Sequence record: PX880102.1
Strand: one strand, 5' to 3'
DNA from: a phage
Length of the DNA stretch: 64,000 nt
In this document: positions 1 to 64,000 of the stretch, one piece after another
Layout: each line of letters starts with the position of its first letter
How positions within the stretch are numbered: the first letter of the stretch is position 1
The notes under the pieces: model-generated
Database searches by the model: none
What the model saw: the letters and a program-made list of their open reading frames with translations, nothing else
Told to the model about the DNA's origin: nothing
Program-made: the position numbers and the translations under genes

Positions 1-2314
<2,314 letters not shown>

Positions 2315-2342
2315 TATTAAAGCATATTAAAGAGGATTAAAA

Positions 2343-4322
2343 ATGACTTTATTATCTCCGGGCATTGAGCTCAAAGAAACTACGGTTCAAAGCACCGTGG
2401 TTAATAACTCTACTGGTACAGCAGCTTTGGCCGGTAAATTCCAGTGGGGTCCTGCTTTTCAAATTAAACAGGTTACGAATGAAGTAGATTTAGTTAATAC
2501 TTTTGGTCAACCTACAGCTGAAACTGCTGACTATTTTATGTCTGCAATGAATTTCTTACAATACGGAAATGATTTGCGAGTTGTGCGTGCTGTCGATAGA
2601 GATACCGCTAAAAACTCATCTCCGATTGCCGGTAATATTGAATACACTATTTCTACCCCAGGTAGTAACTACGCGGTTGGAGATAAAATCACGGTTAAGT
2701 ATGTTTCAGAAGATGTTGAAACAGAATGTAAAGTTACCGAAGTAGATGCTGATGGAAAAATTAAGAAAATTAATATTCCTACCGCAAAAATTATCGCTAA
2801 AGCGAAAGAAGTAGGCGAATATCCAGCATTAGGTTCTAACTGGACCGCGGAAATTTCTTCGTCTTCCTCTGGTTTAGCTGCAGTAATAACTCTTGGAAAA
2901 ATTATTACTGATTCTGGTATTTTATTAGCTGAAATTGAAAATGCTGAAGCTGCTATGACAGCCGTTGACTTTCAAGCAAATCTCGAAAAATATGGAATTC
3001 CAGGAGTAGTAGCTCTTTATCCAGGCGAGTTGGGCGATAAAATCGAAATTGAAATCGTATCTAAAGCTGACTACGCAAAAGGTGCTTCTGCATTACTTCC
3101 AATTTATCCAGGTGGCGGAACACGCGCATCTACTGCCAAAGCAGTGTTTGGATATGGACCACAAACTGATTCACAATACGCTATCATAGTTCGTCGCAAT
3201 GATGCTATTGTTCAAAGCGTTGTTCTTTCGACAAAGCGAGGTGAAAAAGATATTTACGATAGTAACATCTATATTGACGACTTTTTCGCAAAAGGTGGTT
3301 CAGAATATATTTTCGCAACTGCACAAAACTGGCCAGAAGGCTTCTCTGGAATTTTAACTCTGTCTGGTGGATTATCATCAAATGCTGAAGTAACAGCAGG
3401 AGATTTGATGGAAGCTTGGGACTTCTTTGCTGACCGTGAATCTGTTGATGTTCAGTTGTTTATTGCGGGTTCTTGTGCCGGTGAATCTTTAGAAACAGCA
3501 TCTACTGTCCAAAAACACGTCGTTTCAATTGGGGATGCTCGCCAAGACTGCTTAGTATTATGCTCGCCACCGCGTGAAACTGTAGTTGGAATTCCTGTAA
3601 CTCGTGCTGTTGATAACTTAGTCAATTGGAGAACTGCAGCAGGTTCATACACTGATAATAACTTTAATATCAGTTCAACCTACGCAGCAATTGATGGTAA
3701 CTACAAATATCAGTATGACAAATACAATGATGTCAATCGCTGGGTTCCATTAGCAGCTGATATTGCCGGTTTATGTGCAAGAACCGATAACGTTTCTCAG
3801 ACTTGGATGTCTCCAGCTGGTTATAATCGCGGCCAGATTCTTAACGTTATTAAACTTGCTATTGAAACTCGCCAAGCTCAGCGCGACCGTTTATACCAAG
3901 AAGCTATCAACCCAGTGACTGGTACAGGTGGTGATGGTTACGTATTATATGGTGATAAAACAGCTACTTCTGTTCCTTCTCCATTTGATCGTATTAACGT
4001 TCGTCGTCTGTTTAATATGTTGAAAACGAATATCGGACGTAGTTCAAAATATCGTTTGTTCGAATTAAACAACGCGTTTACTCGTTCATCATTCCGCACA
4101 GAAACTGCCCAATACTTACAGGGAATTAAAGCTCTCGGTGGAATTTATGAATATCGTGTAGTTTGCGATACAACAAATAACACTCCGTCAGTAATTGATA
4201 GAAATGAGTTTGTTGCAACATTCTACATCCAACCTGCGCGCAGTATAAATTATATTACTTTGAATTTCGTCGCAACGGCTACTGGTGCAGATTTCGATGA
4301 GTTAACTGGTCTTGCAGGTTAA
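2343..4322 (+). CDS. 18: Tail sheath protein gp18 (659 aa)
   Basis: 659 aa as in T4 gp18; late promoter TATAAATA 30 bp upstream; synteny. Confidence 0.95.
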   Translation: MTLLSPGIELKETTVQSTVVNNSTGTAALAGKFQWGPAFQIKQVTNEVDLVNTFGQPTAETADYFMSAMNFLQYGNDLRVVRAVDRDTAKNSSPIAGNIEYTISTPGSNYAVGDKITVKYVSEDVETECKVTEVDADGKIKKINIPTAKIIAKAKEVGEYPALGSNWTAEISSSSSGLAAVITLGKIITDSGILLAEIENAEAAMTAVDFQANLEKYGIPGVVALYPGELGDKIEIEIVSKADYAKGASALLPIYPGGGTRASTAKAVFGYGPQTDSQYAIIVRRNDAIVQSVVLSTKRGEKDIYDSNIYIDDFFAKGGSEYIFATAQNWPEGFSGILTLSGGLSSNAEVTAGDLMEAWDFFADRESVDVQLFIAGSCAGESLETASTVQKHVVSIGDARQDCLVLCSPPRETVVGIPVTRAVDNLVNWRTAAGSYTDNNFNISSTYAAIDGNYKYQYDKYNDVNRWVPLAADIAGLCARTDNVSQTWMSPAGYNRGQILNVIKLAIETRQAQRDRLYQEAINPVTGTGGDGYVLYGDKTATSVPSPFDRINVRRLFNMLKTNIGRSSKYRLFELNNAFTRSSFRTETAQYLQGIKALGGIYEYRVVCDTTNNTPSVIDRNEFVATFYIQPARSINYITLNFVATATGADFDELTGLAG

Positions 4323-4357
4323 TACGGTGCATTCTAAAGGCCTGTTTCGGCAGGCCA

Positions 4358-4365
4358 TATAAATA
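4358..4365 (+). promoter_or_regulatory. Late promoter TATAAATA, distal of two upstream of gene 19
   Basis: Exact TATAAATA directly after GGCCTG/CAGGCC hairpin. Confidence 0.6.
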
Positions 4366-4416
4366 CACTATATCCTTAATTCTTTAATTCTATATGCCCT
4401 AGGTTAAACATAGGGA

Positions 4417-4424
4417 TATAAATA
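4417..4424 (+). promoter_or_regulatory. Late promoter TATAAATA, proximal, for gene 19
   Basis: Exact TATAAATA 14 bp upstream of gene 19 ATG. Confidence 0.7.
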
Positions 4425-4438
4425 CTACAGAGGCTAAT

Positions 4439-4930
4439 ATGTTTGTAGATGATGTAACACGAGCGTTTGAATCTGGTGATTTTGCTCGACCTAACTTATT
4501 CCAAGTAGAAATTTCTTATCTTGGACAAAATTTTACGTTTCAATGCAAAGCCACTGCTTTACCAGCTGGTATTGTAGAAAAAATTCCAGTCGGATTTATG
4601 AACCGTAAAATTAACGTAGCAGGCGATCGTACATTCGATGACTGGACTGTTACAGTAATGAACGATGAGGCACATGATGCTCGCCAGAAGTTTGTTGATT
4701 GGCAAAGCATTGCTGCTGGGCAAGGGAACGAAATTACTGGTGGAAAACCAGCAGAGTATAAAAAGAGCGCTGTTGTTCGCCAATACGCTCGTGATGCTAA
4801 AACTGTAACAAAAGAAGTCGAAATTAAAGGCCTGTGGCCTACTAACGTGGGTGAACTTCAATTAGATTGGGATTCAAACAATGAAATCCAAACCTTTGAA
4901 GTAACTCTTGCTCTCGATTATTGGGAATAA
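4439..4930 (+). CDS. 19: Tail tube protein gp19 (163 aa)
   Basis: 163 aa as in T4 gp19; two late promoters upstream; synteny. Confidence 0.95.
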   Translation: MFVDDVTRAFESGDFARPNLFQVEISYLGQNFTFQCKATALPAGIVEKIPVGFMNRKINVAGDRTFDDWTVTVMNDEAHDARQKFVDWQSIAAGQGNEITGGKPAEYKKSAVVRQYARDAKTVTKEVEIKGLWPTNVGELQLDWDSNNEIQTFEVTLALDYWE

Positions 4931-4962
4931 AATGAATGGGGAGAAATCCCCATCCTGCTTAA

Positions 4963-6587
<1,625 letters not shown>

Positions 6588-6588
<1 letters not shown>

Positions 6589-6845
6589 TGGAAGGTTTAA
6601 TTGAAGCTATTAAATCAAACGACCTCGTAGCCGCTCGTAAATTCTTTGCTGAAGCCATGGCTGCAAGAACGATTGATTTAATTAAAGAAGAAAAAATCGC
6701 TATCGCTCGTAATTTCTTAATCGAAGGTGAAGAACCTGATGATGAGGATGACGAAGACGAGGATGATGACGAAGATAGCGATGATAAAGACGACAAAAAA
6801 GACAAAGACTCTGACGAAGATGACGAAGACGAGGATGATGAATAA
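6588..6845 (+). CDS. 67: Prohead core protein gp67 with highly acidic C-terminal tail
   Basis: 85 aa, D/E-rich C-terminus; TAATG overlap with gene 20 stop; synteny 20-67-68-21. Confidence 0.85.
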
Positions 6846-7270
6846 TGCTTCTGATCCCTGAAACTCATGAATTAGTTCTCGAGAATGTCGAAGCACTTAT
6901 TCCTGAAGCACAGGGTCGCTTTGACGAATTGTCTTCTGCTTTAAATAAAGACGATATAAATACAATTGTCGAGAATATGCTTGATGATGAAACTGATTTA
7001 GCGATTGCATTAGCTTCTATTAATGAAGATATGCCGCTAAATGAATTCATCGTTAAACATGTTTCTGCTCGTGGTGAAATTACACGTACTAAAGACCGCA
7101 AGACGCGTGAACGTAATGCATTTCAAACCACCGGGCTGTCTAAAGCAAAACGTAGACAAATTGCTCGCAAAGCTACCAAAACGAAGATTGCCAACCCAGC
7201 AGGTCAATCTCGTGCTCAGCGTAAGCGTAAAAAAGCTCTTAAACGCCGTAAAGCATTAGGATTAAGCTAA
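6845..7270 (+). CDS. 68: Prohead core protein gp68 (141 aa) with basic C-terminal tail
   Basis: 141 aa as in T4 gp68; overlapping stop/start with 67 and 21. Confidence 0.85.
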
Positions 7271-7908
7271 TGAATGAACCCCAATTACTAATTGAAACTT
7301 GGGGTCAACCTGGCGAAATTATTGATGGTGTGCCAATGCTTGAATCTCATGATGGAAAAGACCTCGGTTTAAAACCTGGTTTATACATCGAAGGAATATT
7401 CATGCAAGCGGAAGTCGTCAATAGAAATAAACGTCTTTATCCAAAACGCATATTAGAAAAAGCGGTAAAAGACTATATCAATGAGCAAGTTTTAACAAAA
7501 CAAGCTCTCGGAGAATTAAATCATCCTCCACGCGCTAATGTTGACCCGATGCAAGCCGCTATCATTATAGAAGATATGTGGTGGAAAGGAAATGACGTAT
7601 ACGGACGAGCTCGTGTTATTGAAGGTGACCATGGTCCTGGAGATAAATTAGCAGCTAATATTCGTGCCGGATGGATTCCAGGAGTTTCTTCTCGTGGATT
7701 AGGTTCATTGACTGACACAAATAAAGGTTATCGTATCGTAAACGAAGGATTCAAATTAACTGTAGGTGTTGATGCAGTATGGGGTCCAAGTGCTCCAGAT
7801 GCATGGGTAACTCCTAAGGAAATTACCGAATCACAGACGGCGGAAGCCGATACAAGTGCCGATGACGCCTATATGGCTCTCGCAGAGGCCATGAAAAAAG
7901 CGTTATAA
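7270..7908 (+). CDS. 21: Prohead core protease gp21 (212 aa)
   Basis: 212 aa as in T4 gp21; synteny. Confidence 0.9.
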   Translation: MNEPQLLIETWGQPGEIIDGVPMLESHDGKDLGLKPGLYIEGIFMQAEVVNRNKRLYPKRILEKAVKDYINEQVLTKQALGELNHPPRANVDPMQAAIIIEDMWWKGNDVYGRARVIEGDHGPGDKLAANIRAGWIPGVSSRGLGSLTDTNKGYRIVNEGFKLTVGVDAVWGPSAPDAWVTPKEITESQTAEADTSADDAYMALAEAMKKAL

Positions 7909-7911
7909 ATA
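7904..7911 (+). promoter_or_regulatory. Late promoter TATAAATA for gene 22 (overlaps gene 21 stop)
   Basis: Exact TATAAATA 27 bp upstream of gene 22 ATG. Confidence 0.7.
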
Positions 7912-7938
7912 TTATTATCTAAACAACAGGACTACAAA

Positions 7939-8748
7939 ATGCTTAAAGAACAACTGATTGCTGAAGCGCAAAAAATTGATGCTTCCGTTGCTCTTGATAG
8001 TATTTTCGAATCAGTTAATATTTCTCCGGAAGCAAAAGAAACTTTCGGCACTGTATTCGAAGCTACCGTCAAGCAGCACGCCGTTAAATTAGCTGAATCT
8101 CATATCGCTAAAATTGCTGAAAAAGCAGAAGAAGAAGTAGAAAAAAATAAAGAAGAAGCCGAAGAAAAAGCTGAGAAGAAAATCGCTGAGCAAGCTTCTA
8201 AATTCATCGACCATCTTGCGAAAGAATGGCTCGCTGAAAATAAATTAGCAGTTGATAAAGGCATCAAAGCCGAACTGTTTGAATCCATGCTTGGTGGATT
8301 AAAAGAGCTCTTTGTTGAACACAACGTTGTTGTTCCAGAAGAATCAGTTGATGTTGTAGCTGAAATGGAAGAAGAGCTGCAAGAACATAAAGAAGAATCA
8401 GCTCGTCTGTTCGAAGAACTCAATATGCGCGACGCATATATCAATTATGTGCAGCGTGAAGTGGCATTGAGCGAAAGTACTAAAGATCTGACTGAGTCTC
8501 AAAAAGAAAAAGTCTCTGCTCTGGTCGAAGGTATGGATTATTCAGATGCATTCTCAAGTAAATTGAGTGCCATCGTAGAAATGGTGAAGAAATCTAATAA
8601 AGATGAAAGCACTATTACTGAGAGTATAAATACTCCTGATACTGAAGCAGCCGGACTGAATTTCGTCACTGAAGCTGTAGAAGATAAAACTGCACCTGGT
8701 GCAGAAGATATTGTAAGTGTATATGCGAAAGTCGCATCTCGTTTCTAA
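7939..8748 (+). CDS. 22: Prohead core scaffold protein gp22 (269 aa)
   Basis: 269 aa as in T4 gp22; coiled-coil, E/K-rich; late promoter at 7904. Confidence 0.9.
   Translation: MLKEQLIAEAQKIDASVALDSIFESVNISPEAKETFGTVFEATVKQHAVKLAESHIAKIAEKAEEEVEKNKEEAEEKAEKKIAEQASKFIDHLAKEWLAENKLAVDKGIKAELFESMLGGLKELFVEHNVVVPEESVDVVAEMEEELQEHKEESARLFEELNMRDAYINYVQREVALSESTKDLTESQKEKVSALVEGMDYSDAFSSKLSAIVEMVKKSNKDESTITESINTPDTEAAGLNFVTEAVEDKTAPGAEDIVSVYAKVASRF
8625..8632 (+). promoter_or_regulatory. Late promoter TATAAATA for gene 23, embedded in gene 22 coding sequence
   Basis: Exact TATAAATA ~135 bp upstream of gene 23 ATG; no box in the 18 bp intergenic gap. Confidence 0.6.
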
Positions 8749-8766
8749 TTTTAAAGGTTAACACAA

Positions 8767-10332
8767 ATGACTATCAAAACTAAAGCTGAACTTTTGAACA
8801 AATGGAAGCCATTACTGGAAGGTGAAGGTTTACCGGAAATTGCTAATAGCAAACAAGCGATTATCGCTAAAATCTTTGAAAACCAGGAAAAAGATTTCCA
8901 GACAGCTCCAGAATACAAAGACGAAAAAATCGCTCAGGCGTTCGGTTCTTTCTTAACAGAAGCTGAAATCGGTGGTGACCACGGTTACAACGCTACTAAC
9001 ATCGCTGCTGGTCAAACTTCTGGCGCAGTAACTCAGATTGGCCCAGCTGTTATGGGTATGGTACGTCGTGCTATTCCTAACCTGATTGCTTTCGATATTT
9101 GCGGTGTTCAGCCGATGAACAGCCCGACTGGTCAGGTATTCGCACTGCGCGCAGTATATGGTAAAGACCCAATCGCTGCCGGCGCTAAAGAAGCATTCCA
9201 CCCAATGTATGGTCCAGATGCAATGTTCTCTGGTCAGGGTGCTGCTAAGAAATTCACAGCTCTGGCTGCTAGCACACAAACCACAGTAGGTGATATCTAT
9301 ACTCACTTCTTCCAGGACACTGGTACTGTGTATCTGCAAGCTTCTGCTCAAGTAACAATTAGTGCAAGCGCAACTGACGCTGCTAAATTAGATGCTGAAA
9401 TTAAGAAACAAATGGAAGCTGGTGTACTGGTAGAAATCGCTGAAGGTATGGCTACTTCTATCGCTGAACTTCAGGAAGGTTTCAACGGTTCTACCGATAA
9501 CCCATGGAATGAAATGGGCTTCCGTATCGATAAACAAGTTATCGAAGCTAAATCTCGTCAGCTGAAAGCTGCTTACTCTATCGAATTAGCACAAGACCTC
9601 CGCGCTGTTCACGGTATGGATGCTGATGCTGAACTGTCTGGTATTCTGGCTACCGAAATCATGCTGGAAATCAACCGCGAAGTTGTTGATTGGATTAACT
9701 ACTCAGCTCAGGTTGGTAAATCTGGTATGACCCTGACTCCGGGTTCTAAAGCTGGTGTATTTGACTTCCAGGATCCGATTGATATTCGTGGTGCTCGCTG
9801 GGCGGGTGAATCCTTTAAAGCTCTGTTGTTCCAGATTGACAAAGAAGCAGTTGAAATTGCTCGTCAGACTGGTCGTGGTGAAGGTAACTTCATTATCGCT
9901 TCCCGTAACGTAGTTAACGTTCTGGCTTCAGTTGATACTGGCATTTCTTATGCTGCACAGGGTCTGGCTACCGGCTTTAACACTGATACTACCAAGTCAG
10001 TATTTGCTGGTGTTCTGGGTGGTAAATACCGTGTATATATCGACCAGTATGCTAAACAGGATTATTTCACTGTAGGTTATAAAGGTCCGAACGAAATGGA
10101 TGCTGGTATTTACTACGCTCCATATGTAGCTCTGACTCCGCTGCGTGGTTCCGATCCGAAGAACTTCCAACCAGTAATGGGATTCAAAACTCGTTACGGT
10201 ATCGGTATCAACCCATTTGCAGAATCCGCTGCTCAGGCTCCGGCTTCTCGCATCCAGAGCGGTATGCCTTCTATTCTGAATAGCCTTGGTAAAAACGCTT
10301 ACTTCCGCCGTGTATATGTTAAAGGTATCTAA
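8767..10332 (+). CDS. 23: Major capsid protein gp23 (521 aa)
   Basis: 521 aa, sequence recognisably T4 gp23; hairpin terminator downstream. Confidence 0.97.
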   Translation: MTIKTKAELLNKWKPLLEGEGLPEIANSKQAIIAKIFENQEKDFQTAPEYKDEKIAQAFGSFLTEAEIGGDHGYNATNIAAGQTSGAVTQIGPAVMGMVRRAIPNLIAFDICGVQPMNSPTGQVFALRAVYGKDPIAAGAKEAFHPMYGPDAMFSGQGAAKKFTALAASTQTTVGDIYTHFFQDTGTVYLQASAQVTISASATDAAKLDAEIKKQMEAGVLVEIAEGMATSIAELQEGFNGSTDNPWNEMGFRIDKQVIEAKSRQLKAAYSIELAQDLRAVHGMDADAELSGILATEIMLEINREVVDWINYSAQVGKSGMTLTPGSKAGVFDFQDPIDIRGARWAGESFKALLFQIDKEAVEIARQTGRGEGNFIIASRNVVNVLASVDTGISYAAQGLATGFNTDTTKSVFAGVLGGKYRVYIDQYAKQDYFTVGYKGPNEMDAGIYYAPYVALTPLRGSDPKNFQPVMGFKTRYGIGINPFAESAAQAPASRIQSGMPSILNSLGKNAYFRRVYVKGI

Positions 10333-10345
10333 TCTTTGACGATTT

Positions 10346-10376
10346 AAGGGACCTTCGGGTCCCTTTAGTTGTTTTT
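10346..10376 (+). terminator. Rho-independent terminator after gene 23
   Basis: GGGACC-TTCG-GGTCCC hairpin followed by T-rich tract. Confidence 0.75.
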
Positions 10377-10380
10377 ATGG

Positions 10381-10388
10381 TATAAATA
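10381..10388 (+). promoter_or_regulatory. Late promoter TATAAATA for gene 24
   Basis: Exact TATAAATA 27 bp upstream of gene 24 ATG. Confidence 0.7.
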
Positions 10389-10415
10389 AATCATATAAAC
10401 CAAAAGGAAAGCGCA

Positions 10416-11699
10416 ATGGCTAAAATCAACGAACTTCTGCGCGAATCAACCACAACGAATAGCAACTCAATCGGTCGCCCAAATCTCGTTGCTTTGACTC
10501 GCGCTACCACTAAATTAATATATTCTGACATTGTAGCAACGCAAAGAACTAATCAACCTGTTGCTGCTTTTTATGGTATCAAATACCTTAACCCAGATAA
10601 CGAATTTACATTTAAAACTGGTGCTACTTACGCCGGCGAAGCTGGGTATGTAGACCGAGAACAAATCACAGAATTAACAGAAGAGTCTAAATTAACTCTC
10701 AATAAAGGCGATTTATTCAAATATAATAATATCGTTTATAAAGTATTAGAAGATACACCATTTGCTGATATTGAAGAAAGCGATTTAGAATTAGCTCTTC
10801 AGATTGCAATCGTTCTTTTAAAGGTTCGTCTATTTTCTGATGCTGCAGTAACAAGCAAATTTGAAAGCTCTGATAGTGAAATTGCGGATGCTAGATTCCA
10901 GATTAATAAATGGCAAACCGCAGTTAAATCTCGTAAACTTAAAACTGGCATCACAGTCGAATTAGCACAAGATTTAGAAGCAAATGGATTCGATGCTCCT
11001 AATTTCTTGGAAGATTTGCTTGCAACTGAAATGGCGGATGAAATCAATAAAGATATTCTACAGTCTTTGATTACAGTATCAAAACGCTATAAAGTTACAG
11101 GAATTACTGATACTGGATTCATTGATTTGAGTTATGCATCTGCACCTGAAGCTGGTCGTTCATTATACCGAATGGTGTGTGAAATGGTTTCACATATCCA
11201 GAAAGAATCAACTTATACAGCAACGTTCTGTGTTGCTTCAGCTCGCGCCGCTGCGATTCTTGCTGCATCAGGTTGGTTAAAACATAAACCAGAAGATGAC
11301 AAATATCTTTCACAAAATGCCTACGGGTTCTTAGCTAATGGTTTACCGCTTTATTGCGATACCAACAGCCCATTAGATTATGTAATCGTGGGTGTAGTAG
11401 AAAATATAGGTGAAAAAGAAATTGTTGGATCAATTTTCTATGCTCCGTATACAGAAGGCCTTGACTTAGATGACCCTGAACATGTAGGTGCATTTAAAGT
11501 TGTGGTTGATCCAGAAAGCTTACAACCGTCTATCGGTTTATTAGTTAGATATGCTTTATCAGCAAATCCTTATACTGTAGCAAAAGATGAAAAAGAAGCA
11601 AGAATAATTGATGGTGGAGACATGGATAAAATGGCGGGTCGTTCAGATTTGTCTGTTTTATTAGGTGTTAAATTACCAAAAATTATTATTGATGAATAA
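10416..11699 (+). CDS. 24: Capsid vertex protein gp24 (427 aa)
   Basis: 427 aa as in T4 gp24; late promoter at 10381; terminator downstream. Confidence 0.95.
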   Translation: MAKINELLRESTTTNSNSIGRPNLVALTRATTKLIYSDIVATQRTNQPVAAFYGIKYLNPDNEFTFKTGATYAGEAGYVDREQITELTEESKLTLNKGDLFKYNNIVYKVLEDTPFADIEESDLELALQIAIVLLKVRLFSDAAVTSKFESSDSEIADARFQINKWQTAVKSRKLKTGITVELAQDLEANGFDAPNFLEDLLATEMADEINKDILQSLITVSKRYKVTGITDTGFIDLSYASAPEAGRSLYRMVCEMVSHIQKESTYTATFCVASARAAAILAASGWLKHKPEDDKYLSQNAYGFLANGLPLYCDTNSPLDYVIVGVVENIGEKEIVGSIFYAPYTEGLDLDDPEHVGAFKVVVDPESLQPSIGLLVRYALSANPYTVAKDEKEARIIDGGDMDKMAGRSDLSVLLGVKLPKIIIDE

Positions 11700-11702
11700 A
11701 GT

Positions 11703-11730
11703 AAAGGGACCGAAAGGTCCCTTTTTATTT
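11703..11730 (+). terminator. Terminator between convergent genes 24 and rnlB
   Basis: GGGACC-GAAA-GGTCCC hairpin followed by TTTTTATTT. Confidence 0.8.
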
Positions 11731-12733
11731 AGCTCACCAACTCAATCCAAGCTGGACGAAGTACATCTTGCACCATTTTAACTAATTCCTTTTTAATCAA
11801 AGAAGGATTATCTGCTTGAGTTAGAGTAATACCTTCACGAGAAGTTTCTTCCAAAATATCTTGAACAGTTAGCCCCATCACCTTTCCAAAATCCTTTGGA
11901 CCAATTTCGCCAATTTTAGAAATTACGTTATTTACCCGGTTCAGTGTAACGTAACAAGCTAAAATTCCCACCAATTTGTTATCAGCTTCTGATAGCTCAA
12001 CTTTAGCTTTAATAGGCTTATCAGACTTTTTCTTTTCACTAAATTTGGAATTCTTGCATTTAATTGCTACACGATTGCGATTAGGCAGCCAAGAAGGATA
12101 ACAAGGTTTCAATACATATCCTTCAGCGGTAAATACTTCACCTTTTGCTTCGGCATTCCAAACACATTTATTTGCATCAACTAATCCAGCATGGTCTACT
12201 GTAAAATTATAATCCTGTACGACAGAATCTAAATCATTTGGCAATTTAATAAGCTCTTCAAATTTACCGCGACCTAAAAGTGGAGCCATTTTAAATTTAA
12301 ATGTATTGCAGAATGATTCCATCATATAATCATCGACATAAGTCACATCACCGCTTTCGGTAGTAACAATAATGTCAAATACATAAAAATCTTTATCACC
12401 ATAATCGACATTCTTCTGAATGCCAGGTCCGGCGAATTCACCGAAGACTTGATAAGATACAACCGCTGAAGTTTCCATAATATCTTGTACTGCTTTAATG
12501 GAATCAGCGTAATTCTTCAAAATAATTTCATACCCAAAGAAATCTTCAGCAGGAAGAATAGGACCAGTGCGTTTAGCACAAGTTACTTTATCACGCTCAA
12601 TAATCAACGAGAAATTTGTGCCATGAATCTTTTCACGAGCTACCCATTCACCGCCAGTCAATCCTAAACTGTAAAGTTTTTCAATAAATTTAGAGTTGTA
12701 ATGATTTTCAAGACTGCTATACTTTTTAAACAT
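11729..12733 (-). CDS. rnlB: RNA ligase 2 (334 aa)
   Basis: 334 aa as T4 Rnl2; nucleotidyltransferase lysine motif KIHGTN near N-terminus; position after gene 24. Confidence 0.9.
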
Positions 12734-12742
12734 AATTAATCC

Positions 12743-13021
12743 TCAAAATGTAATTTCTAACCAATCACCATCACGCTGATCACTATTGACTTTAAAGCTA
12801 AATCCTTCTTTTCTCAGCCAATCACCAATTTCTTCAGTAATCAATTTATCACGAGCAATACAATAATAATTAAAATGTGTTTTACCTTGTTCAGCTGCTT
12901 TATTAGCAAGTTCCGAAAAATCTTTAATAAAACACTCTAGCTTAAACTGTTTACTTTTAAGTGCTTTTTCACGCAATTGATTAGCAAAAGATTCATTTTC
13001 ATAAAGATCATACTGTTCCAT
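12743..13021 (-). CDS. Small hypothetical protein (92 aa), T4 24.2 position
   Basis: ORF in compact minus-strand array between rnlB and hoc. Confidence 0.55.
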   Translation of the reverse strand: MEQYDLYENESFANQLREKALKSKQFKLECFIKDFSELANKAAEQGKTHFNYYCIARDKLITEEIGDWLRKEGFSFKVNSDQRDGDWLEITF

Positions 13022-13223
13022 TTTTCACCTTTTTATTAATATGCCTTTTTCTATAAACAACTTTTTCTCGAGTTTCAAATTTATTCTTAGCAGTCATAGC
13101 TCGAGCCCATAATACAGCCACTTCCTTTGCCTGTAAGTTTAATTCACGAGCAATTTCAATGAATGACTTTCCAGACTCATGAAGAGTAAACACCACAACC
13201 TCAGTTCGCATAATCAATCTCAT
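13008..13223 (-). CDS. Small hypothetical protein (71 aa) with helix-turn-helix-like segment, T4 24.3 position
   Basis: ORF overlapping downstream gene start; HTH-like SFIEIARELNLQAKEV. Confidence 0.5.
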   Translation of the reverse strand: MRLIMRTEVVVFTLHESGKSFIEIARELNLQAKEVAVLWARAMTAKNKFETREKVVYRKRHINKKVKNGTV

Positions 13224-13280
13224 GTTATCGAGTTGGTGCCATTATATACATCATTTTCTGAGTGTGTTTTGTGTGCTTTC

Positions 13281-13306
13281 AAAATGAAGAAAGGGGCCGA
13301 AGCCCC
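13281..13306 (-). terminator. Terminator downstream of hoc
   Basis: Minus strand GGGGC-TTCG-GCCCC then TTTCTTCATTTT. Confidence 0.7.
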
Positions 13307-13312
13307 TTATGA

Positions 13313-14731
13313 TTATGGATAGGTATAGATGATACCAGTTTCTAAAGCAGTTTTATGAATGATGTATCCATTACGTGATTCTTGAACATCAACTTCTGGA
13401 TAGTCTTTCATCATCTTCTGAAGAGTGTAACGATGCAGGTAGTATTTACTATCTGGATCTTCAGTTTTCCAATCTTTACCTTCTTCAGTCATTTTTTGGA
13501 TTTCATCCATAACCCACCAACCGCACCAGATATAAGCCGAAGTACGATGTGGAAGAGGATGAACATAAGGTAATTCACCTTCTGGTTCCGGAGCAACTTT
13601 ATCAGTTACCTGAACTTGACCCGTTGCTTTAACTGTTTTACTATCATAGTCAGTTGCTGTAACGACAGCAGTAACTTCAATAGTTTGACTTCCAATAGAT
13701 GAGGTGTCAACGGTGTATACGTTAGTTGACCCTTCCACAGGAGAAGAATCTTTCTTCCATGAATAAGTAATTTGTGCTGCTTCAGGTGCTCCAGTAACAT
13801 TAGCTGTAAATGTAGCCGAAGCATCTTGCTGAACGTTAATAGAAGGAGGAGTCAATGCAACCTGTGGATTCATTGTCTTCTTATTAACCGTCAGTGACAC
13901 TTCGTTGGAAGTAACTTCCTTTTCATTGTAATTTTCTGCAGTTACTTGCGCTACGCATTTAATTCTTTTTACTCCACTTGTAGTTGGAGTATAGTTAAAT
14001 GTAGAGTTAGTTTCTCCACCAATTTGAGAATCATCTACATACCACTTATATGTAGCAGACGCTCCATCAGGTTGAGAAACCAAGGCAGCAGTAAATTGAA
14101 CTGGGGTTCCAATTACTCCAGCTGAAGGACTATCAGGAGTTACAGCTAAAGTAGTCGCTTGGGTTTTCTTGTTAACAGTCAGTGACACTTCATTAGAAGT
14201 AACGCTCAATGTATCATAATCAGTTGCGGTTACTTGAGCTATGCACTTGATTTTTTTAACTCCGCTTGTGGCAGGAGTGTAATTGAATGTAGCAGAAGTT
14301 GCTTCGCTTACAGGAGAACCGTCAACGTGCCATTGATACGTAGCGTTTGCACCTGATGGCTGTGAAGCTAAGGCAGCAGTAAATTGGACAGCTGTTCCGA
14401 TTACTCCAGCATCAGGGCTATCAGGAGTTACGGCTAATGTAGTTGTCTGTGTTTTATTTTTGACTGTGATAGTTGTCGTAGTTTCTGCTGTTTCAGGTTC
14501 AGATTCTGGAACTGTATTTGTTGCAACGACTTTAATAGTCTTTTGACCGGCAGGTCCTTTTAATACATAATCAAAAGTTGCTTCAGCTCCATCTTGTGGA
14601 ACATCGTCTACAGTCCAAGCATAGGTAATAGTTCCACCTCCAGTTTCACCATTGGGTGTAGCAGTAAACTGCTTAGTTTCATCAATAACCCCTGTTGGTG
14701 TTTTAGGAGTTATATCAACTGTAAAAGCCAT
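13313..14731 (-). CDS. hoc: Hoc outer capsid decoration protein (472 aa) with four tandem Ig-like domains
   Basis: Tandem ~96 aa Ig-like repeats, capsid-binding C-terminus, position as T4 hoc; longer than T4 Hoc (376 aa as recalled). Confidence 0.88.
   Translation of the reverse strand: MAFTVDITPKTPTGVIDETKQFTATPNGETGGGTITYAWTVDDVPQDGAEATFDYVLKGPAGQKTIKVVATNTVPESEPETAETTTTITVKNKTQTTTLAVTPDSPDAGVIGTAVQFTAALASQPSGANATYQWHVDGSPVSEATSATFNYTPATSGVKKIKCIAQVTATDYDTLSVTSNEVSLTVNKKTQATTLAVTPDSPSAGVIGTPVQFTAALVSQPDGASATYKWYVDDSQIGGETNSTFNYTPTTSGVKRIKCVAQVTAENYNEKEVTSNEVSLTVNKKTMNPQVALTPPSINVQQDASATFTANVTGAPEAAQITYSWKKDSSPVEGSTNVYTVDTSSIGSQTIEVTAVVTATDYDSKTVKATGQVQVTDKVAPEPEGELPYVHPLPHRTSAYIWCGWWVMDEIQKMTEEGKDWKTEDPDSKYYLHRYTLQKMMKDYPEVDVQESRNGYIIHKTALETGIIYTYP
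13886..14461 (-). repeat. Tandem in-frame duplication of a 288 bp Ig-like domain unit within hoc
   Basis: Two adjacent 96-codon units (Hoc residues 91-186 and 187-282), ~75 percent identical at protein level with near-identical DNA stretches. Confidence 0.8.
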
Positions 14732-14740
14732 AAGTTATCC

Positions 14741-15421
14741 TTATTTTAATGTTACGAAAGAAGAATTACGTGTTTCACGAATTAGAACTGATCCGTCGCG
14801 ATTAATGTAATAAATTAAGCTAAACAAAGTTTGATGCGCAGACGCATGTTCAAAACTGGTTGGGCGAGATTTCCAATCCGGAGTTTCAGCAATCCACTGG
14901 TAAATCCACCAAGGAACAGTACAGAATCCTGGATTTTTTCCAATCAGCTGAAGATTCGGACTAAAGTTTTCCGGAAGAGTAAATACAGACGGCTTTTCAG
15001 ATTCAATAATCTCAGCTACAGCCTGTTCGAATTTTTCTTCAACAAAAGGAGTATCTTCAATCAAAACATCGGTATTTTCAGGAATTTTATCCGTTTCTAC
15101 TACTTCAATTTTAATGTCAGATTTAACCGGAGAATCAATCAGAAGTGCTGCCTCTGGATTGACTTCTTCATCGTCATATTTTAATCCGTCTGCGGCATCA
15201 GCAGCATCAATTAAGTCTTTAATAGATAACCCATCAGTCTCTGGCATAGGTTCACTAGCGAGCTTCTGGAGGGCTTCTTCAATATCATTAACGATATTAT
15301 CAAAAGATTTGTTCTTTTTGACCTTTATACCAAACTGTTCAGCATATTCAGCTAATTTAGCTTTAGCTTCTTTATTATCATCAAGAGCCTTCAACTCTGC
15401 AATATAATCTTTATCTATCAT
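14741..15421 (-). CDS. inh: Inh, inhibitor of prohead protease (226 aa)
   Basis: 226 aa, position between hoc and uvsW as in T4. Confidence 0.75.
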   Translation of the reverse strand: MIDKDYIAELKALDDNKEAKAKLAEYAEQFGIKVKKNKSFDNIVNDIEEALQKLASEPMPETDGLSIKDLIDAADAADGLKYDDEEVNPEAALLIDSPVKSDIKIEVVETDKIPENTDVLIEDTPFVEEKFEQAVAEIIESEKPSVFTLPENFSPNLQLIGKNPGFCTVPWWIYQWIAETPDWKSRPTSFEHASAHQTLFSLIYYINRDGSVLIRETRNSSFVTLK

Positions 15422-15434
15422 AATATTTCCTCAG

Positions 15435-15442
15435 TATAAATA
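15435..15442 (+). promoter_or_regulatory. Late promoter TATAAATA for uvsW
   Basis: Exact TATAAATA 29 bp upstream of uvsW ATG. Confidence 0.65.
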
Positions 15443-15471
15443 TAGATATATTTATTACATGGTATTTAGAC

Positions 15472-16983
15472 ATGACTGACATTAAAGTACATTTTTATGA
15501 TTTTAGTCACGTGAGAATTGATTGTGAAGAAAGTACATTTCATGAACTCCGTGATTTCTTTAGCTTTGAAGCTGATGGTTATCGTTTTAATCCGAAGTAC
15601 AAATATGGTCACTGGGATGGACGAATCCGTCTTTTAGATTATAATCGCCTTCTTCCGTTTGGCTTAGTCGGGCAAATTAAAAAGTTCTGTGATAACTTTG
15701 GCTATAAAGCCTGGATTGACCCACAGATTAACGAAAAAGAAGAATTATCAAGAAAAGATTTTGATGAATGGCTTTCTAAATTAGAAATCTATTCAGGAAA
15801 TAAAAGAATTGAACCGCACTGGTATCAAAAAGATGCAGTGTTCGAAGGATTAGTTAATCGTCGTAGAATTCTTAATCTTCCAACATCCGCAGGTAAATCT
15901 TTAATTCAAGCTTTGCTTGCTCGGTATTATTTGGAAAATTATGAAGGTAAAATTCTTATCATTGTTCCAACAACTGCTCTGACAGCTCAGATGGCTGATG
16001 ACTTTGTTGACTATCGTTTATTCAGTCATGCAATGATAAAGAAAATCGGCGGTGGAGCATCAAAAGATGATAAATATAAAAATGATGCACCGGTCGTTGT
16101 TGGTACATGGCAAACTGTAGTAAAACAACCGAAAGAATGGTTCTCACAGTTTGGAATGATGATGAATGATGAATGCCATCTTGCTACAGGAAAAAGTATT
16201 TCATCTATCATATCAGGTTTAAATAACTGTATGTTTAAATTTGGTTTGTCTGGTTCATTGCGCGATGGCAAAGCTAATATCATGCAGTATGTTGGAATGT
16301 TTGGTGAAATATTTAAGCCAGTAACGACTTCTAAATTAATGGAAGATGGACAAGTAACTGAGTTAAAAATTAATAGCATTTTTCTTCGCTATCCCGATGA
16401 GTTCACTACTAAATTAAAGGGAAAAACTTACCAAGAAGAAATAAAAATTATTACTGGGCTCAGTAAAAGAAATAAATGGATCGCTAAATTAGCTATTAAG
16501 CTTGCGCAAAAAGATGAAAACGCTTTTGTCATGTTTAAACACGTATCGCACGGTAAAGCTATTTTCGATTTAATTAAAAATGAATACGATAAAGTTTATT
16601 ACGTATCAGGGGAAGTTGATACCGAAACCCGCAATATAATGAAAACCTTAGCTGAAAACGGTAAAGGAATAATTATAGTAGCTAGTTATGGTGTGTTTTC
16701 TACTGGTATTTCAGTTAAAAATCTGCATCACGTTGTTTTAGCACACGGTGTTAAATCTAAAATTATTGTATTGCAAACAATAGGTCGCGTATTACGTAAG
16801 CATGGTTCTAAAACAATCGCAACAGTCTGGGACCTCATCGATGATTGTGGTGTTAAGCCAAAATCTGCTAATACGAAAAAGAAATACGTTCATTTGAACT
16901 ATCTTTTAAAACACGGCATTGATCGTATTCAGCGCTACGCAGATGAAAAATTTAATTACGTAATGAAAACAGTTAATTTATAA
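15472..16983 (+). CDS. uvsW: UvsW SF2 helicase (503 aa)
   Basis: Walker A LPTSAGKS, DECH box; length about that of T4 UvsW; late promoter upstream. Confidence 0.92.
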   Translation: MTDIKVHFYDFSHVRIDCEESTFHELRDFFSFEADGYRFNPKYKYGHWDGRIRLLDYNRLLPFGLVGQIKKFCDNFGYKAWIDPQINEKEELSRKDFDEWLSKLEIYSGNKRIEPHWYQKDAVFEGLVNRRRILNLPTSAGKSLIQALLARYYLENYEGKILIIVPTTALTAQMADDFVDYRLFSHAMIKKIGGGASKDDKYKNDAPVVVGTWQTVVKQPKEWFSQFGMMMNDECHLATGKSISSIISGLNNCMFKFGLSGSLRDGKANIMQYVGMFGEIFKPVTTSKLMEDGQVTELKINSIFLRYPDEFTTKLKGKTYQEEIKIITGLSKRNKWIAKLAIKLAQKDENAFVMFKHVSHGKAIFDLIKNEYDKVYYVSGEVDTETRNIMKTLAENGKGIIIVASYGVFSTGISVKNLHHVVLAHGVKSKIIVLQTIGRVLRKHGSKTIATVWDLIDDCGVKPKSANTKKKYVHLNYLLKHGIDRIQRYADEKFNYVMKTVNL

Positions 16984-16999
16984 GGGCTTCGGCCCTTTG
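16984..16999 (+). terminator. Short GC hairpin (UUCG loop) between uvsW and uvsW.1; attenuator or weak terminator
   Basis: GGGC-TTCG-GCCC followed by TTT, then the uvsW.1 start. Confidence 0.45.
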
Positions 17000-17008
17000 G
17001 AGAAAAAG

Positions 17009-17239
17009 ATGTTACTAGAATTTAAACAATTTCTTTATGAAGCTTCTATTGATGAATTTATGGGTAAAATTGCCTCTTGTCAAACGATAGAAGGTCTAGA
17101 AGAACTTGAAGCTTATTATAAGAAAAGAGTTAAAGAAACTGAATTAAAAGATACTGATGACATCTCAGTCAGAGATGCTTTGGCAGGAAAAAGAGCTGAA
17201 TTAGAAGATTCAGACGATGAAGTAGAAGAAAGCTTTTAA
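17009..17239 (+). CDS. uvsW.1: UvsW.1 small protein (76 aa from ATG 17009; ORF track starts at TTG 16997)
   Basis: 76 aa from first ATG as recalled for T4 UvsW.1; follows uvsW after a short hairpin. Confidence 0.7.
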   Translation: MLLEFKQFLYEASIDEFMGKIASCQTIEGLEELEAYYKKRVKETELKDTDDISVRDALAGKRAELEDSDDEVEESF

Positions 17240-17294
17240 ATTAAAAAAGGCCCAACCAAAAAGGAAGGGCCAAAACTATAGACTAAAGGTCACA

Positions 17295-17462
17295 CTATAG
17301 CAAAAGTTGTGTTTCATTTAATTGTTCTTCCGAACTTTCTGAAACTGGTAGTTCTTTAATGTAATTATAACAAGGCCCAGGATGTACAGGACCTTTGTCT
17401 GTTTCAACAACCAATGCAGAATCGATTGGAGTTTTACAGACAACACAAATCTTATCTGACAT
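17295..17462 (-). CDS. Small Cys-rich protein (55 aa from internal Met; putative zinc ribbon), T4 uvsY.-2 position
   Basis: CVVCKTP...GPCYNY cysteine pairs; late promoter TATAAATA on minus strand 26 nt upstream of this ATG. Confidence 0.55.
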   Translation of the reverse strand: MSDKICVVCKTPIDSALVVETDKGPVHPGPCYNYIKELPVSESSEEQLNETQLLL

Positions 17463-17487
17463 GATTGTCTCCTTTTGAATATAGTAA

Positions 17488-17495
17488 TATTTATA
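17488..17495 (-). promoter_or_regulatory. Late promoter (TATAAATA on minus strand) upstream of the small Cys-rich ORF
   Basis: Plus-strand TATTTATA 26 nt upstream of ATG at 17462. Confidence 0.55.
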
Positions 17496-17585
17496 AACCC
17501 ATTTTAATCCGCATTTCTTGCACACGGATTAAGCAAGCTTCCATCTCTGCTAATAGTCGAAATACTTCTTTATAATCTGTCATAT

Positions 17586-17813
17586 TTACCCCATATCTCT
17601 CATATGCATATCAATGCCCATATCTTTAGAATAAAAATATTCATCAAGATATCCGGCAAATTTTCCTTTAACATAAAGTACATCTTCACCGCATGGATGA
17701 TCGGCCAGGATACGAATATCCTGACGCTTGAGATTATACTTTTTCATTAAGAATTGAATTTCCGTTTCGAATTCTTCTTCATAATTAAAAGCATCATCAA
17801 TGCTATATCTCAT
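17586..17813 (-). CDS. Small hypothetical protein (75 aa), T4 uvsY.-1 position
   Basis: ORF immediately downstream of uvsY with 1-nt stop/start overlap. Confidence 0.6.
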   Translation of the reverse strand: MRYSIDDAFNYEEEFETEIQFLMKKYNLKRQDIRILADHPCGEDVLYVKGKFAGYLDEYFYSKDMGIDMHMRDMG

Positions 17814-18226
17814 TATTTTCCAGCCTCAAATGCTCGCATGTCTTGAATATGCTTAATAGCAAATCCGCGTGATTTAATAGCATCAAGAGCTCCGCTACAG
17901 AAATCCAATAAAATTCCCCAATATTGCAATGAAGTATCAACTTTTAAAACATCCTTATCAGCTGATAGAACTGTCTTCATTTCTGATTTCTCATAACGGT
18001 CCATACTAAATTCATCACCATCTCCTCGTCCCGAGTAGTAGTCTAATCTAGCTTTAAGAGCAACTTTTTTCTGTGCGTCAATTCTAAGCATTTCCTTTTT
18101 AATACTTGAATGCTTATTGAGCCATTTACTATATAACATCACATTATTAGCTGCTTCATACTGTAATTTAGTCGAATCTATAAACACATCTTTCTTCAAT
18201 TCTTCTTGAAGATCTTCTAATTTCAT
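17813..18226 (-). CDS. uvsY: UvsY recombination mediator (137 aa)
   Basis: 137 aa as T4 UvsY; canonical MotA-box middle promoter upstream. Confidence 0.9.
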   Translation of the reverse strand: MKLEDLQEELKKDVFIDSTKLQYEAANNVMLYSKWLNKHSSIKKEMLRIDAQKKVALKARLDYYSGRGDGDEFSMDRYEKSEMKTVLSADKDVLKVDTSLQYWGILLDFCSGALDAIKSRGFAIKHIQDMRAFEAGK

Positions 18227-18266
18227 ATTGTTCTCTATTCAATTGTTATTGGATGGACTTAGATTC

Positions 18267-18294
18267 ATTATACCACGTTTATACGTGAAGCATT
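18267..18294 (-). promoter_or_regulatory. MotA-dependent middle promoter for uvsY: MotA box AATGCTTCA plus -10 TATAAT
   Basis: Minus strand reads AATGCTTCA-13 nt-TATAAT about 35-65 nt upstream of uvsY ATG. Confidence 0.65.
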
Positions 18295-18691
18295 ATACTC
18301 TGTTACTGGAAGCCAGTTGTAGTTTTATCTGCTCAATATCATCAGGGTTATCGATGACTGAAAAGCGTATTTCTACTATCAGAGTATAATCATCATAAAC
18401 CGGTATTACATTAACTGCTAATTTATCAATACGTGGCTCGTAGTTTCTTACTGCGCTTTCAATGTTACGCTCAACAGTATCAGCAGTAAGAGGAGTCATA
18501 TTCTCAAAAAGTTGGTCAGATAAATCGCATCCAAATTCTGGGTCAAATGGCCTTGACCCTTTCCTGGTTGTAATAATTCCTAAAAGGCTATTTTTAATTG
18601 ACCTTAATCCAAGAGATCTTGAAACATCTTTGTCCCAATCCATTTTCATCTCTGGGTCAATATCAGAATAAAGCTTATTAATATTTGCCAT
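18293..18691 (-). CDS. 25: Baseplate wedge protein gp25 (132 aa)
   Basis: 132 aa as T4 gp25; synteny. Confidence 0.9.
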   Translation of the reverse strand: MANINKLYSDIDPEMKMDWDKDVSRSLGLRSIKNSLLGIITTRKGSRPFDPEFGCDLSDQLFENMTPLTADTVERNIESAVRNYEPRIDKLAVNVIPVYDDYTLIVEIRFSVIDNPDDIEQIKLQLASSNRV

Positions 18692-19317
18692 TACAATAGC
18701 TCAAAGAATTCTTTGAGTCCTCTTATTACATGAGCGTGAGTTTTTCCACACTCTGGACACTTAATTGGAACAGCCAAATAAACAGTAGGCTTTAAAAGCA
18801 TATCTTTTATAGCTACAATATCTGACTCTGTGATGATAGAATATAAATCTTCCAACTCTTTTTCATTCAAGTCTTCAACTGGAATGCTTTCCCCGTTAGC
18901 GTGAATCGTTTCTATACATGATACTATCATGTGGGCTATATTTTTATCATCAAAAATTTTAGGGTAATGGAATTTAATTTTAATGTCACCCAGTGTATAC
19001 CAGAGATCTTCTGGTGCATCTATTTGTGTATGTAATAGATTTATATGGGTTGGTATTTCAGTTCCGCAGGTGCACTTCCAGGAGTTTTCGTGATTAACTT
19101 CGCCAAGAGAATGTGCCCATAAATGAATCAGCAGTAGTTCTGATTCTTGACGATTTAAATCTTTTGCATTTGTGCAGTCTTTGATTAGCTTTTTAACAAT
19201 TACTTCTACGGAACCATTATTTTTGGCAGTAATAAGTTCTAGATATTCTTTAAGCGTGAATGTGCGACAATTGATTATTTTAGAACCAACTCTCACATCA
19301 AATTTGTATTCATACAT
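18691..19317 (-). CDS. 26: Baseplate hub protein gp26 (208 aa)
   Basis: 208 aa as T4 gp26; divergent from gene 51 across a palindromic late promoter. Confidence 0.85.
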
Positions 19318-19338
19318 ATTTAGCTCCTTTATTTATCA

Positions 19339-19350
19339 TATTTATAAATA
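19339..19350. promoter_or_regulatory. Palindromic TATTTATAAATA holding back-to-back late promoters for genes 26 (-) and 51 (+)
   Basis: 12 bp perfect palindrome in the 50 bp divergent intergenic region; TATAAATA readable on both strands. Confidence 0.65.
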
Positions 19351-19367
19351 GAATAAAAGGAGCATCT

Positions 19368-20120
19368 ATGGCAAACATTATTCGTTGTAAATTACCGGAT
19401 GGTGTTCATCGTTTTAAACCATTTACGGTAGAAGATTATCGAGATTTTTTGTTAGTTCGAAACGATATAGAACATCGGTCACCACAAGAACAAAAAGAAG
19501 TAATTGCTGATTTAATTGCTGATTATTTTGGAGACTATCCAAAGACTTGGCAACCATTTATATTTTTGCAGGTATTTGTAGGTTCAATAGGTAAAACTAA
19601 AGTACCAGTCACATTCATATGTCCAAAATGTAAAAAAGAAAAGACAGTTCCATTTGAAATATATCAAAAAGAATTAAAGGAACCTATTTTTGATGTAGCT
19701 AATGTTAAAATTAAATTAAATTTTCCTTCTGAGTTTTATGAAAATAAAGCAAAGATGATTACTGAAAATATTCATTCTGTTCAAGTAGATGAAATGTGGT
19801 ATGATTGGAAGGAAATTAGTGAATCAAGTCAAATAGAACTTGTTGACGCCATCGAGATAGAAACATTAGAAAAAATTCTCGATGCAATGAATCCTATTAA
19901 TTTAACATTGCACATGTCGTGTTGTGATAAGTACATTAAAAAATACACTGATATAGTAGATGTGTTTAAGCTATTAGTTAATCCAGATGAGATATTTACT
20001 TTTTATCAAATTAATCACACGCTTGTAAAAAGTAATTATAGCTTAAATTCAATAATGAAAATGATTCCTGCCGAGCGCGGATTCGTATTAAAACTGATTG
20101 AGAAGGATAAACATCAATGA
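19368..20120 (+). CDS. 51: Baseplate hub assembly protein gp51 (250 aa)
   Basis: Length and position as T4 gp51; late promoter 18 bp upstream. Confidence 0.85.
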
Positions 20121-21292
20121 GTATGTTACAACGTCCTGGATATCCAAATCTCAGCGTTAAATTATTTGAGAGTTATGACGCTTGGAGTAATAATAGATTT
20201 GTTGAATTAGCTGCTACTATTACCACATTAACTATGCGGGATTCTCTTTATGGTCGAAATGAAGGAATGCTACAGTTTTATGATTCTAAAAATATCCATA
20301 CAAAAATGGATGGAAATGAAATAATTCAGATTTCTGTAGCTAATGCAAACGATATTAATAATGTTAAAACAAGAATTTATGGATGTAAGCATTTTTCCGT
20401 GTCAGTAGATTCAAAGGGCGATAACATCATTGCTATTGAATTGGGAACTATTCATTCCATAGAAAATCTTAAATTTGGTAGACCGTTTTTCTCTGATGTA
20501 GGTGAATCTATAAAGGAAATGCTTGGCGTAATTTATCAAGACCGTACGCTATTAACTCCAGCAATAAATGCTATAAATGCTTATGTTCCTGATATTCCAT
20601 GGACTAGCACATTTGAAAACTATTTGTCATATGTAAGAGAAGTTGCTCTAGCGGTAGGAAGCGATAAGTTCGTGTTTGTATGGCAAGACATCATGGGAGT
20701 TAACATGATGGACTATGATATGATGATAAATCAAGAACCATATCCAATGATTGTCGGTGAGCCAACTTTAATAGGTCAATTCGTCCAAGAATTGAAATAT
20801 CCATTAGCATATGATTTTGTTTGGTTGACTAAATCAAACCCGCATAAACGCGATCCAATGAAAAATGCTACTATCTATGCTCATTCATTTTTAGATTCTT
20901 CATTACCAATGATTACTACAGGAAAGGGTGAAAACTCTATTGTAGTGTCAAGGTCAGGTGCTTATTCTGAAATGACTTATAGAAATGGATATGAAGAAGC
21001 TATTCGTCTTCAGACTATGGCGCAGTATGATGGTTACGCTAAATGTTCTACTGTCGGTAATTTTAACTTGACTCCTGGCGTTAAAATTATTTTTAATGAT
21101 AGTAAAAACCAATTTAAAACAGAATTTTACGTTGATGAAGTTATCCATGAATTATCCAATAATAATTCAGTAACTCATCTATATATGTTCACTAATGCAA
21201 CGAAACTGGAAACAATAGACCCAGTTAAGGTTAAAAATGAATTTAAATCTGATACTACCACTGAAGAAAGTAGTTCTTCCAATAAGCAATAA
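20117..21292 (+). CDS. 27: Baseplate hub protein gp27 (391 aa)
   Basis: 391 aa as T4 gp27; ATGA overlap with gene 51. Confidence 0.9.
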
Positions 21293-21770
21293 AGAAGTTT
21301 CTATTCCTAAAATGGGTCTTAAACATTATAACATTTTAAAAGATGTTAAAGGTCCTGATGAAAATTTAAAACTTCTTATTGATTCTATTTGTCCGAATTT
21401 ATCACCAGCAGAAGTTGATTTCGTTTCCATTCATTTATTGGAATTTAATGGAAAGATTAAATCTCGTAAAGAAATAGATGGTTATACTTATGACATTAAT
21501 GATGTTTATGTGTGCCAAAGATTAGAATTTCAATACCAAGGAAATACATTTTATTTTAGACCTCCTGGAAAATTTGAACAATTTTTAACGGTGAGCGATA
21601 TGTTATCCAAATGCTTGCTTAAGGTCAATGATGAAGTTAAAGAAATTAATTTTCTTGAGATGCCAGCATTCGTTTTAAAATGGGCAAATGATATTTTTAC
21701 AACTTTAGCAATTCCTGGCCCTAATGGTCCAATAACCGGAATTGGCAATATTATTGGATTATTTGAATGA
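21237..21770 (+). CDS. 28: Baseplate hub distal protein gp28 (177 aa)
   Basis: 177 aa as T4 gp28; 56-nt overlap with gene 27 end. Confidence 0.85.
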
Positions 21771-23539
21771 AAAAGCCACAAGAAATGCAAACGATGCGTA
21801 GAAAAGTTATTTCAGATAATAAACCAACACAGGAAGCGGCTAAATCCGCTTCTAACACTTTATCTGGACTTAACGATATATCTACGAAATTGGATGATGC
21901 TCAAACTGCTTCTGAATTAATTGCTCAAACTGTTGAAGAAAAATCGAATGAAATAATTGGAGCAATTGACAATGTAGAAAACGCAGTGAGTGATACTACT
22001 GCTGGTTCTGAGTTAATTGCTGAAACTGTCGAAATTGGCAACAATATTAATAAAGAAATCGGTGAATCACTCGGAAGTAAATTAGATAAATTAACAAGTT
22101 TACTAGAGCAAAAAATCCAGACAGCCGGAATTCAACAAACAGGAACTAGTTTAGCTACGGTTGAAAGCGCTATTCCTGTTAAAGTTGTTGAGGACGATAC
22201 AGCTGAATCCGTGGGTCCTTTATTACCGGCTCCTGAAGCAGTTAATAATGATCCTGATGCTGATTTTTTCCCTACCCCTCAGCCAGTTGAACCCAAACAA
22301 GAATCGCCAGAAGAAAAACAGAAAAAAGAAGCATTTAATTTAAAATTATCTCAAGCTTTAGATAAATTAACAAAGACTGTTGATTTTGGATTTAAAAAAT
22401 CCATTTCAATTACTGATAAAATATCAAGTATGCTATTTAAGTATACTGTCAGTGCTGCTATTGAAGCTGCTAAAATGGTTGCATTAATAATGGCTGTTGT
22501 TATTGGAATAGACCTACTGATGGTTCATTTTAAATATTGGTCAGATAAATTTTCAAAAGCCTGGGATGTGTTTAGCACTGATTTTAAAACTTTTTCAAGC
22601 GAAACCGGAACTTGGGGTCCTTTATTACAGAGCATCTTTGAATCTATTGATGAAATTAAAAAGTTCTGGGAAGCTGGAGACTGGGGTGGATTGACAGTAG
22701 CTATTGTGGAAGGACTTGGAAGTGTTCTTTATAATTTAGGAGAACTTATTCAACTTGGAATGGCTAAATTATCAGCAGCAATTCTTCGAGTTATTCCTGG
22801 TATGAAGGATACCGCTGATGAAGTAGAAGGAAGAGCATTAGAAAATTTCCAAAATTCTACTGGAGCATCTCTCAATAAAGAAGACCAAGAAAAAGTAGCA
22901 AATTATCAAGATAAACGAATGAATGACGATCTTGGTCCAATAGCAAAAGGATTAGATAAAATTGCTAATTGGAAAACCCGTGCATCTAACTGGATTCGTG
23001 GTGTTGATAATAAAGAAGCGTTAACAACTGATGAAGAACGCACAGCAGAAGAAGAAAAATTAAAGCAACTTTCACCAGAAGAAAGAAAAAACGCTTTAAT
23101 GAAGGCTAATGAAGCTCGTGCTGCGATGATTCGTTTTGAAAAATATGCCGATTCAGCTGATATGAGTAAAGACTCAACAGTTAAATCAATTGAAGCCGCT
23201 CATGAAGACCTTAAAAAACGGATGAATGACCCGGATTTAAATAATTCACCTGCAGTTAAAAAGGAGCTTGCTTCTAGATTTGCTAAAATTGATGCTACTT
23301 ATCAAGAGCTTAAGAAAAATCAACCTGAGGCCAAACCTGAAACTTCTGCTAAATCGCCAGAAGCAAAACAAGTCCAGGTAATAGAAAAGAACAAAGCGCA
23401 ACAAGCTCCTGTTCAACAAGCATCTCCTTCAATCAATAATACTAATAATGTTATTAAGAAAAATACTGTCGTTCATAATATGACACCTGTTACGAGTACA
23501 ACTGCTCCTGGTGTATTTGGCGCGACTGGAGTTAATTAA
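21767..23539 (+). CDS. 29: Baseplate hub / tail length determinator gp29 (590 aa)
   Basis: 590 aa as T4 gp29; ATGA overlap with gene 28. Confidence 0.9.
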   Translation: MKKPQEMQTMRRKVISDNKPTQEAAKSASNTLSGLNDISTKLDDAQTASELIAQTVEEKSNEIIGAIDNVENAVSDTTAGSELIAETVEIGNNINKEIGESLGSKLDKLTSLLEQKIQTAGIQQTGTSLATVESAIPVKVVEDDTAESVGPLLPAPEAVNNDPDADFFPTPQPVEPKQESPEEKQKKEAFNLKLSQALDKLTKTVDFGFKKSISITDKISSMLFKYTVSAAIEAAKMVALIMAVVIGIDLLMVHFKYWSDKFSKAWDVFSTDFKTFSSETGTWGPLLQSIFESIDEIKKFWEAGDWGGLTVAIVEGLGSVLYNLGELIQLGMAKLSAAILRVIPGMKDTADEVEGRALENFQNSTGASLNKEDQEKVANYQDKRMNDDLGPIAKGLDKIANWKTRASNWIRGVDNKEALTTDEERTAEEEKLKQLSPEERKNALMKANEARAAMIRFEKYADSADMSKDSTVKSIEAAHEDLKKRMNDPDLNNSPAVKKELASRFAKIDATYQELKKNQPEAKPETSAKSPEAKQVQVIEKNKAQQAPVQQASPSINNTNNVIKKNTVVHNMTPVTSTTAPGVFGATGVN

Positions 23540-23547
23540 GGAATAAT

Positions 23548-24642
23548 ATGGCAATTGTTAAAGAAATAACTGCTGATTTAATTAAAAAGTCTGGCGAGAC
23601 AATTTCAGCTGGACAGAGTACTAAATCAGAAGTAGGAACTAAAACATACACAGCCCAGTTTCCAACTGGGCGTGCTAGTGGAAATGACACTACAGGGGAC
23701 TTCCAGGTAACAGATCTATATAAGAATGGATTATTATTTACTGCATACAATATGTCATCTAGGGATTCTGGAAGTCTCAGAACGATGAGATCTAACTACT
23801 CTTCTTCATCTTCTAGTATTTTACGTACAGCCCGAAACACTATCAGTAATACAGTATCAAAACTGTCAAATGGATTAATATCAGATAATAATTCAGGAAC
23901 AATAAGTAAAGTTCCTGTTGCAAATATTCTTTTACCGAGATCTAAATCCGATGTTGATACATCATCACATAGATTTAACGATGTTCAAGATAGTCTTATT
24001 ACAAAAGGTGGAGGTACTGCTACTGGCGTGTTAAGCAATATGGCTTCAACTGCAGTATTTGGAGCACTGGAAAGTATAACACAAGGTATAATGGCTGATA
24101 ATAATGAACAGATTTATACGACAGCCAGAAGTATGTATGGTGGTGCTGAGAATAGAACTAAAGTGTTCACTTGGGATTTGACTCCGCGCTCCACAGAAGA
24201 TTTAATGGCTATTATTAATATCTATCAATATTTTAACTATTTTTCTTATGGTGAAACGGGTAAATCTCAATATGCTGCTGAAATAAAAGGATATCTAGAT
24301 GAGTGGTATCGCTCTACTTTTATTGAGCCATTAACTCCAGAAGATGCAGTTAAAAATAAGACGTTATTTGAGAAAATGACATCGAGTTTAACTAACGTTC
24401 TTGTAGTTTCAAACCCGACAATTTGGATGGTTAAAAACTTTGGCGCAACTTCTAAATTTGACGGAAAAACAGAAGTGTTTGGACCGTGTCAAATTCAAAG
24501 TATTAGATTTGATAAAACTCCGAATGGTAATTTTAACGGATTAGCTATTGCTCCTAACCTTCCAAGTTCTTTTACACTCGAGATTACTATGAGAGAGATT
24601 ATCACGTTAAACCGTGCTTCTTTATATACGGGGACTTTCTAA
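23548..24642 (+). CDS. 48: Baseplate tail tube cap gp48 (364 aa)
   Basis: 364 aa as T4 gp48; synteny. Confidence 0.9.
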   Translation: MAIVKEITADLIKKSGETISAGQSTKSEVGTKTYTAQFPTGRASGNDTTGDFQVTDLYKNGLLFTAYNMSSRDSGSLRTMRSNYSSSSSSILRTARNTISNTVSKLSNGLISDNNSGTISKVPVANILLPRSKSDVDTSSHRFNDVQDSLITKGGGTATGVLSNMASTAVFGALESITQGIMADNNEQIYTTARSMYGGAENRTKVFTWDLTPRSTEDLMAIINIYQYFNYFSYGETGKSQYAAEIKGYLDEWYRSTFIEPLTPEDAVKNKTLFEKMTSSLTNVLVVSNPTIWMVKNFGATSKFDGKTEVFGPCQIQSIRFDKTPNGNFNGLAIAPNLPSSFTLEITMREIITLNRASLYTGTF

Positions 24643-25607
24643 TGTATTCTTTAGAGGAATTTAATAACCAAGCAATAAACGCAGACTTCCAACGTAATAA
24701 TATGTTTAGCTGCGTTTTTGCCACTACTCCATCAACTAAAAGCTCATCATTAATAAGCTCAATTAGTAACTTTGCTTATAACAACTTGGGGCTAAATTCA
24801 GACTGGTTAGGATTGACTCAAGGCGATATTAATCAGGGAATTACCACGCTAATTACTGCTGGTACACAAAAACTGATAAGAAAATCAGGGGTTAGTAAAT
24901 ATCTTATTGGTGCAATGAGTCAACGCACAGTTCAAAGTTTATTAGGTTCATTTACAGTTGGTACATATTTAATTGACTTCTTTAACATGGCATATAACTC
25001 ATCTGGATTGATGATATACTCTGTAAAAATGCCAGAGAATAGATTATCCTATGAAACCGACTGGAACTATAACTCTCCTAATATTCGTATAACTGGGAGA
25101 GAATTAGACCCTTTGGTTATTTCATTTAGAATGGATTCAGAAGCTTGTAACTATCGTGCAATGCAAGACTGGGTTAACGCTGTTCAAGACCCAGTAACTG
25201 GACTGCGTGCTTTGCCACAAGATGTCGAGGCAGATATTCAGGTTAATCTTCATGCTCGTAATGGATTACCACATACTGCGGTGATGTTCACTGGATGCAT
25301 TCCAATATCAGTGAGCGCTCCTGAGTTATCATATGATGGAGATAACCAAATAACTACATTTGACGTTACTTTTGCGTATAGAGTGATGCAGGCTGGAGCA
25401 GTTGATAGACAAGCTGCCCTTGAATGGCTTGAATCTGCTACTATAAATGGTATTCAAAGCGTTCTCGGAAATAGTGGAGGTGTTACTGGATTATCTAATT
25501 CGCTTTCACGACTTAGTAGATTAGGGGGAACTGCTGGAAGCATTTCAAACATTAATACTATGACAGGAATTGTCAATTCGCAAAGTAAAATATTAGGAGC
25601 AATATAA
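24642..25607 (+). CDS. 54: Baseplate tail tube initiator gp54 (321 aa)
   Basis: Length and position as T4 gp54; strong terminator downstream. Confidence 0.9.
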   Translation: MYSLEEFNNQAINADFQRNNMFSCVFATTPSTKSSSLISSISNFAYNNLGLNSDWLGLTQGDINQGITTLITAGTQKLIRKSGVSKYLIGAMSQRTVQSLLGSFTVGTYLIDFFNMAYNSSGLMIYSVKMPENRLSYETDWNYNSPNIRITGRELDPLVISFRMDSEACNYRAMQDWVNAVQDPVTGLRALPQDVEADIQVNLHARNGLPHTAVMFTGCIPISVSAPELSYDGDNQITTFDVTFAYRVMQAGAVDRQAALEWLESATINGIQSVLGNSGGVTGLSNSLSRLSRLGGTAGSISNINTMTGIVNSQSKILGAI

Positions 25608-25611
25608 CAAT

Positions 25612-25641
25612 GGGGACCGAAAGGTCCCCATATTTTTATTT
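25612..25641 (+). terminator. Rho-independent terminator after gene 54
   Basis: GGGGACC-GAAA-GGTCCCC then ATATTTTTATTT. Confidence 0.8.
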
Positions 25642-25926
25642 ACGGAATGAAATAAAAGCAGCAACTGAAGCAACTAAACTGTCTTCAATATAAACTTCAA
25701 TTTTTACCGGAGCTTCTGACTCAAATTTACCTGTTACTACACCTTGGAAAATGCTTTCAGTCTGTTCTGGCTTTGAAAAATTTTCAGAAGGAAAAATTCC
25801 GAACTTTTTATCTGTTCCAAAAATTTTGATAAATTCATCATAAACTGCTTCATTAAAAGCGTTATCAGCAGGAATAACGCCTTCAACTACAAGTTCTTGA
25901 CCTAAAAAGCGTAAAGAAGATTTCAT
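25636..25926 (-). CDS. Small hypothetical protein (96 aa) downstream of the Alt paralogs
   Basis: ORF with its own early-type promoter and GAGGA ribosome-binding site. Confidence 0.55.
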   Translation of the reverse strand: MKSSLRFLGQELVVEGVIPADNAFNEAVYDEFIKIFGTDKKFGIFPSENFSKPEQTESIFQGVVTGKFESEAPVKIEVYIEDSLVASVAAFISFRK

Positions 25927-25934
25927 TTTGTGTT

Positions 25935-25987
25935 CCTCATGTTATGTCAGTAAGACTACTATAACACAACACGAGGGACTTGTAAAC
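25935..25987 (-). promoter_or_regulatory. Early-type promoter (GTTTAC -35, TATAGT -10) plus leader with GAGGA Shine-Dalgarno; copy A of repeated cassette
   Basis: Minus strand GTTTAC-18 nt-TATAGT, then leader ending in GAGGA before ATG at 25926. Confidence 0.6.
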
Positions 25988-28044
25988 TACATCTTGAACT
26001 TTTTAGACATTCCGTTGATGTTAACCAGAGAAGCCAAGATTTGAGAAACTTCGTTTTCCTCTTCTTTTGATTCTTCTACAAGGAATTGATTAAACCCAGC
26101 CATTGGACGAACTTCACCAGTTTCCATTAGATGATCGCCATCATATACTGATTCTTCTAATTGTTCAGAAGGAGGAACGATTGTGCCTTCGATTAGATAC
26201 TTGTTATAAGCAGTTTCTTTCATCATGTACGTGCTTACTTTATTAATCTTCAACAAAATTCCACGCGGTAGAATAACTTCAGCTTCTGATGGAAATCCTG
26301 ATAAATGACCTGGAACGATAACTTTGATTCGCTCAGCCCCTTTAATTACCATACCTACACTAGTTTCAGCATCTTCATTAGCATATGTAGAATGACTACC
26401 CATATGCATTAAATCTTCGGCATCAACGGAACCTTCTCCTTCACCAGAAAATACTGCACCGGAATCATCTAGAGCCATATAGTTTTTACCATGCTCACCG
26501 AAGATATTTGGTTTAAGCGATGTTGATACGAAGTTCTTGAAATAGAACATTTTATTTTCAATATTATGGCGTAAAGTTTTAAAAGTAACTTCTTGACCAC
26601 GATAAAGCGTAGTTCCCGGAGGAAGAACTGATCCTTTGGCGAATGCAGAATCCATTGTCTCGATGTGTTTAATAGCTCGTTCCATGTATTCTTCACGGGT
26701 AGAATCTGGTTTACCCAAGAGGAACGAGTTCATTTCAACATATGAATCTGCACAATAATCTTCAATTGCATCAGACTCAGCCTGAGTCAGTCCTTTTGGA
26801 GTTACTTCGGTGCTTGCGTATTCATATGCCTGAGCAGCAGATTCATTAATCAATTTATAAATGCCATTCATGACAAATTGAATAATAGCTACCTTTTCGT
26901 CTGGTGTGGCTTTAGAACCTTTAACTAAATCATTGATAATTTTCTTAATAACATCAAAGCTATTAGAAATATTAATGTCAGCGAGATCGCTTAAAATTTT
27001 ATCGGTTTTATAATCAAAGAATTCTTTATTCTTTAAATATTCTTGAGAACCTTGATGTGTTATATCGCTCTGCAGTCTGATAGACGGATCACGTAAACGT
27101 GCATGGGCCAATGCAATATGATTTCGGAAGCTTTCTAGTTCATAATCGTTAGATTTAAAACGAGAAGCACTTCTCATACCACCGATAGCTCCTTTGCCGA
27201 AGTTTGAACCAATCTGAATAACGCCAGAGTTCATTGGTCCTTCTGCTTTATATACCGGAACTTTAGATTCAAACTCTTGATATTTCTTAGCAGCGAAGCT
27301 ATCACCCTGTAGCGAAGCATCGACAGTAGAATATTGAGCTTGTGCTGCTAATCGACGACTAATTTTAGTTTTCTGAATAACAGCTTGATCCGTGCGCTTA
27401 TCATTTTCTAAAGCAATAGAAGCAGCAACAGCAACAGCTTTAGGAACAGCATTACCTGTTTTAACATCTACATAAACATCACCAACCTTTGATTCAACTT
27501 TTGTGAATAACTCAGTTGAAATAGGAGGTACACCTGGAATGTCTTCTAAATTGGCATTTTTACGGTAAACCATAATATATGCATACTTTTTATCGTAATC
27601 CCAGATTTCCTTTAAAAGAACATATCGACCTACTCCTTTAGTACGTACTAAACGGTCAGCAATAACTTGCATTTGACGAGCAGCGCCATTTGTTTTACTC
27701 TTTAGTACGCGGAATAGGCATGCGTCAATTTTATACTGTTTCATTGTTTGAAGAGCAGTATCAAAAACTGCATTAATGACACCAATTGGATTTCCACCCA
27801 AGTTTTTAAGTTTAACTAATGATAGTTTCTCATTAACACCTATCATTACGATATGCATCATTTTATCGCCTGGCTTAACGTTTTTATTTGTATCACCGCC
27901 AGAGGTGTATGTACAAAATCTAAATCCAGGAAGCACGCTTTCTTCACCGGCTTGAATAGCAAAAATTTGAGGTATTTTATGCTTAGGATTTAAGTTAACA
28001 ACCGGCGCCGAAGCGCCGTCAAATAATTCTGTAATAAGTTCCAT
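25987..28044 (-). CDS. Alt-family ADP-ribosyltransferase paralog (685 aa)
   Basis: N-terminus MELITELFD and first ~230 aa closely similar to neighbouring Alt; C-terminal R-S-E motifs YRGQ / FVSTSL / EAEVILPRG. Confidence 0.8.
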   Translation of the reverse strand: MELITELFDGASAPVVNLNPKHKIPQIFAIQAGEESVLPGFRFCTYTSGGDTNKNVKPGDKMMHIVMIGVNEKLSLVKLKNLGGNPIGVINAVFDTALQTMKQYKIDACLFRVLKSKTNGAARQMQVIADRLVRTKGVGRYVLLKEIWDYDKKYAYIMVYRKNANLEDIPGVPPISTELFTKVESKVGDVYVDVKTGNAVPKAVAVAASIALENDKRTDQAVIQKTKISRRLAAQAQYSTVDASLQGDSFAAKKYQEFESKVPVYKAEGPMNSGVIQIGSNFGKGAIGGMRSASRFKSNDYELESFRNHIALAHARLRDPSIRLQSDITHQGSQEYLKNKEFFDYKTDKILSDLADINISNSFDVIKKIINDLVKGSKATPDEKVAIIQFVMNGIYKLINESAAQAYEYASTEVTPKGLTQAESDAIEDYCADSYVEMNSFLLGKPDSTREEYMERAIKHIETMDSAFAKGSVLPPGTTLYRGQEVTFKTLRHNIENKMFYFKNFVSTSLKPNIFGEHGKNYMALDDSGAVFSGEGEGSVDAEDLMHMGSHSTYANEDAETSVGMVIKGAERIKVIVPGHLSGFPSEAEVILPRGILLKINKVSTYMMKETAYNKYLIEGTIVPPSEQLEESVYDGDHLMETGEVRPMAGFNQFLVEESKEEENEVSQILASLVNINGMSKKFKM

Positions 28045-28047
28045 GAT

Positions 28048-30144
28048 TTATCCTTGAACGAACTTGTAAGGCATGTTTGCAATATCTATGCAAGATGCAA
28101 TAATTCCAAGAGATGATTCTACTTTTTGTTTAACATTTGATGAAACAAATGATGCAAAATCAACTCTGTCTTCTATTTCAATATCACCTGTCATTGCAAC
28201 TACTTCACCGGTTTCCATTAAATGGTCTCCGTCATAGATTACCGATTCGGTGAGCTCTTCCGTGGTCATAACTTCAGCTTGAATGAGTTTTGTATTATTA
28301 GATGTTGTTCCGTCATTATTAGAAGCATCAGTTATTTTATTAACTTTGACCATCAATCCACGCGGTAGAATAACTTCAGCTTCTGTTGCTATTCCGAGAC
28401 TTCCTGGATATACAACATTAACTTTATGAGCTCCATCAATTGCCCATCCTATTTGAACTTTAACGTATTCAGGATTTTCTTTATACGCTCTTATTTCGTT
28501 TGGATTAATAGTTATTCCTTCTTCATTTTTATCAACTGTTAATTCATTGCGAGCTTCTGGTTCTAAAAGACCAATACCAGCATGTGTGATTCCAAAACGT
28601 CCAAAAATGATAGGAGTTAAAGAAGTAGATACAAAATTTCTGAAGTAGAACACTTTATTTTTAACTAACGCTTCATATATAGGAGCAGTCATACTTTGAG
28701 CACGATAAACTGTAATGCCTTCTGGTATACGGTCACCATTTTCAAAAGCTGAATCTAAGTTATTTATAGCAGATTCAATTTCTTTTTCACTCATTACATC
28801 ATATCGTTCTGGATTGTAACGACCTAAAAGAAGATTATTGATGTCAGTATATCCTGAACCGCAATATTCTCTAATGCCGCGCTTTTGTGATGGAGTATAT
28901 TTAGAACCATCACGGGCAATAGTAATATCAATCATTGGACCTGCACCAATTCCAGAAAAGCTATAAATCATTCGTTTGAGGAATTTAGTTTTTGCTGCGT
29001 TCCAGGAATTTTTAGTTATTTCTTCCCAGACTTCATCTGGCTGTCCTTTACGTGTTTTATTATGTTTATCAAGCCAATTATCTTTATATTCTTCAAAGAG
29101 TTGATTAACAGCTGCTGCGTATTTTTCTAAACATTTTATTGAAGTAGTTGGTTCATTTTTAATCGCATTAAGAATTACATCTTTAATTTTTTCAGAAACT
29201 TCACCAACCTCACTCATTGGAAAGAATTTATAGTCATAATGAAGTTCATCTGCAGTTCCTTCAGCAATAATTTTTGCTGCCTTAGTTTTAGAAGCCAATG
29301 AATTAATTCCAAGTTTCATTTCTTCCGCTTCGGGAATTAAAGGAGCTGTAGCAGGTTTATTGAAATTAGCTGCGGTAGATTCATACTTCTGGAATAATTC
29401 ACTTTCAAATCTAGAAGATTCCAATGACTGACTTTGTGCAATTGCTCTACGGGAAATTTTAACTTTAACGATTACAGCTTGGTCAGAACGTTTATCGTTT
29501 TCTTGTGCAATAGATGCTGCAATTGCCTCATTTTTAGTTACTTGAGCTCCGGTATCTTTATTGATATAAACATCACCGACCTTCGATTCAACTTTAGTAA
29601 AGAGCTCTGTACTAATTTCCGGAACTCCTGGAATGTCTTCTAATGATACATTTTTGCGATGTATAAGAATATATGCGTACTTTTTATCGTAATCCCAGAG
29701 TTCCTTAAGAAGGACGTATCTGCCACCTGAACGACTACGGATAAGTCTATCAGCAATAAGTTGAATTTGACGAGCTTGACCAGCAGTTTTAGACTTAAGA
29801 ATACGGAGCATACAGGCATCAATTTTATACTGACGCATCGTCTGCATCGCAACAGTAAAAACTGAATTGATGTAATTAATTGGGCTTGGACCGAGACCTT
29901 TTAATTTAGCAATTGAACCTTTAGCAGTTAATGTAAAAGGAACAATATGCATCATTTTATCACCCATTTTTAAATCGCGATTAGTATCACCTCCAGATGT
30001 ATAGGTACATAAACGAAAGCCTGGTTGTTCAATTGCGTCATCAACATGAACTGAAAAAATTTGCGGTATTTTCTTCTTTGGATTTAAGTTTGTAATCGGA
30101 AGAGTAGTATCTTCGTCAAATAATTCTGTAATGAGTTCCATCAT
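28048..30144 (-). CDS. alt: Alt ADP-ribosyltransferase (698 aa), packaged head protein
   Basis: Alt-like sequence with YRAQ / FVSTSL / EAEVILPRG motifs; late promoter and Shine-Dalgarno directly upstream; adjacent to ligase gene. Confidence 0.8.
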   Translation of the reverse strand: MMELITELFDEDTTLPITNLNPKKKIPQIFSVHVDDAIEQPGFRLCTYTSGGDTNRDLKMGDKMMHIVPFTLTAKGSIAKLKGLGPSPINYINSVFTVAMQTMRQYKIDACMLRILKSKTAGQARQIQLIADRLIRSRSGGRYVLLKELWDYDKKYAYILIHRKNVSLEDIPGVPEISTELFTKVESKVGDVYINKDTGAQVTKNEAIAASIAQENDKRSDQAVIVKVKISRRAIAQSQSLESSRFESELFQKYESTAANFNKPATAPLIPEAEEMKLGINSLASKTKAAKIIAEGTADELHYDYKFFPMSEVGEVSEKIKDVILNAIKNEPTTSIKCLEKYAAAVNQLFEEYKDNWLDKHNKTRKGQPDEVWEEITKNSWNAAKTKFLKRMIYSFSGIGAGPMIDITIARDGSKYTPSQKRGIREYCGSGYTDINNLLLGRYNPERYDVMSEKEIESAINNLDSAFENGDRIPEGITVYRAQSMTAPIYEALVKNKVFYFRNFVSTSLTPIIFGRFGITHAGIGLLEPEARNELTVDKNEEGITINPNEIRAYKENPEYVKVQIGWAIDGAHKVNVVYPGSLGIATEAEVILPRGLMVKVNKITDASNNDGTTSNNTKLIQAEVMTTEELTESVIYDGDHLMETGEVVAMTGDIEIEDRVDFASFVSSNVKQKVESSLGIIASCIDIANMPYKFVQG

Positions 30145-30164
30145 ATCCTCTCTAGTGTTTATTC

Positions 30165-30172
30165 TATTTATA
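30165..30172 (-). promoter_or_regulatory. Late promoter (TATAAATA on minus strand) for alt
   Basis: Plus TATTTATA 21 bp upstream of alt ATG; GAGAGGA Shine-Dalgarno between. Confidence 0.7.
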
Positions 30173-30177
30173 AAATT

Positions 30178-30195
30178 AAAGGCCCGAAGGCCTTT
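30178..30195 (-). terminator. Hairpin terminator between the 62 aa ORF and the alt late promoter
   Basis: AAA-GGCC-CGAA-GGCC-TTT palindromic hairpin flanked by A/T runs. Confidence 0.55.
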
Positions 30196-30382
30196 AATAA
30201 TCTATTGGTAAGAGAGTACGGTATATTTCAAACTTTGGACCTTTTTCATAGGCATCAAATGTTTCTGTGAATTTATTATAAGCATATGCATCTATAAATT
30301 CAATCATAATTTGTGATACAGAAGTAGAAACATCTCCACCTTCTTTTTGAGCAACGACAATTGTTTCTAAGTAAGCTTTCAT
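30194..30382 (-). CDS. Small hypothetical protein (62 aa) between ligase and alt
   Basis: ORF overlapping ligase stop by ATGA, followed by hairpin terminator. Confidence 0.45.
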   Translation of the reverse strand: MKAYLETIVVAQKEGGDVSTSVSQIMIEFIDAYAYNKFTETFDAYEKGPKFEIYRTLLPIDY

Positions 30383-31839
30383 AGACCAGTTACCTCATGA
30401 AAATCACCAAATACATCCTCGAATGTATTAGCTTTAGTTTTATCTTCACGTAAACGAATCGCAATCGGAAGAAATAATTTAACGTAATCAGTGCGGCCAT
30501 CAGATTTTAACCAACCGTTGCATTCGCACTCTAGAATTTTTCCAATATAATAATTTTGGTTTTCCATAATGCGAGTACGGTCAAGTTCATGCGATTTTAC
30601 ACCGGCTTTATCTTTTAAACCTGAACCAGCATTTACTTTAATTTTTCCACACTCTGATTCAAGAATAAATCCACCTGCTTTAGTAGGGTCTTTACGGTGA
30701 GGATAAATTCCTACAATTTTTAAATCAACATCAATTACTTCTTTAAATTTATAAAGATTTTTTGAACGAGCATTTTCCCATAATCCATCGATATTTTTGA
30801 GAATAATACCTTCAAGACCTTGGTCAATATACTTTTTATAAATTACCTTAGCTTCATCTAGGTTATTTACTACTTGGTTTTCAATTAAAATTACTTTATC
30901 ATATCCTGATGTCATTTGTTCTAGTTTAGAAAAACGTACATCATATTTTAAACGAAACGCCGGAAGACCGTATATTTCTACTAACGGGACATAATCCCAG
31001 ACCTGAAACTTCATGCATTGAGCTTCTTTTTCTGAAATAGTTCCCTTTAAAGATTTATTGGCAATTCCATTAGAAGCAGTACGAGATTCAGCTACTTCGG
31101 CAAACTCTTTAGCTTTACTGATTTCAGGAGCATCAAAAAGAAAATCTAGACCTTCTGGCTCTTTTTCAACTTGCTCATGGTATACCAATTCGCCATCAAT
31201 TAACACGCCTTCTGGATGAATCTGGCGGGCTTCAGCGGTCATTTTGATTAACTCTTCCTTAAGAAGATCTAATCCTAGATATTCATTACCAGCTCGTGAT
31301 AAAAGACGAACATCATCTAATTCATTACCTCTAACTTCAGCAAAACACCGAGCTCCATCAGCTTTTAACTGGGCAAAGGCTGGAAATTTGATATTCTTAC
31401 TAATGCCTTTTTCATCATAAGAACTTGCCAACATTTGAGGTTGTTCAGGAATTAAACCTGGCCAAACTTTATTTGCAATAGATACTGAAGCACCGCATTC
31501 AAGATCTCGCATCATAACTCGACGCAAAACTTCAACATCATCCTTTTTACCATCAGTGATATATCCAGTTAATTCCTCGATTGCAGCATTTCCAGTCAAT
31601 TTCCGAGTAGCTAACGTGAATTCAATGAAGTCAAGCATATCGGTAATAGTCAGCATCCCAAAACTCTGGGTAGCAATACCAGGTTTAGGCCATTTCTTGA
31701 TATAATACTGTAACCCACGAGAATAAGTCAGACGATATACTCGTTTAAGCAATTCATTATCTTTATTCTTTTCAAGAATTGCTTGCTTCTGCTTAGTTGA
31801 TCCAATAGATGCTATTTCGTTCAGAATTTTAAGAATCAT
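30379..31839 (-). CDS. 30: ATP-dependent DNA ligase gp30 (486 aa)
   Basis: Adenylation motif KADG in AQLKADGARC; length about that of T4 ligase; synteny. Confidence 0.92.
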   Translation of the reverse strand: MILKILNEIASIGSTKQKQAILEKNKDNELLKRVYRLTYSRGLQYYIKKWPKPGIATQSFGMLTITDMLDFIEFTLATRKLTGNAAIEELTGYITDGKKDDVEVLRRVMMRDLECGASVSIANKVWPGLIPEQPQMLASSYDEKGISKNIKFPAFAQLKADGARCFAEVRGNELDDVRLLSRAGNEYLGLDLLKEELIKMTAEARQIHPEGVLIDGELVYHEQVEKEPEGLDFLFDAPEISKAKEFAEVAESRTASNGIANKSLKGTISEKEAQCMKFQVWDYVPLVEIYGLPAFRLKYDVRFSKLEQMTSGYDKVILIENQVVNNLDEAKVIYKKYIDQGLEGIILKNIDGLWENARSKNLYKFKEVIDVDLKIVGIYPHRKDPTKAGGFILESECGKIKVNAGSGLKDKAGVKSHELDRTRIMENQNYYIGKILECECNGWLKSDGRTDYVKLFLPIAIRLREDKTKANTFEDVFGDFHEVTGL

Positions 31840-32105
31840 TGTTCATCCTTTAGAGTTTGGTTTACAACTCTATTATAAATCAATTCATCATTAAGCTCAG
31901 TCAAAGACCTGTGGTACGTGGTTCTAACTTTATTTCCTTGCATCCAGTGCTTGACGTAAATGAAACCTTGCTCTACACATTTTTTAAAAATTCGTTCGTC
32001 TTTTTGAGCTCGGAATTCTGGATTGCATCTAAAAAATTGATTTACGTGACCGTAATCACGTGTAGTATTACCTTCATTTTCATAAATAGTGTGAACAACA
32101 AACAT
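31836..32105 (-). CDS. Small hypothetical protein (89 aa), first of the 30.x series
   Basis: ORF with overlapping stop/start in operon-like array. Confidence 0.5.
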   Translation of the reverse strand: MFVVHTIYENEGNTTRDYGHVNQFFRCNPEFRAQKDERIFKKCVEQGFIYVKHWMQGNKVRTTYHRSLTELNDELIYNRVVNQTLKDEQ

Positions 32106-32941
32106 TAGAATGCTCCTTGGAAAATATTATCACCACTAGTAGGTCTATTATACAAATACTCTATGCCACCGGGTTTAATATAGTTCCATGTCTGAAATGG
32201 ATGTGTCTGATATGGATGATATAGATTATAAGGATTAAATCCAGGAGTTCTCCAGGTAGTGTTCCAAGGAAAAGAATCGTTTTTAACCATCTTCTCAATT
32301 ACATCTTTTATAGCTTTTTCACTATCAAAACTTTCTTTATTTTCCTTCGGTGAAAAAAGCTTATTCTCTACATCATTCCATGTATAAACTCGCTGAGCAG
32401 TTTTTGGAATATTGTCACGTTCCCCTCGAGCCATCCAATAAACAGGAACACTTAATATTTCACTCGCATGATCGCAGTGATGAGCGAGATCGTCGATATA
32501 ACAAATTACGTTATATTTCTCTTTTGCCTTTTTGAACAACTCTTCTTTTGAAGAATCATGACCACACATCATTACTTCCGAGAAGGCACCAGGAAAAAGA
32601 GCATTCAAATTAAATTGACGATTCAGCAGAGCGTCAATAGAATCACCCAATGCTGTAACAGCAACAAAATTATAATCTTCTTTTAATTTGTTAATTACAC
32701 ACAGAGCATCTTTATACGGAGACAAGTAACGAATAAAATCTGAACGATTGTATTTTTCAATTAACTTGACACCAAGTTCTTCATCACAATTAAAGAGTTT
32801 ACCAGGAGAAATAAATTTCTCATCCTGGATCATTTTTAAAATATGTTCTAACGGAAGATTATATTTCTGAGCAAAATAAGGAAGGCCTGATTGCCAGCTT
32901 AAACATACTCCATCAATATCAGTTAAAATAGTAGGCTTCAT
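32105..32941 (-). CDS. HAD-superfamily hydrolase-like protein (278 aa)
   Basis: N-terminal HAD motif I LTDIDGV; overlapping start/stop with neighbours. Confidence 0.55.
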   Translation of the reverse strand: MKPTILTDIDGVCLSWQSGLPYFAQKYNLPLEHILKMIQDEKFISPGKLFNCDEELGVKLIEKYNRSDFIRYLSPYKDALCVINKLKEDYNFVAVTALGDSIDALLNRQFNLNALFPGAFSEVMMCGHDSSKEELFKKAKEKYNVICYIDDLAHHCDHASEILSVPVYWMARGERDNIPKTAQRVYTWNDVENKLFSPKENKESFDSEKAIKDVIEKMVKNDSFPWNTTWRTPGFNPYNLYHPYQTHPFQTWNYIKPGGIEYLYNRPTSGDNIFQGAF

Positions 32942-33402
32942 AAAGAGTCTCTTAATAGGTTTAACACATCAATAAATTCAGCTTCGGTTAGTATTGTATC
33001 ATCTTTTGTTAGACCACTAGCCATGCTATGCTTCAAAACTTTTCCTTTCGAGGCTTGTAATGCATCACGAAAGCCCTTGTTTTGGATCGCTGCTTCAAAA
33101 TATGCATTTGTGTATAATTCTTTCCACGCCGGGGAGTATCTTGAAAATGGAACTCCAAGCCAGAAGAGGGTCCCACGGTCCTGAGCTCTAGCATAAGACC
33201 TTCCAGCTTGTTGGGCGGCAAGCCCGGATAACCCAAATATACGACGTTGTTGTTCAACGTTTTTCACCTTGCACCCTTGGAGGAATCCTTCAAGACCTCC
33301 AAATTGAATACCATCCATAACGAAAGGCCAATGGGCGAAATTACTTAATGCACATGATGGCCACCTAAAATTACTTCTAATCTCTAACTCAGACATTTTC
33401 AA
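32938..33402 (-). CDS. NADAR / YbiA-like (DUF1768) domain protein (154 aa)
   Basis: Signature SNFAHWPFVMDG...LEGFLQGCK resembles E. coli YbiA FSNFAAWPIKVDG...SEHYFQAQK. Confidence 0.6.
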   Translation of the reverse strand: MKMSELEIRSNFRWPSCALSNFAHWPFVMDGIQFGGLEGFLQGCKVKNVEQQRRIFGLSGLAAQQAGRSYARAQDRGTLFWLGVPFSRYSPAWKELYTNAYFEAAIQNKGFRDALQASKGKVLKHSMASGLTKDDTILTEAEFIDVLNLLRDSL

Positions 33403-33595
33403 TGCTTATAATTTCAACATCAGCCCAATGACCATAGTTTGGTAGACGAAATTCAACTGGCCAGTCACTGCCTTTTTCTAATATAATAGACTTAACTTGT
33501 GGTTCTTCGTGTTCATCAGTATACGGATTTTTATCTGTTACTTTATATGTGACCTTAATGTACTGAATTCCAAAAATCTTATTAATTATATTCAT
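33389..33595 (-). CDS. Small hypothetical protein (68 aa)
   Basis: ORF in array. Confidence 0.5.
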   Translation of the reverse strand: MNIINKIFGIQYIKVTYKVTDKNPYTDEHEEPQVKSIILEKGSDWPVEFRLPNYGHWADVEIISIENV

Positions 33596-33789
33596 ACTAT
33601 TTCCTTTAATCCGTAGATAGGAGATAATTCATCGCCCATACGAAGGTCTTCATTTCCATCTACCCAAGAAACAATATAAGCCTTTTTTACTTGAACATCT
33701 CCCAATTTAAATGCGGGTAAAACCTTAGAAATTAATCCAGGTATACCAACTCCCTTTAATTCAACAGTTTGGCCTAAAAAGAATTTCAT
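33592..33789 (-). CDS. Small hypothetical protein (65 aa)
   Basis: ORF in array with ATGA-type overlap. Confidence 0.5.
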   Translation of the reverse strand: MKFFLGQTVELKGVGIPGLISKVLPAFKLGDVQVKKAYIVSWVDGNEDLRMGDELSPIYGLKEIV

Positions 33790-34076
33790 TAGAACCTCAT
33801 CTGAAAACCATGTGATTTAACATTACCACCATTAATATCAGAACTATTAATTTCACGTGCAATTGAGGGATCAATGTCAATTTCGCCATTAAGTTTAATG
33901 ATAGACAAAGTATCACGCCCATTTACTGTGCGGAACTCTAAAGGACAAACCACATCAACGTAGTTTTTAATCGATTCACTGGTAGGCTGCAAATGAGCAG
34001 GAAGGTCTTTAGGTGCCTTTGAGAAAACCACTTCACAGAAATTTTTACGAGTATCAAAATAAGTAGTCATAAACAT
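33789..34076 (-). CDS. Small hypothetical protein (95 aa from internal Met 34076; ORF track extends to 34127)
   Basis: GAGG Shine-Dalgarno 8 nt upstream of Met at 34076; hairpin between it and upstream gene. Confidence 0.5.
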   Translation of the reverse strand: MFMTTYFDTRKNFCEVVFSKAPKDLPAHLQPTSESIKNYVDVVCPLEFRTVNGRDTLSIIKLNGEIDIDPSIAREINSSDINGGNVKSHGFQMRF

Positions 34077-34116
34077 AATATTTTCCTCAGTAAGGGGCCG
34101 AAGCCCCTGTTTTATT

Positions 34117-34548
34117 TTAAATATCAAATTCGTTAAGAACTACATCAAAGATTGCTTCAAGATGCTCAGGTTTAGCTTTGTTAATCAGAATATGACGAAT
34201 CCAAGTTTTAACCAGAAGCTTGCGATTAGCACCATTCCAGCAAGGATGAGTCCCTAAATCGCGTCGACGGAAATCATCATCTAGAGCGACTTTAAAGTTG
34301 GAACCTTCCATCGTGATTGAAACCGTGATACCGTTTTCAAATCGCATATAAACGTAGTTAGGAGTCATATACTGTTCAATTTCGCATACTGATCCATTTT
34401 GATGTTTCCAAAGGCAAATAGTATCAATAGAACCTGCAATACCGTTAGAAACATATTTACGTTCAAAGTTGATGTAGTTCATTTTATTCTCCAGATGTTT
34501 AATTGCGGTACAGGTATATAATATCATATCCTGTACCAAAGTAAACAA
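34117..34548 (-). CDS. Hypothetical protein (143 aa)
   Basis: ORF in array. Confidence 0.5.
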   Translation of the reverse strand: MFTLVQDMILYTCTAIKHLENKMNYINFERKYVSNGIAGSIDTICLWKHQNGSVCEIEQYMTPNYVYMRFENGITVSITMEGSNFKVALDDDFRRRDLGTHPCWNGANRKLLVKTWIRHILINKAKPEHLEAIFDVVLNEFDI

Positions 34549-34881
34549 TTATTTTACTACTTTCCAGTGCTGCATGTCAAGTTTACCAACTTTTTTCATC
34601 TTCTCAATTAAGCGTTCGGCGCGTTGGCGAGCTGTAACATAATACCATTCACCCAATTCATTTTGTTCAATTTTTCCAACGATTACTGTGTTCAATTCAT
34701 AAATCCAACCAGTAAAGAAATTATGAACTTGAATTGTAAAGGTGAAATCTGTTCCCATACCTTCTGTTGTTTCTACTTCAATAATATCACCTTCAACTGC
34801 CATTAAGAACCACATAGTTTCATCATATTTACCGTTGAAGCATTTAGTTTTAACTGCAGCGTTCAGATTAATCGTTTTCAT
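34549..34881 (-). CDS. Hypothetical protein (110 aa)
   Basis: ORF preceded by early-type promoter (GTTTAC -35) and terminator. Confidence 0.5.
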   Translation of the reverse strand: MKTINLNAAVKTKCFNGKYDETMWFLMAVEGDIIEVETTEGMGTDFTFTIQVHNFFTGWIYELNTVIVGKIEQNELGEWYYVTARQRAERLIEKMKKVGKLDMQHWKVVK

Positions 34882-34908
34882 TTTATTCTCCTTTGTTTGT
34901 GTAAGATA

Positions 34909-34938
34909 ATACTATCACAAAGGAACCATACTGTAAAC
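34909..34938 (-). promoter_or_regulatory. Putative early promoter (GTTTAC -35, TAGTAT -10) for the 110 aa ORF
   Basis: Minus-strand GTTTAC with -10-like hexamer at 18 bp spacing, 28 bp upstream of ATG. Confidence 0.45.
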
Positions 34939-34960
34939 AACTTTGTGCAATCTTTGGAAA

Positions 34961-34986
34961 ATAAAAAAGGACTCCCGAAGGAGTCC
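34961..34986 (-). terminator. Rho-independent terminator downstream of the basic small ORF
   Basis: Minus strand GGACTCC-TTCG-GGAGTCC then TTTTTTATTTT. Confidence 0.75.
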
Positions 34987-34991
34987 TCAAC

Positions 34992-35210
34992 TTATGCTTT
35001 CTGCTTACCAAAACGAGAAGCATCATCTCGAAGAACCGCACGTGCTCGGCGCATGATCTTCTCAACAGTTTGATTGATACGAGAGTTCGACCCACGCTTG
35101 TAGCCAGCGCGTTTAGAATCACCAACTTTCTTTTCAACTGCTTTCTTTGCTTTAGCTTGTTTTGCCATTATAAATTCTCTTTTAAATGAAAATGCAGGAC
35201 TTATTGGCAT
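34992..35210 (-). CDS. Small lysine/arginine-rich protein (58-72 aa, start uncertain)
   Basis: Basic ORF MAKQAKAKKAVEKK...; hairpin terminator immediately downstream. Confidence 0.45.
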   Translation of the reverse strand: MPISPAFSFKREFIMAKQAKAKKAVEKKVGDSKRAGYKRGSNSRINQTVEKIMRRARAVLRDDASRFGKQKA

Positions 35211-35456
35211 TGCCTGCGCAAGCCCTCAAGGGGAACATAGGTTTTTGAATATTTAACGACCAGGATAACCATAAACCCGTCATCATACACCAAGACTTAC
35301 ACAGATAACACTTTTCTGACGTATGATAGTAACATTCAAGAGGTACACCATAAAACTGCCGGGGTCTTAAAACTATAATGATTCGCAAATCATTAATCAG
35401 ACAGTTCGATGGCTCCTCGATTTTAGCTCACACTAAGGCAGTGAATCTCCAATAAA

Positions 35457-35705
35457 TTACTTCAGTGTTACCACAAAGTGACGAACTGCTTTTCGTGCAG
35501 CAGAAGCCAAAGGCTTAGCATATTTAAGTTCATCTTTTTCCTGAAGCTCAGCAGCTAATGCAGTTTGAGCAGGATTCAGATGTTTGAAATAACGCAGGAT
35601 TTCAAGAGCTTCGGCTTCAACATCAATAGATGCGCCATAGTTTTCGTGACCATTATTCCATGCGTTTCGTTGCAGTTCAAGAGCGTGTTGTAATTGTTTA
35701 ATCAT
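35457..35705 (-). CDS. rIII: RIII-like lysis inhibition accessory protein (82 aa)
   Basis: 82 aa ORF at the position adjacent to gene 31 where T4 rIII lies; length matches T4 RIII as recalled. Confidence 0.55.
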   Translation of the reverse strand: MIKQLQHALELQRNAWNNGHENYGASIDVEAEALEILRYFKHLNPAQTALAAELQEKDELKYAKPLASAARKAVRHFVVTLK

Positions 35706-35852
35706 TTAAAAATTCTCGTTAGAGATTAAAACTCGGTAGTCACGTTCTTCTGAATTTCATCTTCTTTCGACAGATCTCTCAGTTGTAGACTACCACATAG
35801 AATTGTTCGGTTAACTTATTATTCCGACACCCAATTCATATTATTATTTATA

Positions 35853-36188
35853 TCACTTATAAAGACACGGAATAGCTTTATAGTGACAAGTGACGAATTT
35901 TTGTTTAATTTCTTTTGGCTGCTTAAGACCCAGAGCTACAAAAGGATGCGGAACGTTTCGAATTTGACCAACTGGAAGAGAAGTCAAATCACCAACTTCG
36001 CAGAAACCTTCAGGAACATCAGGACCAACAGAGTGAACTACACACAGTTCAGGAACTTCACCTTGAACACGTTTACCGATAATAAGTCCTGATTCTGTAA
36101 CTTCTTCATCACCGGCTTGTGCAGGTTCAGAAACTAAAATAACATATTCACCGACAGCACGAATTGGTAGCTGTTGTACTTCAGACAT
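35853..36188 (-). CDS. 31: Co-chaperonin gp31 (GroES analogue, 111 aa)
   Basis: 111 aa as T4 gp31; synteny. Confidence 0.88.
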
Positions 36189-36244
36189 CGTTTTTCCTTT
36201 TTGTTAACAGATGAATTAATAATAACAAATAATTCTTAAAGCAT

Positions 36245-36553
36245 TTATTTACCAATAAATTGGAGCAAATGCTCAACTTTCATACCATTAACGGAAATCA
36301 ATTTGTCAATAGAAAAACCTCGCCATGCACCAAGCTCAACATCAAATACTGGAATCATGTCAGTAGATTCTTTCCGAGTAGATTCAGTCAATTTACCAGT
36401 TTGCATGGTTGGCATAAAGTCCGCATCACGAGTGCCTTTCATAGTACGAATAGTACCATCAGACTTTTCAAAAACTACGTTTGAAACCCCCATGGACAAT
36501 TTAGTTTTCAAAATTTCACGAATTGCTACTTTTTGTTCAGTCGTCAGTTTCAT
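36245..36553 (-). CDS. Hypothetical protein (102 aa), T4 31.1 position
   Basis: ORF in array. Confidence 0.55.
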   Translation of the reverse strand: MKLTTEQKVAIREILKTKLSMGVSNVVFEKSDGTIRTMKGTRDADFMPTMQTGKLTESTRKESTDMIPVFDVELGAWRGFSIDKLISVNGMKVEHLLQFIGK

Positions 36554-36790
36554 TTATTTACCTATTACAGTTTTAATATGAGTTGTTCCACGTTCTTTAA
36601 GAGTGGAAAGCAATTTTTGGCATTTTTCTAAATCAGATTTCCAACTATACGGCCTATCAATACTAGTCCAATCAGTTTTATAATACTGTTTCCATTTAGA
36701 GAAAAAATATTTCTTATACTCTACAGCAAATGAGATGTTCTCGTTGGAATAAGAACTAATTGCTGTGAGCTGTACCAAACGAAATTTCAT
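36554..36790 (-). CDS. Hypothetical protein (78 aa), T4 31.2 position
   Basis: ORF in array. Confidence 0.5.
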   Translation of the reverse strand: MKFRLVQLTAISSYSNENISFAVEYKKYFFSKWKQYYKTDWTSIDRPYSWKSDLEKCQKLLSTLKERGTTHIKTVIGK

Positions 36791-37371
36791 TATTCACCAC
36801 AGAATTCGTTGATATTTTCCCAGTTTAACTTATTCAAGTTTTTCTTAGGAACATTAAACACTTCAATACCTGCATTTCGCAGAATATCATCCCAGCCAGG
36901 TTTATTTTTATCGTATGTTTCGCAATAAACCAGCTTTTTAATTCCAGATTGAGCTATCGCTTTTGCACAATCTGGGCAAGGAGAAAGTGTTACATACATA
37001 GTAGCACCTTCAATTGAAGAACCGTTTCGTGCAGCAAACAAAATCGCATTTAGTTCAGCATGAATTTCATTTTTAGACGACCATTCAGAGTGAGCGCTAC
37101 GGTGTTCTTTCGCTAAGACAAAACGATCAGTTGAACCAAATGATACACATTCAGGCTTATGACCTTGAATGATAGTATGTTTAGGCTTATTCAGCAACCA
37201 TCCTTGCTCAGCAGCATAATCACAACAGTTCACACCCCCTGCGGGTGAACCATTATACCCAGTAGAAATAATACGTCCATTCTTTTCAATTACTGCTCCT
37301 ACCTTCCAGGAGCAACATTTTGATTCTTGTGATACTAAATATGCAATTTGAAGTACTGTACTCGCTTTCAT
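36790..37371 (-). CDS. cd: dCMP deaminase (193 aa)
   Basis: Cytidine/dCMP deaminase zinc motifs HAELNAI and PCPDCA; 193 aa as T4 Cd. Confidence 0.92.
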   Translation of the reverse strand: MKASTVLQIAYLVSQESKCCSWKVGAVIEKNGRIISTGYNGSPAGGVNCCDYAAEQGWLLNKPKHTIIQGHKPECVSFGSTDRFVLAKEHRSAHSEWSSKNEIHAELNAILFAARNGSSIEGATMYVTLSPCPDCAKAIAQSGIKKLVYCETYDKNKPGWDDILRNAGIEVFNVPKKNLNKLNWENINEFCGE

Positions 37372-37706
37372 TTCATAATCACCAGATAAGCAGATTTAGC
37401 AGTTTCAACACGATAAATTTCGTGACGAAGTTTAGTTATACTTTTAATAACAGAACTAATTATATTCTGCCCATCTTTAAAGCGGTTTTTCTTGTCAATA
37501 AAAATTGCGCCAATCATCTTTTTGTGAAGCTCAACTGGATACTTCGTCACAATAATAGCATCATATACAGAAGGATGAATACTATTTACTAGAGTGTCAT
37601 TCATTAAAGTTATTCTAATGAACTGTGCCGTTTCAGAGTCAAGCGCTCTATGATCGCCAGTATCATTTTCAAGACAATTATCAATTATATCAGTTAAATT
37701 CATCAT
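37368..37706 (-). CDS. Hypothetical protein (112 aa)
   Basis: ORF with ATGA overlap. Confidence 0.5.
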   Translation of the reverse strand: MMNLTDIIDNCLENDTGDHRALDSETAQFIRITLMNDTLVNSIHPSVYDAIIVTKYPVELHKKMIGAIFIDKKNRFKDGQNIISSVIKSITKLRHEIYRVETAKSAYLVIMK

Positions 37707-37939
37707 AGTACGCCATACACCCTTTGTGCTTCAACTAATCCATCAAAATCCAATTTGAGATGTGTTATTTGGTCACCATCACCTGGATTCACAATTACTA
37801 ATACTGAACGAGGAGTTTCGGTAATAACACGAACCGATGTTTCAGGAAATCGTTCAGAAACCTTATTTACCAATTCCTGAGCAAATAGTTTAACTTTTTC
37901 TTGGAATTCTTTGACAGTAATTGGTTTTTCACTTAGCAT
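37703..37939 (-). CDS. Hypothetical protein (78 aa)
   Basis: ORF with overlap. Confidence 0.5.
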   Translation of the reverse strand: MLSEKPITVKEFQEKVKLFAQELVNKVSERFPETSVRVITETPRSVLVIVNPGDGDQITHLKLDFDGLVEAQRVYGVL

Positions 37940-38463
37940 GTTGATCCCAGCTCCTTACTTTCAACGTTTTTGACTAATTTAACAGAAACTAATTCAGCAT
38001 CTTGTGTAATCATTACCGGGCCTTCTTCATACTCTTCAAGATATTCTAGAGCTTTCTTTTTAGCTTCTTCCTTCGTGTCAGTTTGAGCATAGATATAAAA
38101 CATGCAACCACCAGTAATACCTACTACTTTCCACTTAATTTCTTTATCAGTTTTAATTTCAAATTTACTGACAGAATCATCTTTTTGAACTTCTTCGAAA
38201 AAAGAATATTCTAACATATAAGCAATTGAAAATAGCGGGCTAACTTTATAGGATTCGCCCATTACATCAACAGCTTTATACCAGCGGTCATCAATTTCGC
38301 GTTTAATGCTAATAACATTTTTCGCAGGATCTATTTTTACTTTAAATGAATTTTCCCCAATAAACTGGGCAATTCGTTTATTAGCCCCGCAAGTTTCATT
38401 AAAAATATCTTTATATCCAGCTTTAAAGCGATAAACCTTATCTTCTTCAAACCATTCGCTCAT
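37933..38463 (-). CDS. Hypothetical protein (176 aa)
   Basis: ORF in array. Confidence 0.5.
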   Translation of the reverse strand: MSEWFEEDKVYRFKAGYKDIFNETCGANKRIAQFIGENSFKVKIDPAKNVISIKREIDDRWYKAVDVMGESYKVSPLFSIAYMLEYSFFEEVQKDDSVSKFEIKTDKEIKWKVVGITGGCMFYIYAQTDTKEEAKKKALEYLEEYEEGPVMITQDAELVSVKLVKNVESKELGSTC

Positions 38464-38525
38464 TTCAATTTCCTCATTTGTTTTGGTAGAGCTATAATAT
38501 CACAACTCTACCGTAAAGTAAACTA

Positions 38526-38807
38526 TTAAATTGCTTTGAATTCTGCTGTCTGTGATTTAAAGCGAATATCGCCTTTGATGACTAGCTCAGCATCAAGACC
38601 GAATACGACAATGATATGCGCGGAACCTGGATACAGCGTAATTGCAATAGAATCCACTTGGTCTGGAAGCAAAGCGTTCAATACATGAGTCACTTGAGCG
38701 TGGATTCGAAGTTCAGCTGCATTATCAAGCTTTTCAAACATGTTATTAGCGATAATTTGGCTAAACACTACTTCTACGATTTTAGAATAAGTCGGAAACA
38801 TACTCAC
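38526..38807 (-). CDS. Hypothetical protein (93 aa)
   Basis: ORF in array. Confidence 0.5.
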   Translation of the reverse strand: MSMFPTYSKIVEVVFSQIIANNMFEKLDNAAELRIHAQVTHVLNALLPDQVDSIAITLYPGSAHIIVVFGLDAELVIKGDIRFKSQTAEFKAI

Positions 38808-38996
38808 CCCACATAATTTTCTTCAAGCCAATTAATAACATCCAACGCATTATCAAAAGTTGAACCATCTACTATGTCTTCTGTTTCATAATCAAGAATA
38901 TCTAAGTCTATTCTTCCATCAACAATAGGCCATAAACAAAATAGATATTTCTTTTCTTTTTCAATTTTATCGCAAAGTTGATAAATCTTTTCTATG

Positions 38997-39004
<8 letters not shown>
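38804..39004 (-). CDS. Hypothetical protein (66 aa)
   Basis: ORF in array. Confidence 0.45.
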
Positions 39005-40416
<1,412 letters not shown>

Positions 40417-40644
40417 TTATTTTTTCTCAACCAATGATTGAATATAATCATGGAGGTCTTTAGATGCTTTACCCCACTTATTTTGGTATTCATTTTTAAG
40501 ATTAGCACGTGATTGAGCTAATAAAACATCATTAGTTGGAGGTAAAGATTCTAATCGCTGAATCTGGCGTCCATAAATCATTGCAGCCATCTCGGATTCA
40601 TAAATCAATCCTTTGAGATGTTCAAATTGATGCCATGAAATCAT
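40417..40644 (-). CDS. Hypothetical protein (75 aa)
   Basis: ORF in array. Confidence 0.5.
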   Translation of the reverse strand: MISWHQFEHLKGLIYESEMAAMIYGRQIQRLESLPPTNDVLLAQSRANLKNEYQNKWGKASKDLHDYIQSLVEKK

Positions 40645-40940
40645 TTACATTTATCCTCTTTTAACTCTTGACGATAATAACATATCATAGTTTTCTGATC
40701 ATGTACATATCGTTTTACATCATTAAGCCAAATACGAAATTCCTGAGAATCTTCAAATGGCATACCGACCCAAGCTTTACCATCGATAACTTTAACTTGC
40801 CAAGATAGTTTAGCTTCGTCATATGACTTTATTTGTACAGGCCAATTAGGATGAACTGTTTCTTTCTTTACTTCTAGAGGCTTTGTCGAACAACCAACTA
40901 GAAGACCAATAGATAATATTACTGCTGATAGTTTAATCAT
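40641..40940 (-). CDS. Outer-membrane spanin-like lipoprotein (99 aa)
   Basis: Signal peptide with lipobox LLVGC then Cys; adjacent to inner-membrane partner; T4 pseT.2 position. Confidence 0.7.
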   Translation of the reverse strand: MIKLSAVILSIGLLVGCSTKPLEVKKETVHPNWPVQIKSYDEAKLSWQVKVIDGKAWVGMPFEDSQEFRIWLNDVKRYVHDQKTMICYYRQELKEDKCK

Positions 40941-41290
40941 TTAGAAAGGTCCTGGATGTCTTCTGCGAACTTGTTGAAGGAGTTGTTGATTTGTTTTTCA
41001 ACCAATCCTGGCTTATGAGCCACCACATCCGCCTTCTTTGCGTCTTTGCGCAGTTTTTCATTTTCACGCTCAATAGCAGCAATTGCCTCACGATTTTTAT
41101 TATTCATCGCATCAATATAATTATACTGAATTCGCAAATTATTTAATGCTAAGGCGTTTTCATTGGCTGTTTTTGTAATTTCAGTAACTGATGTTTCTAA
41201 TCTTTCTACCTTATTTTTTAAAATAATAGATGTTCCGCCAAATGCTATTACAAGTAATAGCAATCCAGCTGTAAAATTACTTACATGCAT
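40937..41290 (-). CDS. Inner-membrane spanin-like protein (117 aa)
   Basis: N-terminal transmembrane helix GLLLLVIAFGG then coiled-coil; T4 pseT.3 position. Confidence 0.65.
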   Translation of the reverse strand: MHVSNFTAGLLLLVIAFGGTSIILKNKVERLETSVTEITKTANENALALNNLRIQYNYIDAMNNKNREAIAAIERENEKLRKDAKKADVVAHKPGLVEKQINNSFNKFAEDIQDLSK

Positions 41291-41784
41291 AAAGTTTTAA
41301 TAACCTCTATAATATCGTCTTGAGAAAGACCGTTAATTAAAATATGATGTTCCGCCGGAGATTTAGAAATTTTAAAGCATGCCGCAACATCTTCTGCCAT
41401 ATCCGATGCGCTACGATTTGGATTACTAATTCCAAGACGATGTTTTCCCGTTAAAGGATTAACGATGATATAGCATTTACAGTTGTTAATATGAACATTA
41501 GGTTGAGTCTGATTAATGAACACATCGCAATCATATTTCGCAAGCTGATTTTCTAAAAAGACTTTCATCTCCTCAACTGCATCAGGAAGCATATCACGGG
41601 CTTGCTCAAGACGACGATTTCGATATTCTTTAATGGTCGTTTTCCGCTTGACTTGTTTAGCTAAATCTTTCTTAAGATCGGTGATATATCCAACTCGACG
41701 ATTTCCTTTAAATACAGAAATCCCATCTGTAGTATCACCATATGCTTCAACGACCATCTCAGTAGTAATAAGCTGCAAATCCAT
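41281..41784 (-). CDS. alc: Alc-like protein (167 aa from second Met)
   Basis: 167 aa ORF between spanins and rnlA, as T4 alc; early-type promoter upstream. Confidence 0.65.
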   Translation of the reverse strand: MDLQLITTEMVVEAYGDTTDGISVFKGNRRVGYITDLKKDLAKQVKRKTTIKEYRNRRLEQARDMLPDAVEEMKVFLENQLAKYDCDVFINQTQPNVHINNCKCYIIVNPLTGKHRLGISNPNRSASDMAEDVAACFKISKSPAEHHILINGLSQDDIIEVIKTLCM

Positions 41785-41792
41785 CATAAAGT

Positions 41793-41845
41793 CCTCATGT
41801 TATGTCAGTAAGACTACTGTAACACAACACAAGGGACTTGTAAAC
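41793..41845 (-). promoter_or_regulatory. Early-type promoter plus leader; copy B of repeated cassette, upstream of alc
   Basis: 51 of 53 bp identical to 25935..25987; GTTTAC -35, TACAGT -10, GAGGA Shine-Dalgarno. Confidence 0.6.
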
Positions 41846-41848
41846 AGC

Positions 41849-43436
<1,588 letters not shown>

Positions 43437-43463
43437 AATAAAATGGGCCTTGCGGCCCACTCC

Positions 43464-44642
43464 TTAAAAATATTTTTTAAAACTCATCATAACTTTATCA
43501 TCAACGTCATTATCAATCTGTGCTACAAGATAAGATGACAGTTCTACTTCTTGTGGCGCGGATTGAACATTATCAGAATTAAGATATTCACGAATCCAAG
43601 GATACGGATGTTTAACCGGAGCATCGGTAATTGGGCATGGAAGACCGCACTGTTTCATACGAGATACAGTTAAGTAATCAATAAAGCTCCACATGCTATT
43701 TGTATTTAATCCAGGAACATCGCCATCTTTAAATAAATGAACTGCCCAGTCTTTTTCTTGGCGGTTAACTTCCATGAAAATATCAACTGCTTCTTGTTCA
43801 CACTCTTGGGCGATTTTAACCCATTCATCACCATCAGTACCAAGTTGAAGTTGACGAATAATATATTGGGTGCCTTTAAGGTGAAGCTGCTCATCACGTG
43901 CAATGAACTTCATAATCTTAGCATTACCTTCCATGATTTCCATGTTCTTATGGAAGTTAAAGGTACATGCGAAAGATACATAAAAACGAATAGCTTCCAA
44001 TGCGTTGATTACGTGCAGGCAGAGGTAAAGAGATTTCATTAGCTCACGCTTCCAATATGTCTCATGCTCAATAGCATCTTCAATAACGTCTTCGTCTGCA
44101 TTAATTTCTTTTTGGTATTCGATATCAGCTTTAGCGTTTTCCCAATAACGAGTTTTAATCAGAACATCATCATAATAACGTCCAATGGATTCAGCACGTT
44201 TCATAATAGCTTCATCTAATACAATTTCATCAAATACCTTCGATGGATCAGTATAAAGATTTCGCATGATATGCGTATATGAACGGCTGTGAATAGTTTC
44301 ACTAAAAGTCCACGTAGCAACCCATGTATCAAGGCTTGGGTCTGAAATTAATGACATAAGTACAGCAGACGGCGCACGACCCTGAATGCTATCCAAAAGT
44401 GATTGATATTTCAGATTATTAGTAAAAATATTTTGCTGATACTGAGGAAGCTTATTAAACTGTGCAGCATCCATCATCAAGTTTACTTCTTCAGGACGCC
44501 AGAAAAATGATAATTGCTTTTCGGTCAAATCTTCAAAAACTTTATGGCGGTGAATATCATAACGCGCAATACCAAGACCTGAACCAAAAAACATAGGTTC
44601 TTTTAAAACATCAACTGGATTTGTATTAAAAACTGTGCTCAT
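43464..44642 (-). CDS. nrdB: Ribonucleotide reductase small subunit NrdB (392 aa), uninterrupted
   Basis: Class Ia R2-like sequence; continuous ORF without intron. Confidence 0.92.
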   Translation of the reverse strand: MSTVFNTNPVDVLKEPMFFGSGLGIARYDIHRHKVFEDLTEKQLSFFWRPEEVNLMMDAAQFNKLPQYQQNIFTNNLKYQSLLDSIQGRAPSAVLMSLISDPSLDTWVATWTFSETIHSRSYTHIMRNLYTDPSKVFDEIVLDEAIMKRAESIGRYYDDVLIKTRYWENAKADIEYQKEINADEDVIEDAIEHETYWKRELMKSLYLCLHVINALEAIRFYVSFACTFNFHKNMEIMEGNAKIMKFIARDEQLHLKGTQYIIRQLQLGTDGDEWVKIAQECEQEAVDIFMEVNRQEKDWAVHLFKDGDVPGLNTNSMWSFIDYLTVSRMKQCGLPCPITDAPVKHPYPWIREYLNSDNVQSAPQEVELSSYLVAQIDNDVDDKVMMSFKKYF

Positions 44643-44693
44643 AAATTTTCCACTTAGTTAATAGATAGTGACTCGTCCATGAGTCAAATTATA

Positions 44694-46958
44694 TCATAAT
44701 TTACAGGATGAACAATCTTCAGCTTTTGGAGTTTCTATTTCATAATCATCAGTACCAGAACCATCACGGGTATTATGATAATAGAAATTTTTAATGCCAT
44801 AATACCATCCGTATAGCATGTCATCAATCATTATTGACATTGGAACCTTTCCTTTTGGAAAAATCTGCGGGTCATAGTATGTATTTGCTGAAGCTGATTG
44901 ACATACCCATTTCAGCATAATAGCTACCTGCGTAAGATAAGGTTTATTACCTTTCTTAGCTAATTTCCACGTATAATCATATAGGTCTATGTTATGCTCA
45001 ATATTGGGCACGACTTGATTAAAGGAACCCTCTTTTGATTCTTTAACAGAGACTGGTCCACGTGGAGGCTCGATACCGTTTGTACTGTTAGAAACTTGGG
45101 AAGATGACTCACATGGCATAAGTGCTGATAATGTGCTATTACGGATGCCAAAGAGCTTAAGGTCTTCCCGCAGCGCCGACCAGTCACAAACGTATTTTGG
45201 AGCTGCGATTTGGTCAATCTTTTTATTGTACCAGTCGATAGGTAATTCGCCTCGAGACCAACGAGTGTCTGAATAATATTCGCAAGGTCCTTTTTCTTTG
45301 GCGAGCTTAATGGATGCTTTAATGAGTCCATACTGTAATCTCTCAAATAGTTCATGTGTTAAATCGTTAGCATCTTCATAAGAAGCAAAGTTACTTGCCA
45401 GCCAAGCTGCATAGTTAGTAACACCTACGCCAAGGTTACGACGCTTTTTAGCTTTTTCTGCTTCAGGAACTGGATATCCTTGGTAATCCAAAAGATTATC
45501 AAGAGCACGAACTTGAACTTCTGCCAATTCATTAATTTTATCTTGGTCTTGCCAGTCAAAATTATCTAATACGAATGCAGAGAGAGTACACAATCCAATT
45601 TCAGCATCAGGACTATTCACATCATTTGTTGGAATAGCAATTTCACAGCACAAGTTACTCTGACGAATAGGTGCCTTTTCACGAATAAACGGAGTGTAGT
45701 TATTCGTATTATCAATGAACTGCACATAAATCCTTGCTGTTCCTGAACGTTCAGTCATGAGCAATTCAAATAGTTCACGAGCTTTAATACGCTTTTTACG
45801 AATATTAGGGTCTTTTTCTGCTGCTTCGTATAATTCACGGAAACGGTCTTGGTCTTTAAAATAAGAATAATAAAGCTCTCCACCCATTTCATGTGGACTG
45901 AACAAAGTAATGTAATCATTCTTTCCAAAACGTTCCATCATCAAATCATTCAGCTGAACACCATAATCCATATGACGAATGCGGTTTTCTTCTACGCCTT
46001 TGTTATTTTTCAAAACGAGAAGATTTTCAACTTCCAAATGCCAAATAGGATAATAAGCAGTAGCAGCGCCGCCACGAATTCCACCCTGTGAGCATGATTT
46101 AACTGCAGTCTGAAAATGTTTCCAAAAAGGAATAACACCGGTATGGCGTACTTCACCCATGCCAATCTTAGAACCTTCAGCACGAATCATACCAACGTTA
46201 ATACCAATTCCAGCGCGTTTAGAGATATATTCAACAATTGAAGCAGAAGCCTTATTGATAGACTTCAGTGAATCGCCTGCCTCAATAACAACACATGAAC
46301 TAAACTGTCGAGTCGGAGTACGACAACCAGCCATAATAGGAGTTGGCAATGAAATCTGTCGAGTAGATACTGCTTCATAAAAACGAATAACATGTTTTAA
46401 TCTATCAACAGGTTCATCTTGATGCAATGCCATTCCAATAGTCATAAATGCAAACTGTGGAGTTTCATAAATTTGACCAGTGGTTTTATCTTTAACTAGA
46501 TATTTTTCTTTTAATTGCATCGCCCCGGAATAAGTAAATTCCATATCCCGCTCGTGCTTAATTTTTGATTCTAAAAATGTAATTTCTTCTGCTGAATATT
46601 TTGACAGCAGTTCAGGGTCATATTTACCTTCATTTACACAGTAAGAAATATGGTCAATAAATGAACGTGGTTCATATTGTCCGTAAACATGCTTACGAAG
46701 AGCAAACATTAAACAGCGAGCGGCTACGTATTGATAATCAGGCTCTTCAACTGAAATAGAATTCGCAGCAGCCTTAATTACAATGGTTTGAATGTCATCA
46801 GTGGTCATTCCATCACGGAGATAAGATTTAATATTTTCATATAATTCATAAGGATCTACAGATGTTCCTTCAGCTGCCCAAGATAAAACTTTAATAATTT
46901 TTTGTGGGTCAAAGCTCTGAGAAACACCACTACTTTTGATAACATTAATTAATTGCAT
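44694..46958 (-). CDS. nrdA: Ribonucleotide reductase large subunit NrdA (754 aa)
   Basis: 754 aa as T4 NrdA; N-terminal ATP-cone; C-terminal CxxC tail. Confidence 0.95.
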   Translation of the reverse strand: MQLINVIKSSGVSQSFDPQKIIKVLSWAAEGTSVDPYELYENIKSYLRDGMTTDDIQTIVIKAAANSISVEEPDYQYVAARCLMFALRKHVYGQYEPRSFIDHISYCVNEGKYDPELLSKYSAEEITFLESKIKHERDMEFTYSGAMQLKEKYLVKDKTTGQIYETPQFAFMTIGMALHQDEPVDRLKHVIRFYEAVSTRQISLPTPIMAGCRTPTRQFSSCVVIEAGDSLKSINKASASIVEYISKRAGIGINVGMIRAEGSKIGMGEVRHTGVIPFWKHFQTAVKSCSQGGIRGGAATAYYPIWHLEVENLLVLKNNKGVEENRIRHMDYGVQLNDLMMERFGKNDYITLFSPHEMGGELYYSYFKDQDRFRELYEAAEKDPNIRKKRIKARELFELLMTERSGTARIYVQFIDNTNNYTPFIREKAPIRQSNLCCEIAIPTNDVNSPDAEIGLCTLSAFVLDNFDWQDQDKINELAEVQVRALDNLLDYQGYPVPEAEKAKKRRNLGVGVTNYAAWLASNFASYEDANDLTHELFERLQYGLIKASIKLAKEKGPCEYYSDTRWSRGELPIDWYNKKIDQIAAPKYVCDWSALREDLKLFGIRNSTLSALMPCESSSQVSNSTNGIEPPRGPVSVKESKEGSFNQVVPNIEHNIDLYDYTWKLAKKGNKPYLTQVAIMLKWVCQSASANTYYDPQIFPKGKVPMSIMIDDMLYGWYYGIKNFYYHNTRDGSGTDDYEIETPKAEDCSSCKL

Positions 46959-47275
46959 AAGTCCTCAACTTGAAAATCGTCTTTAAACAATCGGTTAACT
47001 ATATGAGCTATTATATCACCATGACACGGCTTTGGTTTACATGTGCATCCTAGCCTCATTCCACGTAAAGGCTCTAAATGTGCTTTAGTTATTTCTCCGG
47101 ATTTAATTCGACGTATAAAATCTTTTTTGAATAATTCAATGGCAGCCTCCCGGCTGCCAGCATCTTTACCGACGTAATTTCCCCAAAATGTACCACGGTG
47201 AATATTAACATCAAAGTCGGATTTATATTTATTCACTACTCGGCATATACGGCCTGCGCGGTTGTAAGTGTTCAT
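46949..47275 (-). CDS. DUF4326-like small protein (108 aa)
   Basis: C-terminal motif [15 protein letters not shown] typical of DUF4326. Confidence 0.5.
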
Positions 47276-47504
47276 ATTGTTCTTCCGTTAAAACAGTAAT
47301 ATCGTAGTAACAGTCAGAAGAAGTTTTAACTGTGGAAATTTTATTATCAAAATACTCACGAGTCATTTTATGAGTATAATATTTTTTGCCATAAATGATA
47401 ATAGGCTGATTTGGTCCTGGAACTTCTAACTCGCTTGGGTTAGGAAGTGTAAAAAGAACGGCACCAAAAGTATCTTTAAATCGTAAAATCATATATCCTC
47501 TCAA
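47229..47504 (-). CDS. Hypothetical protein (about 87-91 aa)
   Basis: ORF between td and nrdA. Confidence 0.5.
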
Positions 47505-47515
47505 TTAAATTAAAA

Positions 47516-48376
47516 TTATACCGCCATCTTTCCTTTAATTGACGGATGAGATACATAGTTGTTAAGAACAAAATTATGAGGCTTTGCAAATTGACTCAAC
47601 CAAAATACCTGCGATTCTGTGTCCCATTCATCAAATTCATCTGGAAATTTTAATTGTAATTCGCATAAATCCATAGGTTCACGACGTAAAATTTCTTTAC
47701 ATTGTTCTACGTGATTCATATAGATATGAGTATTACCACCAGAAAATATCAAATCTCCAGGAATAAGATTACACATTTTAGCTACAATATGAACTAACGT
47801 AGCATATGATGCAATATTAAATGGAAGACCGAGGAAAACATCTACCGAACGTTGATACCACTGCAAATCTAAATAGCCATTACGCACATTAAACTGATAG
47901 AACATATGGCAAGGCGGTAATGCCATATATTTAAGTTCAGCTGGATTCCATGCAGAAACAATTTGACGCCTATCATTTGGCAATTTTTTAATACGATCAA
48001 CAACTTCTATAATTTGGTCTACACCGCCAAAATCACGCCATTGTTTTCCATAAATTGGACCAAGTTCACCGCTATGGTATCCTAAATCTTTTGCTTGATT
48101 TTCGTAATTTTCATCCCAAACTGTTTTGCCTTGGATTAACGAATCATGTTGAATTAATCGTAAATCATTGACATTTGTGCTTCCTGATAAAAACCATATT
48201 AGCTCAGCAATGCATGCATTCCAGGCGAGCTTTTTAGTTGTTACTGCAGGAAAGCCTTTAGTTAAATCCCAACGCAATTTAGTACCGAACAGAGCAATTG
48301 TTCCTGTGCCCGTTCGGTCATCGGTTTCATAGCCATTTTCAAAAATGTCTTTAATTAAATCTTGGTATTGTTTCAT
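47516..48376 (-). CDS. td: Thymidylate synthase (286 aa), uninterrupted
   Basis: 286 aa ThyA-like, active-site region LPPCH; continuous ORF without intron. Confidence 0.95.
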   Translation of the reverse strand: MKQYQDLIKDIFENGYETDDRTGTGTIALFGTKLRWDLTKGFPAVTTKKLAWNACIAELIWFLSGSTNVNDLRLIQHDSLIQGKTVWDENYENQAKDLGYHSGELGPIYGKQWRDFGGVDQIIEVVDRIKKLPNDRRQIVSAWNPAELKYMALPPCHMFYQFNVRNGYLDLQWYQRSVDVFLGLPFNIASYATLVHIVAKMCNLIPGDLIFSGGNTHIYMNHVEQCKEILRREPMDLCELQLKFPDEFDEWDTESQVFWLSQFAKPHNFVLNNYVSHPSIKGKMAV

Positions 48377-48421
48377 TTAGTACCTTATATAAATTATAAT
48401 ACATTTTATGAAGCTAAATAA

Positions 48422-48769
48422 TCAATACGGTTTAGCATCAAATTTTCTCTCAATTTCAGGCGTGAAATATAATTCTTTACCACGTTTGGAAAAGCGACCA
48501 ATAATATGATAATTATTCTCATCAAACGTGATATTACCAATATCCATAGCTTTCAACCAAATATCAATATTTCTATCCAGTTTTATGTCAAAATTCCAAT
48601 ACGGAGAACTATTACCGAAAATACTGCAAGCGGATTCAGTGAAACAACTGCTATAAATCTTGTCTTTAGGAACTACTAATTGATAGACACCTTTAATAAA
48701 CTGAGGACCCTGCCACTTTGGCTGTTTCTCGTCTTTTTCTAATAGAATAGGGTAATAATTAAAATTCAT
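48422..48769 (-). CDS. Hypothetical protein (115 aa) inserted between frd and td
   Basis: ORF with no recognisable motifs; occupies a junction that in T4 is a direct frd/td overlap. Confidence 0.5.
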   Translation of the reverse strand: MNFNYYPILLEKDEKQPKWQGPQFIKGVYQLVVPKDKIYSSCFTESACSIFGNSSPYWNFDIKLDRNIDIWLKAMDIGNITFDENNYHIIGRFSKRGKELYFTPEIERKFDAKPY

Positions 48770-48788
48770 ATTTCCGCCACGTGTTATT

Positions 48789-49611
<823 letters not shown>

Positions 49612-49627
<16 letters not shown>

Positions 49628-49971
49628 TGAAAAGGGTCATGAGCATATCCGCTAGCGTCAATCATTTTAACTAAAGTTACCATTCCTTTGTTAACTGCTT
49701 GTGCGATTTCATCAAAAACTTCGTCACTATCGTCGTAAAGGTCATTAAAAAATTCTAATACGTTCTTCTGAACTTTTAATTTACGGCCGACAATTTCGCC
49801 TACAGTAAATTCGTTTCCGCCAAATCCAGCGTAAAATGTAATTACACCCATTAACTGGCTTTCACGGGAATCTATGTCGTGTGATAAATTAATAAAAGCC
49901 GTCCCAGGCGCGGTTTTAAGTTGGCAACGAATTTTTACTTGGGTAATTCCAGTTATATGAATGTTAGACAT
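49612..49971 (-). CDS. Hypothetical protein (119 aa)
   Basis: ORF in array. Confidence 0.5.
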
Positions 49972-49981
49972 AATATTTTTC

Positions 49982-50224
49982 TCAAACAGACTTTTTCACA
50001 ATTTTCCAATCAGCTTTAAACTGATCAACATCAGAATGATAAATCCAGAATCCTGCGCTTTCTCCATCCTCATAAAGAGGGCATCTATCACATTCATCTT
50101 CCCATCCCATATCACGCAAAAGATGTTCAGCTTTTTCAACAAGTTCAGAATCTTTACCGATGATATTAAAATACCATTTACCTCTAACTTCTGAATCTTT
50201 AATACTCTGACGTTGTAATCTCAT
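49982..50224 (-). CDS. Hypothetical protein (80 aa)
   Basis: ORF in array. Confidence 0.5.
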   Translation of the reverse strand: MRLQRQSIKDSEVRGKWYFNIIGKDSELVEKAEHLLRDMGWEDECDRCPLYEDGESAGFWIYHSDVDQFKADWKIVKKSV

Positions 50225-50278
50225 TTTATTCTCCTTAGTTGATAGGGTAATAGTATCACACTACTACCCTTCTGTAAA

Positions 50279-50644
50279 CTACTTTTTGAAAGTTTTTCGC
50301 AAAAGTTCAATGATTTCGTCTACATTGTTTTCGTCAACAATGCAATGAATTTTTGTTACGCCAGAAACCTTGTCTTTGACTTCATCTTCTTCAGAAGTCG
50401 GTTCTTTATACTCACGAAAACAATGAAATTCGTCTTCGCAAACGTTAAAGTAAAAATGCTTTCCATTTGCGCATTCAATATGTTTTATTACTCTAAATCC
50501 ATCAGCAAAGAAAGCTTCTTTAACTTCAAACCATCCGCCATTTTCTTGAATAATTTTAACTATTGATGAATTAGAACGTGGGCGATAATTAATAAATGTA
50601 TCAATAAGTCTTGGAACAAGTTCATACTTTTTGCCAATATACAT
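50279..50644 (-). CDS. Hypothetical protein (121 aa)
   Basis: ORF in array downstream of gene 32. Confidence 0.5.
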   Translation of the reverse strand: MYIGKKYELVPRLIDTFINYRPRSNSSIVKIIQENGGWFEVKEAFFADGFRVIKHIECANGKHFYFNVCEDEFHCFREYKEPTSEEDEVKDKVSGVTKIHCIVDENNVDEIIELLRKTFKK

Positions 50645-50687
50645 TACGTTTTCCTCATTTTAACGGGCTGTAATAGCCCCTTGATAA

Positions 50688-50915
50688 TTATTGTTCAATC
50701 AATCCCATGTAAAATTCTGCGTCTTCAGAATCCATACCATCACAATATTCATTAGCCATAAAGCGGGTAAGGTCTTCAAGAGGACCTTCAATAACGATTT
50801 GAATACTCCAAAACTTAGAATCTTGCACACTTGTGATACTAAGTTCAGGATAACGATTACGAATAATTTCTTCAATGTATTCAAAATCAACGATGTCAAT
50901 ATCAACTTTAGCCAT
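50688..50915 (-). CDS. Hypothetical acidic protein (75 aa)
   Basis: ORF with early-type promoter and AAGAGGAAAA ribosome-binding site. Confidence 0.5.
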
Positions 50916-50958
50916 ATCATTTTCCTCTTTAATCGTCAGCAGTATTGCTGATAGTTGT

Positions 50959-50988
50959 ATAGTACCACAGTTCTTATAGTATGTAAAC
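50959..50988 (-). promoter_or_regulatory. Putative early promoter (GTTTAC -35, TACTAT -10) for the 75 aa acidic ORF
   Basis: Minus-strand GTTTAC-18 nt-TACTAT; lies just downstream of gene 32 terminator. Confidence 0.45.
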
Positions 50989-51002
50989 CGTTTTGTGAAA
51001 AA

Positions 51003-51038
51003 ATTTTTAAAATAAAAAAGGGGACCTCTAGGGTCCCC
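51003..51038 (-). terminator. Rho-independent terminator downstream of gene 32
   Basis: Minus strand GGGGACC-CTAGA-GGTCCCC then TTTTTTATTTT. Confidence 0.8.
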
Positions 51039-51060
51039 AATTAATTAGTAATATAATCTA

Positions 51061-51969
51061 TTAAAGGTCATTCAAAAGGTCATCCAGGTCCGTGTCATCA
51101 GCACTAGATGAACTGCCAGAGCTTGAGCTCATAAAATCATCTTCAGTTTTTGTATTGAAGTCATCAACATTGAATGCATCCAAATCATCAGCAACTTTAT
51201 CAGCTTTCTTAGCGGCAGTCGCTGCAGCACCACCCATAGCAGCAGTTCCCATAACTTGACTGAACTTAGTGCTCAGCTCTTCAAACGATTTGAATTTATC
51301 TTTAGAAGTCATTTCAGAAAGGTCAACCATTTGTTCGAACAGTTCTTTTTGGAAAGATTCATCGTCAATGTTTGGAATCGCAGATTGATTCAGGAATTTA
51401 GATTCGTCGTAGTTACTAAAACCAGAAACTTGTTTAACTTTCAGTACAAAGTTAGCACCTTCCCACGGACAAGTTACATCAACCGGAGTTTCACCCATTT
51501 CAACATCAACTGCAATCATTGCATTGATTTTATCCAAGATTTTCTTACCGAAACGGTATTTAAATACTTTACCTTCATTTTCTGGAGCAGCTGGGTCTTT
51601 TACTACAAGAATGTTAGCCCAGTAAGAAGTTTTACGTTTAACAAGACCATACTCTTTATTGTCAGTGTTGTACAAATCATTTTTACTGATGTACTGACAT
51701 ACTGGGCAAGAATCGTAATCACCGTGGGTAGATGAACAGTTTTCAATATACCATTTACCATTTTTCTTGAAACCGTGATTTACAAGAATTGCGAATGGTG
51801 CTTGTTCATCATTTTTAGACGGAAGAAAACGAATTACTGCTTGACCGTTACCCGCATTGTCGAGTTTCAGTTTCCACTCGCCTTTATCTTCAGAAGAAAA
51901 ACCACCTTTATTTCCAGCCAGTTTAGCCATTTGTGCAGCGAGTTCAGCAGTAGATTTACGTTTAAACAT
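51061..51969 (-). CDS. 32: Single-stranded DNA-binding protein gp32 (302 aa)
   Basis: Sequence recognisably T4 gp32 incl. acidic Ser/Asp-rich C-terminus; strong terminator downstream. Confidence 0.96.
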
Positions 51970-52052
51970 TTTTATTTCCTTTTTAATTTAATTAACAGTT
52001 GGTGCTATGACGATGTATGACCTCATAGCTGGTCAGTGAGATAATTATAATC

Positions 52053-52060
52053 TATTTATA
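52053..52060 (-). promoter_or_regulatory. Late promoter (TATAAATA on minus strand) upstream of gene 32
   Basis: Plus TATTTATA ~85 nt upstream of gene 32 ATG, in the 99 bp 59-32 intergenic leader. Confidence 0.6.
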
Positions 52061-52068
52061 ATAAGCAA

Positions 52069-52722
52069 TTAATACTTGCAAGATTTCACAGTTTCAATGA
52101 AAACACTTTTAGCTTTCTGCGAATCAATATTTAAAATTTTTCTATAAGCCTTTAACTTTATAGAATAATTATTCCAGACTAAATTATCAGTCTGTTCATC
52201 ATGTTTATCAATTATATTTAAAAACGAATCAAGCAAGATAAACGTCTCAAACGAAATTATATTCGATTGAAGTAGTTTAAAAATATAACTTGATTGAACT
52301 TTTGGATTATACTCAAAGATTTCTTTAAAAGCAGAAACTTCAACTTTTTTACTAAAATAATAAATGTTGCGAATATCTTCTTCAAACTTAAATTTAATTT
52401 GCTTTAAGCGTCCGATATATTCACGATAAAACACAAGTGCATCAGCGTCAGAGATGTCACCAATCCAAGCATCTTGGTTAGCAACCAGATTGCTTATAAA
52501 GATTAAAGCAAGTTCCTTTAATTTATATTTTTCTGATAACTTCTGGAAAAAATACTTATCCCTTCGCTTTTGATAAGCGGCATCAGACACCCGCATGCAC
52601 CAATTATACTTAATTACATCATACTTTCCATTCATATGCTGTTTTATCATTAAGTATAATTTATAAACTGATTTACCATCAATATATCTTTCACCACCAG
52701 CAGGCATGCGGAGTTTAATCAT
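52069..52722 (-). CDS. 59: Helicase loader gp59 (217 aa)
   Basis: 217 aa as T4 gp59; synteny. Confidence 0.9.
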   Translation of the reverse strand: MIKLRMPAGGERYIDGKSVYKLYLMIKQHMNGKYDVIKYNWCMRVSDAAYQKRRDKYFFQKLSEKYKLKELALIFISNLVANQDAWIGDISDADALVFYREYIGRLKQIKFKFEEDIRNIYYFSKKVEVSAFKEIFEYNPKVQSSYIFKLLQSNIISFETFILLDSFLNIIDKHDEQTDNLVWNNYSIKLKAYRKILNIDSQKAKSVFIETVKSCKY

Positions 52723-53057
52723 AGTAGAAAATCTAATGTATTAGTTTTTTCACAACGAACAACAGAAGGACGTAAAAGATTTTCGTCAATAGCTTCTGAC
52801 TGAATTTTTTCAATTATACCCGAAGGAATAAATTTAGCAAATTGAGTTTCAGGAATAGAATTTTCTTCCAAGAATGCTGTTGTAGCTTCAAGATAACTCA
52901 TTCCAAACTCTTCTACCATTTTTTCAATAATAAATCCATTTTCTTGACGGTCAAGAAGCTTTGCAATTTCATCCTTTTCTTTCTTAATTGAAAGTTCTTT
53001 TTCTGAAAGACCGGTCTCATCGACCGGACGAATATCATTTAGAGAAAACTGTGTCAT
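52719..53057 (-). CDS. 33: Late transcription co-activator gp33 (112 aa from internal Met)
   Basis: 112 aa from Met 4 as T4 gp33; synteny. Confidence 0.85.
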   Translation of the reverse strand: MTQFSLNDIRPVDETGLSEKELSIKKEKDEIAKLLDRQENGFIIEKMVEEFGMSYLEATTAFLEENSIPETQFAKFIPSGIIEKIQSEAIDENLLRPSVVRCEKTNTLDFLL

Positions 53058-53304
53058 AAAGTTCAACTACCTCTTCAGTTTCAGCTTCAAACACATCACG
53101 GTTATCTTTATGATACAAAGCTAACAGACGATTAAACATCTTGCCATCAACACCAAGTTCATCTTTGGCACGAATTCGAATATCTTTAATCAATTCATTA
53201 TAACCAGAAATTTTCAGTTTATGATCAGATGCTTCTTTAATAAATTTAGCCAAATCTTCGCCATGGATAGCTTCATCAAATTCAACCATTTCTTTTTTAG
53301 CCAT
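53035..53304 (-). CDS. dsbA: Double-stranded DNA-binding protein DsbA (89 aa)
   Basis: 89 aa as T4 DsbA; position between rnh and 33. Confidence 0.8.
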   Translation of the reverse strand: MAKKEMVEFDEAIHGEDLAKFIKEASDHKLKISGYNELIKDIRIRAKDELGVDGKMFNRLLALYHKDNRDVFEAETEEVVELYDTVFSK

Positions 53305-53312
53305 TATTCACC

Positions 53313-54230
53313 TCAAAATTCATTAATGCTATTAGTTAATTTAGAAAGACCCGCTTTTACAAAATATGAATAAATTTTGCCACGCGGTGGTAATTTATAT
53401 GAATTATAATAATTCACAATGTTTGAAGCAATATTATCAGGAATATAATCAAAATCAATTAGAACTAAATTTTCTTTATAACGATTATATTCAGATTCTG
53501 TGAGAAGCACCTTAGCTTGATCACGGTCATTAGCAATAGCTTCGACAATAGATGTTTTCATTGAAGGAGTTCGTTCACCTTCAACTCTGGTAAACCAAAA
53601 GTCAGATCGTACTTTAACTGAAGCAACGTTATCCTTTTTGTCACCTTTAAGGATTTTAGTCATACAGTCAATTTCAGCAGAACCGCTTTTAATTTTAACC
53701 CATTTCTTGTGCATCGGTGACCATTGCTTAACATTTGGGTATTTATGAAGTTGAGTAAAGTCACCATCCGATGAAATGATTAAAATCTTATGTCCTTCTA
53801 AAGAGAACTTTTTAACAAGAACAGCAATATGGTCATCTGCTTCATACTTATCAATATCCATAACGATGTATGGCATATAAGCTTTCAGTTCATCTATAAC
53901 TTTATGACTGGATTCAAAATAACCTTCCCAGTCCCAAGTAGATTCTTCTCGTGCTTTTCCACGGTTTTTCTTATAATAATAAGCAAAATCACGACGCCAG
54001 TATCCAGATTTCGCGTTATCAATACACAGTACAATTTTAGTGTATCCAAGAGTTTTTGCTTTTTTGACATTAAACTTAATTGAGTTCAATATCAAATGAC
54101 GAACCATTGATAAATTAATTTTTTCTTTATCTGGAAAGTTTACCAAAGCAGTTGAAAGCGCAATCTGACTAAAGTCAATTAAGCAGATTCCTTCTTTGTA
54201 ATCTTCATCCAGCATCATTTCTAAATCCAT
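53313..54230 (-). CDS. rnh: RNase H / 5'-3' flap exonuclease (305 aa from ATG 54230; ORF track starts at TTG 54245)
   Basis: 305 aa as T4 RNase H; GAGG Shine-Dalgarno before ATG at 54230; early promoter upstream. Confidence 0.9.
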   Translation of the reverse strand: MDLEMMLDEDYKEGICLIDFSQIALSTALVNFPDKEKINLSMVRHLILNSIKFNVKKAKTLGYTKIVLCIDNAKSGYWRRDFAYYYKKNRGKAREESTWDWEGYFESSHKVIDELKAYMPYIVMDIDKYEADDHIAVLVKKFSLEGHKILIISSDGDFTQLHKYPNVKQWSPMHKKWVKIKSGSAEIDCMTKILKGDKKDNVASVKVRSDFWFTRVEGERTPSMKTSIVEAIANDRDQAKVLLTESEYNRYKENLVLIDFDYIPDNIASNIVNYYNSYKLPPRGKIYSYFVKAGLSKLTNSINEF

Positions 54231-54259
54231 ATGAACCTCGTTCAATTAGTGAGATTTCT

Positions 54260-54289
54260 ATTATATACTATCAAAATCTTAAAGTAAAC
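54260..54289 (-). promoter_or_regulatory. Early promoter (GTTTAC -35, 18 bp spacer, TATAAT -10) for rnh
   Basis: Minus strand GTTTAC-18 nt-TATAAT, ~30 nt upstream of rnh ATG. Confidence 0.6.
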
Positions 54290-54292
54290 AAG

Positions 54293-54300
54293 TATAAATA
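54293..54300 (+). promoter_or_regulatory. Late promoter TATAAATA for gene 34
   Basis: Exact TATAAATA 34 bp upstream of gene 34 ATG. Confidence 0.7.
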
Positions 54301-54334
54301 CTTATTATTGAAAACACAATAGGAGCCCGGGAGA

Positions 54335-57300
54335 ATGGCCGAGATTAAAAGAAAGTTCAGAGCAGAAGATGGTCTGGACGCAGGTGGCGATAAAATAATC
54401 AACGTAGCTTTAGCTGATCGTGCCGTAGGAACTGACGGTGTTAACGTTGATTACCTAATTCAAGAAAACACAGTTCAACAATACGATCCAACTCGTGGAT
54501 ATTTAAAAGATTTTGTAATCATTTATGATAACCGTTTTTGGGCTGCTATAAATGATATTCCAAAACCAGCGGGAGCTTTTAATAGCGTACGCTGGAGAGC
54601 ATTACGTACTGATGCTAATTGGACAACTGTTTCATCAGGACCTTATCAATTAAAGTCAGGTGAATCAATTTCAGTTAATACTGCAGCAGGAAATGATATC
54701 ACATTTACTTTGCCAACTTCTCCAATTGATGGAGATACTATCGTTCTTCAAGATATTGGTGGAAAACCCGGAGTTAACCAAGTTTTAATTGTAGCTCCAG
54801 TGCAAAGTATTGTAAACTTTAGAGGCGAACAAGTACGATCAGTACTAATGACCCATCCAAAATCACAGATAGTTTTAATTTTTAGTAATCGTCTGTGGCA
54901 AATGTATGTGGCTGATTATAGCAGAGAAGCGGTAGTTGTGACGCCAGCAAGTCTCTACCAGGCGCAGTCAAACGATTTTATCGTGCGCAGATTTACTTCT
55001 GCTGCACCGATAAATATTAAACTTCCAAGATTTGCTAATCATGGCGATATTATTAATTTCGTTGATTTAGATAAATTAAATCCTCTTTATCATACAATTG
55101 TTACTACATATGATGAAACTACATCAGTACAAGAAGATGGAACTCATTCCATTGAAGGCCGTACATCTATTGATGGTTTCTTGATGTATGATGATAATGA
55201 GAAATTATGGAGATTATTTGACGGGGATAGTAAAGCACGTTTACGCATTATAACAACTAATTCTAATATTCGTCCAAACGAAGAAGTTATGGTATTTGGT
55301 GCGAATAATGGAACAACCCAAACAATTGAACTTCAGCTTCCGACTGATATTTCTGTTGGTGATACTGTCAAAATTTCCATGAATTACATGAGAAAAGGAC
55401 AAACAGTTAAAATCAAAGCTGCAGGTGAAGATAAAATTGCTTCTTCAGTTCAATTGCTGCAATTCCCAAAACGTTCAGAATATCCACCTGAAGCTGAATG
55501 GGTGACTGTTCAAGAATTAGTTTTTAACGGTGAAACTAATTATGTTCCAGTTTTACAACTTGCTTATATCGAAGATTCTGACGGAAAATACTGGGTTGTA
55601 CAGCAAAACGTTCCAACTGTAGAAAGAGTTGATTCTTTAAATGATTCTACTAGAGCAAGATTAGGCGTGATTGCTTTAGCTACACAAGCTCAAGCTAACG
55701 TCGATTTAGAAAATTCTCCACAAAAAGAATTAGCAATTACTCCAGAAACATTAGCTAACCGTACTGCTACAGAAACTCGTAGAGGTATCGCAAGAATAGC
55801 AACCACTGCTCAAGTGAACCAGGACACTACATTCTCTTTTGCTGATGATATTATCATCACTCCTAAAAAGCTGAATGAAAGAACAGCTACTGAAACTCGC
55901 AGAGGTGTTGCTGAAATTGCTACGCAGCAAGAAACTAATGCAGGAACCGATGATACTACAATCATCACTCCTAAAAAGCTTCAAGCTCGCCAAGGTTCTG
56001 AATCATTATCTGGTATTGTAACTTTTGTATCTACTGCAGGTGCTACTCCAGCTTCTAGCCGTGAATTAAATGGTACGAATGTTTATAATAAAAACACCAA
56101 TAATTTAGTTGTTTCACCTAAAGCTTTAGATCAGTATAAAGCTACTCCAACACAGCAAGGTGCGGTAATTTTAGCAGTTGAAAGTGAAGTAATTGCTGGA
56201 CAAAGTCAGGAAGGATGGGCAAATGCTGTTGTAACGCCAGAAACGTTACATAAAAAGACATCAACTGATGGAAGAATTGGTTTAATTGAAATTGCTACGC
56301 AAAGTGAAGTTAATACAGGAACTGATTATACACGTGCAGTCACTCCTAAAACTTTAAATGACCGTAGAGCAACTGAAAGTTTAAGTGGTATAGCTGAAAT
56401 TGCTACACAAGTTGAATTCGACGCAGGCGTCGACGATACTCGTATCTCTACACCATTAAAAATTAAAACTAGATTTAATAGTACTGATCGTACTTCTGTT
56501 GTTGCTCTATCTGGATTAGTTGAATCAGGAACTCTCTGGGACCATTATACCCTTAATATTCTTGAAGCAAATGAGACACAGCGTGGTACACTTCGTGTAG
56601 CTACACAGGTTGAAGCTGCTGCAGGAACATTAGATAATGTTTTAATAACTCCTAAAAAGCTTTTAGGTACTAAATCTACTGAAGCGCAAGAAGGTGTTAT
56701 TAAAGTTGCAACTCAGTCTGAAACTGTGGCTGGAACGTCAGCAAATACTGCTGTATCTCCAAAAAATTTAAAATGGATTGTGCAGAGTGAACCTACCTGG
56801 GCAGCTACTACTACAGTAAGAGGCTTTGTTAAAACTTCATCTGGTTCAATTACATTTGTCGGTAATGATACAGTCGGTTCTACCCAAGATTTAGAACTGT
56901 ATGAGAAAAATAGCTATGCAGTATCACCATACGAATTAAACCGTGTATTAGCAAATTATTTACCGTTAAAAGCAAAAGCTGCTGATAGTAATTTATTGGA
57001 TAGTCTAGATTCATCTCAGTTCATTCGTAGGGACATTGCGCAGACGGTTAATGGTTCACTAACCTTAACCCAACAAACGAATCTGAGTGCCCCTCTTGTA
57101 TCATCTAGTACTGCTACGTTTGGTGGATCAGTTTCGGCAAATAGTACACTAACTATTTCTAATACTGATAGAACAGCAACTCGTCTGATTTTTGAGAAAG
57201 GATCTCAAACTGGAACGAACCCGGCTCAAACGATGACAGTCAGCGTGTGGGGGAATCAATTTAGTGGGGAATCAAACACAACACGTTCTACCGTATTTGA

Positions 57301-58207
57301 AGTTAGTGATGAAACATCTTATCACTTTTATTCTCAACGCGATAAAGATGGTAATATAGCATTTAGCATTAATGGTACTGTAATGCCAATAAATGTGAAT
57401 GCTTTAGGAACATTGAATGCAAATGGTGTAGCAACATTTGGTAATTCAGTCACTGCAAGTGGTGAAATTATTTCTCGAAGCGCAAATGCTTTCCGTGCTA
57501 TTAACGGAAATTATGGTTTTATTGTTCGCAATGACGGGTCAGTAACGAATTTTATGCTTACTGCATCGGGCGATCAGACTGGTGGATTTAATGGATTACG
57601 TCCATTAACTATTAATAATGCATCTGGTCAAGTAACGATTGGTGAAAGCTTAATCATTGCCAAAGGTGCTACTATAAATTCAGGCGGTTTAACTGTTAAC
57701 TCGAGAATTCGTTCTCAGGGCACTAAAACATCTGACTTATATACCCGTGTGCCGACATCTGATACTGTAGGATTCTGGTCAATTGACATTAATGATTCAG
57801 CTACTTATAACCAGTTCCCGGGTTATTTTGAAATGGTTGAAAAAACTAATGAAGTGACTGGACTTCCATACTTAGAACGTGGCGAAGAGGTTAAATCTCC
57901 TGGTACATTGACTCAGTTTGGTAACACACTTGATTCGCTTTACCAAGATTGGATTACTTATCCAACTACCCCAGAAGCTCGCACCACTCGCTGGACACGC
58001 ACATGGCAGAAAACCAAAAATTCTTGGTCAAGTTTTGTTCAGGTATTTGATGGAGGTAACCCTCCTCAGCCATCTGATATTGGTGCTTTACCATCTGATA
58101 ATGCTATAATGGGGAATCTTACTATTCGTGATTTCTTACGAATTGGTAATGTTCGCATTATTCCTGACCCAGTGAATAAAACGGTTAAATTTGAATGGGT
58201 TGAATAA
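54335..58207 (+). CDS. 34: Long tail fibre proximal subunit gp34 (1290 aa)
   Basis: Length as T4 gp34; internal ~40 aa fibre repeats; late promoter upstream. Confidence 0.95.
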   Translation: MAEIKRKFRAEDGLDAGGDKIINVALADRAVGTDGVNVDYLIQENTVQQYDPTRGYLKDFVIIYDNRFWAAINDIPKPAGAFNSVRWRALRTDANWTTVSSGPYQLKSGESISVNTAAGNDITFTLPTSPIDGDTIVLQDIGGKPGVNQVLIVAPVQSIVNFRGEQVRSVLMTHPKSQIVLIFSNRLWQMYVADYSREAVVVTPASLYQAQSNDFIVRRFTSAAPINIKLPRFANHGDIINFVDLDKLNPLYHTIVTTYDETTSVQEDGTHSIEGRTSIDGFLMYDDNEKLWRLFDGDSKARLRIITTNSNIRPNEEVMVFGANNGTTQTIELQLPTDISVGDTVKISMNYMRKGQTVKIKAAGEDKIASSVQLLQFPKRSEYPPEAEWVTVQELVFNGETNYVPVLQLAYIEDSDGKYWVVQQNVPTVERVDSLNDSTRARLGVIALATQAQANVDLENSPQKELAITPETLANRTATETRRGIARIATTAQVNQDTTFSFADDIIITPKKLNERTATETRRGVAEIATQQETNAGTDDTTIITPKKLQARQGSESLSGIVTFVSTAGATPASSRELNGTNVYNKNTNNLVVSPKALDQYKATPTQQGAVILAVESEVIAGQSQEGWANAVVTPETLHKKTSTDGRIGLIEIATQSEVNTGTDYTRAVTPKTLNDRRATESLSGIAEIATQVEFDAGVDDTRISTPLKIKTRFNSTDRTSVVALSGLVESGTLWDHYTLNILEANETQRGTLRVATQVEAAAGTLDNVLITPKKLLGTKSTEAQEGVIKVATQSETVAGTSANTAVSPKNLKWIVQSEPTWAATTTVRGFVKTSSGSITFVGNDTVGSTQDLELYEKNSYAVSPYELNRVLANYLPLKAKAADSNLLDSLDSSQFIRRDIAQTVNGSLTLTQQTNLSAPLVSSSTATFGGSVSANSTLTISNTDRTATRLIFEKGSQTGTNPAQTMTVSVWGNQFSGESNTTRSTVFEVSDETSYHFYSQRDKDGNIAFSINGTVMPINVNALGTLNANGVATFGNSVTASGEIISRSANAFRAINGNYGFIVRNDGSVTNFMLTASGDQTGGFNGLRPLTINNASGQVTIGESLIIAKGATINSGGLTVNSRIRSQGTKTSDLYTRVPTSDTVGFWSIDINDSATYNQFPGYFEMVEKTNEVTGLPYLERGEEVKSPGTLTQFGNTLDSLYQDWITYPTTPEARTTRWTRTWQKTKNSWSSFVQVFDGGNPPQPSDIGALPSDNAIMGNLTIRDFLRIGNVRIIPDPVNKTVKFEWVE
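55655..56840 (+). repeat. Array of ~40-codon tail-fibre repeats within gene 34
   Basis: Recurring motif RRG..xIAT..E.xAGT...xITPKKL about eight times in gp34 residues ~440-830. Confidence 0.7.
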
Positions 58208-58215
58208 GAGGTATT

Positions 58216-59331
58216 ATGGAAAAATTTATGGCAGAGTTTGGACAAGGATATGTCCAAACGCCATTTTTATCGGAAAGTAATTCAGTAAGATATAAAATAA
58301 GTATAGCGGGTTCTTGCCCGCTTTCTACTGCAGGACCATACGTCAAATTTCAGGATAATCTTGTTGGAAGCCAAACATTTAGCGCAGGTCTTCATTTAAG
58401 AGTTTTTGACCCTTCTACAGGAGCATTAGTTGATAGTAAGTCATATGCTTTTTCAACTTCAAATGATACTACATCAGCTGCTTTTGTTAGTTTCATGAAT
58501 TCTTTGGCGAATAACAGACTTGTTGCTATATTAACTAGCGGAAAGGTTAATTTTCCTCCTGAAGTAGTATCTTGGTTAAGAGCAGCAGGAACGTCTGCTT
58601 TTCCATCTGATTCTTTATTGTCAAGATTTGACGTATCATATGCTGCCTTTTATACTTCTTCCAAAGGAGCTATTGCATTAGAACATGTTAAACTAAGTAA
58701 TAGAAAAAGCACAGATGACTATCAAACTATTTTAGATGTTGTATTTGACAGTTTAGAAGACGTTGGAGCTACGGGATTTCCTAAAAGAACATATGAAAGC
58801 GTGGAGCAATTTATGTCAGCAGTCGGTGGAACTAATAACGAAATTGCACGTTTACCAACTTCATCCGCAATAAGTAAACTCTCTGATTATAATTTAATTC
58901 CTGGCGATGTTCTTTATCTTAAAGCGCAGTTATATGCTGATGCAGATTTACTTGCGCTTGGAACTACAAATATATCTATCCGTTTTTATGATGAATCGAA
59001 TGGATATATTTCTTCAACACATGCCGAGTTTACTGGTCAAGCTGGGTCATGGGAATTAAAGGAAGACTATGTAGTTATTCCAGAAAATGCAGTAGGATTT
59101 ACGATATATGCACAAAGAACTGCGCAAGCAGGTCAAGGTGGCATGAGAAATTTAAGCTTTTCTGAAGTATCAAGAAATGGAGGAATTTCAAAACCTGCTG
59201 AATTTGGCGTCAATGGTATTCGAGTTAATTATGTCTGTGAATCTGCTTCACCTCCGGATATAATGGTACTTCCTACACAAGCATCGTCTAAAACTGGTAA
59301 AGTGTTTGGACAAGAATTTAGAGAAGTTTAA
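58216..59331 (+). CDS. 35: Long tail fibre hinge protein gp35 (371 aa)
   Basis: Length and position as T4 gp35. Confidence 0.9.
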   Translation: MEKFMAEFGQGYVQTPFLSESNSVRYKISIAGSCPLSTAGPYVKFQDNLVGSQTFSAGLHLRVFDPSTGALVDSKSYAFSTSNDTTSAAFVSFMNSLANNRLVAILTSGKVNFPPEVVSWLRAAGTSAFPSDSLLSRFDVSYAAFYTSSKGAIALEHVKLSNRKSTDDYQTILDVVFDSLEDVGATGFPKRTYESVEQFMSAVGGTNNEIARLPTSSAISKLSDYNLIPGDVLYLKAQLYADADLLALGTTNISIRFYDESNGYISSTHAEFTGQAGSWELKEDYVVIPENAVGFTIYAQRTAQAGQGGMRNLSFSEVSRNGGISKPAEFGVNGIRVNYVCESASPPDIMVLPTQASSKTGKVFGQEFREV

Positions 59332-59336
59332 ATTGA

Positions 59337-59360
59337 GGGAGCCTTCGGGTTCCCTTTTTC
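59337..59360 (+). terminator. Terminator after gene 35
   Basis: GGGAGCC-TTCG-GGTTCCC hairpin (one G-U pair) then TTTTTCTTT. Confidence 0.7.
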
Positions 59361-59362
59361 TT

Positions 59363-59370
59363 TATAAATA
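59363..59370 (+). promoter_or_regulatory. Late promoter TATAAATA for gene 36
   Basis: Exact TATAAATA 23 bp upstream of gene 36 ATG, right after a terminator hairpin. Confidence 0.7.
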
Positions 59371-59393
59371 CTATTAAAATAAAGGGGCATACA

Positions 59394-60050
59394 ATGGCTG
59401 ATTTAAAAGTAGGTTCAACAACTGGAGGCTCTGTCATTTGGCATCAAGGAAATTTTCCATTGAATCCAGCCGGTGACGATGTACTCTATAAATCATTTAA
59501 AATATATTCAGAATATAATAAGCCACAAGCTGCCGATAACGATTTCGTTTCTAAAGCTAATGGCGGTACGTATTTAAATAAAGTAATTTTTAATAAAGGA
59601 ATGACTGTTCCTGGCGCAGGGTCAGGTGATAATGGTATTTTTGCTGGTCCTGGTGATAGTGCCACGTATGATACTACAAATATGGATATTGTTTCGTGGT
59701 ATGGTATTGGTTTTAAATCATCACAAGGAACAGCAGGTAGAACTGTAGTAATTAACACGCGAAATGGAGATATTAGCTCAAAGGGTGTAATTGAAGCATC
59801 ACAAATCCGTGTAACTTCGTTATCACCAGTAAATAATTATGACCTTACGCGGAAAGATTATGTTGATGGAGCAATAAATATTGTTACAGCAAACGCAAAC
59901 TCTAGGGTATTACGCTCTGGAGACACTATGACAGGAAATTTAACTGCGCCAAACCTTTTTTCACAGAATCCTGCATCTCAACCCTCGCATGTTCCACGAT
60001 TTGACCAAATTGTTATTAAGGATTCTGTTCAAGATTTCGGCTATTATTAA
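59394..60050 (+). CDS. 36: Long tail fibre distal connector gp36 (218 aa)
   Basis: Length and position as T4 gp36; late promoter upstream. Confidence 0.9.
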   Translation: MADLKVGSTTGGSVIWHQGNFPLNPAGDDVLYKSFKIYSEYNKPQAADNDFVSKANGGTYLNKVIFNKGMTVPGAGSGDNGIFAGPGDSATYDTTNMDIVSWYGIGFKSSQGTAGRTVVINTRNGDISSKGVIEASQIRVTSLSPVNNYDLTRKDYVDGAINIVTANANSRVLRSGDTMTGNLTAPNLFSQNPASQPSHVPRFDQIVIKDSVQDFGYY

Positions 60051-60058
60051 GAGGACTT

Positions 60059-63000
60059 ATGGCTACTTTAAAACAAATACAATTTAAAAGAAGCAAAACT
60101 GCAGGAGCACGTCCTGCCGCTTCAGTATTAGCCGAAGGTGAATTGGCTATAAACTTAAAAGACCGTGTACTTTTTACTAAAGATGACCAAGGAAATATTA
60201 TTGATCTGGGTTTTGCTAAAGGCGGTAGTATTGACGGGAATGTTATTCATACAGGCAATTATAACCAAACTGGCGATTATACTTTAAATGGTGTCTTCAC
60301 TCAGACTGGTAATTTTAATTTAACTGGTATTGCTCGAGTAACTCGCGATATTATTGCCGCTGGGCAGATTATGACTGAAGGCGGAGAACTTATTACAAAA
60401 AGTTCAGGTACAGCGCATGTTCGTTTTTTCGATAACAATAGTCGCGAACGCGGAATCATTTATGCCCCGGCTAATGATGGTTTAACTACACAAGTACTTA
60501 ATATCAGGGTTCAAGACTACGCCGCTGGTAGCGAAAGCACTTATGCATTTTCAGGCAGTGGACTATTTACTTCACCTGAAGTATCAGCATGGAAATCTAT
60601 TTCGTCTCCACAAATTCTAACCAACAAAGTCATTACTAATAATAAATCTACGGGTGATTATGACATCTATTCGATGGCAGACAATGTTCCATTGTCTGAA
60701 AGCACTACTGCTATTAATCATCTTCGTGTCATGCGTAATGCCGTTGGTTCTAGTATTTTCCATGAAGTTAAAGATAATGATGGAATAACTTGGTATGCAG
60801 GTGATGGACTTGACACCTATCTTTGGTCATTTACTTGGAGCGGCGGAATTAAATCGAGTCACTCAATTTCTATTGGTTTAACACCTGGTAATAAAGATTA
60901 TTCAATATTAGGACCATCTAGTATTGCTTTAGGAGATAATGATACTGGATTTAAATGGCATCAAGATGGATATTATTTTAGCGTTAATAATGGAACAAAA
61001 ACGTTTTTATTTAGTCCTAGCGAAACAACTAGCCTAAGAAAATTTGTAGCTGGATATTCTACTAACGGAACCGATTTAACTACTCCTCCAACTGAAAACT
61101 ATGCATTAGCCACTGTTGTTACTTACCATGATAATAACGCATACGGCGACGGTCAAACTCTTTTAGGATATTATCAAGGCGGTAACTATCATCATTATTT
61201 CCGCGGTAAAGGTACTACAAACATTAATACTCACGGCGGTTTGTTAGTTACTCCTGGTAATATTGACGTTATTGGTGGTTCTGTTAATATCGATGGTAGA
61301 AATAATAATTCAATTTTAATGTTTAAAGGCTATACCATGGGTCAAAGCTCCGTTGATAACATGTATATAGCTGTTTGGGGAAATACTTTTACTAATCCAA
61401 GTGAAGGCACCCGTAAAAATGTCATGGAAATTTCTGATGATATTGGATGGATGCATTATATTCAACGAACAACTGCAGGTAAAGTCGAATCGGTTCTAAA
61501 CGGCACCCAGATTGTTAATGAAAACTTGACCGTAGTAAAAAATGCTACATTTGATGGTACAATCAGCGCAGCAGGTGAAATTTCATCTGGGGCTGTGAAT
61601 GCGCTTCGTATTTGGAACGCAGATTATGGAGCTATTTTTAGACGTTCAGAAGGCAGTCTTCATATTATTCCAACTGCTTACGGTGAAGGTAAATATGGCG
61701 ATATCGGTCCACTTCGCCCGTTTAGTATGGCTTTAGATACCGGTAAAGTTACTATTCCAGATTTACAATCAAGTTACAATACGTTTGCTGCTAACGGCTA
61801 TATTAAATTTGTTGGTCATGGAGCGGGTGCCGGCGGTTATGACATTCAATATGCTCAAGCGGCTCCTATTTTCCAGGAAATTGATGATGATGCTGTAAGC
61901 AAATATTATCCTATTGTTAAACAGAAGTTTTTAAATGGTAAAGCCGTTTGGTCTTTAGGTACTGAAATTAATTCGGGTACATTCGTTATTCATCATCTGA
62001 AAGAAGATGGTTCACAAGGCCATACGTCTCGTTTTAATCAAGACGGTACTGTTAACTTCCCAGATAACGTTTCTGTCGGCGGCGGTGAAGCTACTATTGC
62101 TCGCAATGGTAATATCTGGTCTGATATCTGGAAAACGTTTACTTTAGCAGGCGACGTAACTAATATTCGCGATGCAATAGCTACTCGTGTTGCTAAAGAA
62201 GGTGATACGATGACCGGTAGGTTGACTTTATCTGCTGGAAATGATGCCCTTGTTTTAACTGCAGGCACGGGCGCTTCATCGCACATCCGTAGTGATGTAG
62301 GTGGTACAAATAATTGGTTTATAGGCAAAGGCGGCGGCGACAATGGTCTAAGTTTTTACAGTTACATTACACAAGGCGGTGTGAACATAACAAATAACGG
62401 CGAAATAGCGCTTTCTCCTCAAGGACAAGGAGCGTTTAATTTTAATAGAGACCGCCTTCATATAAACGGTACACAATGGACCGCACACCAGGCTGGCGAT
62501 TGGGGAAATCAATGGCGCCAGGAAGCTCCTGTATTTGTGGATTTTGGTAATGTCGGTAATGATAGTTATTATCCTATTATTAAAGGAAAATCTGGTATTA
62601 CTAATGAAGGGTATATATCTGGTGTAGATTTTGGTATGCGACGCATTCCTAATAACTGGGCACAAGGTATTATTCGTGTAGGTAATCAGGAAAACGGTTC
62701 CGACCCACAAGCTATCTTCGAATTCCACCATAATGGAAACATGTGCGTTCCTGACATGGTTAAAGCTGGAGTAAGAATATCAGCCGGTGGAGGTGACCCT
62801 GTATGGACAGGCGCATGTGTTGTTATTGGTGATAATGACACCGGATTAGTTCATGGTGGTGACGGCCGAATCAATATGGTTGCCAATGGTATACATATTG
62901 CAAACTGGGGAGCAGGCTATCAATCTCATCCTGGGCTTTGGGATTCAACCGGTGCTTTTTGGACAGAAGTTGGAAGAGCTATCGTTTCTCATGGGCATCT

Positions 63001-63388
63001 CGTTCAGGCAAATGATAGTTATTCAACGTTTGTCCGTGATGTTTATGTCCGTTCTGATATTCGTGTTAAAAAAGACCTTGTTAAATTTGAAAATGCTTCT
63101 GAGAAGCTTTCAAAAATTAATGGTTACACTTATATGCAGAAGCGAGGCCTAGATGAAGAAGGTAATCAAAAATGGGAACCTAATGCCGGTTTAATTGCCC
63201 AAGAAGTTCAAGCTATTTTACCTGAATTAGTTGAAGGCGATCAGGATAGTGAAGCTTTACTTCGTTTGAACTATAACGGTGTAATTGGTTTAAATACAGC
63301 TGCAATCAATGAGCATACTGCAGAAATTGCAGAACTTAAATCAGAAATTGAAGAACTTAAAGCATTAGTTAAATCATTGTTAAAATAA
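60059..63388 (+). CDS. 37: Long tail fibre distal subunit gp37 (1109 aa) with C-terminal self-cleaving chaperone-like domain
   Basis: Position after 36; C-terminal SDIRVKK motif and coiled-coil tail; followed by gene 38. Confidence 0.9.
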
Positions 63389-63393
63389 TAAGA

Positions 63394-63407
63394 GGGGCTT
63401 CGGCCCC
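63394..63407 (+). terminator. Intercistronic GC hairpin between genes 37 and 38 (attenuator or RNA stability element)
   Basis: GGGGC-TTCG-GCCCC immediately followed by GGAGG Shine-Dalgarno of gene 38. Confidence 0.5.
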
Positions 63408-63419
63408 TTGGAGGTTTAT

Positions 63420-64000
63420 ATGGCAGTAACAGGACCGTGGGTAGGATCGTCTGCAGTAGTTAATACAGGACAAAATTGGATGGGTGGTGCCGCGCAGAGA
63501 TTGAGAATGGGAATTCCGTTTTGGATGAGTAATATGATAGGTAGATCTGTTGAAATAATTCACACGCTTGGAGCAGACCATAACTTCAATGGTCAATGGT
63601 TCCGAGATAGATGTTTTGAGGCAGGTAGTGCACCTATAGTGTTTAATATCACTGGAGATTTAGTATCATATTCTAAAGATGTTCCTTTATTCTTCATGTA
63701 TGGAGATACACCGAATGAATATGTTCAGTTGAATATACACGGCGTAACGATGTATGGACGTGGCGGTAATGGCGGTAGCAATAGTCCTGGTTCAGCTGGA
63801 GGTCATTGTATTCAAAACGATATTGGTGGGAGACTAAGAATTAATAATGGCGGAGCTATTGCTGGAGGTGGCGGCGGTGGCGGTGGCGGATATTATTCTC
63901 CTTTTTCACAAATGAGATTGACTTTTGGAGGTGGCGGCGGGCGTCCGTTTGGCGCACCGGGCGGATCTATTGATATGCAATCAGGAGCAACTGCTGGTAC
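63420..64000 (+). CDS. 38: gp38, T2-type receptor-recognising adhesin (5' part; runs off window end)
   Basis: N-terminus [13 protein letters not shown]... and polyglycine blocks typical of T2-family gp38. Confidence 0.85.

Follow-up and report, generated by a model that had tools for sequence, protein, structure and literature searches.

Hoc with a diverged tandem pair of Ig-like modules: a common long allele class in Tequatrovirus phages

We analyzed the hoc gene carried by a 64,000-nucleotide stretch of phage DNA (sequence record PX880102.1, hereafter the window), and we argue, with a probability of roughly 0.6 for the account as a whole, that it is an ordinary long allele in which two ancient paralogous Ig-like modules, designated unit A and unit B, stand in tandem, the outcome of an old duplication followed by loss of one or the other unit elsewhere and by occasional exchange, and that its product would form a longer fibre. 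Hoc is the head fibre of T4, is implicated in mucus and cell-surface adherence and is widely used as a display scaffold. The number of its Ig-like domains sets the reach of the fibre and of N-terminal fusions, and with it the count of variable binding surfaces. The gene, its modules and its two neighbours are located as follows.

13313..14731, (-) strand: hoc coding sequence, from the ORF list (472 codons plus stop)
14462..14731, (-) strand: Ig-like domain 1 (D1), aa 1-90; aligns to T4 Hoc 1-90; AlphaFold2 strands 4-91, pLDDT 83-94
14174..14461, (-) strand: repeat unit A, aa 91-186, extra relative to T4, as judged from dS, clade, Pfam and AlphaFold2
13886..14173, (-) strand: repeat unit B, aa 187-282, orthologue of T4 Hoc domain 2 (D2), as judged from dS, clade, Pfam and AlphaFold2
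13598..13885, (-) strand: Ig-like domain 3 (D3) in T4 numbering, aa 283-378, the fourth Ig-like domain here; aligns to T4 187-282; AlphaFold2 strands 290-376
13316..13597, (-) strand: C-terminal capsid-binding domain, aa 379-472; aligns to T4 Hoc 283-376 with dN 0.009
14741..15421, (-) strand: inh (prohead protease inhibitor), upstream neighbour; a 226-aa ORF matching T4 inh in position and length, which fixes the synteny
13008..13223, (-) strand: gene 24.3 homologue, downstream neighbour; a 71-aa ORF placed as 24.3 is in T4, AR1, PP01 and RB27

The first-pass annotation had called the product Hoc, and this identification was borne out by phmmer, in which the protein matched the T4 Hoc chain 5vf3_Z (PDB 5VF3, chain Z, 376 aa) with E = 1.6e-219; the megablast matches of the gene are annotated as hoc or as Hoc-like head decoration. 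The gene order 24 - rnlB - 24.2 - 24.3 - hoc - inh - uvsW is the same in the window as in T4 (NC_000866), segE excepted: this homing-endonuclease gene, which T4 has between inh and uvsW, is absent from the window, where inh reaches 15421 and uvsW begins at 15472. Two short ORFs inside hoc, at 13382-13573 (+) and 13606-13824 (-), were rejected as by-products of the ORF list with no support.

The segment 13886-14461 is exactly hoc codons 91-282, and its two halves align without a gap, with 69 of 96 residues and 208 of 288 nucleotides identical. The proposal that residues 91-186 and 187-282 form an in-frame direct repeat with identity at the DNA level thus stood, the identity being 72% at both levels. 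By codon position 1, 2 and 3 the identical sites number 77, 82 and 49, each out of 96. A separate search for direct repeats returned a 288-nt repeat of 72% identity at a spacing of 288 nt. Nucleotide shuffles gave an expectation of 75 +/- 7 identical sites with a maximum of 104 in 20,000 (z = 18), codon shuffles gave 87 +/- 7 with a maximum of 118 in 20,000 trials, and the neighbouring Ig domain D3 shows an ungapped identity of just 35-38% with unit A or B. This confirmed that the similarity of the adjacent, in-frame units is far above chance. Tandem Repeats Finder gave no report on the repeat, even with a minimum score of 30, because the two copies are too diverged for its threshold.

In an AlphaFold2 model built on an alignment of 29 relatives, the chain folds into four beta-sandwiches that span roughly 4-91, 99-187, 194-283 and 290-376 and score a pLDDT of 83-96 by block. 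The strands of unit A occupy 99-187 (pLDDT 86-95) and those of unit B 194-283 (pLDDT 89-96), the two blocks being split in the model by an NKKT linker at 187-190; the C-terminal domain, 379-472, was poorly modelled (pLDDT 29-65). The domain boundary prediction that the first-pass annotation had proposed as a check therefore places the unit edges at the modelled sandwich edges, and the boundaries of the repeat match domain boundaries. Pfam matched Ig_2, PKD_3 and BiPBP_C to unit A (121-179), PKD to unit B (195-267), and I-set and Ig_3 to domain 3, the fourth Ig-like domain (289-374); the PKD, Ig_2, I-set and PKD_3 matches exceed their cut-offs. The best Foldseek matches in the PDB were structures of four consecutive Ig domains, namely Dscam1, sidekick and ICAM-5 D1-D4, and RB49 Hoc was not among the top 50, which were mostly four-domain Ig proteins. 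T4 Hoc has three Ig-like domains, and its capsid-binding domain comprises residues 281-376 (PMC10385173). Hoc of the window consists of four Ig-like domains and a capsid-binding domain, as against three and one in T4.

T4 hoc likewise lies between inh and 24.3, and in its product (376 aa; PDB 5VF3, 8T1X and others) D1, D3 and the capsid-binding domain are collinear with those of the window protein, the C-terminal domain being nearly identical; T4 Hoc, however, has one D2-type module where the window protein has two, and unit A is without a T4 counterpart. The alignment falls into two pieces, T4 1-113 with window 1-113 and T4 97-376 with window 193-472, and therefore exactly one 96-aa unit is in excess over T4. 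The length of 472 aa, some 96 aa above T4 Hoc, as the first-pass annotation had put it, agrees with the 376 aa of NC_000866; the excess is also, as proposed, a whole Ig-like module, T4 having three Ig-like domains and not an equal number. The two units are not equivalent in this comparison. Unit B differs from T4 domain 2 by a dS of 0.37, and orthologous window and T4 segments give 0.27 (D1), 0.49 (D3) and 0.23 (C-terminal domain), whereas unit A differs from T4 domain 2 by a saturated dS of 1.10. Since only the value between unit B and T4 falls in the orthologous range, unit B is the orthologue of T4 domain 2 and unit A the extra one. The single module of T4 is itself a mosaic at informative sites, with an a-type head, a b-type middle and an a-type tail.

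The window gene represents a common allele class and no peculiarity of the window genome. Megablast with the gene returned 659 phage records, nearly all of Tequatrovirus; in a sample of 60, there were 20 full-length single-piece matches of 1419-1425 nt (AR1, wV7, PP01, RB27, Sf21, Sf23 and others) and 31 T4-type genes of 1131-1137 nt (T6, RB6, RB33, RB55, HY01 and others), the remainder being partial. When unit A alone was used in blastn, it matched 891 places in 617 records, and in a sample of 40 records it had one place in 24, two in 13 and three in 3. This proxy for unit number was checked in EC101, where three places correspond to a hoc of 1707 nt and 568 aa, and in vB_SsoM_113, where one place corresponds to a hoc of 1131 nt and 376 aa. 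Both samples were spaced evenly along the hit lists and give estimates and not a full census. Among the top 120 protein clusters from 895 hits, which are ranked by score and are not a frequency sample, 81 were of 376-378 aa, 30 of 468-472 aa and 9 of 567-570 aa. About one third of some 650 Tequatrovirus records share the A-B layout. The 12 kb around the gene are 96-97% identical to wV7-like and AR1-like phages, all of them carriers of long alleles. The long alleles of AR1, wV7, PP01, RB27, Sf21 and ECp13 (472-474 aa) have the same D1-A-B-D3-C-terminal arrangement as the window and differ from it only as alleles do, with whole-gene DNA identity of 90-95% and protein identity of 88-96%; whole-gene DNA identity to any database allele is at most about 95%, and the best match varies by segment. 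Three-unit alleles (568-570 aa: UGKSEcP1/2 and EC101) share the module family and the flanking domains and have one further 96-aa module.

From 17 alleles we took 24 units, and their synonymous distances defined two deep clades, with single-unit alleles in either. The first units of all long alleles group in clade A, as do the sole D2 units of RB33, ATK48 and L005; the second units of the long alleles fall in clade B along with the single units of T4, RB55, RB6 and L004. An intermediate position is taken by slur07, HY01 and the third unit of UGKSEcP1. The proportion of synonymous differences (pS) was mostly 0.11-0.39 within clades and 0.38-0.64 between them. Units A and B were not resolved when the 96-aa sequences were clustered by protein identity, but were resolved by synonymous distances together with informative-site patterns. 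Units A and B are mutually closest when set against D1, D3 and outgroup modules, yet each also occurs alone in single-unit alleles. At the 80 sites at which A and B of the window differ, many units are mosaic and share a breakpoint between middle and tail, located before the last ~18 sites: T4 has a b-type middle and an a-type tail, RB6 is b/b, RB33 a/b and L005 a/a, and the middle unit of UGKSEcP1 is again a hybrid of b-type middle and a-type tail. At the protein level, the architecture aa-bb was found in 19 clusters and in the window protein, aa-ba in 8 and aa-ab in 1; further to these there were four single-unit types and three-unit types, including aa-ba-bb. The last of these and the single ab type are the reciprocal products that would be expected of one unequal crossover at the middle/tail junction between A-B arrays, and both were found. 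The closest DNA relative of unit A of the window (95.1%) is the sole D2 unit of a short allele (376 aa), that of Shigella phage vB_SsoM_113 (L037), and none of the long alleles matches it better, which points to a recent exchange of unit A between allele classes. Because of the mosaics, the reciprocal types and this short-allele relative, we conclude that modules and their segments change position and pass from allele to allele over evolutionary time.

The pair itself is old. Between A and B we obtained pS 0.60, dS 1.2 and dN 0.195, and a non-repeat control, D2 against D3, gave a pS of 0.62-0.64, indistinguishable from that of A against B; on these values the synonymous sites between the units are saturated, the pair is ancient, and its split is much older than the divergence of the window hoc from T4 hoc. 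In six long alleles compared (the window, ECp13, AR1, PP01, RB27 and an IMG/VR contig) the A-B DNA identity was 72-77% and pS 0.49-0.60, the five other than the window giving 75-77% and 0.49-0.57. Since pN/pS is 0.30 within clade A and 0.11 within clade B, both copies are under purifying selection; a pN/pS of 0.81 for D1 was discarded as unreliable, because of a 2-aa indel in the D1 of AR1 and an alignment anchored at the right-hand end only. An artefact of assembly or annotation, by which a repeat was mis-assembled or two ORFs were fused, has in its favour the general risk that repeats pose to assemblers and nothing more, and we give it practically no credence: mis-assembly of a repeat cannot yield copies that differ at 80 of 288 positions, the frame is open throughout, and the 1419-nt gene is found also in independent genomes from many laboratories. 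It is very improbable, too, that the repeat is a recent tandem duplication specific to this phage, unstable and highly recombinogenic, as the first-pass annotation had implied. The adjacency of the units, their shared frame, their equal length and their clear homology are what such an event would leave; against it stand the 72% DNA identity, the saturation of synonymous sites, a longest identical run of 17 nt, and the presence of the same diverged pair in AR1, wV7, PP01, RB27, ECp13 and hundreds more genomes. An event in this phage was thus not upheld, given the synonymous saturation and the A-B layout in about one third of Tequatrovirus genomes.

The suggestion of a recombinogenic, possibly unstable repeat is weak on the scale of laboratory time, in view of the 17-nt run and of purifying selection on both copies. 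That run is the longest identity between A and B in register or in any other, and homologous recombination in T4 was reportedly found by Singer et al. in 1982 to be efficient only from roughly 50 bp of homology. Rapid instability on laboratory time would be unlikely, and appreciable length heterogeneity in a lysate would not be expected, because the longest run is so short and because the diverged pair has persisted in many lineages. Copy-number change and shuffling of segments are visible only across the population, on evolutionary time.

As to how the array arose, we propose that one 96-aa Ig-like module was duplicated within hoc long ago to give the tandem paralogues A and B, that either unit was then lost repeatedly (A in T4, B in RB33-like alleles), and that head, middle and tail segments of the modules were swapped between units and alleles, presumably because conserved module ends now and then undergo unequal crossing-over and gene conversion in mixed infections. 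Alternatively, A and B may have diverged as alternative single-D2 alleles or in separate lineages and been stacked by an out-of-register crossover of co-infecting phages at conserved linkers or module ends, the one-unit state of T4 being then the ancestral one. We consider such stacking the less likely history. Pure A-type single units (L005, ATK48, vB_SsoM_113) and pure B-type ones (RB6, the middle segment of T4) are common, the nearest DNA relative of unit A is the only D2 unit of a short allele, and the three-unit alleles demonstrate that unequal exchange can add units. But stacking needs two alleles of the same locus to have reached synonymous saturation while the dS of D1, D3 and the C-terminal domain is merely 0.23-0.49, and the constant order of A and then B, which was found in all long alleles compared, fits one old array better than repeated stacking. 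We prefer old duplication and loss because it explains both the saturation between A and B, as against a dS of 0.2-0.5 in the flanks, and the invariant order. Gain in the window lineage and loss in that of T4 are not polarised by these data, since crossovers at module ends give symmetric products and A and B are without a rooting outgroup; trees of the flanking sequence are unsuited to this purpose, because the mosaic patterns show that recombination would confound them. More tentatively still, and compatible with no more than a minor share of our confidence, the D2-type modules might form a small cassette system, with a copy number of 1-3 and independently assorting middle and tail segments, in which selection by ligands on mucosal or bacterial surfaces, or by antibodies, would maintain a repertoire of capsid adhesin fibres at the level of the population. 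If this were true, unequal crossing-over and gene conversion, acting on tandem paralogues as well as among co-infecting phages, would reshuffle copy number and segments and so generate diversity; the extra domain would then be one of the resulting states and not neutral variation in length.

With regard to function, each gp23 hexamer of the mature head would carry a single, dispensable Hoc at its centre, held there by the C-terminal domain, a T4-like seating that is proposed because the capsid-binding domain is nearly identical to that of T4. The T4 fibre is reported to measure 180 A in length (PMC10385173). The extra module, on the preferred account of an ordinary long allele, would lengthen the flexible Ig-like fibre by one domain and add variable surface, potentially for weak binding to glycans or cell surfaces; we infer a longer adhesive fibre, consider it plausible that the extra domain alters the surface properties of the capsid, and expect that capsid assembly should be unaffected. 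T4 represents one of three common module counts in the genus, its single domain 2 corresponding to unit B, which is useful to bear in mind when T4 results on adhesion and display are transferred to AR1, wV7, PP01 and other T4-like phages of therapeutic use.

Gain and loss of whole Ig modules is recurrent and already known in the Hoc family. The number of Ig-like domains borne on the conserved capsid-binding domain ranges from 1 to 10 among Hoc homologues (PMC10385173); a two-Ig variant still binds MUC2, via domain 2, and the binding determinants sit in different Hoc domains depending on the phage (PMC11853027). PhiPNJ-9 (two Ig domains, without D3), Serratia phage Muldoon (10 Ig domains) and RB49 Hoc (PDB 3SHS) are far more diverged from the window protein and have gained or lost other modules. 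More distant Hoc genes in IMG/VR fall into equivalent length classes, at about 282, 377 and 472 aa. Among them, L012 (1501-2340) and L016 (1501-2331) are two-Ig forms of 279-282 aa, and L007 (1501-2907, 471 aa) has a tandem pair of a D3-type module with 71 of 90 residues identical at an offset of 94, so that this sister lineage has independently duplicated a different Hoc domain. In our literature search we found no explicit account of the 472-aa allele as a D2 duplication or of its A/B structure, only of variation in Ig number in general; PMC10580926 and PMC13390416 do not deal with the number of domains. As variable Ig number has already been published, the A/B structure refines what is known without adding a feature of a new kind, and it opens no new question, the allele class being abundant in databases. 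A 567-aa protein from a Logan assembly (P0037) has D1, an A-type unit, three far more diverged Ig units and a T4-like capsid-binding domain, a mosaic five-Ig architecture unlike the three-unit alleles, in which A and B are followed by a further unit.

Several records deserve mention beside these. In ES21, Paracelsus and vB_EcoM_LNA2 only the last 276 nt of hoc (13313-13588) match, at 96-98%, and megablast gave no match in the Ig region; the Ig string appears to have been replaced there and the anchor retained. Escherichia phage T4_ev151 (LR597660.1), whose name marks it as a T4 derivative, has three matches to unit A, which suggests a three-unit hoc unlike that of T4; the phage may have arisen by recombination in an evolution experiment with a phage cocktail. 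The T6 RefSeq record NC_054907.1 (L029) annotates hoc at 301-1432 as two overlapping CDS of 486 and 666 nt and not as one 1131-nt gene, which reflects either a frameshift or a sequencing error. Public Hoc orthologues also bear misleading product names, such as 'baseplate wedge subunit' (FP43), 'capsid whiskers protein' (BASEL phages), 'capsid vertex protein' (SP1) and 'endonuclease' (records filed under Shigella sonnei and Bacillus cereus).

Follow-up and report, generated by a model that had tools for sequence, protein, structure and literature searches.

The window, a 64,000-nt stretch of DNA from a Tequatrovirus (record PX880102.1), carries two adjacent Alt-family genes on its minus strand, opposite to the baseplate genes. 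They are flanked by DNA ligase (gene 30) and alt.1 on one side and by alt.-3 and gene 54 on the other, and the region is syntenic with 30 / alt.1 / alt / alt.-1, alt.-2 / alt.-3 / 54 of T4. ORF-A (28048..30141, minus strand) is the alt orthologue; its parts are an N-domain, a helical middle region, an ART domain and a propeptide at the C-terminus. The mechanical open reading frame (28048-30144) has the 698 aa originally predicted, but the second ATG (30141) is the likelier start and gives a protein of 697 aa that begins MELITE, as in T4 and RB9. ORF-B (25987..28044, minus strand; 685 aa) is a second Alt paralogue and the intact counterpart of T4 alt.-1 plus alt.-2.

A T4-type late promoter box, TATAAATA, lies 21-24 nt upstream of the ORF-A start (30165..30172, minus strand). 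It is assigned from its consensus match and conservation only, and it is found in the same place in RB9, ECO07P3, phage 107, T4 and SP18. Within 700 nt of ORF-B there is no separate late promoter box, and an internal TATAAATA within ORF-A (28761-28768) is absent in RB9 and probably fortuitous. The original prediction had placed a late promoter next to the 698-aa copy only, and the box is indeed there; that copy is "downstream" only in plus-strand coordinates, however, and is the one transcribed first. Overlapping the alt.1 stop codon is a hairpin, AAAGGCC-TTCG-GGCCTTT, followed by a T-run (30178..30195, minus strand). It was read directly in the letters, was absent from the consensus-scan output, and is likely to terminate the upstream early/middle unit. 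Nolan 2006 describes a conserved terminator ahead of alt. At the gene junction, the ORF-A stop codon TAA (28048-28050) and the ORF-B ATG (28042-28044) are separated by 3 nt, and a Shine-Dalgarno sequence for ORF-B, AAGGA (28051..28055, minus strand), is embedded in the last codons of ORF-A. RB9 and phage 107 have exactly this junction, CAAGGATAAATCATGG; that of Dhakavirus reads TAAATG, with the stop abutting the start. The arrangement points to one two-gene late transcription unit. Judging from these signals, ORF-B is no silent copy although it lacks its own promoter, since it would be reached by read-through from the ORF-A promoter and has its own Shine-Dalgarno.

The N-terminal domain of ORF-A (aa 1-240; 29422..30141) contains the prohead-protease site ITE-6 and is followed by an effector cassette (aa 241-632; 28246..29421), formed by the helical middle and the ART domain, that ends at the cleavage motif LTE-632. 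ORF-B, encoded on the same minus strand, has an N-terminal domain of alpha/beta fold (aa 1-238; 27331..28044; AF2 model with pLDDT 85 and pTM 0.83), also with an ITE-6 site. Then come a helical middle region (aa 239-470; 26635..27330), which is the part most divergent between the paralogues, an ART catalytic domain ending at the motif LEE-631 (aa 471-631; 26152..26634) and a putative C-terminal propeptide (aa 632-685; 25990..26151). Residues 630-663 are disordered in the structure model. The protease motifs of the two proteins stand at aligned positions.

The catalytic motifs are YRAQ at residue 479 (28696-28707), FVSTSL at 503 (28618-28635) and EAEVILPRG at 587 (28357-28383) in ORF-A, and YRGQ at 481 (26593-26604), FVSTSL at 505 (26515-26532) and EAEVILPRG at 587 (26260-26286) in ORF-B, all on the minus strand. 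The R-S-E motifs are therefore intact in both genes, as had been noticed from the letters, and the R / S-T-S / E-x-E residues are kept in ORF-A, ORF-B and all 12 paralogues from five genera. E589 of both ORF-A and ORF-B, within the E-x-E that both retain, aligns with E577 of T4 Alt (E576 in NC_000866 numbering), and the E577A substitution abolishes catalysis by T4 Alt (PMC11404850). Selection on both genes is strongly purifying (dN/dS 0.02-0.07); among the domains of ORF-B, omega ranges from 0.018 in the N-domain to 0.063 in the helical middle. Intact active-site residues and purifying selection together suggest that both enzymes are catalytically competent, in line with the original prediction.

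Family models agree with this assignment. Both proteins score above the gathering threshold of Pfam ADPrib_exo_Tox (E = 1e-37 and 8.5e-21), the PF03496 ART domain is detected at 129.9 bits in ORF-A and 74.6 bits in ORF-B (cut-off 23.4), and phrog_802 is matched end to end in ORF-B (1-685, 1e-255) and ORF-A (1-696, 1e-272). Annotation of the N-domain as PF26846 (Tevenvirinae_ADPRT) is precomputed on a 99%-identical cluster representative (P0001) and relatives; when the separate domains were searched against Pfam, either N-domain gave no matches even at E <= 10 and the middle regions met only the edge of the ART model. The catalytic domain is structurally similar to solved members of the R-S-E clade (C2/C3/VIP2-like) of mono-ADP-ribosyltransferases, and the solved structures nearest to it (Vis, C3, iota) belong to transferases that act on arginine or asparagine in proteins. 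Searched by sequence, the PDB yielded no Alt structure, no match to ORF-B and, for ORF-A, only weak matches to CdtA and iota toxin. Taken together, these results support the view that ORF-A and ORF-B are two full-length Alt-family ADP-ribosyltransferases of Tevenvirinae, as predicted. Bacterial R-S-E toxins (Vis, C3bot, iota Ia, CdtA, VIP2, Certhrax) have the same catalytic fold and the same R / S-T-S / E-x-E active site. They have neither the Tevenvirinae N-domain nor the helical middle, and their delivery relies on secretion or binary toxin components and involves no phage head.

The paralogues are 41% identical overall (BLASTP, E = 3e-161), and this similarity is unevenly distributed. Over aa 1-240 it amounts to 55-75% per 40-aa block (67-68% for the whole N-domain), whereas it falls to 7-20% in the middle region and to 15-47% in the catalytic region (about 37% between ART domains), so that the predicted pattern of a shared N-terminus and diverging remainder was borne out. 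The identical DNA runs are also real: a 28-mer occurs exactly twice (26261-26288 and 28358-28385; none expected from shuffles) and encodes EAEVILPRG both times. Identical codons are used at 57% of conserved residues in the N-domain versus 48% elsewhere. Recent gene conversion between the N-domains was considered and rejected, as third-position identity is 50-57% and the contrast is too small to show conversion.

Comparison with T4 places both genes in a known family. T4 Alt (gpAlt, NP_049811) is a head-packaged NAD+:arginine ADP-ribosyltransferase with the same four-part architecture and family models as ORF-B, to which it is 41% identical overall, although it belongs to the other effector clade. 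ORF-A shares with it the genomic position, the late promoter, the R-S-ExE motifs and both gp21 cleavage motifs, and is 70% identical overall. This figure conceals a mosaic: aa 1-240 and 629-697 of ORF-A are 97-100% identical to T4, but across the middle and catalytic cassette (aa ~241-628) identity reaches no more than 17-76% in 30-aa blocks, and the breakpoints are sharp. About 40 copies of T4 Alt are present per head, and the protein is cut at ITE-6 and LTE-619 (PMC5694885, PMC9026906); the C-terminal site of ORF-B differs in being LEE instead of LTE. T4 Alt modifies the alpha subunit of host RNA polymerase and other host proteins, an activity known for T4 Alt only.

The locus of ORF-B is occupied in T4 by alt.-1 and alt.-2 (NP_049810, NP_049809; phrog_23015, phrog_15247), hypothetical ORFs with no established non-transferase function that are fragments of the same gene. 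They are 97% identical at the nucleotide level to the first 349 nt and the last 11 nt of ORF-B, and phrog_23015 and phrog_15247 match aa 1-56 and 62-117 at 2e-40 and 3e-38. The A-run at 27885 is one A shorter in T4, causing a frameshift, and T4 has also lost 1,699 bp corresponding to 25998..27696 (minus strand), a stretch flanked by the 9-bp direct repeats CTAAAGAGT and CTAAAAAGT. Alignment thus indicates an intact gene here and, in T4, one that was lost through the 1-nt frameshift together with the deletion between these repeats. The T4 record describes alt.-1/alt.-2 as an "old duplication of the first part of gene alt"; on this evidence they are better read as a decayed full-length paralogue. 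Because T4 can grow in the absence of ORF-B and does not require alt either, any role of ORF-B would be at most accessory.

The tandem pair is not a new kind of system, being already annotated in hundreds of phage genomes. Intact ORF-B, with an identity of 90% or more, occurs in 402 phage records, and about 400 of some 545 Tequatrovirus records have a second intact enzyme. Dhakavirus, Gaprivervirus and Biquartavirus have the pair as well. Two genes are likewise arranged between alt.1 and alt.-3 in JS98 (alt/alt), Bp7 (alt/alt'), SP18 (alta/altb), RB9 (alt plus "alt.-2") and ime09, and in the many records that list "Alt-like RNA polymerase ADP-ribosyltransferase (x2)". We found no paper characterising the second paralogue and no published proteome covering virions of two-alt Tequatroviruses.

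N-domains cluster by genome in bootstrap trees (100%). The cassettes, by contrast, cluster across genus boundaries, pairing ORF-A with Bp7_A, T4 Alt with Bp7_B and ORF-B with JS98_B (100% each). The cassettes form two deep clades (support 94-100% and 98%), clade II comprising ORF-B, the second JS98 alt gene and SP18 alta. The ART part of ORF-A is 96% identical to Dhakavirus Bp7 alt, and the cassette of ORF-B is orthologous to that of the second JS98 gene (48-58% identity). Cassette content varies by phage: an ORF-A-type cassette is combined with ORF-B in some phages and a T4-type cassette with ORF-B in others, Bp7 has ORF-A-type and T4-type cassettes without an ORF-B type, and SP18 carries the two clades in the opposite order from that seen here. 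The incongruence between N-domain and cassette trees shows differing histories and no more than that. Hybrid single-gene contigs, with an A-type N-terminus and the remainder of ORF-B, were also encountered, and may be real recombinants or products of assembly collapse; searches of isolate genomes that used the entire gene and two junction probes as queries found none.

In our interpretation, the locus is probably a two-gene late unit that encodes two different, functional Alt-family mono-ADP-ribosyltransferases of the arginine type, whose targets are likely to differ. Both genes would be transcribed from the TATAAATA promoter ahead of ORF-A, and ORF-B would be translated from its own Shine-Dalgarno, 3 nt behind ORF-A. 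The genome-following N-terminal domain (~240 aa) most likely builds each protein into the prohead core, while the middle region and the R-S-ExE catalytic domain make up the effector cassette, with the C-terminal tail behind it. The gp21 protease would then trim both proteins in the prohead. Cuts behind ITE-6 in each, and behind LTE-632 in ORF-A and LEE-631 in ORF-B, would leave enzymes of about 70 kDa and 69 kDa, respectively. We infer that both proteins are packaged because the prohead-protease motifs are conserved at both ends. Once injected with the DNA, they would ADP-ribosylate host proteins on arginine. ORF-A is the alt orthologue with a cassette unlike that of T4, and ORF-B is a member of a second, old effector lineage lost by T4. 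Since the cassettes are deeply divergent and each is conserved independently across genera, the two proteins probably act on different host targets.

ORF-B might instead be a redundant dosage copy acting on the same host proteins as ORF-A, to supply more injected transferase or a back-up. The paralogues are alike in family, in their ExE arginine-specific motif type and in predicted delivery route, and a single copy suffices for T4. We nevertheless regard this as improbable, given middle regions only 7-23% identical, ART domains at about 37%, and combinations of ORF-A-type, T4-type and ORF-B cassettes that differ among phages. Moreover, the cassette lineages are kept separately across genera without homogenisation, even as the N-domains stay similar within a genome. 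It is very unlikely that ORF-B is mainly a structural prohead-core protein or a pseudoenzyme whose ART domain is no longer catalytic, although Alt has been described as a head-core component besides being an enzyme (PMC11404850) and the Pfam ART score of ORF-B is the weaker one. Equally hard to credit is an ART fold that acts on a non-canonical substrate (NAD-capped RNA, nucleic acid or small molecules) in place of protein mono-ADP-ribosylation, for although RNAylation of proteins is described in a preprint for T4 ModB, which is also an R-S-E ART from this group of phages (bioRxiv 10.1101/2021.06.04.446905), and enzymatic assays have never been made on the cassette lineage of ORF-B, there is no sequence sign of such a substrate, and the ExE motif and closest structures point to protein arginine/asparagine transferases.

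Returning to two enzymes with distinct targets, this finding refines a known system. Knowledge of injected phage ADP-ribosyltransferases comes almost entirely from T4 Alt, and T4 is a reduced case; even the first gene, alt, has at least two cassette types among Tequatroviruses. Should the two act on different host proteins, common therapeutic T-even phages would have an early take-over programme broader and more variable than in the T4 model.

A wider reading, which we put forward tentatively and consider somewhat short of an even chance, is that clade II constitutes a second lineage of injected Alt enzymes with their own targets, possibly in counter-defence or take-over, and that the alt locus is a cassette-exchange system. 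Clade II may have been overlooked because the model phage T4 deleted ORF-B. The N-terminal head-incorporation domain and the C-terminal tail could serve as recombination flanks for swaps among paralogues, phages and genera. A comparable combination of a conserved packaging or delivery part with exchanged variable cargo is known from the T4 internal proteins (IPI-III) and from polymorphic toxins. The parallel is purely one of analogy, with no homology shown: a capsid-targeting peptide of 10-20 residues serves the internal proteins, and a folded domain of 240 aa the Alt family. The same reading includes the possibility that the N-domain, with its candidate GNAT-like fold, and its remote structural relatives, seen in large proteins that unrelated phages encode, mark a wider head-delivery class. 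The GNAT acyl-CoA N-acyltransferase superfamily was weighed for this domain alone, and membership is at most tentative. Among 1.84 billion representatives, a profile search retrieved only 73 clusters with this domain, which is always N-terminal. Among ten atypical matches examined by Pfam scan, five had an ART domain at or near the gathering score and none had another credible domain; the C-terminal parts of P0180, P0182, P0184 and P0187 had no Pfam match. A generic delivery module for other cargo, for which the support was remote Foldseek matches only, was not adopted. The clean modular boundaries at aa ~240 and ~630 are natural junctions for engineering head-delivered cargo.

The two adjacent minus-strand genes at 25987-28044 (ORF-B, 685 aa) and 28048-30144 (ORF-A, 698 aa) encode proteins with 41% identity (BLASTP, E = 3e-161) that is unevenly distributed along their length. 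In a three-way alignment with T4 Alt, the head-packaged ADP-ribosyltransferase of phage T4, the first ~240 residues of the two proteins show 55-75% identity in blocks of 40 (67-68% for this region as a whole); identity then falls to 7-20% over the next ~190 residues and is partly regained, at 15-47%, in the catalytic region. This is the pattern of the original prediction, namely tandem Alt-family ORFs that are similar over their N-terminal ~240 aa and then diverge. It had also been proposed that both genes contain an identical DNA run and intact R-S-E motifs, and both proposals were borne out. A 28-nt run occurs at exactly two sites, 26261 and 28358 (none expected by chance), where it codes for EAEVILPRG in each gene, and YR(A/G)Q and FVSTSL were located together with it in both proteins. 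Both exceed the Pfam cut-off for the ADP-ribosyltransferase exoenzyme domain, and every sequence-level Alt-family feature that could be tested here was found in ORF-A and ORF-B alike.

As stated, the tandem finding was already known, since it is present in public annotation and in the work of Nolan et al. (2006; PMC1524935), who noted that alt is duplicated in some phages, in full length in 44RR and as the alt.-1/alt.-2 fragments in T4. Many RefSeq records carry "Alt-like RNA polymerase ADP-ribosyltransferase (x2)"; other pairs are annotated alt_1/alt_2, alta/altb or alt/alt', and the "alt.-2" of RB9 is full-length. Our literature search turned up no publication that deals with the second paralogue's activity or targets, or with its occurrence in virions. 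We add here that T4 alt.-1/alt.-2 descend from ORF-B through lesions that we identify exactly, and that both genes are under constraint and retain both protease motifs. Comparative patterns further place ORF-B in a separate, cross-genus effector clade, and indicate exchange of cassettes between genera.

In T4, the position of ORF-B is occupied by the small ORFs alt.-1 and alt.-2, which the T4 record describes as an "old duplication of the first part of gene alt". DNA alignment identified this segment as the same gene as ORF-B (97.2% identity) carrying two lesions: one A is missing from an A-run (window 27885), causing a frameshift, and a stretch of 1,699 bp flanked by the direct repeats CTAAAGAGT and CTAAAAAGT is missing (window 25998-27696). 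The PHROG families from T4 alt.-1 and alt.-2 match ORF-B residues 1-56 (2e-40) and 62-117 (3e-38), and match ORF-A far more poorly. The T4 note is therefore better read as referring to a decayed full-length paralogue. ORF-A is the alt orthologue, yet has a mosaic composition when compared with T4. Over residues 1-240 and 629-697, identity to T4 Alt is 97-100% in protein and 93-100% in nucleotide sequence, whereas residues ~241-628, comprising the helical middle and the ART domain, show only 17-76% identity per block, with third codon positions near saturation and sharp breakpoints.

The window derives from a Tequatrovirus, and its 5-kb region matches 545 phage records (best 98.7%; record counts in this work were taken from BLAST identity bands, redundant entries included). 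Gene order is as in T4: plus-strand genes 29, 48 and 54 are followed by minus-strand alt.-3, ORF-B, ORF-A, alt.1 and DNA ligase. Because both ORFs are on the minus strand, ORF-A, beside alt.1, is transcribed first. The original claim of a late promoter for the downstream copy alone thus holds only in plus-strand coordinates; in biological terms, the promoter ahead of ORF-A would head a two-gene unit. Upstream of ORF-A on the minus strand, a GC-rich hairpin with a T-run (30178-30195) is followed by the late-promoter box TATAAATA (30165-30172) and a GAGAGGA ribosome-binding site with two ATGs; promoters and terminators in this work were called by consensus match. Of the two ATGs, the second (30141) is better spaced, and yields a protein that begins with MELITE like T4 Alt and has the 697 aa annotated for RB9. 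Only 3 nt separate the ORF-A stop from the ORF-B start, the Shine-Dalgarno AAGGA of ORF-B lies within the final codons of ORF-A, and a consensus scan of the minus strand found no terminator-like site between them. The same junction sequence occurs in other Tequatroviruses, and in Dhakavirus the stop directly abuts the start (TAAATG).

A second TATAAATA lies inside ORF-A (28761-28768, minus strand), ~717 nt upstream of ORF-B; ECO07P3 shares this box and RB9 lacks it, and it is probably fortuitous rather than a functional late promoter. On the far side of the locus, alt.1 (30194-30382, minus, 62 aa) matches Pfam 'Phage_blade' (PF24647, 7.5e-29), and its stop codon overlaps the hairpin ahead of the alt late promoter. 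Just past the ORF-B stop and before alt.-3 (25636-25926, minus; Pfam DUF5498) there is a sigma-70/T4-early-type promoter (25958-25986, minus; TTTACA-17-TATAGT, extended TG). A hairpin with a 9-bp stem between alt.-3 and the convergent gene 54 (25610-25631) has a terminator score on both strands.

Several lines suggest that ORF-A and ORF-B are both functional; here and throughout, function is judged from sequence, structure prediction and comparative patterns. Among four Tequatrovirus orthologues of each, pairwise dN/dS was 0.02-0.07 for ORF-B and 0.03-0.06 for ORF-A. Constraint extends throughout ORF-B (N-domain 0.018, middle 0.063, ART 0.025, C-tail 0.020). The catalytic Arg, S-T-S and E-x-E are retained in all 12 paralogues compared, from five genera. 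T4 Alt activity is abolished by E577A (numbering of that paper), which affects the second Glu of E-x-E (PMC11404850), and the counterpart of this residue is E589 in both ORF-A and ORF-B. No Alt structure was found in the PDB copy searched. In the AlphaFold2 model of ORF-B (pLDDT 75.5, pTM 0.71), residues 15-195 form an alpha/beta N-domain, 200-470 the helical middle and 475-625 the ART domain, and 630-663 are disordered.

T4 Alt is a prohead-core protein of ~40 copies that enters the host with the DNA, and is cut by the prohead protease gp21 after ITE-6 and LTE-619 to give a 68.2 kDa product (PMC9026906, PMC5694885). ITE-6 is retained in both proteins. ORF-A has LTE at residue 632, and the aligned position of ORF-B is LEE (residue 631), within the Leu/Ile-x-Glu consensus; the SV(I)YDGDHLMETGE block that follows is conserved in both. 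Predicted mature masses are 70.1 kDa for ORF-A and 69.1 kDa for ORF-B, by a calculation that reproduces the published 68.2 kDa for T4 Alt. As both proteins keep the protease motifs, it is reasonable to think that both would be packaged and processed.

The N-domain most likely serves head-core incorporation, and its predicted topology resembles that of GNAT proteins. When 1.84 billion representative proteins were searched by profile, only 73 clusters were returned, always with the domain N-terminal, and among ten atypical matches scanned the ART domain was the sole cargo confidently recognised by Pfam. We therefore treat it as an Alt-specific module. Foldseek against viral models matched Alt homologues, together with remote matches (E 1e-8 to 1e-4, TM ~0.5) in unrelated phages, the latter being large uncharacterised proteins of which some bear annotations of other enzymatic domains. 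Four proteins, P0182 (1,142 aa), P0184 (541 aa), P0180 (485 aa) and P0187 (347 aa), have an Alt-type N-domain, in two copies in P0182 and P0180. Pfam recognised no ART or other domain in their remainder, and they may bear divergent or different cargo.

ORF-B is present at >=90% identity in 402 phage records; by cassette type, 319 records are ORF-A-type and 174 T4-type, and phage 107 has a T4-type Alt alongside an intact ORF-B. Tandem pairs occupy the same position in Dhakavirus (JS98, Bp7), Gaprivervirus (SP18, annotated alta/altb) and Biquartavirus (UP87), and one Krischvirus has a single full alt gene and a short ORF. Domain-wise identity matrices and neighbour-joining bootstrap trees (distance-based, 12 sequences) gave incongruent phylogenies for the N-domain and the effector cassette (helical middle and ART domain together). 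The N-domains sort by genome, with ORF-A, T4 Alt and ORF-B in one group (100%) and the two UP87 copies in another (100%). Cassettes group across genera, each pair at 100%: ORF-A with the first Bp7 gene, T4 Alt with the second Bp7 gene, and ORF-B with the second JS98 gene. One deep cassette clade unites T4 Alt, ORF-A, the first JS98 gene and both Bp7 genes (100%; 94% with the second SP18 gene), and the other unites ORF-B, the second JS98 gene and the first SP18 gene (98%). The ART domains of ORF-A and Bp7 are 96% identical in protein, 82-93% in nucleotide sequence and 57-83% at third positions, whereas the N-domains of the same gene pair share ~48% protein and 42-64% nucleotide identity, which indicates a fairly recent cassette transfer between genera.

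The simplest reading of these patterns is a modular one, in which a genome-specific N-domain and C-tail surround effector cassettes swapped by homologous recombination, and two old effector lineages are maintained side by side. The within-genome likeness of N-domains might reflect repeated duplication with cassette replacement, or else gene conversion, although codon-level evidence for recent conversion was weak. That ORF-A and ORF-B may have different host targets is the best-supported hypothesis.

Four sequences (P0003, P0004, P0005, P0007) that seem to be ORF-B "orthologues" at 88-95% are actually hybrids, with an ORF-A-like 5' end and ORF-B-like sequence beyond residue ~53, ~108, ~190 or ~222. 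The three retrieved contigs, from metagenome/Logan data (L010:4001-6055, L011:4001-6061, L012:4001-6061), carry a single alt gene flanked by alt.1 and alt.-3. The switch from 100% A-like to 100% B-like falls at 17-21-nt exact words common to both paralogues, and no hybrid junction was found in the isolate genomes of a 50,697-record collection. These hybrids could be natural unequal-recombination deletions between the paralogues' N-domains, or else assembly collapses of the tandem repeat.

Elsewhere in the window, thymidylate synthase (47516-48376, minus, 286 aa) and the ribonucleotide reductase small subunit (43464-44642, minus, 392 aa) are uninterrupted ORFs with full Pfam profiles. T4 td and nrdB are interrupted by group I introns, which this phage therefore lacks. 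A distal long-tail-fibre-like protein of 1,109 aa (60059-63388, plus) has a Peptidase_S74 'chaperone of endosialidase' domain at its C-terminal end (aa 999-1058). This protein is apparently a form of gp37 that contains its own intramolecular chaperone, unlike the gp37 of T4, which has 1,026 aa.

Follow-up and report, generated by a model that had tools for sequence, protein, structure and literature searches.

T4-type phages have been described as carrying 'mobile regulatory cassettes', the promoter-early stem-loops (PeSLs; Arbiol et al. 2010, PMC2839356; Comeau et al. 2014, PMC4122927), in which an early sigma-70-type promoter is combined with a stem-loop able to overlap the -10 box, and with a Shine-Dalgarno sequence (SD) and start codon on the 3' side. 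They are repeated in the genome and exchanged between loci by recombination in short conserved motifs, and the available text of that work explicitly covers the Tequatrovirus promoters TTTACW-N17-TAYWAT (PMC2839356, PMC4122927) and proposes an attenuator or terminator role for the stem-loops in RB49 and phi1 (PMC2839356). A second kind of element, known from T4 e, soc, 49 and I-TevI and from Aeh1 mobE, is a hairpin with an internal promoter that sequesters the ribosome-binding site (PMC3014915). At the T4 internal-protein (IP) locus, finally, sequences of promoter and leader recur (Repoila et al. 1994, cited in PMC2839356 and PMC4122927). The pair of repeats described here shares features with each of these systems. 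In the available text of the T4 reviews and the PeSL papers, neither the pair before alc and alt.-3 nor an SD-sequestering hairpin at alc is described, although an older description may exist; the CmdTAC paper, with 33 mentions of alt.-3, concerns C-terminal extension mutants of Alt.-3 and not its promoter.

The window, that is, the whole stretch of 64,000 nucleotides analysed here (record PX880102.1), belongs to Tequatrovirus and represents a T4-like phage with ~99% identity to several isolates. Direct computation underlies the account given here of the repeat and where it occurs, of the conservation and covariation of the hairpin that it encodes, and of the different ancestral promoter of alt.-3. 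On the minus strand, 25987..25934 (copy A) and 41845..41792 (copy B) are identical at 52/54 positions; a match of 51/53 had been reported in a preliminary description, which is borne out, with agreement continuing for one further base, the last A of GAGGA. The features of the two sites are as follows.

25934..25987, minus strand: copy A of the cassette (54 bp, -35 hexamer through SD), before the 96-aa alt.-3 homolog; by its probable origin, the derived copy
25982..25987, minus strand: -35 hexamer GTTTAC of copy A
25963..25976, minus strand: main 5' arm of copy A (cassette positions 12-25), within the spacer, holding the anti-SD CCTC
25958..25963, minus strand: -10 hexamer TATAGT of copy A, with TGT before it (extended -10), near the top of the hairpin
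near 25951, minus strand: predicted transcription start of copy A, placed 7 nt past the -10 hexamer
25935..25948, minus strand: main 3' arm of copy A (cassette positions 40-53), holding the SD core GAGG
25934-25938, minus strand: SD GAGGA of copy A
25636..25926, minus strand: 96-aa ORF, homolog of T4 alt.-3, served by copy A
25987..28044, minus strand: downstream alt paralog, 685 aa, upstream of copy A
41792..41845, minus strand: copy B of the cassette (54 bp), flanked by the rnlA stop codon and alc; the ancestral location
41840..41845, minus strand: -35 hexamer GTTTAC of copy B
41821..41834, minus strand: main 5' (anti-SD) arm of copy B (cassette positions 12-25)
41816..41821, minus strand: -10 hexamer TACAGT of copy B
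near 41809, minus strand: predicted transcription start of copy B
41793..41806, minus strand: main 3' arm of copy B (cassette positions 40-53), holding the SD core GAGG
41792-41796, minus strand: SD GAGGA of copy B
41281..41784, minus strand: alc, a gene of host shutoff, 167 aa, the second ATG being taken as the start as in the T4 annotation (the ORF list reaches 41787)
41849..43009, minus strand: rnlA (RNA ligase 1), upstream of copy B

The shared block begins exactly with the -35 hexamer GTTTAC and ends exactly with the SD GAGGA, which sits 7 nt before the ATG in both copies, and outside these 54 bp no relatedness is seen between the copies on either flank. Its promoter consists of GTTTAC, an 18 bp spacer and TATAGT or TACAGT, with TGn upstream of the second hexamer (extended -10). 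The copies disagree at cassette positions 15 (C/T) and 27 (T/C), the latter giving TATAGT in copy A and TACAGT in copy B. A 54-bp match of this kind was found 0 times in 100 dinucleotide shuffles. Early promoters of the window were listed as GTTTAC, 17-18 bp and TAnnnT, and the eight good ones on the minus strand were compared pairwise: copies A and B have 41/42 positions in common outside the hexamers, and the remaining pairs no more than 25/42, or 19-36/54 overall. Many unrelated early promoters might, as the preliminary description allowed, have proved equally alike, and they do not. Its view of the block as a promoter-plus-leader cassette is upheld by the predicted-early-promoter annotation that both sites carry in related records, such as fPS-65, and by the placement of T4 alc and alt.-3 among the early genes in both RNA and protein classes (PMC9697503 and its supplement). 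Like the PeSLs, the cassette has a sigma-70-like promoter of 17-18 bp spacing, a stem-loop, and an SD and start codon on the 3' side. PeSLs also have an AT-rich tract upstream of the -35 hexamer; copy B has a possible counterpart in AAAAATTATAAAAAATTTAT, 15-35 nt away, and copy A has just CTAAAAAGTTCAA, within the alt coding sequence.

Both copies are set tightly behind another gene. Copy A starts at the stop codon of the downstream alt paralog, the final base of TAG being the G of GTTTAC, and copy B starts 3 nt past the rnlA stop codon. Since only 0-3 nt separate these stop codons from the -35 hexamer, and a terminator scan called none between the upstream genes and either cassette, read-through is unavoidable and rnlA transcripts must enter copy B. 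A late-promoter motif precedes the alt paralogs, alt of T4 is a late gene (PMC9697503), and late alt transcripts must run into copy A.

In RNA that reads through from upstream, two helical segments are predicted, one between cassette positions 12-25 and 40-53 and one between 28-31 and 36-39. Together they make a stem of 18 bp that includes three G.U pairs and a 2-nt bulge and, in copy A, is lengthened by two additional pairs (positions 9-10 with 55-56). The anti-SD CCUC occurs six bases past the -35 hexamer, and the SD core GAGG is in the 3' arm. As modelled, the stem would enclose the -10 box, with the -10 hexamer at the stem top, and the predicted start ~7 nt past that hexamer would fall inside the 3' arm. 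In computed folding, the read-through RNA reaches -26.5 kcal/mol (z = -4.1) in copy A and -29.5 kcal/mol (z = -3.9) in copy B, and RNA beginning just after the -10 hexamer, at -4.7 and -4.6 kcal/mol (z about -0.4), is without significant structure. Opening the SD of read-through RNA is computed to cost 11.0 kcal/mol in copy A and 6.0 in copy B, versus 2.8 and 1.9, respectively, for RNA from the cassette's own promoter. An Rfam scan of the whole window returned 0 matches at the gathering score, and a RegB site was rejected on inspection, the Tequatrovirus SD GAGGA being without GGAG.

A stem in this position could be a transcription attenuator or terminator, or could stabilise the 3' end of the upstream RNA, the SD having come to lie in it by accident. 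The available text of Arbiol et al. (2010, PMC2839356) reports a PeSL stem-loop that acted as a terminator in a reporter and stem-loops that commonly overlap the -10 box, and other early promoters of the window have -10-box hairpins that do not include the SD. An intrinsic terminator was nevertheless rejected for both copies: the stem is AU-rich, the sequence next to it (AACACAAAAUG or CUUUAUGAUG) is not a U-tract, and the terminator scan made no call. A U-tract is likewise missing after the stem in every genus considered below, and pairing of the SD core with the spacer in 24/24 cassettes is hardly accidental. We regard attenuation as an unlikely explanation of the hairpin.

It appears rather probable to us that the repeats represent one cassette with a strong sigma-70 early promoter, native to alc and bearing a hairpin that hides the SD in read-through RNA, which was later copied to alt.-3. 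RNA begun at the cassette promoter would start in the 3' arm; as it would be without the 5' arm, its SD is proposed to be free, allowing alc or alt.-3 to be translated immediately after infection. Read-through RNA, originating from rnlA and its neighbours in the case of alc and from late alt in the case of alt.-3, would have both arms, fold, and hide the SD, and its silence would confine translation to the immediate-early period. The start site, the translational block and the route of recombination are what we infer from the computed features. In that upstream-initiated RNA is predicted to place the SD in a helix, and the internal promoter to produce a short translatable RNA without the 5' arm, the cassette resembles the hairpins of e, soc, 49 and I-TevI. 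It is unlike them in having an early sigma-70 internal promoter rather than a late one (TATAAATA, a late-promoter motif found within neither cassette), in gating genes, alc and alt.-3, that are early, and in having its 5' arm in the -35/-10 spacer. The hairpins of e, soc, 49 and I-TevI block early translation of a late function; since the internal promoter of the alc cassette is early, its temporal logic is predicted to be the reverse. It differs from the PeSLs as well, which the available text of that work interprets as sites of recombination and of transcription termination or attenuation, no mention being made there of SD sequestration.

The upstream stop codon lies about 9-12 nt from the base of the stem, where a terminating ribosome could melt the anti-SD and bring about coupled translation, so that the block may be partial. 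Carried to its conclusion, this becomes a separate explanation, in which the SD of a polycistronic RNA opens solely upon termination of a ribosome at the adjacent upstream stop, and the output of alc or alt.-3, instead of being blocked, follows translation of rnlA or alt. In every genus a stop codon occurs 0-4 nt before GTTTAC, with the anti-SD about 9-14 nt past the stop, a distance that the ribosome footprint places within reach of a terminating ribosome. In these dense genomes, however, it is a general feature that a stop codon closely abuts the promoter that follows, and of an 18-bp stem a terminating ribosome would melt no more than the base. The early-protein class of alt.-3 despite late alt also argues against efficient coupling (PMC9697503), and we consider it decidedly unlikely that coupling is the purpose of the arrangement.

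The same pair is present in T4, at 123,040-123,093 (before alt.-3) and 136,283-136,336 (before alc), with 53/54 positions identical. BLAST with the 54-mer found 999 places in 500 phage records, and a longer query specific to alt.-3 found 1001 places in 503 records, in 499 of which a place spanned 80% or more of the query; the sole listed record with one place is a 13-kb partial record. In effect, two copies per genome are carried throughout Tequatrovirus. The duplication predates the radiation of the genus and is an old, fixed feature. Of the "recent recombinational spread" suggested by the preliminary description, recombination therefore stands, as the alt.-3 copy is a replacement from the alc locus (see below), but recency does not, given a pair found in T4 and about 500 Tequatrovirus records with two copies each. 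Identity through spacer and leader, from which spread had been argued, also has a functional reading, since these two segments form the arms of an SD-covering hairpin that is conserved. Nor is there support for the idea that the repeats are substrates for deletion or duplication of the DNA between them: all full-length records examined keep both copies, and no deletions or duplications bounded by them were found in about 500 Tequatrovirus genomes. By homology to the T4 map the interval includes genes 30 (DNA ligase) and 31, both of which are essential in T4. By itself, then, the repeat is ordinary, an old fixed feature of T4 and no source of rearrangement in the genome of the window. Unlike PeSLs, the alc/alt.-3 pair flanks no variable ORFan, and its copies lie 13-16 kb apart round essential genes, with no deletion in about 500 genomes.

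Within Tequatrovirus, 17 distinct versions of the cassette were collected; scans of IMG/VR and of metagenome contigs for extra copies yielded just 7 and 10 stretches, respectively. The stem is paired at 98.4% across the 17 versions. Several substitutions leave it intact, including C15T, which creates a U.G pair and is seen at both loci, G16A, which converts a G.U pair to A-U, and G40A, A46G and C42T. In the alt.-3 copy of two phages (three records, one of them a RefSeq duplicate) C15T is accompanied by G50A, which changes the SD to AAGGA and restores a U-A pair; the path from C15-G50 through U15.G50 to U15-A50 is thereby seen, the change of SD from GAGGA to AAGGA being compensated. Pairs are broken by G16T, G40T and C12A, and G29A, at the cost of one pair, gives the better -10 hexamer TATAAT. 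Covariation within the genus is not significant (52/500; 17 versions), which is attributable to little variation and a small sample.

Copies inside one genome differ at 1-7/54 positions. Most variants are locus-specific, with haplotypes sorting mostly by locus (T11-T15-A16 at alt.-3, C27 mostly at alc), and the divergence of the copies is judged similar to the overall divergence of the genus, so that gene conversion is not needed to explain their similarity. No clear evidence for ongoing gene conversion was found among the Tequatrovirus versions, with one genome having two derived states in both copies. In this genome, of phage vB_ECOLIGBLB0003 (L009 18001-18054 and 33127-33180), A16 and C27 are found in both copies; A16 occurs otherwise at alt.-3 only and C27 almost only at alc, and their joint presence could reflect either a short gene-conversion tract or parallel mutation. 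The pair might also be viewed as the neutral relic of a single ectopic recombination, its copies alike merely through little elapsed time, a view with which both the genus-like divergence of the copies at 1-7/54 positions and the non-significant covariation agree. While this would account for the similarity of the copies, it does not account for an architecture conserved with covariation across genera at alc, and the SD-changing mutation of the alt.-3 copy is compensated; such a relic appears extremely improbable.

Evidence from beyond the genus comes from rnlA-alc junctions taken from annotated phages and IMG/VR. The order GTTTAC, anti-SD arm in the spacer, -10 hexamer and 3' arm ending in the SD is found upstream of alc in Dhakavirus, Gelderlandvirus, Karamvirus, Jiaodavirus, Winklervirus and Kanagawavirus, and also in a Kagamiyamavirus-like contig and two further uncultivated groups; the design thus occurs in at least seven or eight genera besides Tequatrovirus. 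Sequences of the stem vary by group, for example UCUCCAUUUGGUU/AACCAAAUGGAGA, AUCCUCAUCAG/CUGAUGAGGAU and CCUCUCGUUUUUG/CAAAAACGAGAGG. In a set of 24 unique cassettes, 23 from upstream of alc (Tequatro-, Dhaka-, Karam-, Gelderland-, Jiaoda-, Winkler-, Kanagawa- and Kagamiyama-like) and one Tequatrovirus alt.-3 copy, the four-nt SD core is paired with the spacer 3-9 nt past GTTTAC at 4/4 nt in 22 and at 3/4 in 2. An alignment-free test compared native combinations of 5' and 3' halves with between-clade chimeras (n = 422): the natives reach a mean of -20.7 kcal/mol versus -11.2 +/- 3.7 for the chimeras, and most natives fold more stably than any of the chimeras. A covariance model was also built, from Karam-, Gelderland- and Winklervirus only, and used to align 17 distinct non-Tequatrovirus cassettes. 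In this alignment, which is fitted to the model and hence favours structure, a bias of which the chimera test is free, 91.1% of cells are paired, versus 82.2 +/- 1.0 with partners shuffled and 40-46% with partners slid; both sides have changed in 7/17 pairs, and the covariation score is 0.327 versus 0.153 for shuffled partners (0/500). The same model, containing no Tequatrovirus sequences, recovers the Tequatrovirus cassettes with E values of 4e-5 to 0.5 in 400 kb. RNAalifold detected no structure in a MAFFT alignment of the 24 cassettes, a result attributable to stem registers that differ between genera.

Folding energies of the two strands bear on a further explanation, that the palindrome acts as DNA, whether as a protein-binding site, as a cruciform that tunes the promoter, or as a preferred site of recombination. 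Beyond Tequatrovirus the antisense strand folds as well as the sense strand (-21.2 vs -20.8 kcal/mol), because the stems there are nearly all Watson-Crick, and a DNA-level or antisense role is possible in those genera. In the available text of their paper, Arbiol et al. suggest, as a speculation, that PeSL stems are bound by a recognising protein, and show crossovers inside PeSLs (PMC2839356); the present cassette, too, did move between loci. The Tequatrovirus stem, with its 2-5 G.U pairs, nevertheless favours the sense strand (-24.5 vs -15.4 kcal/mol for antisense), and an RNA-level signal, the SD, is always found in one arm, which makes a DNA-level function very improbable as the general explanation. 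Returning to the SD-hiding hairpin, we see an even chance that alc in most T-even-like phages is under an "immediate-early-only" gate, in which placement of the anti-SD in the untranscribed -35/-10 spacer renders all read-through RNA silent, and that Tequatrovirus moved this 54-bp module to alt.-3, behind a late gene.

The design is not universal at alc: Mosigvirus, Gaprivervirus and some others are without it, and the upstream form differs in Gualtarvirus and in Acinetobacter phages. Differing arrangements were noted in Morganella phage Rgz1 (L024), in Gaprivervirus-like loci (L040, L041 and L063) and in Acinetobacter phages (L066-L068). They include a hairpin wholly downstream of the -10 box, by which the SD is covered in every transcript, a GGGG..CCCC terminator-like stem upstream, and a 13-17-bp stem that encloses the -10 box and stops short of the SD.

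The direction of the duplication is indicated by alt.-3 itself. In Dhaka-, Mosig-, Gapriver-, Marfa-, Karam- and Kagamiyamavirus this gene has a different conserved promoter, GTTTACAAC..CCACAAGGATGTGG..TACTAT, with a small hairpin inside the spacer, a leader ending in ...ACATGAGGA, and no SD-sequestering stem; Karam- and Kagamiyamavirus have the alc-type hairpin at alc and this other type of promoter at alt.-3. As the six genera share the different promoter, the Tequatrovirus alt.-3 copy is best seen as a replacement derived from the alc locus, and these sequences are most simply explained if the promoter and leader of alt.-3 gave way to the alc cassette in the Tequatrovirus stem lineage. Old and new upstream sequences of alt.-3 have GTTTACAA (left) and AACATGAGGA (right) in common, and the exchange probably took place by recombination at these short motifs; crossovers there would explain why the repeat ends exactly at functional boundaries. 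In the Tequatrovirus ancestor roughly 36 unique cassette bases would have been swapped in for the older alt.-3 promoter and leader. With respect to the indels, replacements and recombination (mini-circles) ascribed to PeSLs, what we find is the replacement of the alt.-3 promoter in one lineage, and no rearrangement between the copies in about 500 genomes. Similar early promoter and leader segments also stand before unrelated genes in the IP locus, where, in the available text of the PeSL papers, they are thought to mediate shuffling of T-even genes; that locus is described there as a cluster of adjacent variable genes, unlike the two distant, conserved genes that have the present cassette in common.

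Upstream of alc in Mosigvirus (L013 5609-5670, L014 5602-5665) the promoter is without the anti-SD hairpin and has a CACCAAGGATGGTG hairpin in its spacer, like promoters of the alt.-3 type. It is closest to the alt.-3 promoter of the same phages (0.79 vs 0.75 for the next pairs) and may represent a swap in the opposite direction. Concerted evolution of both promoters beyond Tequatrovirus was considered and rejected, the value of 0.79 for the Mosigvirus pair being barely above 0.75.

Should the proposed gate operate, it would constitute a portable T4 device by which the spacer of a promoter silences the downstream gene in all transcripts but its own. It would explain how an immediate-early gene can lie directly behind a middle or late gene in a terminator-poor genome, as well as the conservation of spacer and leader, which are normally free to drift. 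The transfer to alt.-3 offers a concrete, dated case of a regulatory cassette moved between distant loci of the T4 lineage, with its likely junctions visible, and lends support to the PeSL shuffling model in the group's most thoroughly studied member.

Most other early promoters of the window contain an inverted repeat with arms in the -35/-10 spacer and just past the start, so that the -10 box is enclosed. Examples on the minus strand are the promoters at 50279, 38523, 34546, 34938 and 54289, with z = -3.6 to -3.9 for three of them, and these repeats match the PeSL class "stem-loop overlapping -10". Since such hairpins stop short of the SD, the hairpin may have a more general role. At promoter 34938, which serves the homolog of T4 30.8, the stem covers the SD AAGGAG too, and the covariance model of the alc cassette gives a weak match (E about 0.03).

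Several features near copy A and elsewhere in the window were noted in passing. At 25610-25631, in the gap that separates gene 54 on the plus strand from alt.-3 on the minus strand, lies a GC-rich palindrome of 9 bp flanked at each end by T-runs; it looks like a bidirectional terminator, which would stop transcripts of alt and alt.-3. Two full-length alt paralogs stand in tandem on the minus strand (25987-28044, 685 aa, and 28048-30144, 698 aa), with the late-promoter motif before them at 30172-30165. T4 has a single alt and the remnants alt.-1 and alt.-2 (T4 locus L001 3066-3451); the final codons of alt.-2 (..KKFKM*) match the 3' end of the downstream paralog of the window, so that the T4 remnants look like an internally deleted second alt and not only a duplicated first part. 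Finally, a 288-nt tandem repeat of 72% identity at 13875-14450, within an ORF on the minus strand (13313-14731), corresponds to repeated domains of its 472-aa product, which by its sequence may be a Hoc-like protein with Ig-like domains; T4 Hoc is probably shorter than this ORF, which would suggest an extra domain in the protein of the window.

Follow-up and report, generated by a model that had tools for sequence, protein, structure and literature searches.

A phage orthologue of T4 gene 30.3, very probably encoding the NADAR-fold anti-DarT1 enzyme AdfN

Gene 30.3 and the surrounding genes

The DNA analysed here, referred to as the window, is a 64,000-nt stretch from a phage (sequence record PX880102.1). 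On its minus strand, positions 32938..33396 contain an intact and full-length coding sequence of 152 aa plus stop, which was assigned to gene 30.3 (adfN) by its match to PF08010 and by orthology to phage T4. In the list of open reading frames, the longest reading of 30.3 covers 32938..33402 (minus strand, 154 aa) with a TTG start, and its translation includes SNFAHWPFVMDG...LEGFLQGCK. The initial annotation had reported this 154-aa frame together with the motif; the quoted sequence proved to be exact, but the start did not hold. The TTG start was rejected because the T4 annotation and the overlap between an ATG and the stop codon of the preceding gene favour the ATG at 33396. This ATG is more likely the real start, giving 152 aa, and the two additional N-terminal residues of the longer version are due to the longest-ORF rule. 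In the T4 record, 30.3 is a CDS of 459 nt that starts at exactly the ATG corresponding to 33396.

At both ends the gene overlaps its neighbours. The start of adfN and the stop of 30.4 overlap at 33389..33396 on the minus strand (ATG at 33396..33394, 30.4 TGA at 33391..33389, within AATGTCTGA), which suggests translational coupling of the two genes. The stop of adfN overlaps the start of gene 30.2 in an ATGA at 32938..32941 (minus strand), as seen in the ORF table and in the T4 alignment (TCTTTATGAAGCCT); the same ATGA overlap is present in T4.

The encoded protein is identical to T4 gp30.3 (NP_049816) at 150 of 152 residues (99%), the only differences being Q22H and I125M. At the DNA level the window and T4 30.3 align without gaps and differ at 10 of 459 nt, 8 of these changes being synonymous. 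With T4 gp30.3/AdfN (NADAR_BPT4, PF08010; UniRef name 'Anti-DarT factor NADAR') the window protein furthermore shares length, start context, gene order and the overlaps with 30.4 and 30.2, as well as E36, K43, H123 and the C-terminal helix. Exactly the same protein is found as gp30.3 of T6 (Q859M7, Q859M7_BPT6) and in vB_EcoM_Shinka, there called 'NADAR domain containing protein', and public databases contain it on 52 contigs, T6 included. In hmmscan against Pfam, PF08010 (Phage_30_3) matched with an E value of 7.7e-70 and 233.5 bits (cut-off 36) over profile positions 1-138 of 138, and near-identical DNA occurs in 654 phage records, mainly of Tequatrovirus. Judged by these two sequence comparisons, 30.3 is certainly a genuine gene and not a chance ORF. 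The window ORF is the orthologue of T4 gene 30.3, which has already been published and named adfN, and hence is not new. The value of the assignment lies in annotation, as an experimentally characterised counter-defence enzyme is still mostly labelled 'hypothetical protein' in the 654 records; in PHROGs, gp30.3 belongs to phrog_652, 'unknown function'.

The gene order of the window is as in T4: two alt-like genes, alt.1, ligase (30), 30.1, 30.2, 30.3, 30.4, 30.5, 30.6, 30.7 and 30.8, with 30.1 (DUF3045), 30.7, 30.8 and the ligase gene identified among the neighbours. The position of 30.3 between 30.4 and 30.2, upstream of the ligase gene, is common to T4, RB69 and T4-like contigs from IMG/VR. 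When the neighbourhoods of 80 IMG/VR homologues were inspected, 30.2 and ligase adjoined adfN only in T4-like relatives, where this held for identities as low as 42-49%, and no family-wide partner gene of gp30.3 was seen. Homologues with about 40% identity, some of them on contigs of 250-424 kb, had no window neighbour within 4 kb.

Gene 30.2 (32105..32941, minus strand) encodes a protein of 278 aa that begins MKPTILTDIDGV and has an N-terminal DxDGV (HAD-type DxDG) motif. One UniRef entry names gp30.2 a haloacid dehalogenase-like hydrolase, in PHROGs the protein falls into phrog_420, 'unknown function', and no sequence match was obtained in Pfam, NCBIfam, PADLOC or the PDB. The DxDGV motif and the UniRef name, on which this reading is based, suggest that gp30.2 is a HAD hydrolase. 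The 90%-identity protein cluster that contains gp30.3 (32941..33396) has a gp30.2 sequence of 279 aa as its representative, and its 1386 members mix both proteins. This mixture probably explains a homology search that returned no full-length match at 99-100%. Given the ATGA overlap of the two genes, the database members of the mixed cluster may include a fused 30.3-30.2 read-through.

Further downstream lie two tandem genes for Alt-like ADP-ribosyltransferases at 25987..28044 and 28048..30144 (both minus strand; PF03496; 685 and 698 aa); their products share 41% identity. T4 has, in the part of its record that was retrieved, a single alt, located directly downstream of alt.1. In the window, alt.1 (30194..30382, minus strand, 62 aa; 'conserved hypothetical protein' in T4) matched the Pfam family PF24647, 'Phage blade protein', with an E value of 7.5e-29.

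An overlapping ORF that is annotated in T4 as 30.3' corresponds to 33033..33260 (minus strand), inside adfN but in another frame, and matched DUF2883 with an E value of 9.9e-52. The ATG with which it starts in T4 is removed in the window by one synonymous DNA change, ATG to ACG, which alters the N46 codon of 30.3 from AAT to AAC. In 14 close relatives the ORF starts variously with ATG, ACG, ATT or ATC; 13 of them keep the frame open, and the remaining one (L013) has an in-frame stop. 30.3' was rejected as a real feature on account of the lost ATG, the varying start, the in-frame stop and the drift of its residues while 30.3 is conserved, and seems to be an artefact of annotation, not a conserved gene.

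NADAR fold and active-site residues of gp30.3

Direct searches gave no link to NADAR proteins. The window protein had no match to PF08719 (NADAR) in hmmscan against Pfam, even at E<=10, phmmer against PDB sequences returned no NADAR and only a chance match (E 0.62), and none of the PADLOC and NCBIfam models matched gp30.3. The family profile, hhalign and the structure were therefore needed for the NADAR link. BLASTP against E. coli YbiA, run as a single comparison, gave 19 identities in 57 positions (E 1e-5), confined to the N-terminal motif, where SNFAHWPFVMDG..LEGFLQGCK of the window stands opposite SNFAAWPIKVDG..SEHYFQAQK of YbiA. The motif had been described as closely resembling the core of YbiA; the resemblance is real, though less close than that. 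With a family profile built from 58 sequences, hmmsearch of the PDB found YbiA (2b3w) as the best match (E 0.004), and hhalign aligned the profile to YbiA over 90 columns with 93% probability and an E value of 3.3e-7. Moreover, 21 of the 58 family members themselves match PF08719, the best with an E value of 1.5e-7.

Structure prediction, one of the checks proposed initially, independently confirmed the NADAR fold: the AlphaFold2 model based on the family alignment was confident (pLDDT 93.4, pTM 0.89), and the fold search with Foldseek identified it as NADAR. Thus the fold, the profile-profile comparison and the catalytic residues all make gp30.3 a NADAR, and the relationship is solid. The Pfam model has a limited reach, which accounts for the missing direct match to PF08719; such a match is no defining biological trait.

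The NADAR motif E-x3-Q-x2-K contains the catalytic Glu and Lys (E43 and K50 in P. nicotianae, E88 and K95 in E. coli C7). In the window protein this motif is EGFLQGCK (33268..33291, minus strand), with the catalytic E36 and the phosphate-binding K43 aligning to YbiA E48 and K55. The N-terminal NADAR signature ALSNFAHWPF, residues 16-25 (33322..33351, minus strand), aligns to FSNFAAWPI of YbiA. Schuller et al. 2023 (PMC11543638) provide the mechanistic framework of a catalytic Glu/Lys pair plus a last-strand residue. NADAR subfamilies are defined by the last-strand residue, which is Glu in YbiA, Asp in the NADARs linked to DarT1 and His in phage gp30.3 (PMC11125620, PMC11543638). The last-strand His of phage gp30.3-type NADARs is H123 here (codon at 33028..33030, minus strand). 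It lies in strand 120-123 of the AlphaFold2 model; the hhalign alignment stops at K122, paired with YbiA V124, which leaves H123 one column past its end, opposite YbiA E125. The C-terminal helix, residues 138-151 (32944..32985, minus strand), was modelled by AlphaFold2 with high confidence and is missing in RB69.

E36, K43 and H123 are invariant in the window protein and in 79 full-length viral homologues from IMG/VR contigs. Counted by position, E36 and K43 are present in 81/81 sequences and H123 in all 80 of the 80 that cover it. P13, L17, S18, N19, F20, F25, G37, Q40, Q50, G58, A61 and G65 are also invariant, as are T134, L136, T137 and F141 wherever the sequences cover them. Position 22 (H in the window), within the conserved SNFAxWPF motif, varies between P, K, A, Q and H; position 125 is M in 34 sequences and I in another 34, with M in every close relative sampled. 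Among the more distant homologues, nine loci on IMG/VR contigs of 248-424 kb (L019, L020, L030, L039, L046, L051, L065, L078 and L081) encode His-type NADARs with about 40% identity. As NADARs with the invariant His occur on jumbo-phage-sized contigs, the His-type subfamily reaches well beyond Tevenvirinae.

Published function of AdfN and state of the window allele

Johannesman et al. (Nat Commun 2025, PMC11825919) mapped the DarTG1 resistance of T2 and T4 to 30.3 by means of RB69 chimeras and renamed the gene adfN. After deletion of adfN, T4 and T2 no longer formed plaques on DarTG1 cells, and ectopic adfN-T4 fully rescued RB69, 30.3 being both necessary and sufficient for the resistance of T4 and T2 to DarTG1 (PMC11825919). 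Purified AdfN-T4 strips ADP-ribose from DarT1-modified DNA, which the E36A variant does not; the protein shows no binding to DarT1 and no effect on DarTG2 (PMC11825919). T4 AdfN is impaired by E36A, by K43A and by C-terminal truncation (PMC11825919). As an independent result, phage gp30.3 protein was reported in Toxins 2024 to hydrolyse guanine-ADPr, not thymine-ADPr (PMC11125620). In a transposon screen (HIDEN-SEQ preprint, bioRxiv 10.1101/2025.11.20.689424), insertions in 30.3/adfN were dispensable on K-12 and lost specifically on DarTG1 hosts.

Two functional proposals of the initial annotation, a NADAR-fold hydrolase cleaving ADP-ribose off guanine and a phage factor directed against DarT, are thus borne out, the former by the activity of the 99%-identical T4 gp30.3 (PMC11825919, PMC11125620) and the latter by the AdfN phenotype of T4 (PMC11825919; bioRxiv 10.1101/2025.11.20.689424). 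Among the experiments it had suggested, deletion from the phage has a strongly positive outcome for T4 and T2, which become sensitive to DarTG1 (PMC11825919), and the de-ADP-ribosylation assay is positive for the T4 protein on DNA (PMC11825919, PMC11125620). Rescue of uninfected E. coli from DarT1, by contrast, was negative for AdfN-T4 in two papers, the toxin not being neutralised in such cells (PMC11825919, PMC11125620). If the missing PF08719 match and the missing DarT1 rescue had been taken literally, a correct NADAR idea could have been wrongly rejected; the true function was nevertheless recoverable from motif resemblance alone.

T5 and Bas25 were rescued only weakly by the T4 protein (PMC11825919, PMC11125620). 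Full activity of AdfN-T4 is seen only in T-even infection, for which a T-even 'potentiating factor' has been postulated by the authors (PMC11825919). Given the failure in uninfected cells and the weak rescue of T5 and Bas25, to picture AdfN simply as a free-standing antitoxin would be incomplete.

With high confidence we regard the window gene as adfN, coding for a stand-alone NADAR-fold, guanine-specific DNA ADP-ribosylglycohydrolase that acts against DarT1. Orthology, intact frame, fold and conservation of the catalytic residues come from the present analysis, whereas activity and phenotype were published for the T4 protein, which is 99% identical; we infer that the window allele, which equals the T6 allele, behaves like T4 AdfN. 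In the proposed mechanism, DarT1 of a host DarTG1 system would ADP-ribosylate guanines in the replicating phage DNA, and AdfN would hydrolyse the guanine-ADP-ribose bond, so that phage replication could proceed. Catalysis would depend on H123 of the last strand and on E36 and K43 of EGFLQGCK, the latter two making the contacts to ribose and phosphate. AdfN would leave the toxin itself unbound and would act on guanine adducts only, and would thus not counter the thymine-modifying DarTG2; its full activity would be reached only in T-even infection.

RB69 provides a natural loss-of-function allele for comparison. Its gp30.3 is encoded at the same locus and is 95% identical over residues 1-137. 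In the RB69 record, however, the 30.3 CDS has 414 nt (137 aa), as an extra T after ...ACTAAC makes a TGA; this 1-nt insertion after codon 137 (nt 411) removes the last 15 residues and is found in RB69 only. [quoted passage not shown] Unlike the truncated gp30.3 of RB69, the window allele is intact: it is without an insertion of this type, and helix 138-151 is kept, as shown by the gap-free alignment with T4. For these reasons, and since T6 with exactly the same allele is resistant, adfN of the window is predicted to be functional. An allele as inactive as that of RB69 is extremely improbable; there are two substitutions relative to T4, Q22H even within a conserved motif, but both positions 22 and 125 vary naturally, the frame runs to full length and retains the C-terminal helix, every catalytic residue is present, and the same protein occurs on 52 contigs including the DarTG1-resistant T6 (PMC11825919). 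Intactness of the allele predicts the growth of T-even phages on DarTG1 hosts, on which RB69 with its 1-nt insertion cannot grow.

Other readings, related systems and the T-even requirement

The same fold could serve other purposes, and the resemblance to E. coli YbiA ('N-glycosidase YbiA'), with which gp30.3 has the fold and the N-terminal motif in common, might point to a housekeeping N-glycosidase that clears reactive riboflavin-pathway intermediates. There is hardly any probability left for such a role, given that the last-strand Glu by which the YbiA subfamily is defined is invariantly replaced by His, that gp30.3-type NADARs group closest to the DarT1-linked ones and not to YbiA in the published phylogeny (PMC11825919), and that the phenotype is DarTG1-specific (PMC11825919, bioRxiv 10.1101/2025.11.20.689424). 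YbiA itself (PDB 2b3w, PF08719, an N-glycosidase for riboflavin intermediates) is about 20% identical to gp30.3 over the structural alignment, has E125 at the last strand where the window protein has H123, and differs in its physiological role. Comparative genomics had, before any experiment, predicted for phage NADARs in general that they mainly degrade soluble immune signals or by-products derived from ADP-ribose rather than DNA adducts (PMC9503650), and distant members on jumbo-phage-sized contigs with other gene contexts would fit this prediction. For gp30.3 we consider it very unlikely to be the main function; de-ADP-ribosylation of DNA has been directly shown for the T4 protein in agreement with the phage phenotype (PMC11825919, PMC11125620), and no soluble substrate has been reported, although the protein may have a secondary activity of that kind.

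The initial annotation had also offered regulation of the phage's own Alt, for which no support was found beyond the proximity to Alt-like genes and shared early expression. In its broader form, gp30.3 would regulate or reverse the phage ADP-ribosyltransferases Alt, ModA and ModB, for instance by de-ADP-ribosylating their protein or RNA targets. In favour of this, the two tandem Alt-like genes (PF03496) share the strand of adfN and follow it at a distance of about 3-7 kb downstream, early expression is common to adfN and the alt genes (PMC9503650), and AdfN-T4 reaches full activity only in T-even infection (PMC11825919). Against this stand the activities of all tested NADARs, that of gp30.3 included, which are directed to guanine-ADPr in DNA (PMC11825919, PMC11125620, PMC11543638), whereas the T4 record annotates the target of Alt as a protein, the host RNA polymerase. 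Furthermore, the deletion phenotype is DarTG1-specific and the gene non-essential on plain K-12 (PMC11825919, bioRxiv 10.1101/2025.11.20.689424), distant homologues of the gp30.3 family sit in quite different gene contexts, and no experiment speaks for a role in Alt regulation, to which we give a slightly smaller chance than to the soluble-signal function. Removal of ADP-ribose from guanines of phage DNA is thus the reading we retain for gp30.3.

Compared with DarG1 (BC4488 subfamily; G. lovleyi NADAR, PDB 8bat; E. coli C7 NADAR), the window gene is an orphan without an adjacent darT: none was found beside gp30.3, which has 30.4 and 30.2 as neighbours, PADLOC reported nothing for gp30.3 or gp30.2, and the nearby ADP-ribosyltransferases are of the Alt type (PF03496). 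DarG1 has Asp at the last strand where the window protein has His123, and comprises 219 aa including an N-terminal extension, which is lacking in the window protein of 152 aa. In contrast to DarG1, T4 AdfN does not neutralise DarT1 in uninfected cells (PMC11825919, PMC11125620). AdfN-Bas32 and AdfN-Bas60, from T5-like and Vequintavirinae phages, are likewise phage-encoded orphan NADARs with guanine-specific anti-DarTG1 activity, but they belong to other NADAR clades and were independently acquired (PMC11825919). Both are active in uninfected cells and for unrelated phages, whereas the T4-type protein is not (PMC11825919).

It is doubtful, with a chance somewhat above that of the alternatives discussed so far, that the T-even potentiating factor postulated for T4-type AdfN is encoded in the packed transcription unit of adfN, where the HAD-like gp30.2 would be the leading candidate. 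A related and likewise doubtful idea is that AdfN has a second substrate made by the tandem Alt-like ADP-ribosyltransferases of the phage. As to the transcription unit itself, a candidate sigma-70-type early promoter (TTGACA-18-TAAAAT, 11/12) is located at 34551..34580 on the minus strand, between 30.8 and 30.7; the total of promoter-like sites in the region was no higher than in shuffled sequences, and the site is thus a candidate only. A terminator-like GC-rich hairpin followed by a T-run was found at 34967..34988 (minus strand), just upstream of 30.8. Together, the candidate promoter and the terminator-like hairpin would define an early unit running from 30.7 to adfN, 30.2, 30.1 and the ligase gene.

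Follow-up and report, generated by a model that had tools for sequence, protein, structure and literature searches.

The nrdA.1 gene of a T4-type phage encodes a stand-alone DUF4326 domain: conserved residues, gene neighbourhoods, and candidate functions

The nrdA-td region of phage T4 contains nrdA.1, whose 12.4 kDa product (NP_049846.1) is annotated as a 'hypothetical protein'. The gene lies between nrdA.2 and nrdA, overlapping the former by 47 nt and the latter by 10 nt. Its domain, DUF4326 (PF14216), has been linked to NAD/ADP-ribose domains by comparative genomics (Iyer, Burroughs, Aravind 2021/2022; PMC9503650, PMC7824862). We found no experimental work on any DUF4326 protein in the literature searched.

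DUF4326 is also a component of a bacterial operon, DuOB - DUF488 - mSLOG::DUF4326, in which it is fused to SLOG and partnered with a single-stranded DNA (ssDNA)-binding OB-fold protein. The first two genes of this operon match the PADLOC candidate defence system PDC-M45, and the operon is often located in defence islands (beside Lamassu LmuB at one sampled locus, L145). Cysteine phosphatases and rhodaneses (PTP/DUSP/Cdc25, with a C-X5-R loop) are likewise among the closest known systems, and DUF4326 was reportedly placed by Burroughs and Aravind in 2023 in a RapZ-C / DUF488 / DUF4326 clade that is part of the rhodanese-phosphatase superfamily.

The function of DUF4326 matters because the family is large and widespread. 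It comprises about 10,000 cluster representatives (10,071 at E<=1e-3), has homologues in about 4% of phage records (1,976 of 50,697), and occurs in giant viruses, archaeal viruses, bacteria (including defence-island operons), and archaea. In T4, this function can be approached easily by genetics and biochemistry.

We analysed a DUF4326 gene in a 64,000-nucleotide stretch of phage DNA (sequence record PX880102.1), hereafter called the window. As T4 nrdA.1, the Pfam domain, and the links of this domain to SLOG, Macro, and NADAR have all been described, nothing here is new relative to annotation and publications; the ADP-ribose link of NrdA.1, in particular, is a published prediction and not a new find. 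The gene had been singled out from the sequence as an ADP-ribose-associated gene with a frequent NADAR connection. That interpretation as a whole was partly supported, and the emphasis on NADAR had to be corrected.

The nrdA.1 gene and its product

The open reading frame at 46949..47275 is the gene nrdA.1 of a T4-type phage (Tequatrovirus). It begins with ATG and encodes 108 amino acid residues followed by a stop codon. The product is 94% identical to T4 NrdA.1 and matches PHROG 464 at E 8.7e-49. The features of the locus are as follows.

46949..47275, minus strand: nrdA.1 coding sequence, stand-alone DUF4326 domain (ORF list, PF14216, PHROG 464, T4 NrdA.1 NP_049846.1)
47273..47286, minus strand: nrdA.1 start ATG (47275..47273) and weak SD-like GGAAG (47286..47282) with a 6-nt spacer (read from the sequence)
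47174..47245, minus strand: N-terminal conserved block of 24 residues, codons 11-34 (column statistics, alignment)
47009..47053, minus strand: signature of 15 residues, codons 75-89 (column statistics; secondary structure of the model)
46949..46966, minus strand: nrdA.1 3' end, ..GAG GAC TTA TGC AAT TAA (read from the sequence)
47229..47492, minus strand: nrdA.2, 87 aa, DUF5496, directly upstream of nrdA.1 (PF17600 E 2e-52; T4/RB51 annotation)
44694..46958, minus strand: nrdA, ribonucleotide reductase large subunit, directly downstream of nrdA.1 (ORF list; annotation of close relatives)
47516..48376, minus strand: td

The four genes are packed head-to-tail in the order td–nrdA.2–nrdA.1–nrdA. 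The original prediction had placed the reading frame between nrdA and td; the position is right, and nrdA.2 also stands between it and td. Length, position, and both overlaps are the same as in T4. The proteins from the window and T4 differ by six substitutions, which all fall within residues 2-10, where the gene overlaps nrdA.2. Unlike in T4, td and nrdB in the window have no introns, and mobE/nrdB.1 is absent from between nrdA and nrdB.

The 10-nt overlap with nrdA, which is also identical in RB51, places the SD of nrdA (GAGGA, 46966..46962) and its ATG (46958..46956) inside the last codons of nrdA.1. This arrangement suggests that the translation of nrdA.1 and nrdA is coupled. Promoter and terminator scans around nrdA.1 gave results at chance level. 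In the RB51 record, a GTG start yielding 95 residues is annotated. We rejected this start and preferred the 108-residue reading, because T4 annotates 108 residues, the two proteins are 94% identical, and the GTG start would lose the conserved N-terminal strand (xRVVN), which is the first strand of the Pfam profile.

The assignment of the reading frame to DUF4326, originally made from its Cys/His-containing 15-residue motif, was borne out by the profile search: PF14216 matched NrdA.1 at E 5.5e-22 (78.7 bits; gathering cut-off, 25) over profile positions 1-81 of 82, which is well beyond chance. NrdA.1 thus shares with the Pfam family the full-length profile, the signature residues, and the predicted fold, in a stand-alone form. 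The signature follows the pattern G-C-x-C-x-P-x-x-C-H-G-D; in a set of 150 DUF4326 domains taken from the closest cluster representatives, C77, C79, P81, C84, H85, G86, and D87 were 93-100% conserved, and the same loop residues were invariant or nearly so in three alignments. This signature is presumed to be an active site or a ligand/metal site.

In the N-terminal block, which shows the pattern VVN..D..I.R..WGN, the conserved residues are VVN, D22, I25, R27, G32, and N33. NrdA.1 deviates here at two points, with IHRG for the usual IGRG (His before R27) and GNY for the usual GNP; Pro34, otherwise at least 90% conserved in DUF4326, is Tyr in the Tequatrovirus copies. All the family-wide conserved residues (N15, D22, R27, N33, R42, and C77-x-C79-x-P81-x-x-C84-H85-G-D87) are kept, and the bacterial operon protein has the same ones. 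The conservation of C11 is limited to T4-like phages.

Fusion partners and gene neighbourhoods of DUF4326

Loci were collected by searching DNA for a degenerate pattern that encodes G-C-x-C-x-P-x-x-C-H-G-D; the specificity of this pattern was 97-98%. We studied 116 viral loci, 118 confirmed bacterial/archaeal DUF4326 loci, and the 149 nearest cluster representatives. As the greedy picking of neighbouring reading frames at times chose the opposite strand (e.g. at locus L014), all reading frames were also searched with local HMMs.

Longer multi-domain forms were seen in about one-third of the nearest representatives; among the bacterial reading frames sampled, they made up half. The fusion partners in the 149 representatives were mSLOG (7), YAcAr (6), DprA (4), NADAR (4, plus one NADAR-DarT1), Macro (1), TIR (1), and RNase H (1); SLOG-type fusions accounted for 17, and mSLOG was fused in 30 of the 62 long bacterial forms. 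Bacterial neighbours included DuOB, DUF488, SSB, and YAcAr. In the samples studied, the dominant partners of DUF4326 are SLOG domains, ssDNA-binding OB-fold proteins (DuOB, SSB), and DUF488. No DuOB-type or SLOG partner of this kind lies near T4 nrdA.1. The viral neighbours were RNR, thymidylate synthase, RNase H/5'-3' exonuclease, RNA ligase 1, RtcB, DNA methylases, and Macro; the phage neighbourhoods consist of nucleotide-metabolism, replication, and RNA-repair genes. Contexts as varied as these do not single out a substrate.

At the level of the family, DUF4326 is indeed linked to NAD/ADP-ribose domains, as published before (see above). The frequent fusion or adjacency to NADAR that had been expected was not seen: NADAR fusions numbered 4 (plus the NADAR-DarT1 protein) of 149 against 17 of SLOG type, with none among the 62 long bacterial forms, and in the flanks examined a local NADAR HMM, whose sensitivity was limited, found NADAR at 2 of 116 viral and 0 of 118 bacterial/archaeal loci. 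NADAR was also not among the top families of the 390 viral and 148 bacterial neighbouring reading frames. A special tie of DUF4326 to NADAR is weak. The NADAR-DUF4326 fusions occur in both domain orders, so this fusion arose more than once.

In the window itself, three other genes related to ADP-ribosylation had been pointed out, and all three were confirmed.

32938..33396, minus strand: gp30.3 (PF08010), NADAR-like reading frame, context only (Pfam; hhalign; homologue; Shinka annotation)
25987..28044, minus strand: alt.-2, Alt-type ADP-ribosyltransferase, context only (PF03496 E 8.5e-21; RB51 gene name)
28048..30144, minus strand: alt, Alt-type ADP-ribosyltransferase, context only (PF03496 E 9.8e-38; RB51 gene name)

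In the case of gp30.3, hhalign matched the NADAR profile with a probability of 78.5% and E 1.7e-5 over the LSNF..E..Q..K..GR motifs, a homologue from a Vibrio phage matched the same profile at E 2.3e-7, and a 100% identical copy in phage Shinka is annotated as 'NADAR domain containing protein'; our local NADAR HMM, built from four sequences, did not detect it. The grouping of nrdA.1 with these genes as four ADP-ribosylation-related genes is loose. nrdA.1 is embedded in nucleotide-precursor genes, whereas gp30.3 is at a distance of 13.5 kb and alt and alt.-2 are at 17-21 kb, with many unrelated genes between; within the window we found neither linkage of nrdA.1 to the NADAR-like or ADP-ribosyltransferase genes nor any sign in this analysis of its joint working with gp30.3 or the Alt genes. 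A 'putative 12.4 kDa protein' next to the gp30.3 homologue of Vibrio phage PVA23 was considered as an adjacent NrdA.1 and rejected, as it had no DUF4326 match.

The corrected emphasis bears on the design of experiments: the data indicate, in the first place, nucleotide-processing partners of SLOG type together with proteins that bind ssDNA and, on the phage side, nucleotide-metabolism and RNA/DNA-repair neighbourhoods.

Predicted fold and candidate functions of NrdA.1

The AF2 model of NrdA.1 (pLDDT 88.3) is a small alpha/beta domain. DSSP assigned a strand to residues 74-77, a loop to 78-84, and a helix to 85-96, so that a Cys-rich loop of seven residues leads from where a beta-strand ends to where a helix begins. 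Judged from this predicted secondary structure, the order of elements around the cysteines would be that of enzymes with a Cys at the strand end and an anion-binding loop. A Foldseek search of the model against BFVD gave 11 matches at E<=1e-3 (TMq 0.39-0.84), eight of which are named DUF4326; DUF488 appeared at E 1.4. By hhalign, DUF4326 and DUF488 matched at E 0.005 with a probability of 7%, LGCxCxPxxCHG being aligned with LLCSExxPxxCHR and the position of C79 being Glu in DUF488. Single-protein and profile sequence searches against all PDB chains gave no meaningful match, nor did Foldseek match the model to the PDB, and NrdA.1 resembles no known zinc-finger family in sequence or fold. The best solved structural neighbour is RapZ-C, whose ligand is GlcN6P.

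We tentatively propose, with somewhat less than even confidence, that NrdA.1 is a small thiol-dependent enzyme acting on phosphate linked to ribose or deoxyribose and made early with the nucleotide-precursor enzymes. It would be of the rhodanese/Cys-phosphatase type (RapZ-C / DUF488 / DUF4326 clade), its conserved Arg, Asn, and Asp residues binding an anionic phospho-sugar, and it would remove or transfer the phosphate attached to the sugar. Candidate substrates are a nucleic-acid end or a nucleotide-derived small molecule, such as ADP-ribose, phosphorylated ADP-ribose breakdown products, or the products of SLOG, Macro, or NADAR enzymes. In T4-type phages, the protein would be made before the onset of replication, alongside the nucleotide-precursor enzymes.

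Several observations touch on this enzymatic reading. In its favour are the conserved polar and Cys residues, fusion partners whose targets are nucleotides, ADP-ribose, or nucleic acids, the bacterial and viral neighbours listed above, and similar predictions in the literature (PMC9503650 and PMC7824862). Against it, RapZ-C is a ligand/RNA-binding domain and not a known enzyme, a metal site is an equally possible role for the three Cys and one His, which lie within nine residues, the gene contexts are varied, and Pro34 is replaced in the Tequatrovirus copies.

A more specific role would be conceivable but is unlikely: NrdA.1 as the prototype of an enzyme class, a minimal Cys-loop domain that would take off or pass on a ribose-linked phosphate of ADP-ribose-derived immune signals or damaged nucleic-acid ends and would serve phages in counter-defence. 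Bacteria have this domain in the candidate defence operon described above. ORF83, a phage protein consisting of SLOG only, reportedly blocks type III Avs; in the giant-virus homologues of ORF83, DUF4326 is present at the C-terminus.

The strongest alternative is a non-enzymatic binding module, in which C77, C79, C84, and H85 hold zinc, or the pocket only binds a phospho-sugar or nucleotide ligand as RapZ-C does with GlcN6P, and the protein serves as a sensor, an adaptor, or a nucleic-acid binder. We consider this rather doubtful, although some observations favour it: the four potential metal ligands are 99-100% conserved, the nearest solved structure is that of a binding domain, the frequent partners bind ssDNA, and the Glu of DUF488 at the C79 position is itself a possible metal ligand. 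However, neighbouring residues such as Cys84 and His85 are rarely ligands of the same metal, Arg27, Arg42, Asn15, Asn33, Asp22, and Asp87 are conserved outside the Cys cluster and point to a substrate pocket, and the repeated independent fusions to enzymes (SLOG, NADAR, Macro, RNase H) are typical of consecutive catalytic steps. That NrdA.1 works specifically with gp30.3 and Alt in a phage cycle of ADP-ribosylation and de-ADP-ribosylation, for example by clearing ADP-ribose released by NADAR, appears quite improbable. The fusions in both orders, the two viral loci with adjacent NADAR, the match of a Marseillevirus 'NADAR with phosphatase' protein to our model in BFVD, and the published prediction speak for such a cycle, as does the near-universal presence of both gp30.3 and nrdA.1 in Straboviridae; within this family, however, any conserved pair of T4 genes should co-occur in this way. 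NADAR is seldom the partner (in 3% of the nearest representatives and at none of the 118 bacterial loci), the genes stand in separate blocks 13.5-21 kb apart, and Ackermannviridae, Pakpunavirus, and further phages commonly carry DUF4326 although their host genera (Salmonella, Pseudomonas, Erwinia) are outside the ten commonest ones of gp30.3 homologues.

The location of the gene raises the further idea of an accessory factor that serves ribonucleotide reductase or the T4 complex synthesising dNTPs, such as a protein relaying thiol-disulfide exchange through its cysteines. nrdA.1 overlaps nrdA and carries its ribosome-binding site; the gene adjoins nrdA in Tequatrovirus and in Klebsiella and Acinetobacter T4-like phages and nrdB in Slopekvirus-like phages, RNR genes lie in the examined flanks of 8 of the 116 viral loci, and one neighbour is a thioredoxin. 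However, the orthologue in Aeromonas phage Aes508 is flanked by td and denA, and RNR genes are absent from that place, the homologue in Vi01-like phages is beside a gp46/47-type recombination nuclease, a 49%-identical homologue adjoins DNA polymerase and ThyX, and phmmer with the window nrdA and nrdB found no RNR homologue in the examined flanks of the bacterial DUF4326 loci. As the gene order is kept only in some of the Straboviridae, we regard this role as very improbable. The label 'ribonucleotide reductase NrdA-like' carried by a related PHROG group (phrog_24867) was set aside, as it looks like a name transferred from the gene label.

Identity and translation of nrdA.1

The ORF in question is the long-known T4 gene nrdA.1. 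The gene order on the minus strand is td, nrdA.2, nrdA.1, nrdA, and nrdB.

Genes around nrdA.1 in the window
47516..48376, minus strand: td
47229..47492, minus strand: nrdA.2
46949..47275, minus strand: nrdA.1, the ORF in question (ATG start, 108 codons)
44694..46958, minus strand: nrdA
43464..44642, minus strand: nrdB

The T4 protein (NP_049846.1, annotated as 'hypothetical protein') likewise has 108 amino acid residues and is 94% identical to NrdA.1 of the window, with all six differences within residues 2-10; in T4 and the window alike, the gene overlaps nrdA.2 by 47 nt and nrdA by 10 nt. The C-terminal end (34 residues) is as originally read. The 25 Tequatrovirus genomes that best match region 46500-48000 are 96.9-98.6% identical to it from end to end, and at least 80% of the region is covered by 476 phage records; judged from its sequence, the window is a segment of a T4-type phage genome. 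The GTG start in the RB51 record, giving 95 residues, is unlikely, since it would drop the conserved strand xRVVN.

Direct reading of the sequence showed that the final codons of nrdA.1 (GAG GAC TTA TGC AAT TAA) include the Shine-Dalgarno sequence (GAGGA) and the ATG of nrdA, and because of this arrangement the two genes are probably translationally coupled. The C-terminal tail ..VEDLCN (46949-46966, minus strand) coincides with these signals. The tail '..IEDL..' is kept in T4-like copies before nrdA and not in the Aeromonas-phage copies before denA; orthologues preceding denA have a different tail. Because of the overlap, conservation of the tail was probably imposed by the translation signals of nrdA and not by protein function.

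In the window, td and nrdB are uninterrupted, whereas both contain group I introns (I-TevI, I-TevIII) in T4, and mobE and nrdB.1 are absent between nrdA and nrdB, compared with T4. A 115-aa ORF between td and frd (48422-48769, minus strand), the counterpart of RB32ORF229c ('flanked by 9 bp repeat' according to the RB51 record), may be an inserted gene. Another ORF, of 176 aa, is located between cd.2 and cd.3 (37933-38463, minus strand), where RB51 has no gene. Neither ORF had a Pfam match.

Conserved residues and predicted structure of the DUF4326 domain

The original prediction of a DUF4326 domain was correct (Pfam E 5.5e-22, 78.7 bits with a cut-off of 25, profile positions 1-81 of 82). NrdA.1 also matched PHROG 464 ('unknown function'; E 8.7e-49). 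A profile of 32 T4-like orthologues found 10,071 cluster representatives among 1.84 billion at E<=1e-3, and tblastn detected homologues in 1,976 of the 50,697 phage records searched. In 150 DUF4326 domains from the nearest representatives, residues V13, V14, N15, D22, I25, R27, G32, N33, R42, L70, L75, G76, C77, C79, P81, C84, H85, G86, and D87 are about 82-100% conserved, and the window protein retains all of them; C11 is conserved in T4-like phages only. NrdA.1 departs from the family at only two sites: the residue following G32-N33 is Tyr where Pro is usual, and the one preceding R27 is His where Gly is usual. Some metagenomic proteins have DUF4326 in two or three tandem copies (P0084, P0089, P0195, and P0191), for example three in 352 aa or two within a 1,411-aa protein.

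The AlphaFold2 model of NrdA.1, built with the orthologue alignment as input, was confident (pLDDT 88.3, pTM 0.80), with strands at 12-15 and 74-77 and helices at 36-39, 42-59, 64-70, 85-96, and 103-107. From the order of these elements, the Cys-rich motif is predicted to span the end of a strand, a seven-residue loop, and the start of a helix, the same layout as in the active sites of Cys-phosphatases and rhodaneses. The model resembles those of DUF4326 proteins from phages, haloarchaeal viruses, pandoraviruses, pithoviruses, and marseilleviruses. Its likeness to solved structures is weak: Foldseek of the model against solved structures and sequence searches of the PDB gave no match. Burroughs and Aravind reportedly recognized a RapZ-C/DUF488/DUF4326 clade in 2023. 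Profile-profile comparison aligned LGCxCxPxxCHG of DUF4326 with LLCSExxPxxCHR of DUF488 at low support (E 0.005, probability 7%). A published assignment places DUF4326 in the rhodanese-phosphatase superfamily; our results are compatible with that assignment and do not independently establish it.

Partners of DUF4326

About two-thirds of the 149 nearest representatives stand alone, as NrdA.1 does. The fused ones carry mSLOG (7), YAcAr (6), DprA (4), NADAR (4, plus one NADAR-DarT1), Macro (1), TIR (1), or RNase H (1), with NADAR found on either side of DUF4326. According to a 2025 preprint, the anti-Avs protein ORF83 (SLOG/LOG-like) has giant-virus homologues with DUF4326 at the C-terminus.

Loci were sampled with a degenerate DNA pattern for the DUF4326 motif, which retrieved 120 viral contigs (116 confirmed) and 120 bacterial and archaeal contigs (118 confirmed). 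Neighbours in the 116 viral loci included ribonucleotide reductase (RNR), thymidylate synthase, DNA methylases, RNase H/5'-3' exonuclease, T4 RNA ligase 1, RtcB, DUF488, DNA polymerases, and one Macro protein; a local NADAR HMM of limited sensitivity placed a NADAR gene nearby in only two. Among the 62 bacterial and archaeal DUF4326 ORFs of at least 150 aa, 30 were mSLOG::DUF4326 fusions and none contained NADAR. Because of these counts, the claim of frequent fusion or adjacency to NADAR, above all in bacteria, was not supported, and the emphasis on NADAR was overstated. The principal partner of DUF4326 is SLOG, and ssDNA-binding proteins rank alongside ADP-ribose domains in prominence. An association of DUF4326 with NAD/ADP-ribose domains is already in the literature, from comparative genomics (Iyer et al.).

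In bacteria, an operon of DuOB (dual OB-fold), DUF488, and mSLOG::DUF4326 recurred in 25 loci.

Example of the three-gene operon
L145, 3130-4696: DuOB - DUF488 - mSLOG::DUF4326, Pseudomonas petrae NZ_JAKJXE010000011.1

Two genes of the operon, DuOB and DUF488, correspond to the PADLOC candidate defence system PDC-M45 (E 5e-37 and 3e-68); PADLOC has no model for the fusion gene. In this one Pseudomonas locus, Lamassu LmuB is the next gene after the operon. A 317-aa YAcAr/SLOG protein comes after DUF4326 in 16 loci and, counted independently, an SSB-type cluster lies upstream of DUF4326 in 15. The MAG chromosome OZ241875.1 has at least six separate motif matches (L177, L179, L181, L197, L199, and L204). 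In no fewer than three (L177, L179, and L197), the next gene after DUF4326 belongs to the 317-aa YAcAr/SLOG cluster, pointing to a module that is repeated and possibly mobile.

Possible function of NrdA.1

We tentatively propose that NrdA.1 is a small thiol-dependent enzyme acting on a ribose- or deoxyribose-linked phosphate, and made early with the nucleotide-precursor enzymes; its target would be a small nucleotide-derived molecule or a nucleic-acid end. An enzyme is favoured because of the conserved Arg, Asn, and Asp, the Cys-loop at the predicted strand-helix junction, and the repeated fusions to enzymes (SLOG, NADAR, Macro, TIR, and RNase H) which cleave or bind nucleotides and ADP-ribose; a non-catalytic zinc- or ligand-binding module is less likely. 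That NrdA.1 is an accessory redox protein of RNR seems very improbable. The gene precedes nrdA in Tequatrovirus and in Klebsiella and Acinetobacter T4-like phages, but in a Slopekvirus-like Klebsiella phage its orthologue lies after nrdB and before denA-rnlA, and in Aeromonas phage Aes508 between td and denA-rnlA-...-pseT, without an RNR gene there. DUF4326 genes adjoin a gp46/47-type nuclease in Vi01-like phages, lie near an RNA ligase in a Pakpunavirus, and, in a 49%-identical metagenomic homologue, adjoin DNA polymerase and ThyX. The constant setting is a block of early nucleotide-metabolism, replication, and repair genes, and neither RNR itself nor the alt/30.3 region.

A dedicated partnership with gp30.3 or Alt is likewise improbable, if less so than the redox role. 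The window does contain the other members of the originally proposed set of four ADP-ribosylation genes:

ADP-ribose genes elsewhere in the window
25987..28044: alt.-2, PF03496 transferase
28048..30144: alt, PF03496 transferase
32938..33396: gp30.3, PF08010, NADAR-like

The NADAR-like nature of gp30.3 is supported by an hhalign match across the NADAR signature motifs (probability 78.5%, E 1.7e-5), by a Vibrio-phage homologue matching a locally built NADAR HMM (E 2.3e-7), and by an identical protein annotated as NADAR in one genome record; NADAR genes are expressed together with ARTs in T4-like phages (Iyer et al. 2022). All four genes are thus present, but framing them as a set was overstated, as nrdA.1 is separated from the other three by 13.5-21 kb. 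Nearly all Straboviridae carry gp30.3, and likewise nrdA.1; conserved T4 genes would be expected to co-occur in this way, and the pattern is hardly informative on whether the two share a function. Phage groups in which DUF4326 is common also include some with host genera outside the ten commonest for gp30.3 homologues. T4 would be a convenient system for the biochemistry of the family.

In Vibrio phage PVA23, the 'putative 12.4 kDa protein' beside the gp30.3 homologue is, despite its name, not DUF4326. At this locus (L253, 2657-3471), the homologue adjoins a 5'(3')-deoxyribonucleotidase gene, followed by gp47/46-type nuclease genes.

Follow-up and report, generated by a model that had tools for sequence, protein, structure and literature searches.

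A C-terminal Peptidase_S74 intramolecular chaperone domain in the distal long tail fibre subunit gp37 of a phage related to vB_EcoM_G10400, and its predicted self-removal

Known fibre proteins ending in a chaperone domain

In Salmonella phage S16, the last 113 residues of the distal tail fibre subunit gp37 form an intramolecular chaperone, which is autocleaved between the two serines of DLNVS^SDRRIKK (the caret marks the cleaved bond), as stated in the part of PMC7917993 that summarises Dunne et al. 2018. The same summary describes the autocleaved end of gp37, with its DVYIR / DLNVS strand, as the docking surface of gp38. For three Yersinia tequatroviruses it has been predicted that gp37 is cleaved after DVYIR in DVYIR^SDGRLKI, that the chaperone is released and that gp38 docks (PMC7917993).

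The locus described here lies at the end of a 64,000-nucleotide stretch of phage DNA (sequence record PX880102.1), which we call the window. Like S16 gp37, the gp37 encoded in it is a distal subunit ending in a Peptidase_S74 (S74) domain; these domains have about 111-113 amino acids, and the two chaperones are 55% identical. The cleavage motif of S16 aligns residue for residue with the segment DVYVR^SDIRVKK here, in which the caret marks the predicted bond. In both phages the next gene codes for gp38, in which a Gp38_N attachment domain is combined with an adhesin domain rich in polyglycine. In contrast, the scissile bond is preceded by Ser in S16 and by Arg here, the tip here has an 11-residue insertion compared to that of S16, the rest of gp37 also differs, and the host is Salmonella for S16 but E. 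coli for this phage. Comparing the Yersinia site with the one here, we found four aligned differences (I/V, G/I, L/V and I/K).

In T2 and T6, gp37 also undergoes C-terminal cleavage, after which gp38 caps it, according to PMC3157838, whose passage on this subject names no protease. The first report on the processing of T2 gp37 was that of Drexler, Riede and Henning in 1986, which PMC3157838 cites. T2 gp37, like gp37 here, carries a C-terminal PF13884 domain (E 1.8e-16), which starts in NVYIR/SDIRLK at Ser1243, and the gp38 adhesin gene comes next. The T2 chaperone domain has 99 amino acids, compared to 111 here, and the C-terminal regions are about 29% identical. The preliminary description of this DNA, made from the sequence alone, had linked the domain to the removal of roughly 120 C-terminal residues from T2 gp37 before gp38 binds. 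The order of events, that is, C-terminal cleavage followed by capping with gp38, agrees with PMC3157838, but the figure of about 120 is only roughly consistent, because the S74 domain of T2 has 99 amino acids.

We also considered whether the window could be phage T2 itself. This was rejected: T2 gp37 (AP018813) has 1341 amino acids and is about 29-33% identical to gp37 here. The window is closest to Escherichia phage vB_EcoM_G10400 (Tequatrovirus), with 99.7% identity over 62000-64000 and 97% over 40000-64000. The authors of the G10400 study predicted an S16-like gp37 tip carrying gp38 (PMC6563267). In the G10400 record (MK327937.1), gp37 (G10400_00260, 1060-4389) has the product name 'hypothetical protein', and its note says only 'Tail fiber protein gp37 C terminal'. 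The assignment of the S74 domain improves this GenBank annotation.

More distant relatives of the domain have been solved structurally. The chaperones of K1F endosialidase, T5 pb1 and the GA-1/phi29 appendage (3GW6, 4UW8 and 3GUD) are founding members of MEROPS S74 / PF13884. In structural alignments they are 12-20% identical to the domain here, with K1F and T5 at 12-15%. The 'tentacle' hairpins of K1F and T5 are longer and their domains larger (133 amino acids in T5), and their clients, a triple beta-helix and a bullet domain, differ from the T-even fibre tip that is the client here. Since the similarity to K1F and T5 is low, mechanistic detail was carried over to gp37 mainly through S16. A further relative is the ICA domain of MyRF (7DC3), whose host protein is not a fibre but a eukaryotic membrane-bound transcription factor. 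The cleavage of MyRF frees its N-terminal part for entry into the nucleus.

In T5 pb1, catalysis is carried out by Ser1264 and Lys1269. Cleavage takes place between Thr1263 and Ser1264, the serine departs with the chaperone, and the S1264A mutant expressed in E. coli shows no processing (PMC4690869). The T5 and K1F chaperones are each built around a central trimeric coiled coil (PMC4690869). In T5 the client domain of a neighbouring chain is proposed to supply the folding-sensor and oxyanion residues Arg1250 and Asp1239, and an upstream sensor Arg and Asp have likewise been proposed for K1F.

The feature described below is thus already known: its family is curated, S16 is processed at the aligned site, the Yersinia site is nearly identical, and G10400 has been called S16-like. 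It holds no surprise for specialists, because the module and the site have been published for S16, for the fPS phages and, by analogy, for T2/T6. Our finding confirms a correct annotation and opens no new question.

Gene 37 and the domain at its end

Gene 37 and the parts of its terminal domain have the following positions.

60059..63388, plus strand: gene 37, distal subunit of the long tail fibre, 1109 amino acids plus stop (phrog_1699, synteny)
63053..63385, plus strand: whole intramolecular chaperone domain, residues 999-1109, 111 amino acids, predicted to be released after trimerisation
63053..63232, plus strand: Peptidase_S74 core, residues 999-1058 (PF13884)
63272..63382, plus strand: C-terminal helix, residues 1072-1108, predicted trimeric coiled coil (model, fragment residues 124-160; heptads)

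The product of gene 37 matched phrog_1699, 'long tail fiber protein distal subunit', from end to end (PHROGs; 1344.7 bits, E-value printed as 0). The gene order g34-g35-g36-g37-g38, in which three ORFs precede g37, is syntenic with G10400 and T2. Codon 999 (TCT, Ser) starts at 63053, residues 999-1005 read S-D-I-R-V-K-K, and 63053..63388 consists of 111 codons and the TAA stop. That is, SDIRVKK opens the last 111 residues of gp37, as had been claimed, and on these codon counts and residue positions the preliminary description and its coordinates are therefore correct. The S74 domain occupies the last 111 of the 1109 residues, at the extreme C-terminus of the distal fibre subunit.

The preliminary description had compared this heptapeptide with the Ser-Asp-x-Arg-x-Lys signature at which the chaperone domains of phage fibres and tailspikes autocleave, and had proposed a profile search for the domain. 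The search found PF13884 (Peptidase_S74, 'chaperone of endosialidase'; Pfam) at residues 999-1058 of gp37. The match had an E-value of 1.1e-12 and a score of 48.4 bits, above the gathering score of 22. It covered positions 1-57 of the 58 positions of the profile, and Ser999 corresponds to profile position 1. When the 161-residue C-terminal fragment was used, the values were E 4.3e-14 and 53 bits.

The last 161 residues matched 28 proteins in a large protein collection, with identities from 94% down to about 32%, and each of them carries a precomputed PF13884 assignment. Some are collagen-like tail-fibre fragments (PF01391 + PF13884), which take their names from records of E. coli and Salmonella enterica and are apparently derived from prophages. 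A conserved core behind the motif had also been claimed, and the 29-sequence alignment revealed it: G1022, G1044-L-I-A-Q1048, P1055, E1056 and Y1072 are invariant. Asp1000 is kept in all 28 homologues. When the 111 residues were used in a tblastn search, 1219 phage records were found to carry the module, including T-even-like, T5-like, Klebsiella, Vibrio, cyanophage and other records; in Escherichia phage LF82-4 it is 100% identical. SDIRVK is also present in all six close relatives from viral contigs, although these add no evidence of conservation because they are too similar.

The structure of the last 161 residues was predicted as a single chain with AlphaFold2, built on the 29-sequence alignment. 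The model combines short helices with a beta-hairpin (1023-1031 and 1037-1044) and ends in a long helix. The mean pLDDT of ten-residue blocks exceeded 90 across residues 1009-1108 or so, except for one block of 76. In contrast, the pLDDT was below 50 up to residue 993, with a mean of about 53 over residues 989-998; such low values at the tip are as expected, because an intertwined trimeric fibre was modelled as a single chain. The coiled-coil tail of the preliminary description corresponds to the single long helix 1072-1108, in which the pLDDT was mostly above 90 and 8 of the 11 a/d positions in the best register are L, I, V or M. In a Foldseek search against the PDB, the MyRF ICA domain (7dc3, E 1e-6) ranked first, followed by the chaperone of K1F endosialidase (3gw6), and the model matches the fold of all four solved domains of the S74 family. 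The Pfam match, the conservation of Ser999 and Lys1004, the fold matches and the homology to S16 gp37 agree that gp37 carries a C-terminal Peptidase_S74 intramolecular chaperone from Ser999 onward.

Some smaller observations concern the gene as a whole. Overlapping ORFs at 62853..63152 (plus strand) and 63369..63596 (minus strand) were rejected, because nothing supports them and they fall within genes that are themselves well supported. The Gp34_trimer domain (PF21446), which is the trimerisation domain of the proximal subunit gp34, matched residues 450-556 of gp37 (61406-61726) with an E-value of 6.7e-8, above the cut-off. This stretch fits with a sharing of domains among fibre genes. In Pfam, a gp37_trimer match at residues 738-781 was sub-threshold only.

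Gene 38 and the stretch before it

Two features follow gene 37 in the window.

63392..63409, plus strand: hairpin GAGGGGC-UUCG-GCCCCUU between g37 and g38 (RNA fold)
63420..64000, plus strand: gene 38, 5' part, which leaves the window; T2-type tail-fibre adhesin (Pfam, PDB, phrog_2056)

The gp38 fragment matched Gp38_N (PF21721) with an E-value of 1.1e-21 and GP38 (PF05268) with an E-value of 2.1e-54. It also matched the gp38 of S16 (6F45_D, E 5.5e-43). Judging from these sequences, the g37-g38 pair here is of the T2/S16 arrangement, in which gp38 would be an adhesin on the tip of gp37, and not of the T4 chaperone type. By analogy with the described phages, gp38 would be present on the virion, docked on the processed C-terminus of gp37. 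The fragment is far closer to 9v85, a recent structure of a GFP-gp38 fusion (E 3.3e-68, residues 37-183), than to S16 gp38.

Gene 38 starts at 63420, 32 nt beyond the stop of g37. Two tandem in-frame TAA stops (63386-63391) are followed by the hairpin at 63392-63409, which has a 7-bp G+C-rich stem and a UUCG loop, and the GGAGG ribosome-binding site of g38 (63410-63414) lies directly 3' of it. The 43-nt stretch gave a folding energy of -13.8 kcal/mol with a z value of -1.55. The G10400 record annotates the g37-g38 hairpin as a putative terminator; in the window sequence, there is no T-run 3' of it. Stable C(UUCG)G intercistronic hairpins occur in T4 mRNAs, and the g37-g38 hairpin looks more like these than like a terminator.

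The catalytic pair and the predicted cleavage of gp37

The cleavage site and its surroundings have the following positions.

62810..63052, plus strand: distal tip of the mature fibre, about residues 918-998, ending in DVYVR (6F45_A alignment)
63050..63055, plus strand: predicted scissile bond Arg998/Ser999, codons CGT TCT (aligns with S16 DLNVS^SDRRIKK, GA-1 and MyRF)
63068..63070, plus strand: Lys1004 (Ser+5), predicted general base of a Ser-Lys dyad (conservation, spacing, alignments)

In the 29-sequence alignment, both Ser999 and Lys1004 were found in every one of the 27 homologues covering the site. Position 1005, which holds the second Lys of the motif, is variable (R, K, E or S). Since Lys1004 is present in every spanning homologue while position 1005 varies, Lys1004 is therefore the conserved partner of Ser999. 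The spacing of Ser999 and Lys1004 equals that of Ser1264 and Lys1269 in T5 pb1 (PMC4690869). The alignment profile showed that in 3GUD, the chaperone chain of GA-1, the Ser aligned with Ser999 is the very first residue (SDERHK), and that the Lys of this chain aligns with Lys1004. In the crystallised MyRF sequence (ADLRAKE), which was found in a search of PDB sequences, Ala stands opposite Ser999 and Lys opposite Lys1004; we infer that this Ala is an inactivating substitution made for crystallisation. Upstream of the bond, Asp994 and Arg998 are each kept in 24 of 28 homologues. In the single-chain model, whose pLDDT is below 50 up to residue 993, no counterparts of the sensor Arg and Asp proposed for T5 and K1F could be assigned.

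The tip and the chaperone together matched the S16 gp37 construct (6F45_A) with an E-value of 1.9e-44, and the alignment runs from about residue 918 through the cleavage site. In S16, T5 and K1F the chain is cleaved before the Ser. Thus Arg998 would be the last residue of mature gp37, and Ser999 would be lost together with the chaperone; cleavage of gp37 at Arg998-Ser999 is predicted by analogy with these proteins. Likewise, the tip ending in DVYVR is predicted to be the docking platform for gp38 after the chaperone has departed.

We therefore think that residues 999-1109 of gp37 are very probably an S74 chaperone, which would trimerise, fold the tip, cleave itself off between residues 998 and 999, and leave a DVYVR platform for gp38. 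The identity of the domain, its catalytic residues, its fold and its partnership with gp38 were established from the sequence and the predicted structure. For three further points, namely that gp37 is cleaved, that cleavage requires trimerisation and that gp38 docks, we drew on S16, T5, K1F and T2/T6, and these steps may be pictured as follows. The C-terminal domains of three gp37 chains would associate during synthesis through their coiled-coil helices and beta-hairpins. This association would align the preceding chains in register, so that the trimeric fibre tip could fold. After correct folding of the tip, Lys1004 would activate Ser999 for an attack on the Arg998-Ser999 bond in each chain, and the chaperone trimer would dissociate after the cleavage. 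The mature fibre would then end in DVYVR998, and its new flat tip would serve as the platform for the N-terminal domain of gp38.

It is also conceivable that the S74-type domain stays on the fibre of the virion as a structural cap, and that gp38 binds elsewhere or only transiently. The sequence by itself does not prove cleavage, and in T4, according to PMC3157838, gp38 is a transient chaperone only. However, the catalytic Ser and Lys are intact in gp37, none of the homologues spanning the site lacks them, and the gp38 encoded next to it is of the T2/S16 adhesin type with Gp38_N, not of the T4 chaperone type. Moreover, the summary in PMC7917993 reports that it is the autocleaved end of S16 gp37 on which gp38 docks. 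We therefore consider a retained domain very improbable.

We regard it as just as improbable that a separate phage or host protease removes the C-terminus and that the domain serves only as a folding helper. What speaks for such a protease is that the passage on T2 in PMC3157838 says that gp37 is proteolytically cleaved and names no enzyme. In contrast, the exchange of the equivalent Ser for Ala in T5 pb1 blocks its processing in E. coli (PMC4690869), and because this single change stops the processing, a separate protease is unlikely. Ser999 and the Lys at +5 are conserved in gp37, and the S16 homologue is described as autocleaved in the summary of PMC7917993.

As for the motif, when all 64 kb of the window were translated in six frames, SD.R.K occurred once, at 63053. 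Taken alone, the motif is weak evidence, because by a rough estimate about one chance occurrence is expected in such a window. In contrast, its coincidence with position 1 of the PF13884 match is far beyond chance. Thus the idea that SDIRVKK is a chance match and that the C-terminus is merely a coiled-coil trimerisation tag, although a six-residue pattern with two free positions is expected about once in six frames (roughly estimated) and was found once, is ruled out for practical purposes by the PF13884 profile, the homologues bearing PF13884 and the fold matches.

The predicted end of mature gp37 at Arg998 is of practical use. If the S74 chaperone does fold the tip as we think, expression constructs for recombinant fibres or engineered host-range chimeras derived from this phage must include residues 999-1109 for folding, although these residues are likely lost later.

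The strand x-D-V-x-I/V-R (residues 992-998) was common to T-even gp37 proteins and to the collagen-like (PF01391) fragments. Since it is conserved across T-even and collagen-like fibres, the start of the shared module seems to lie a few residues before the cleavage site. We speculate, as an unlikely reading of these sequences, that the strand and the chaperone may together form a cassette that acts as a portable recombination joint, which would graft a self-removing chaperone and, along with it, a gp38-compatible docking surface onto very different fibres. It is a still weaker possibility that, once released, the trimer of the 111-residue domain serves some other function in the infected cell.

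Finally, a close gp37 homologue in the viral contig IMGVR_UViG_2974741249_000001 (about 1700-1730) is frameshifted within the chaperone domain. Its frame breaks after YTYMQKR, and the part from DEEGNQKW to the end of the domain is in the next frame. The frameshift may stem from misassembly, or the gene may be a natural pseudogene; if the frameshift is real, this homologue would be a natural test of the need for the chaperone domain.
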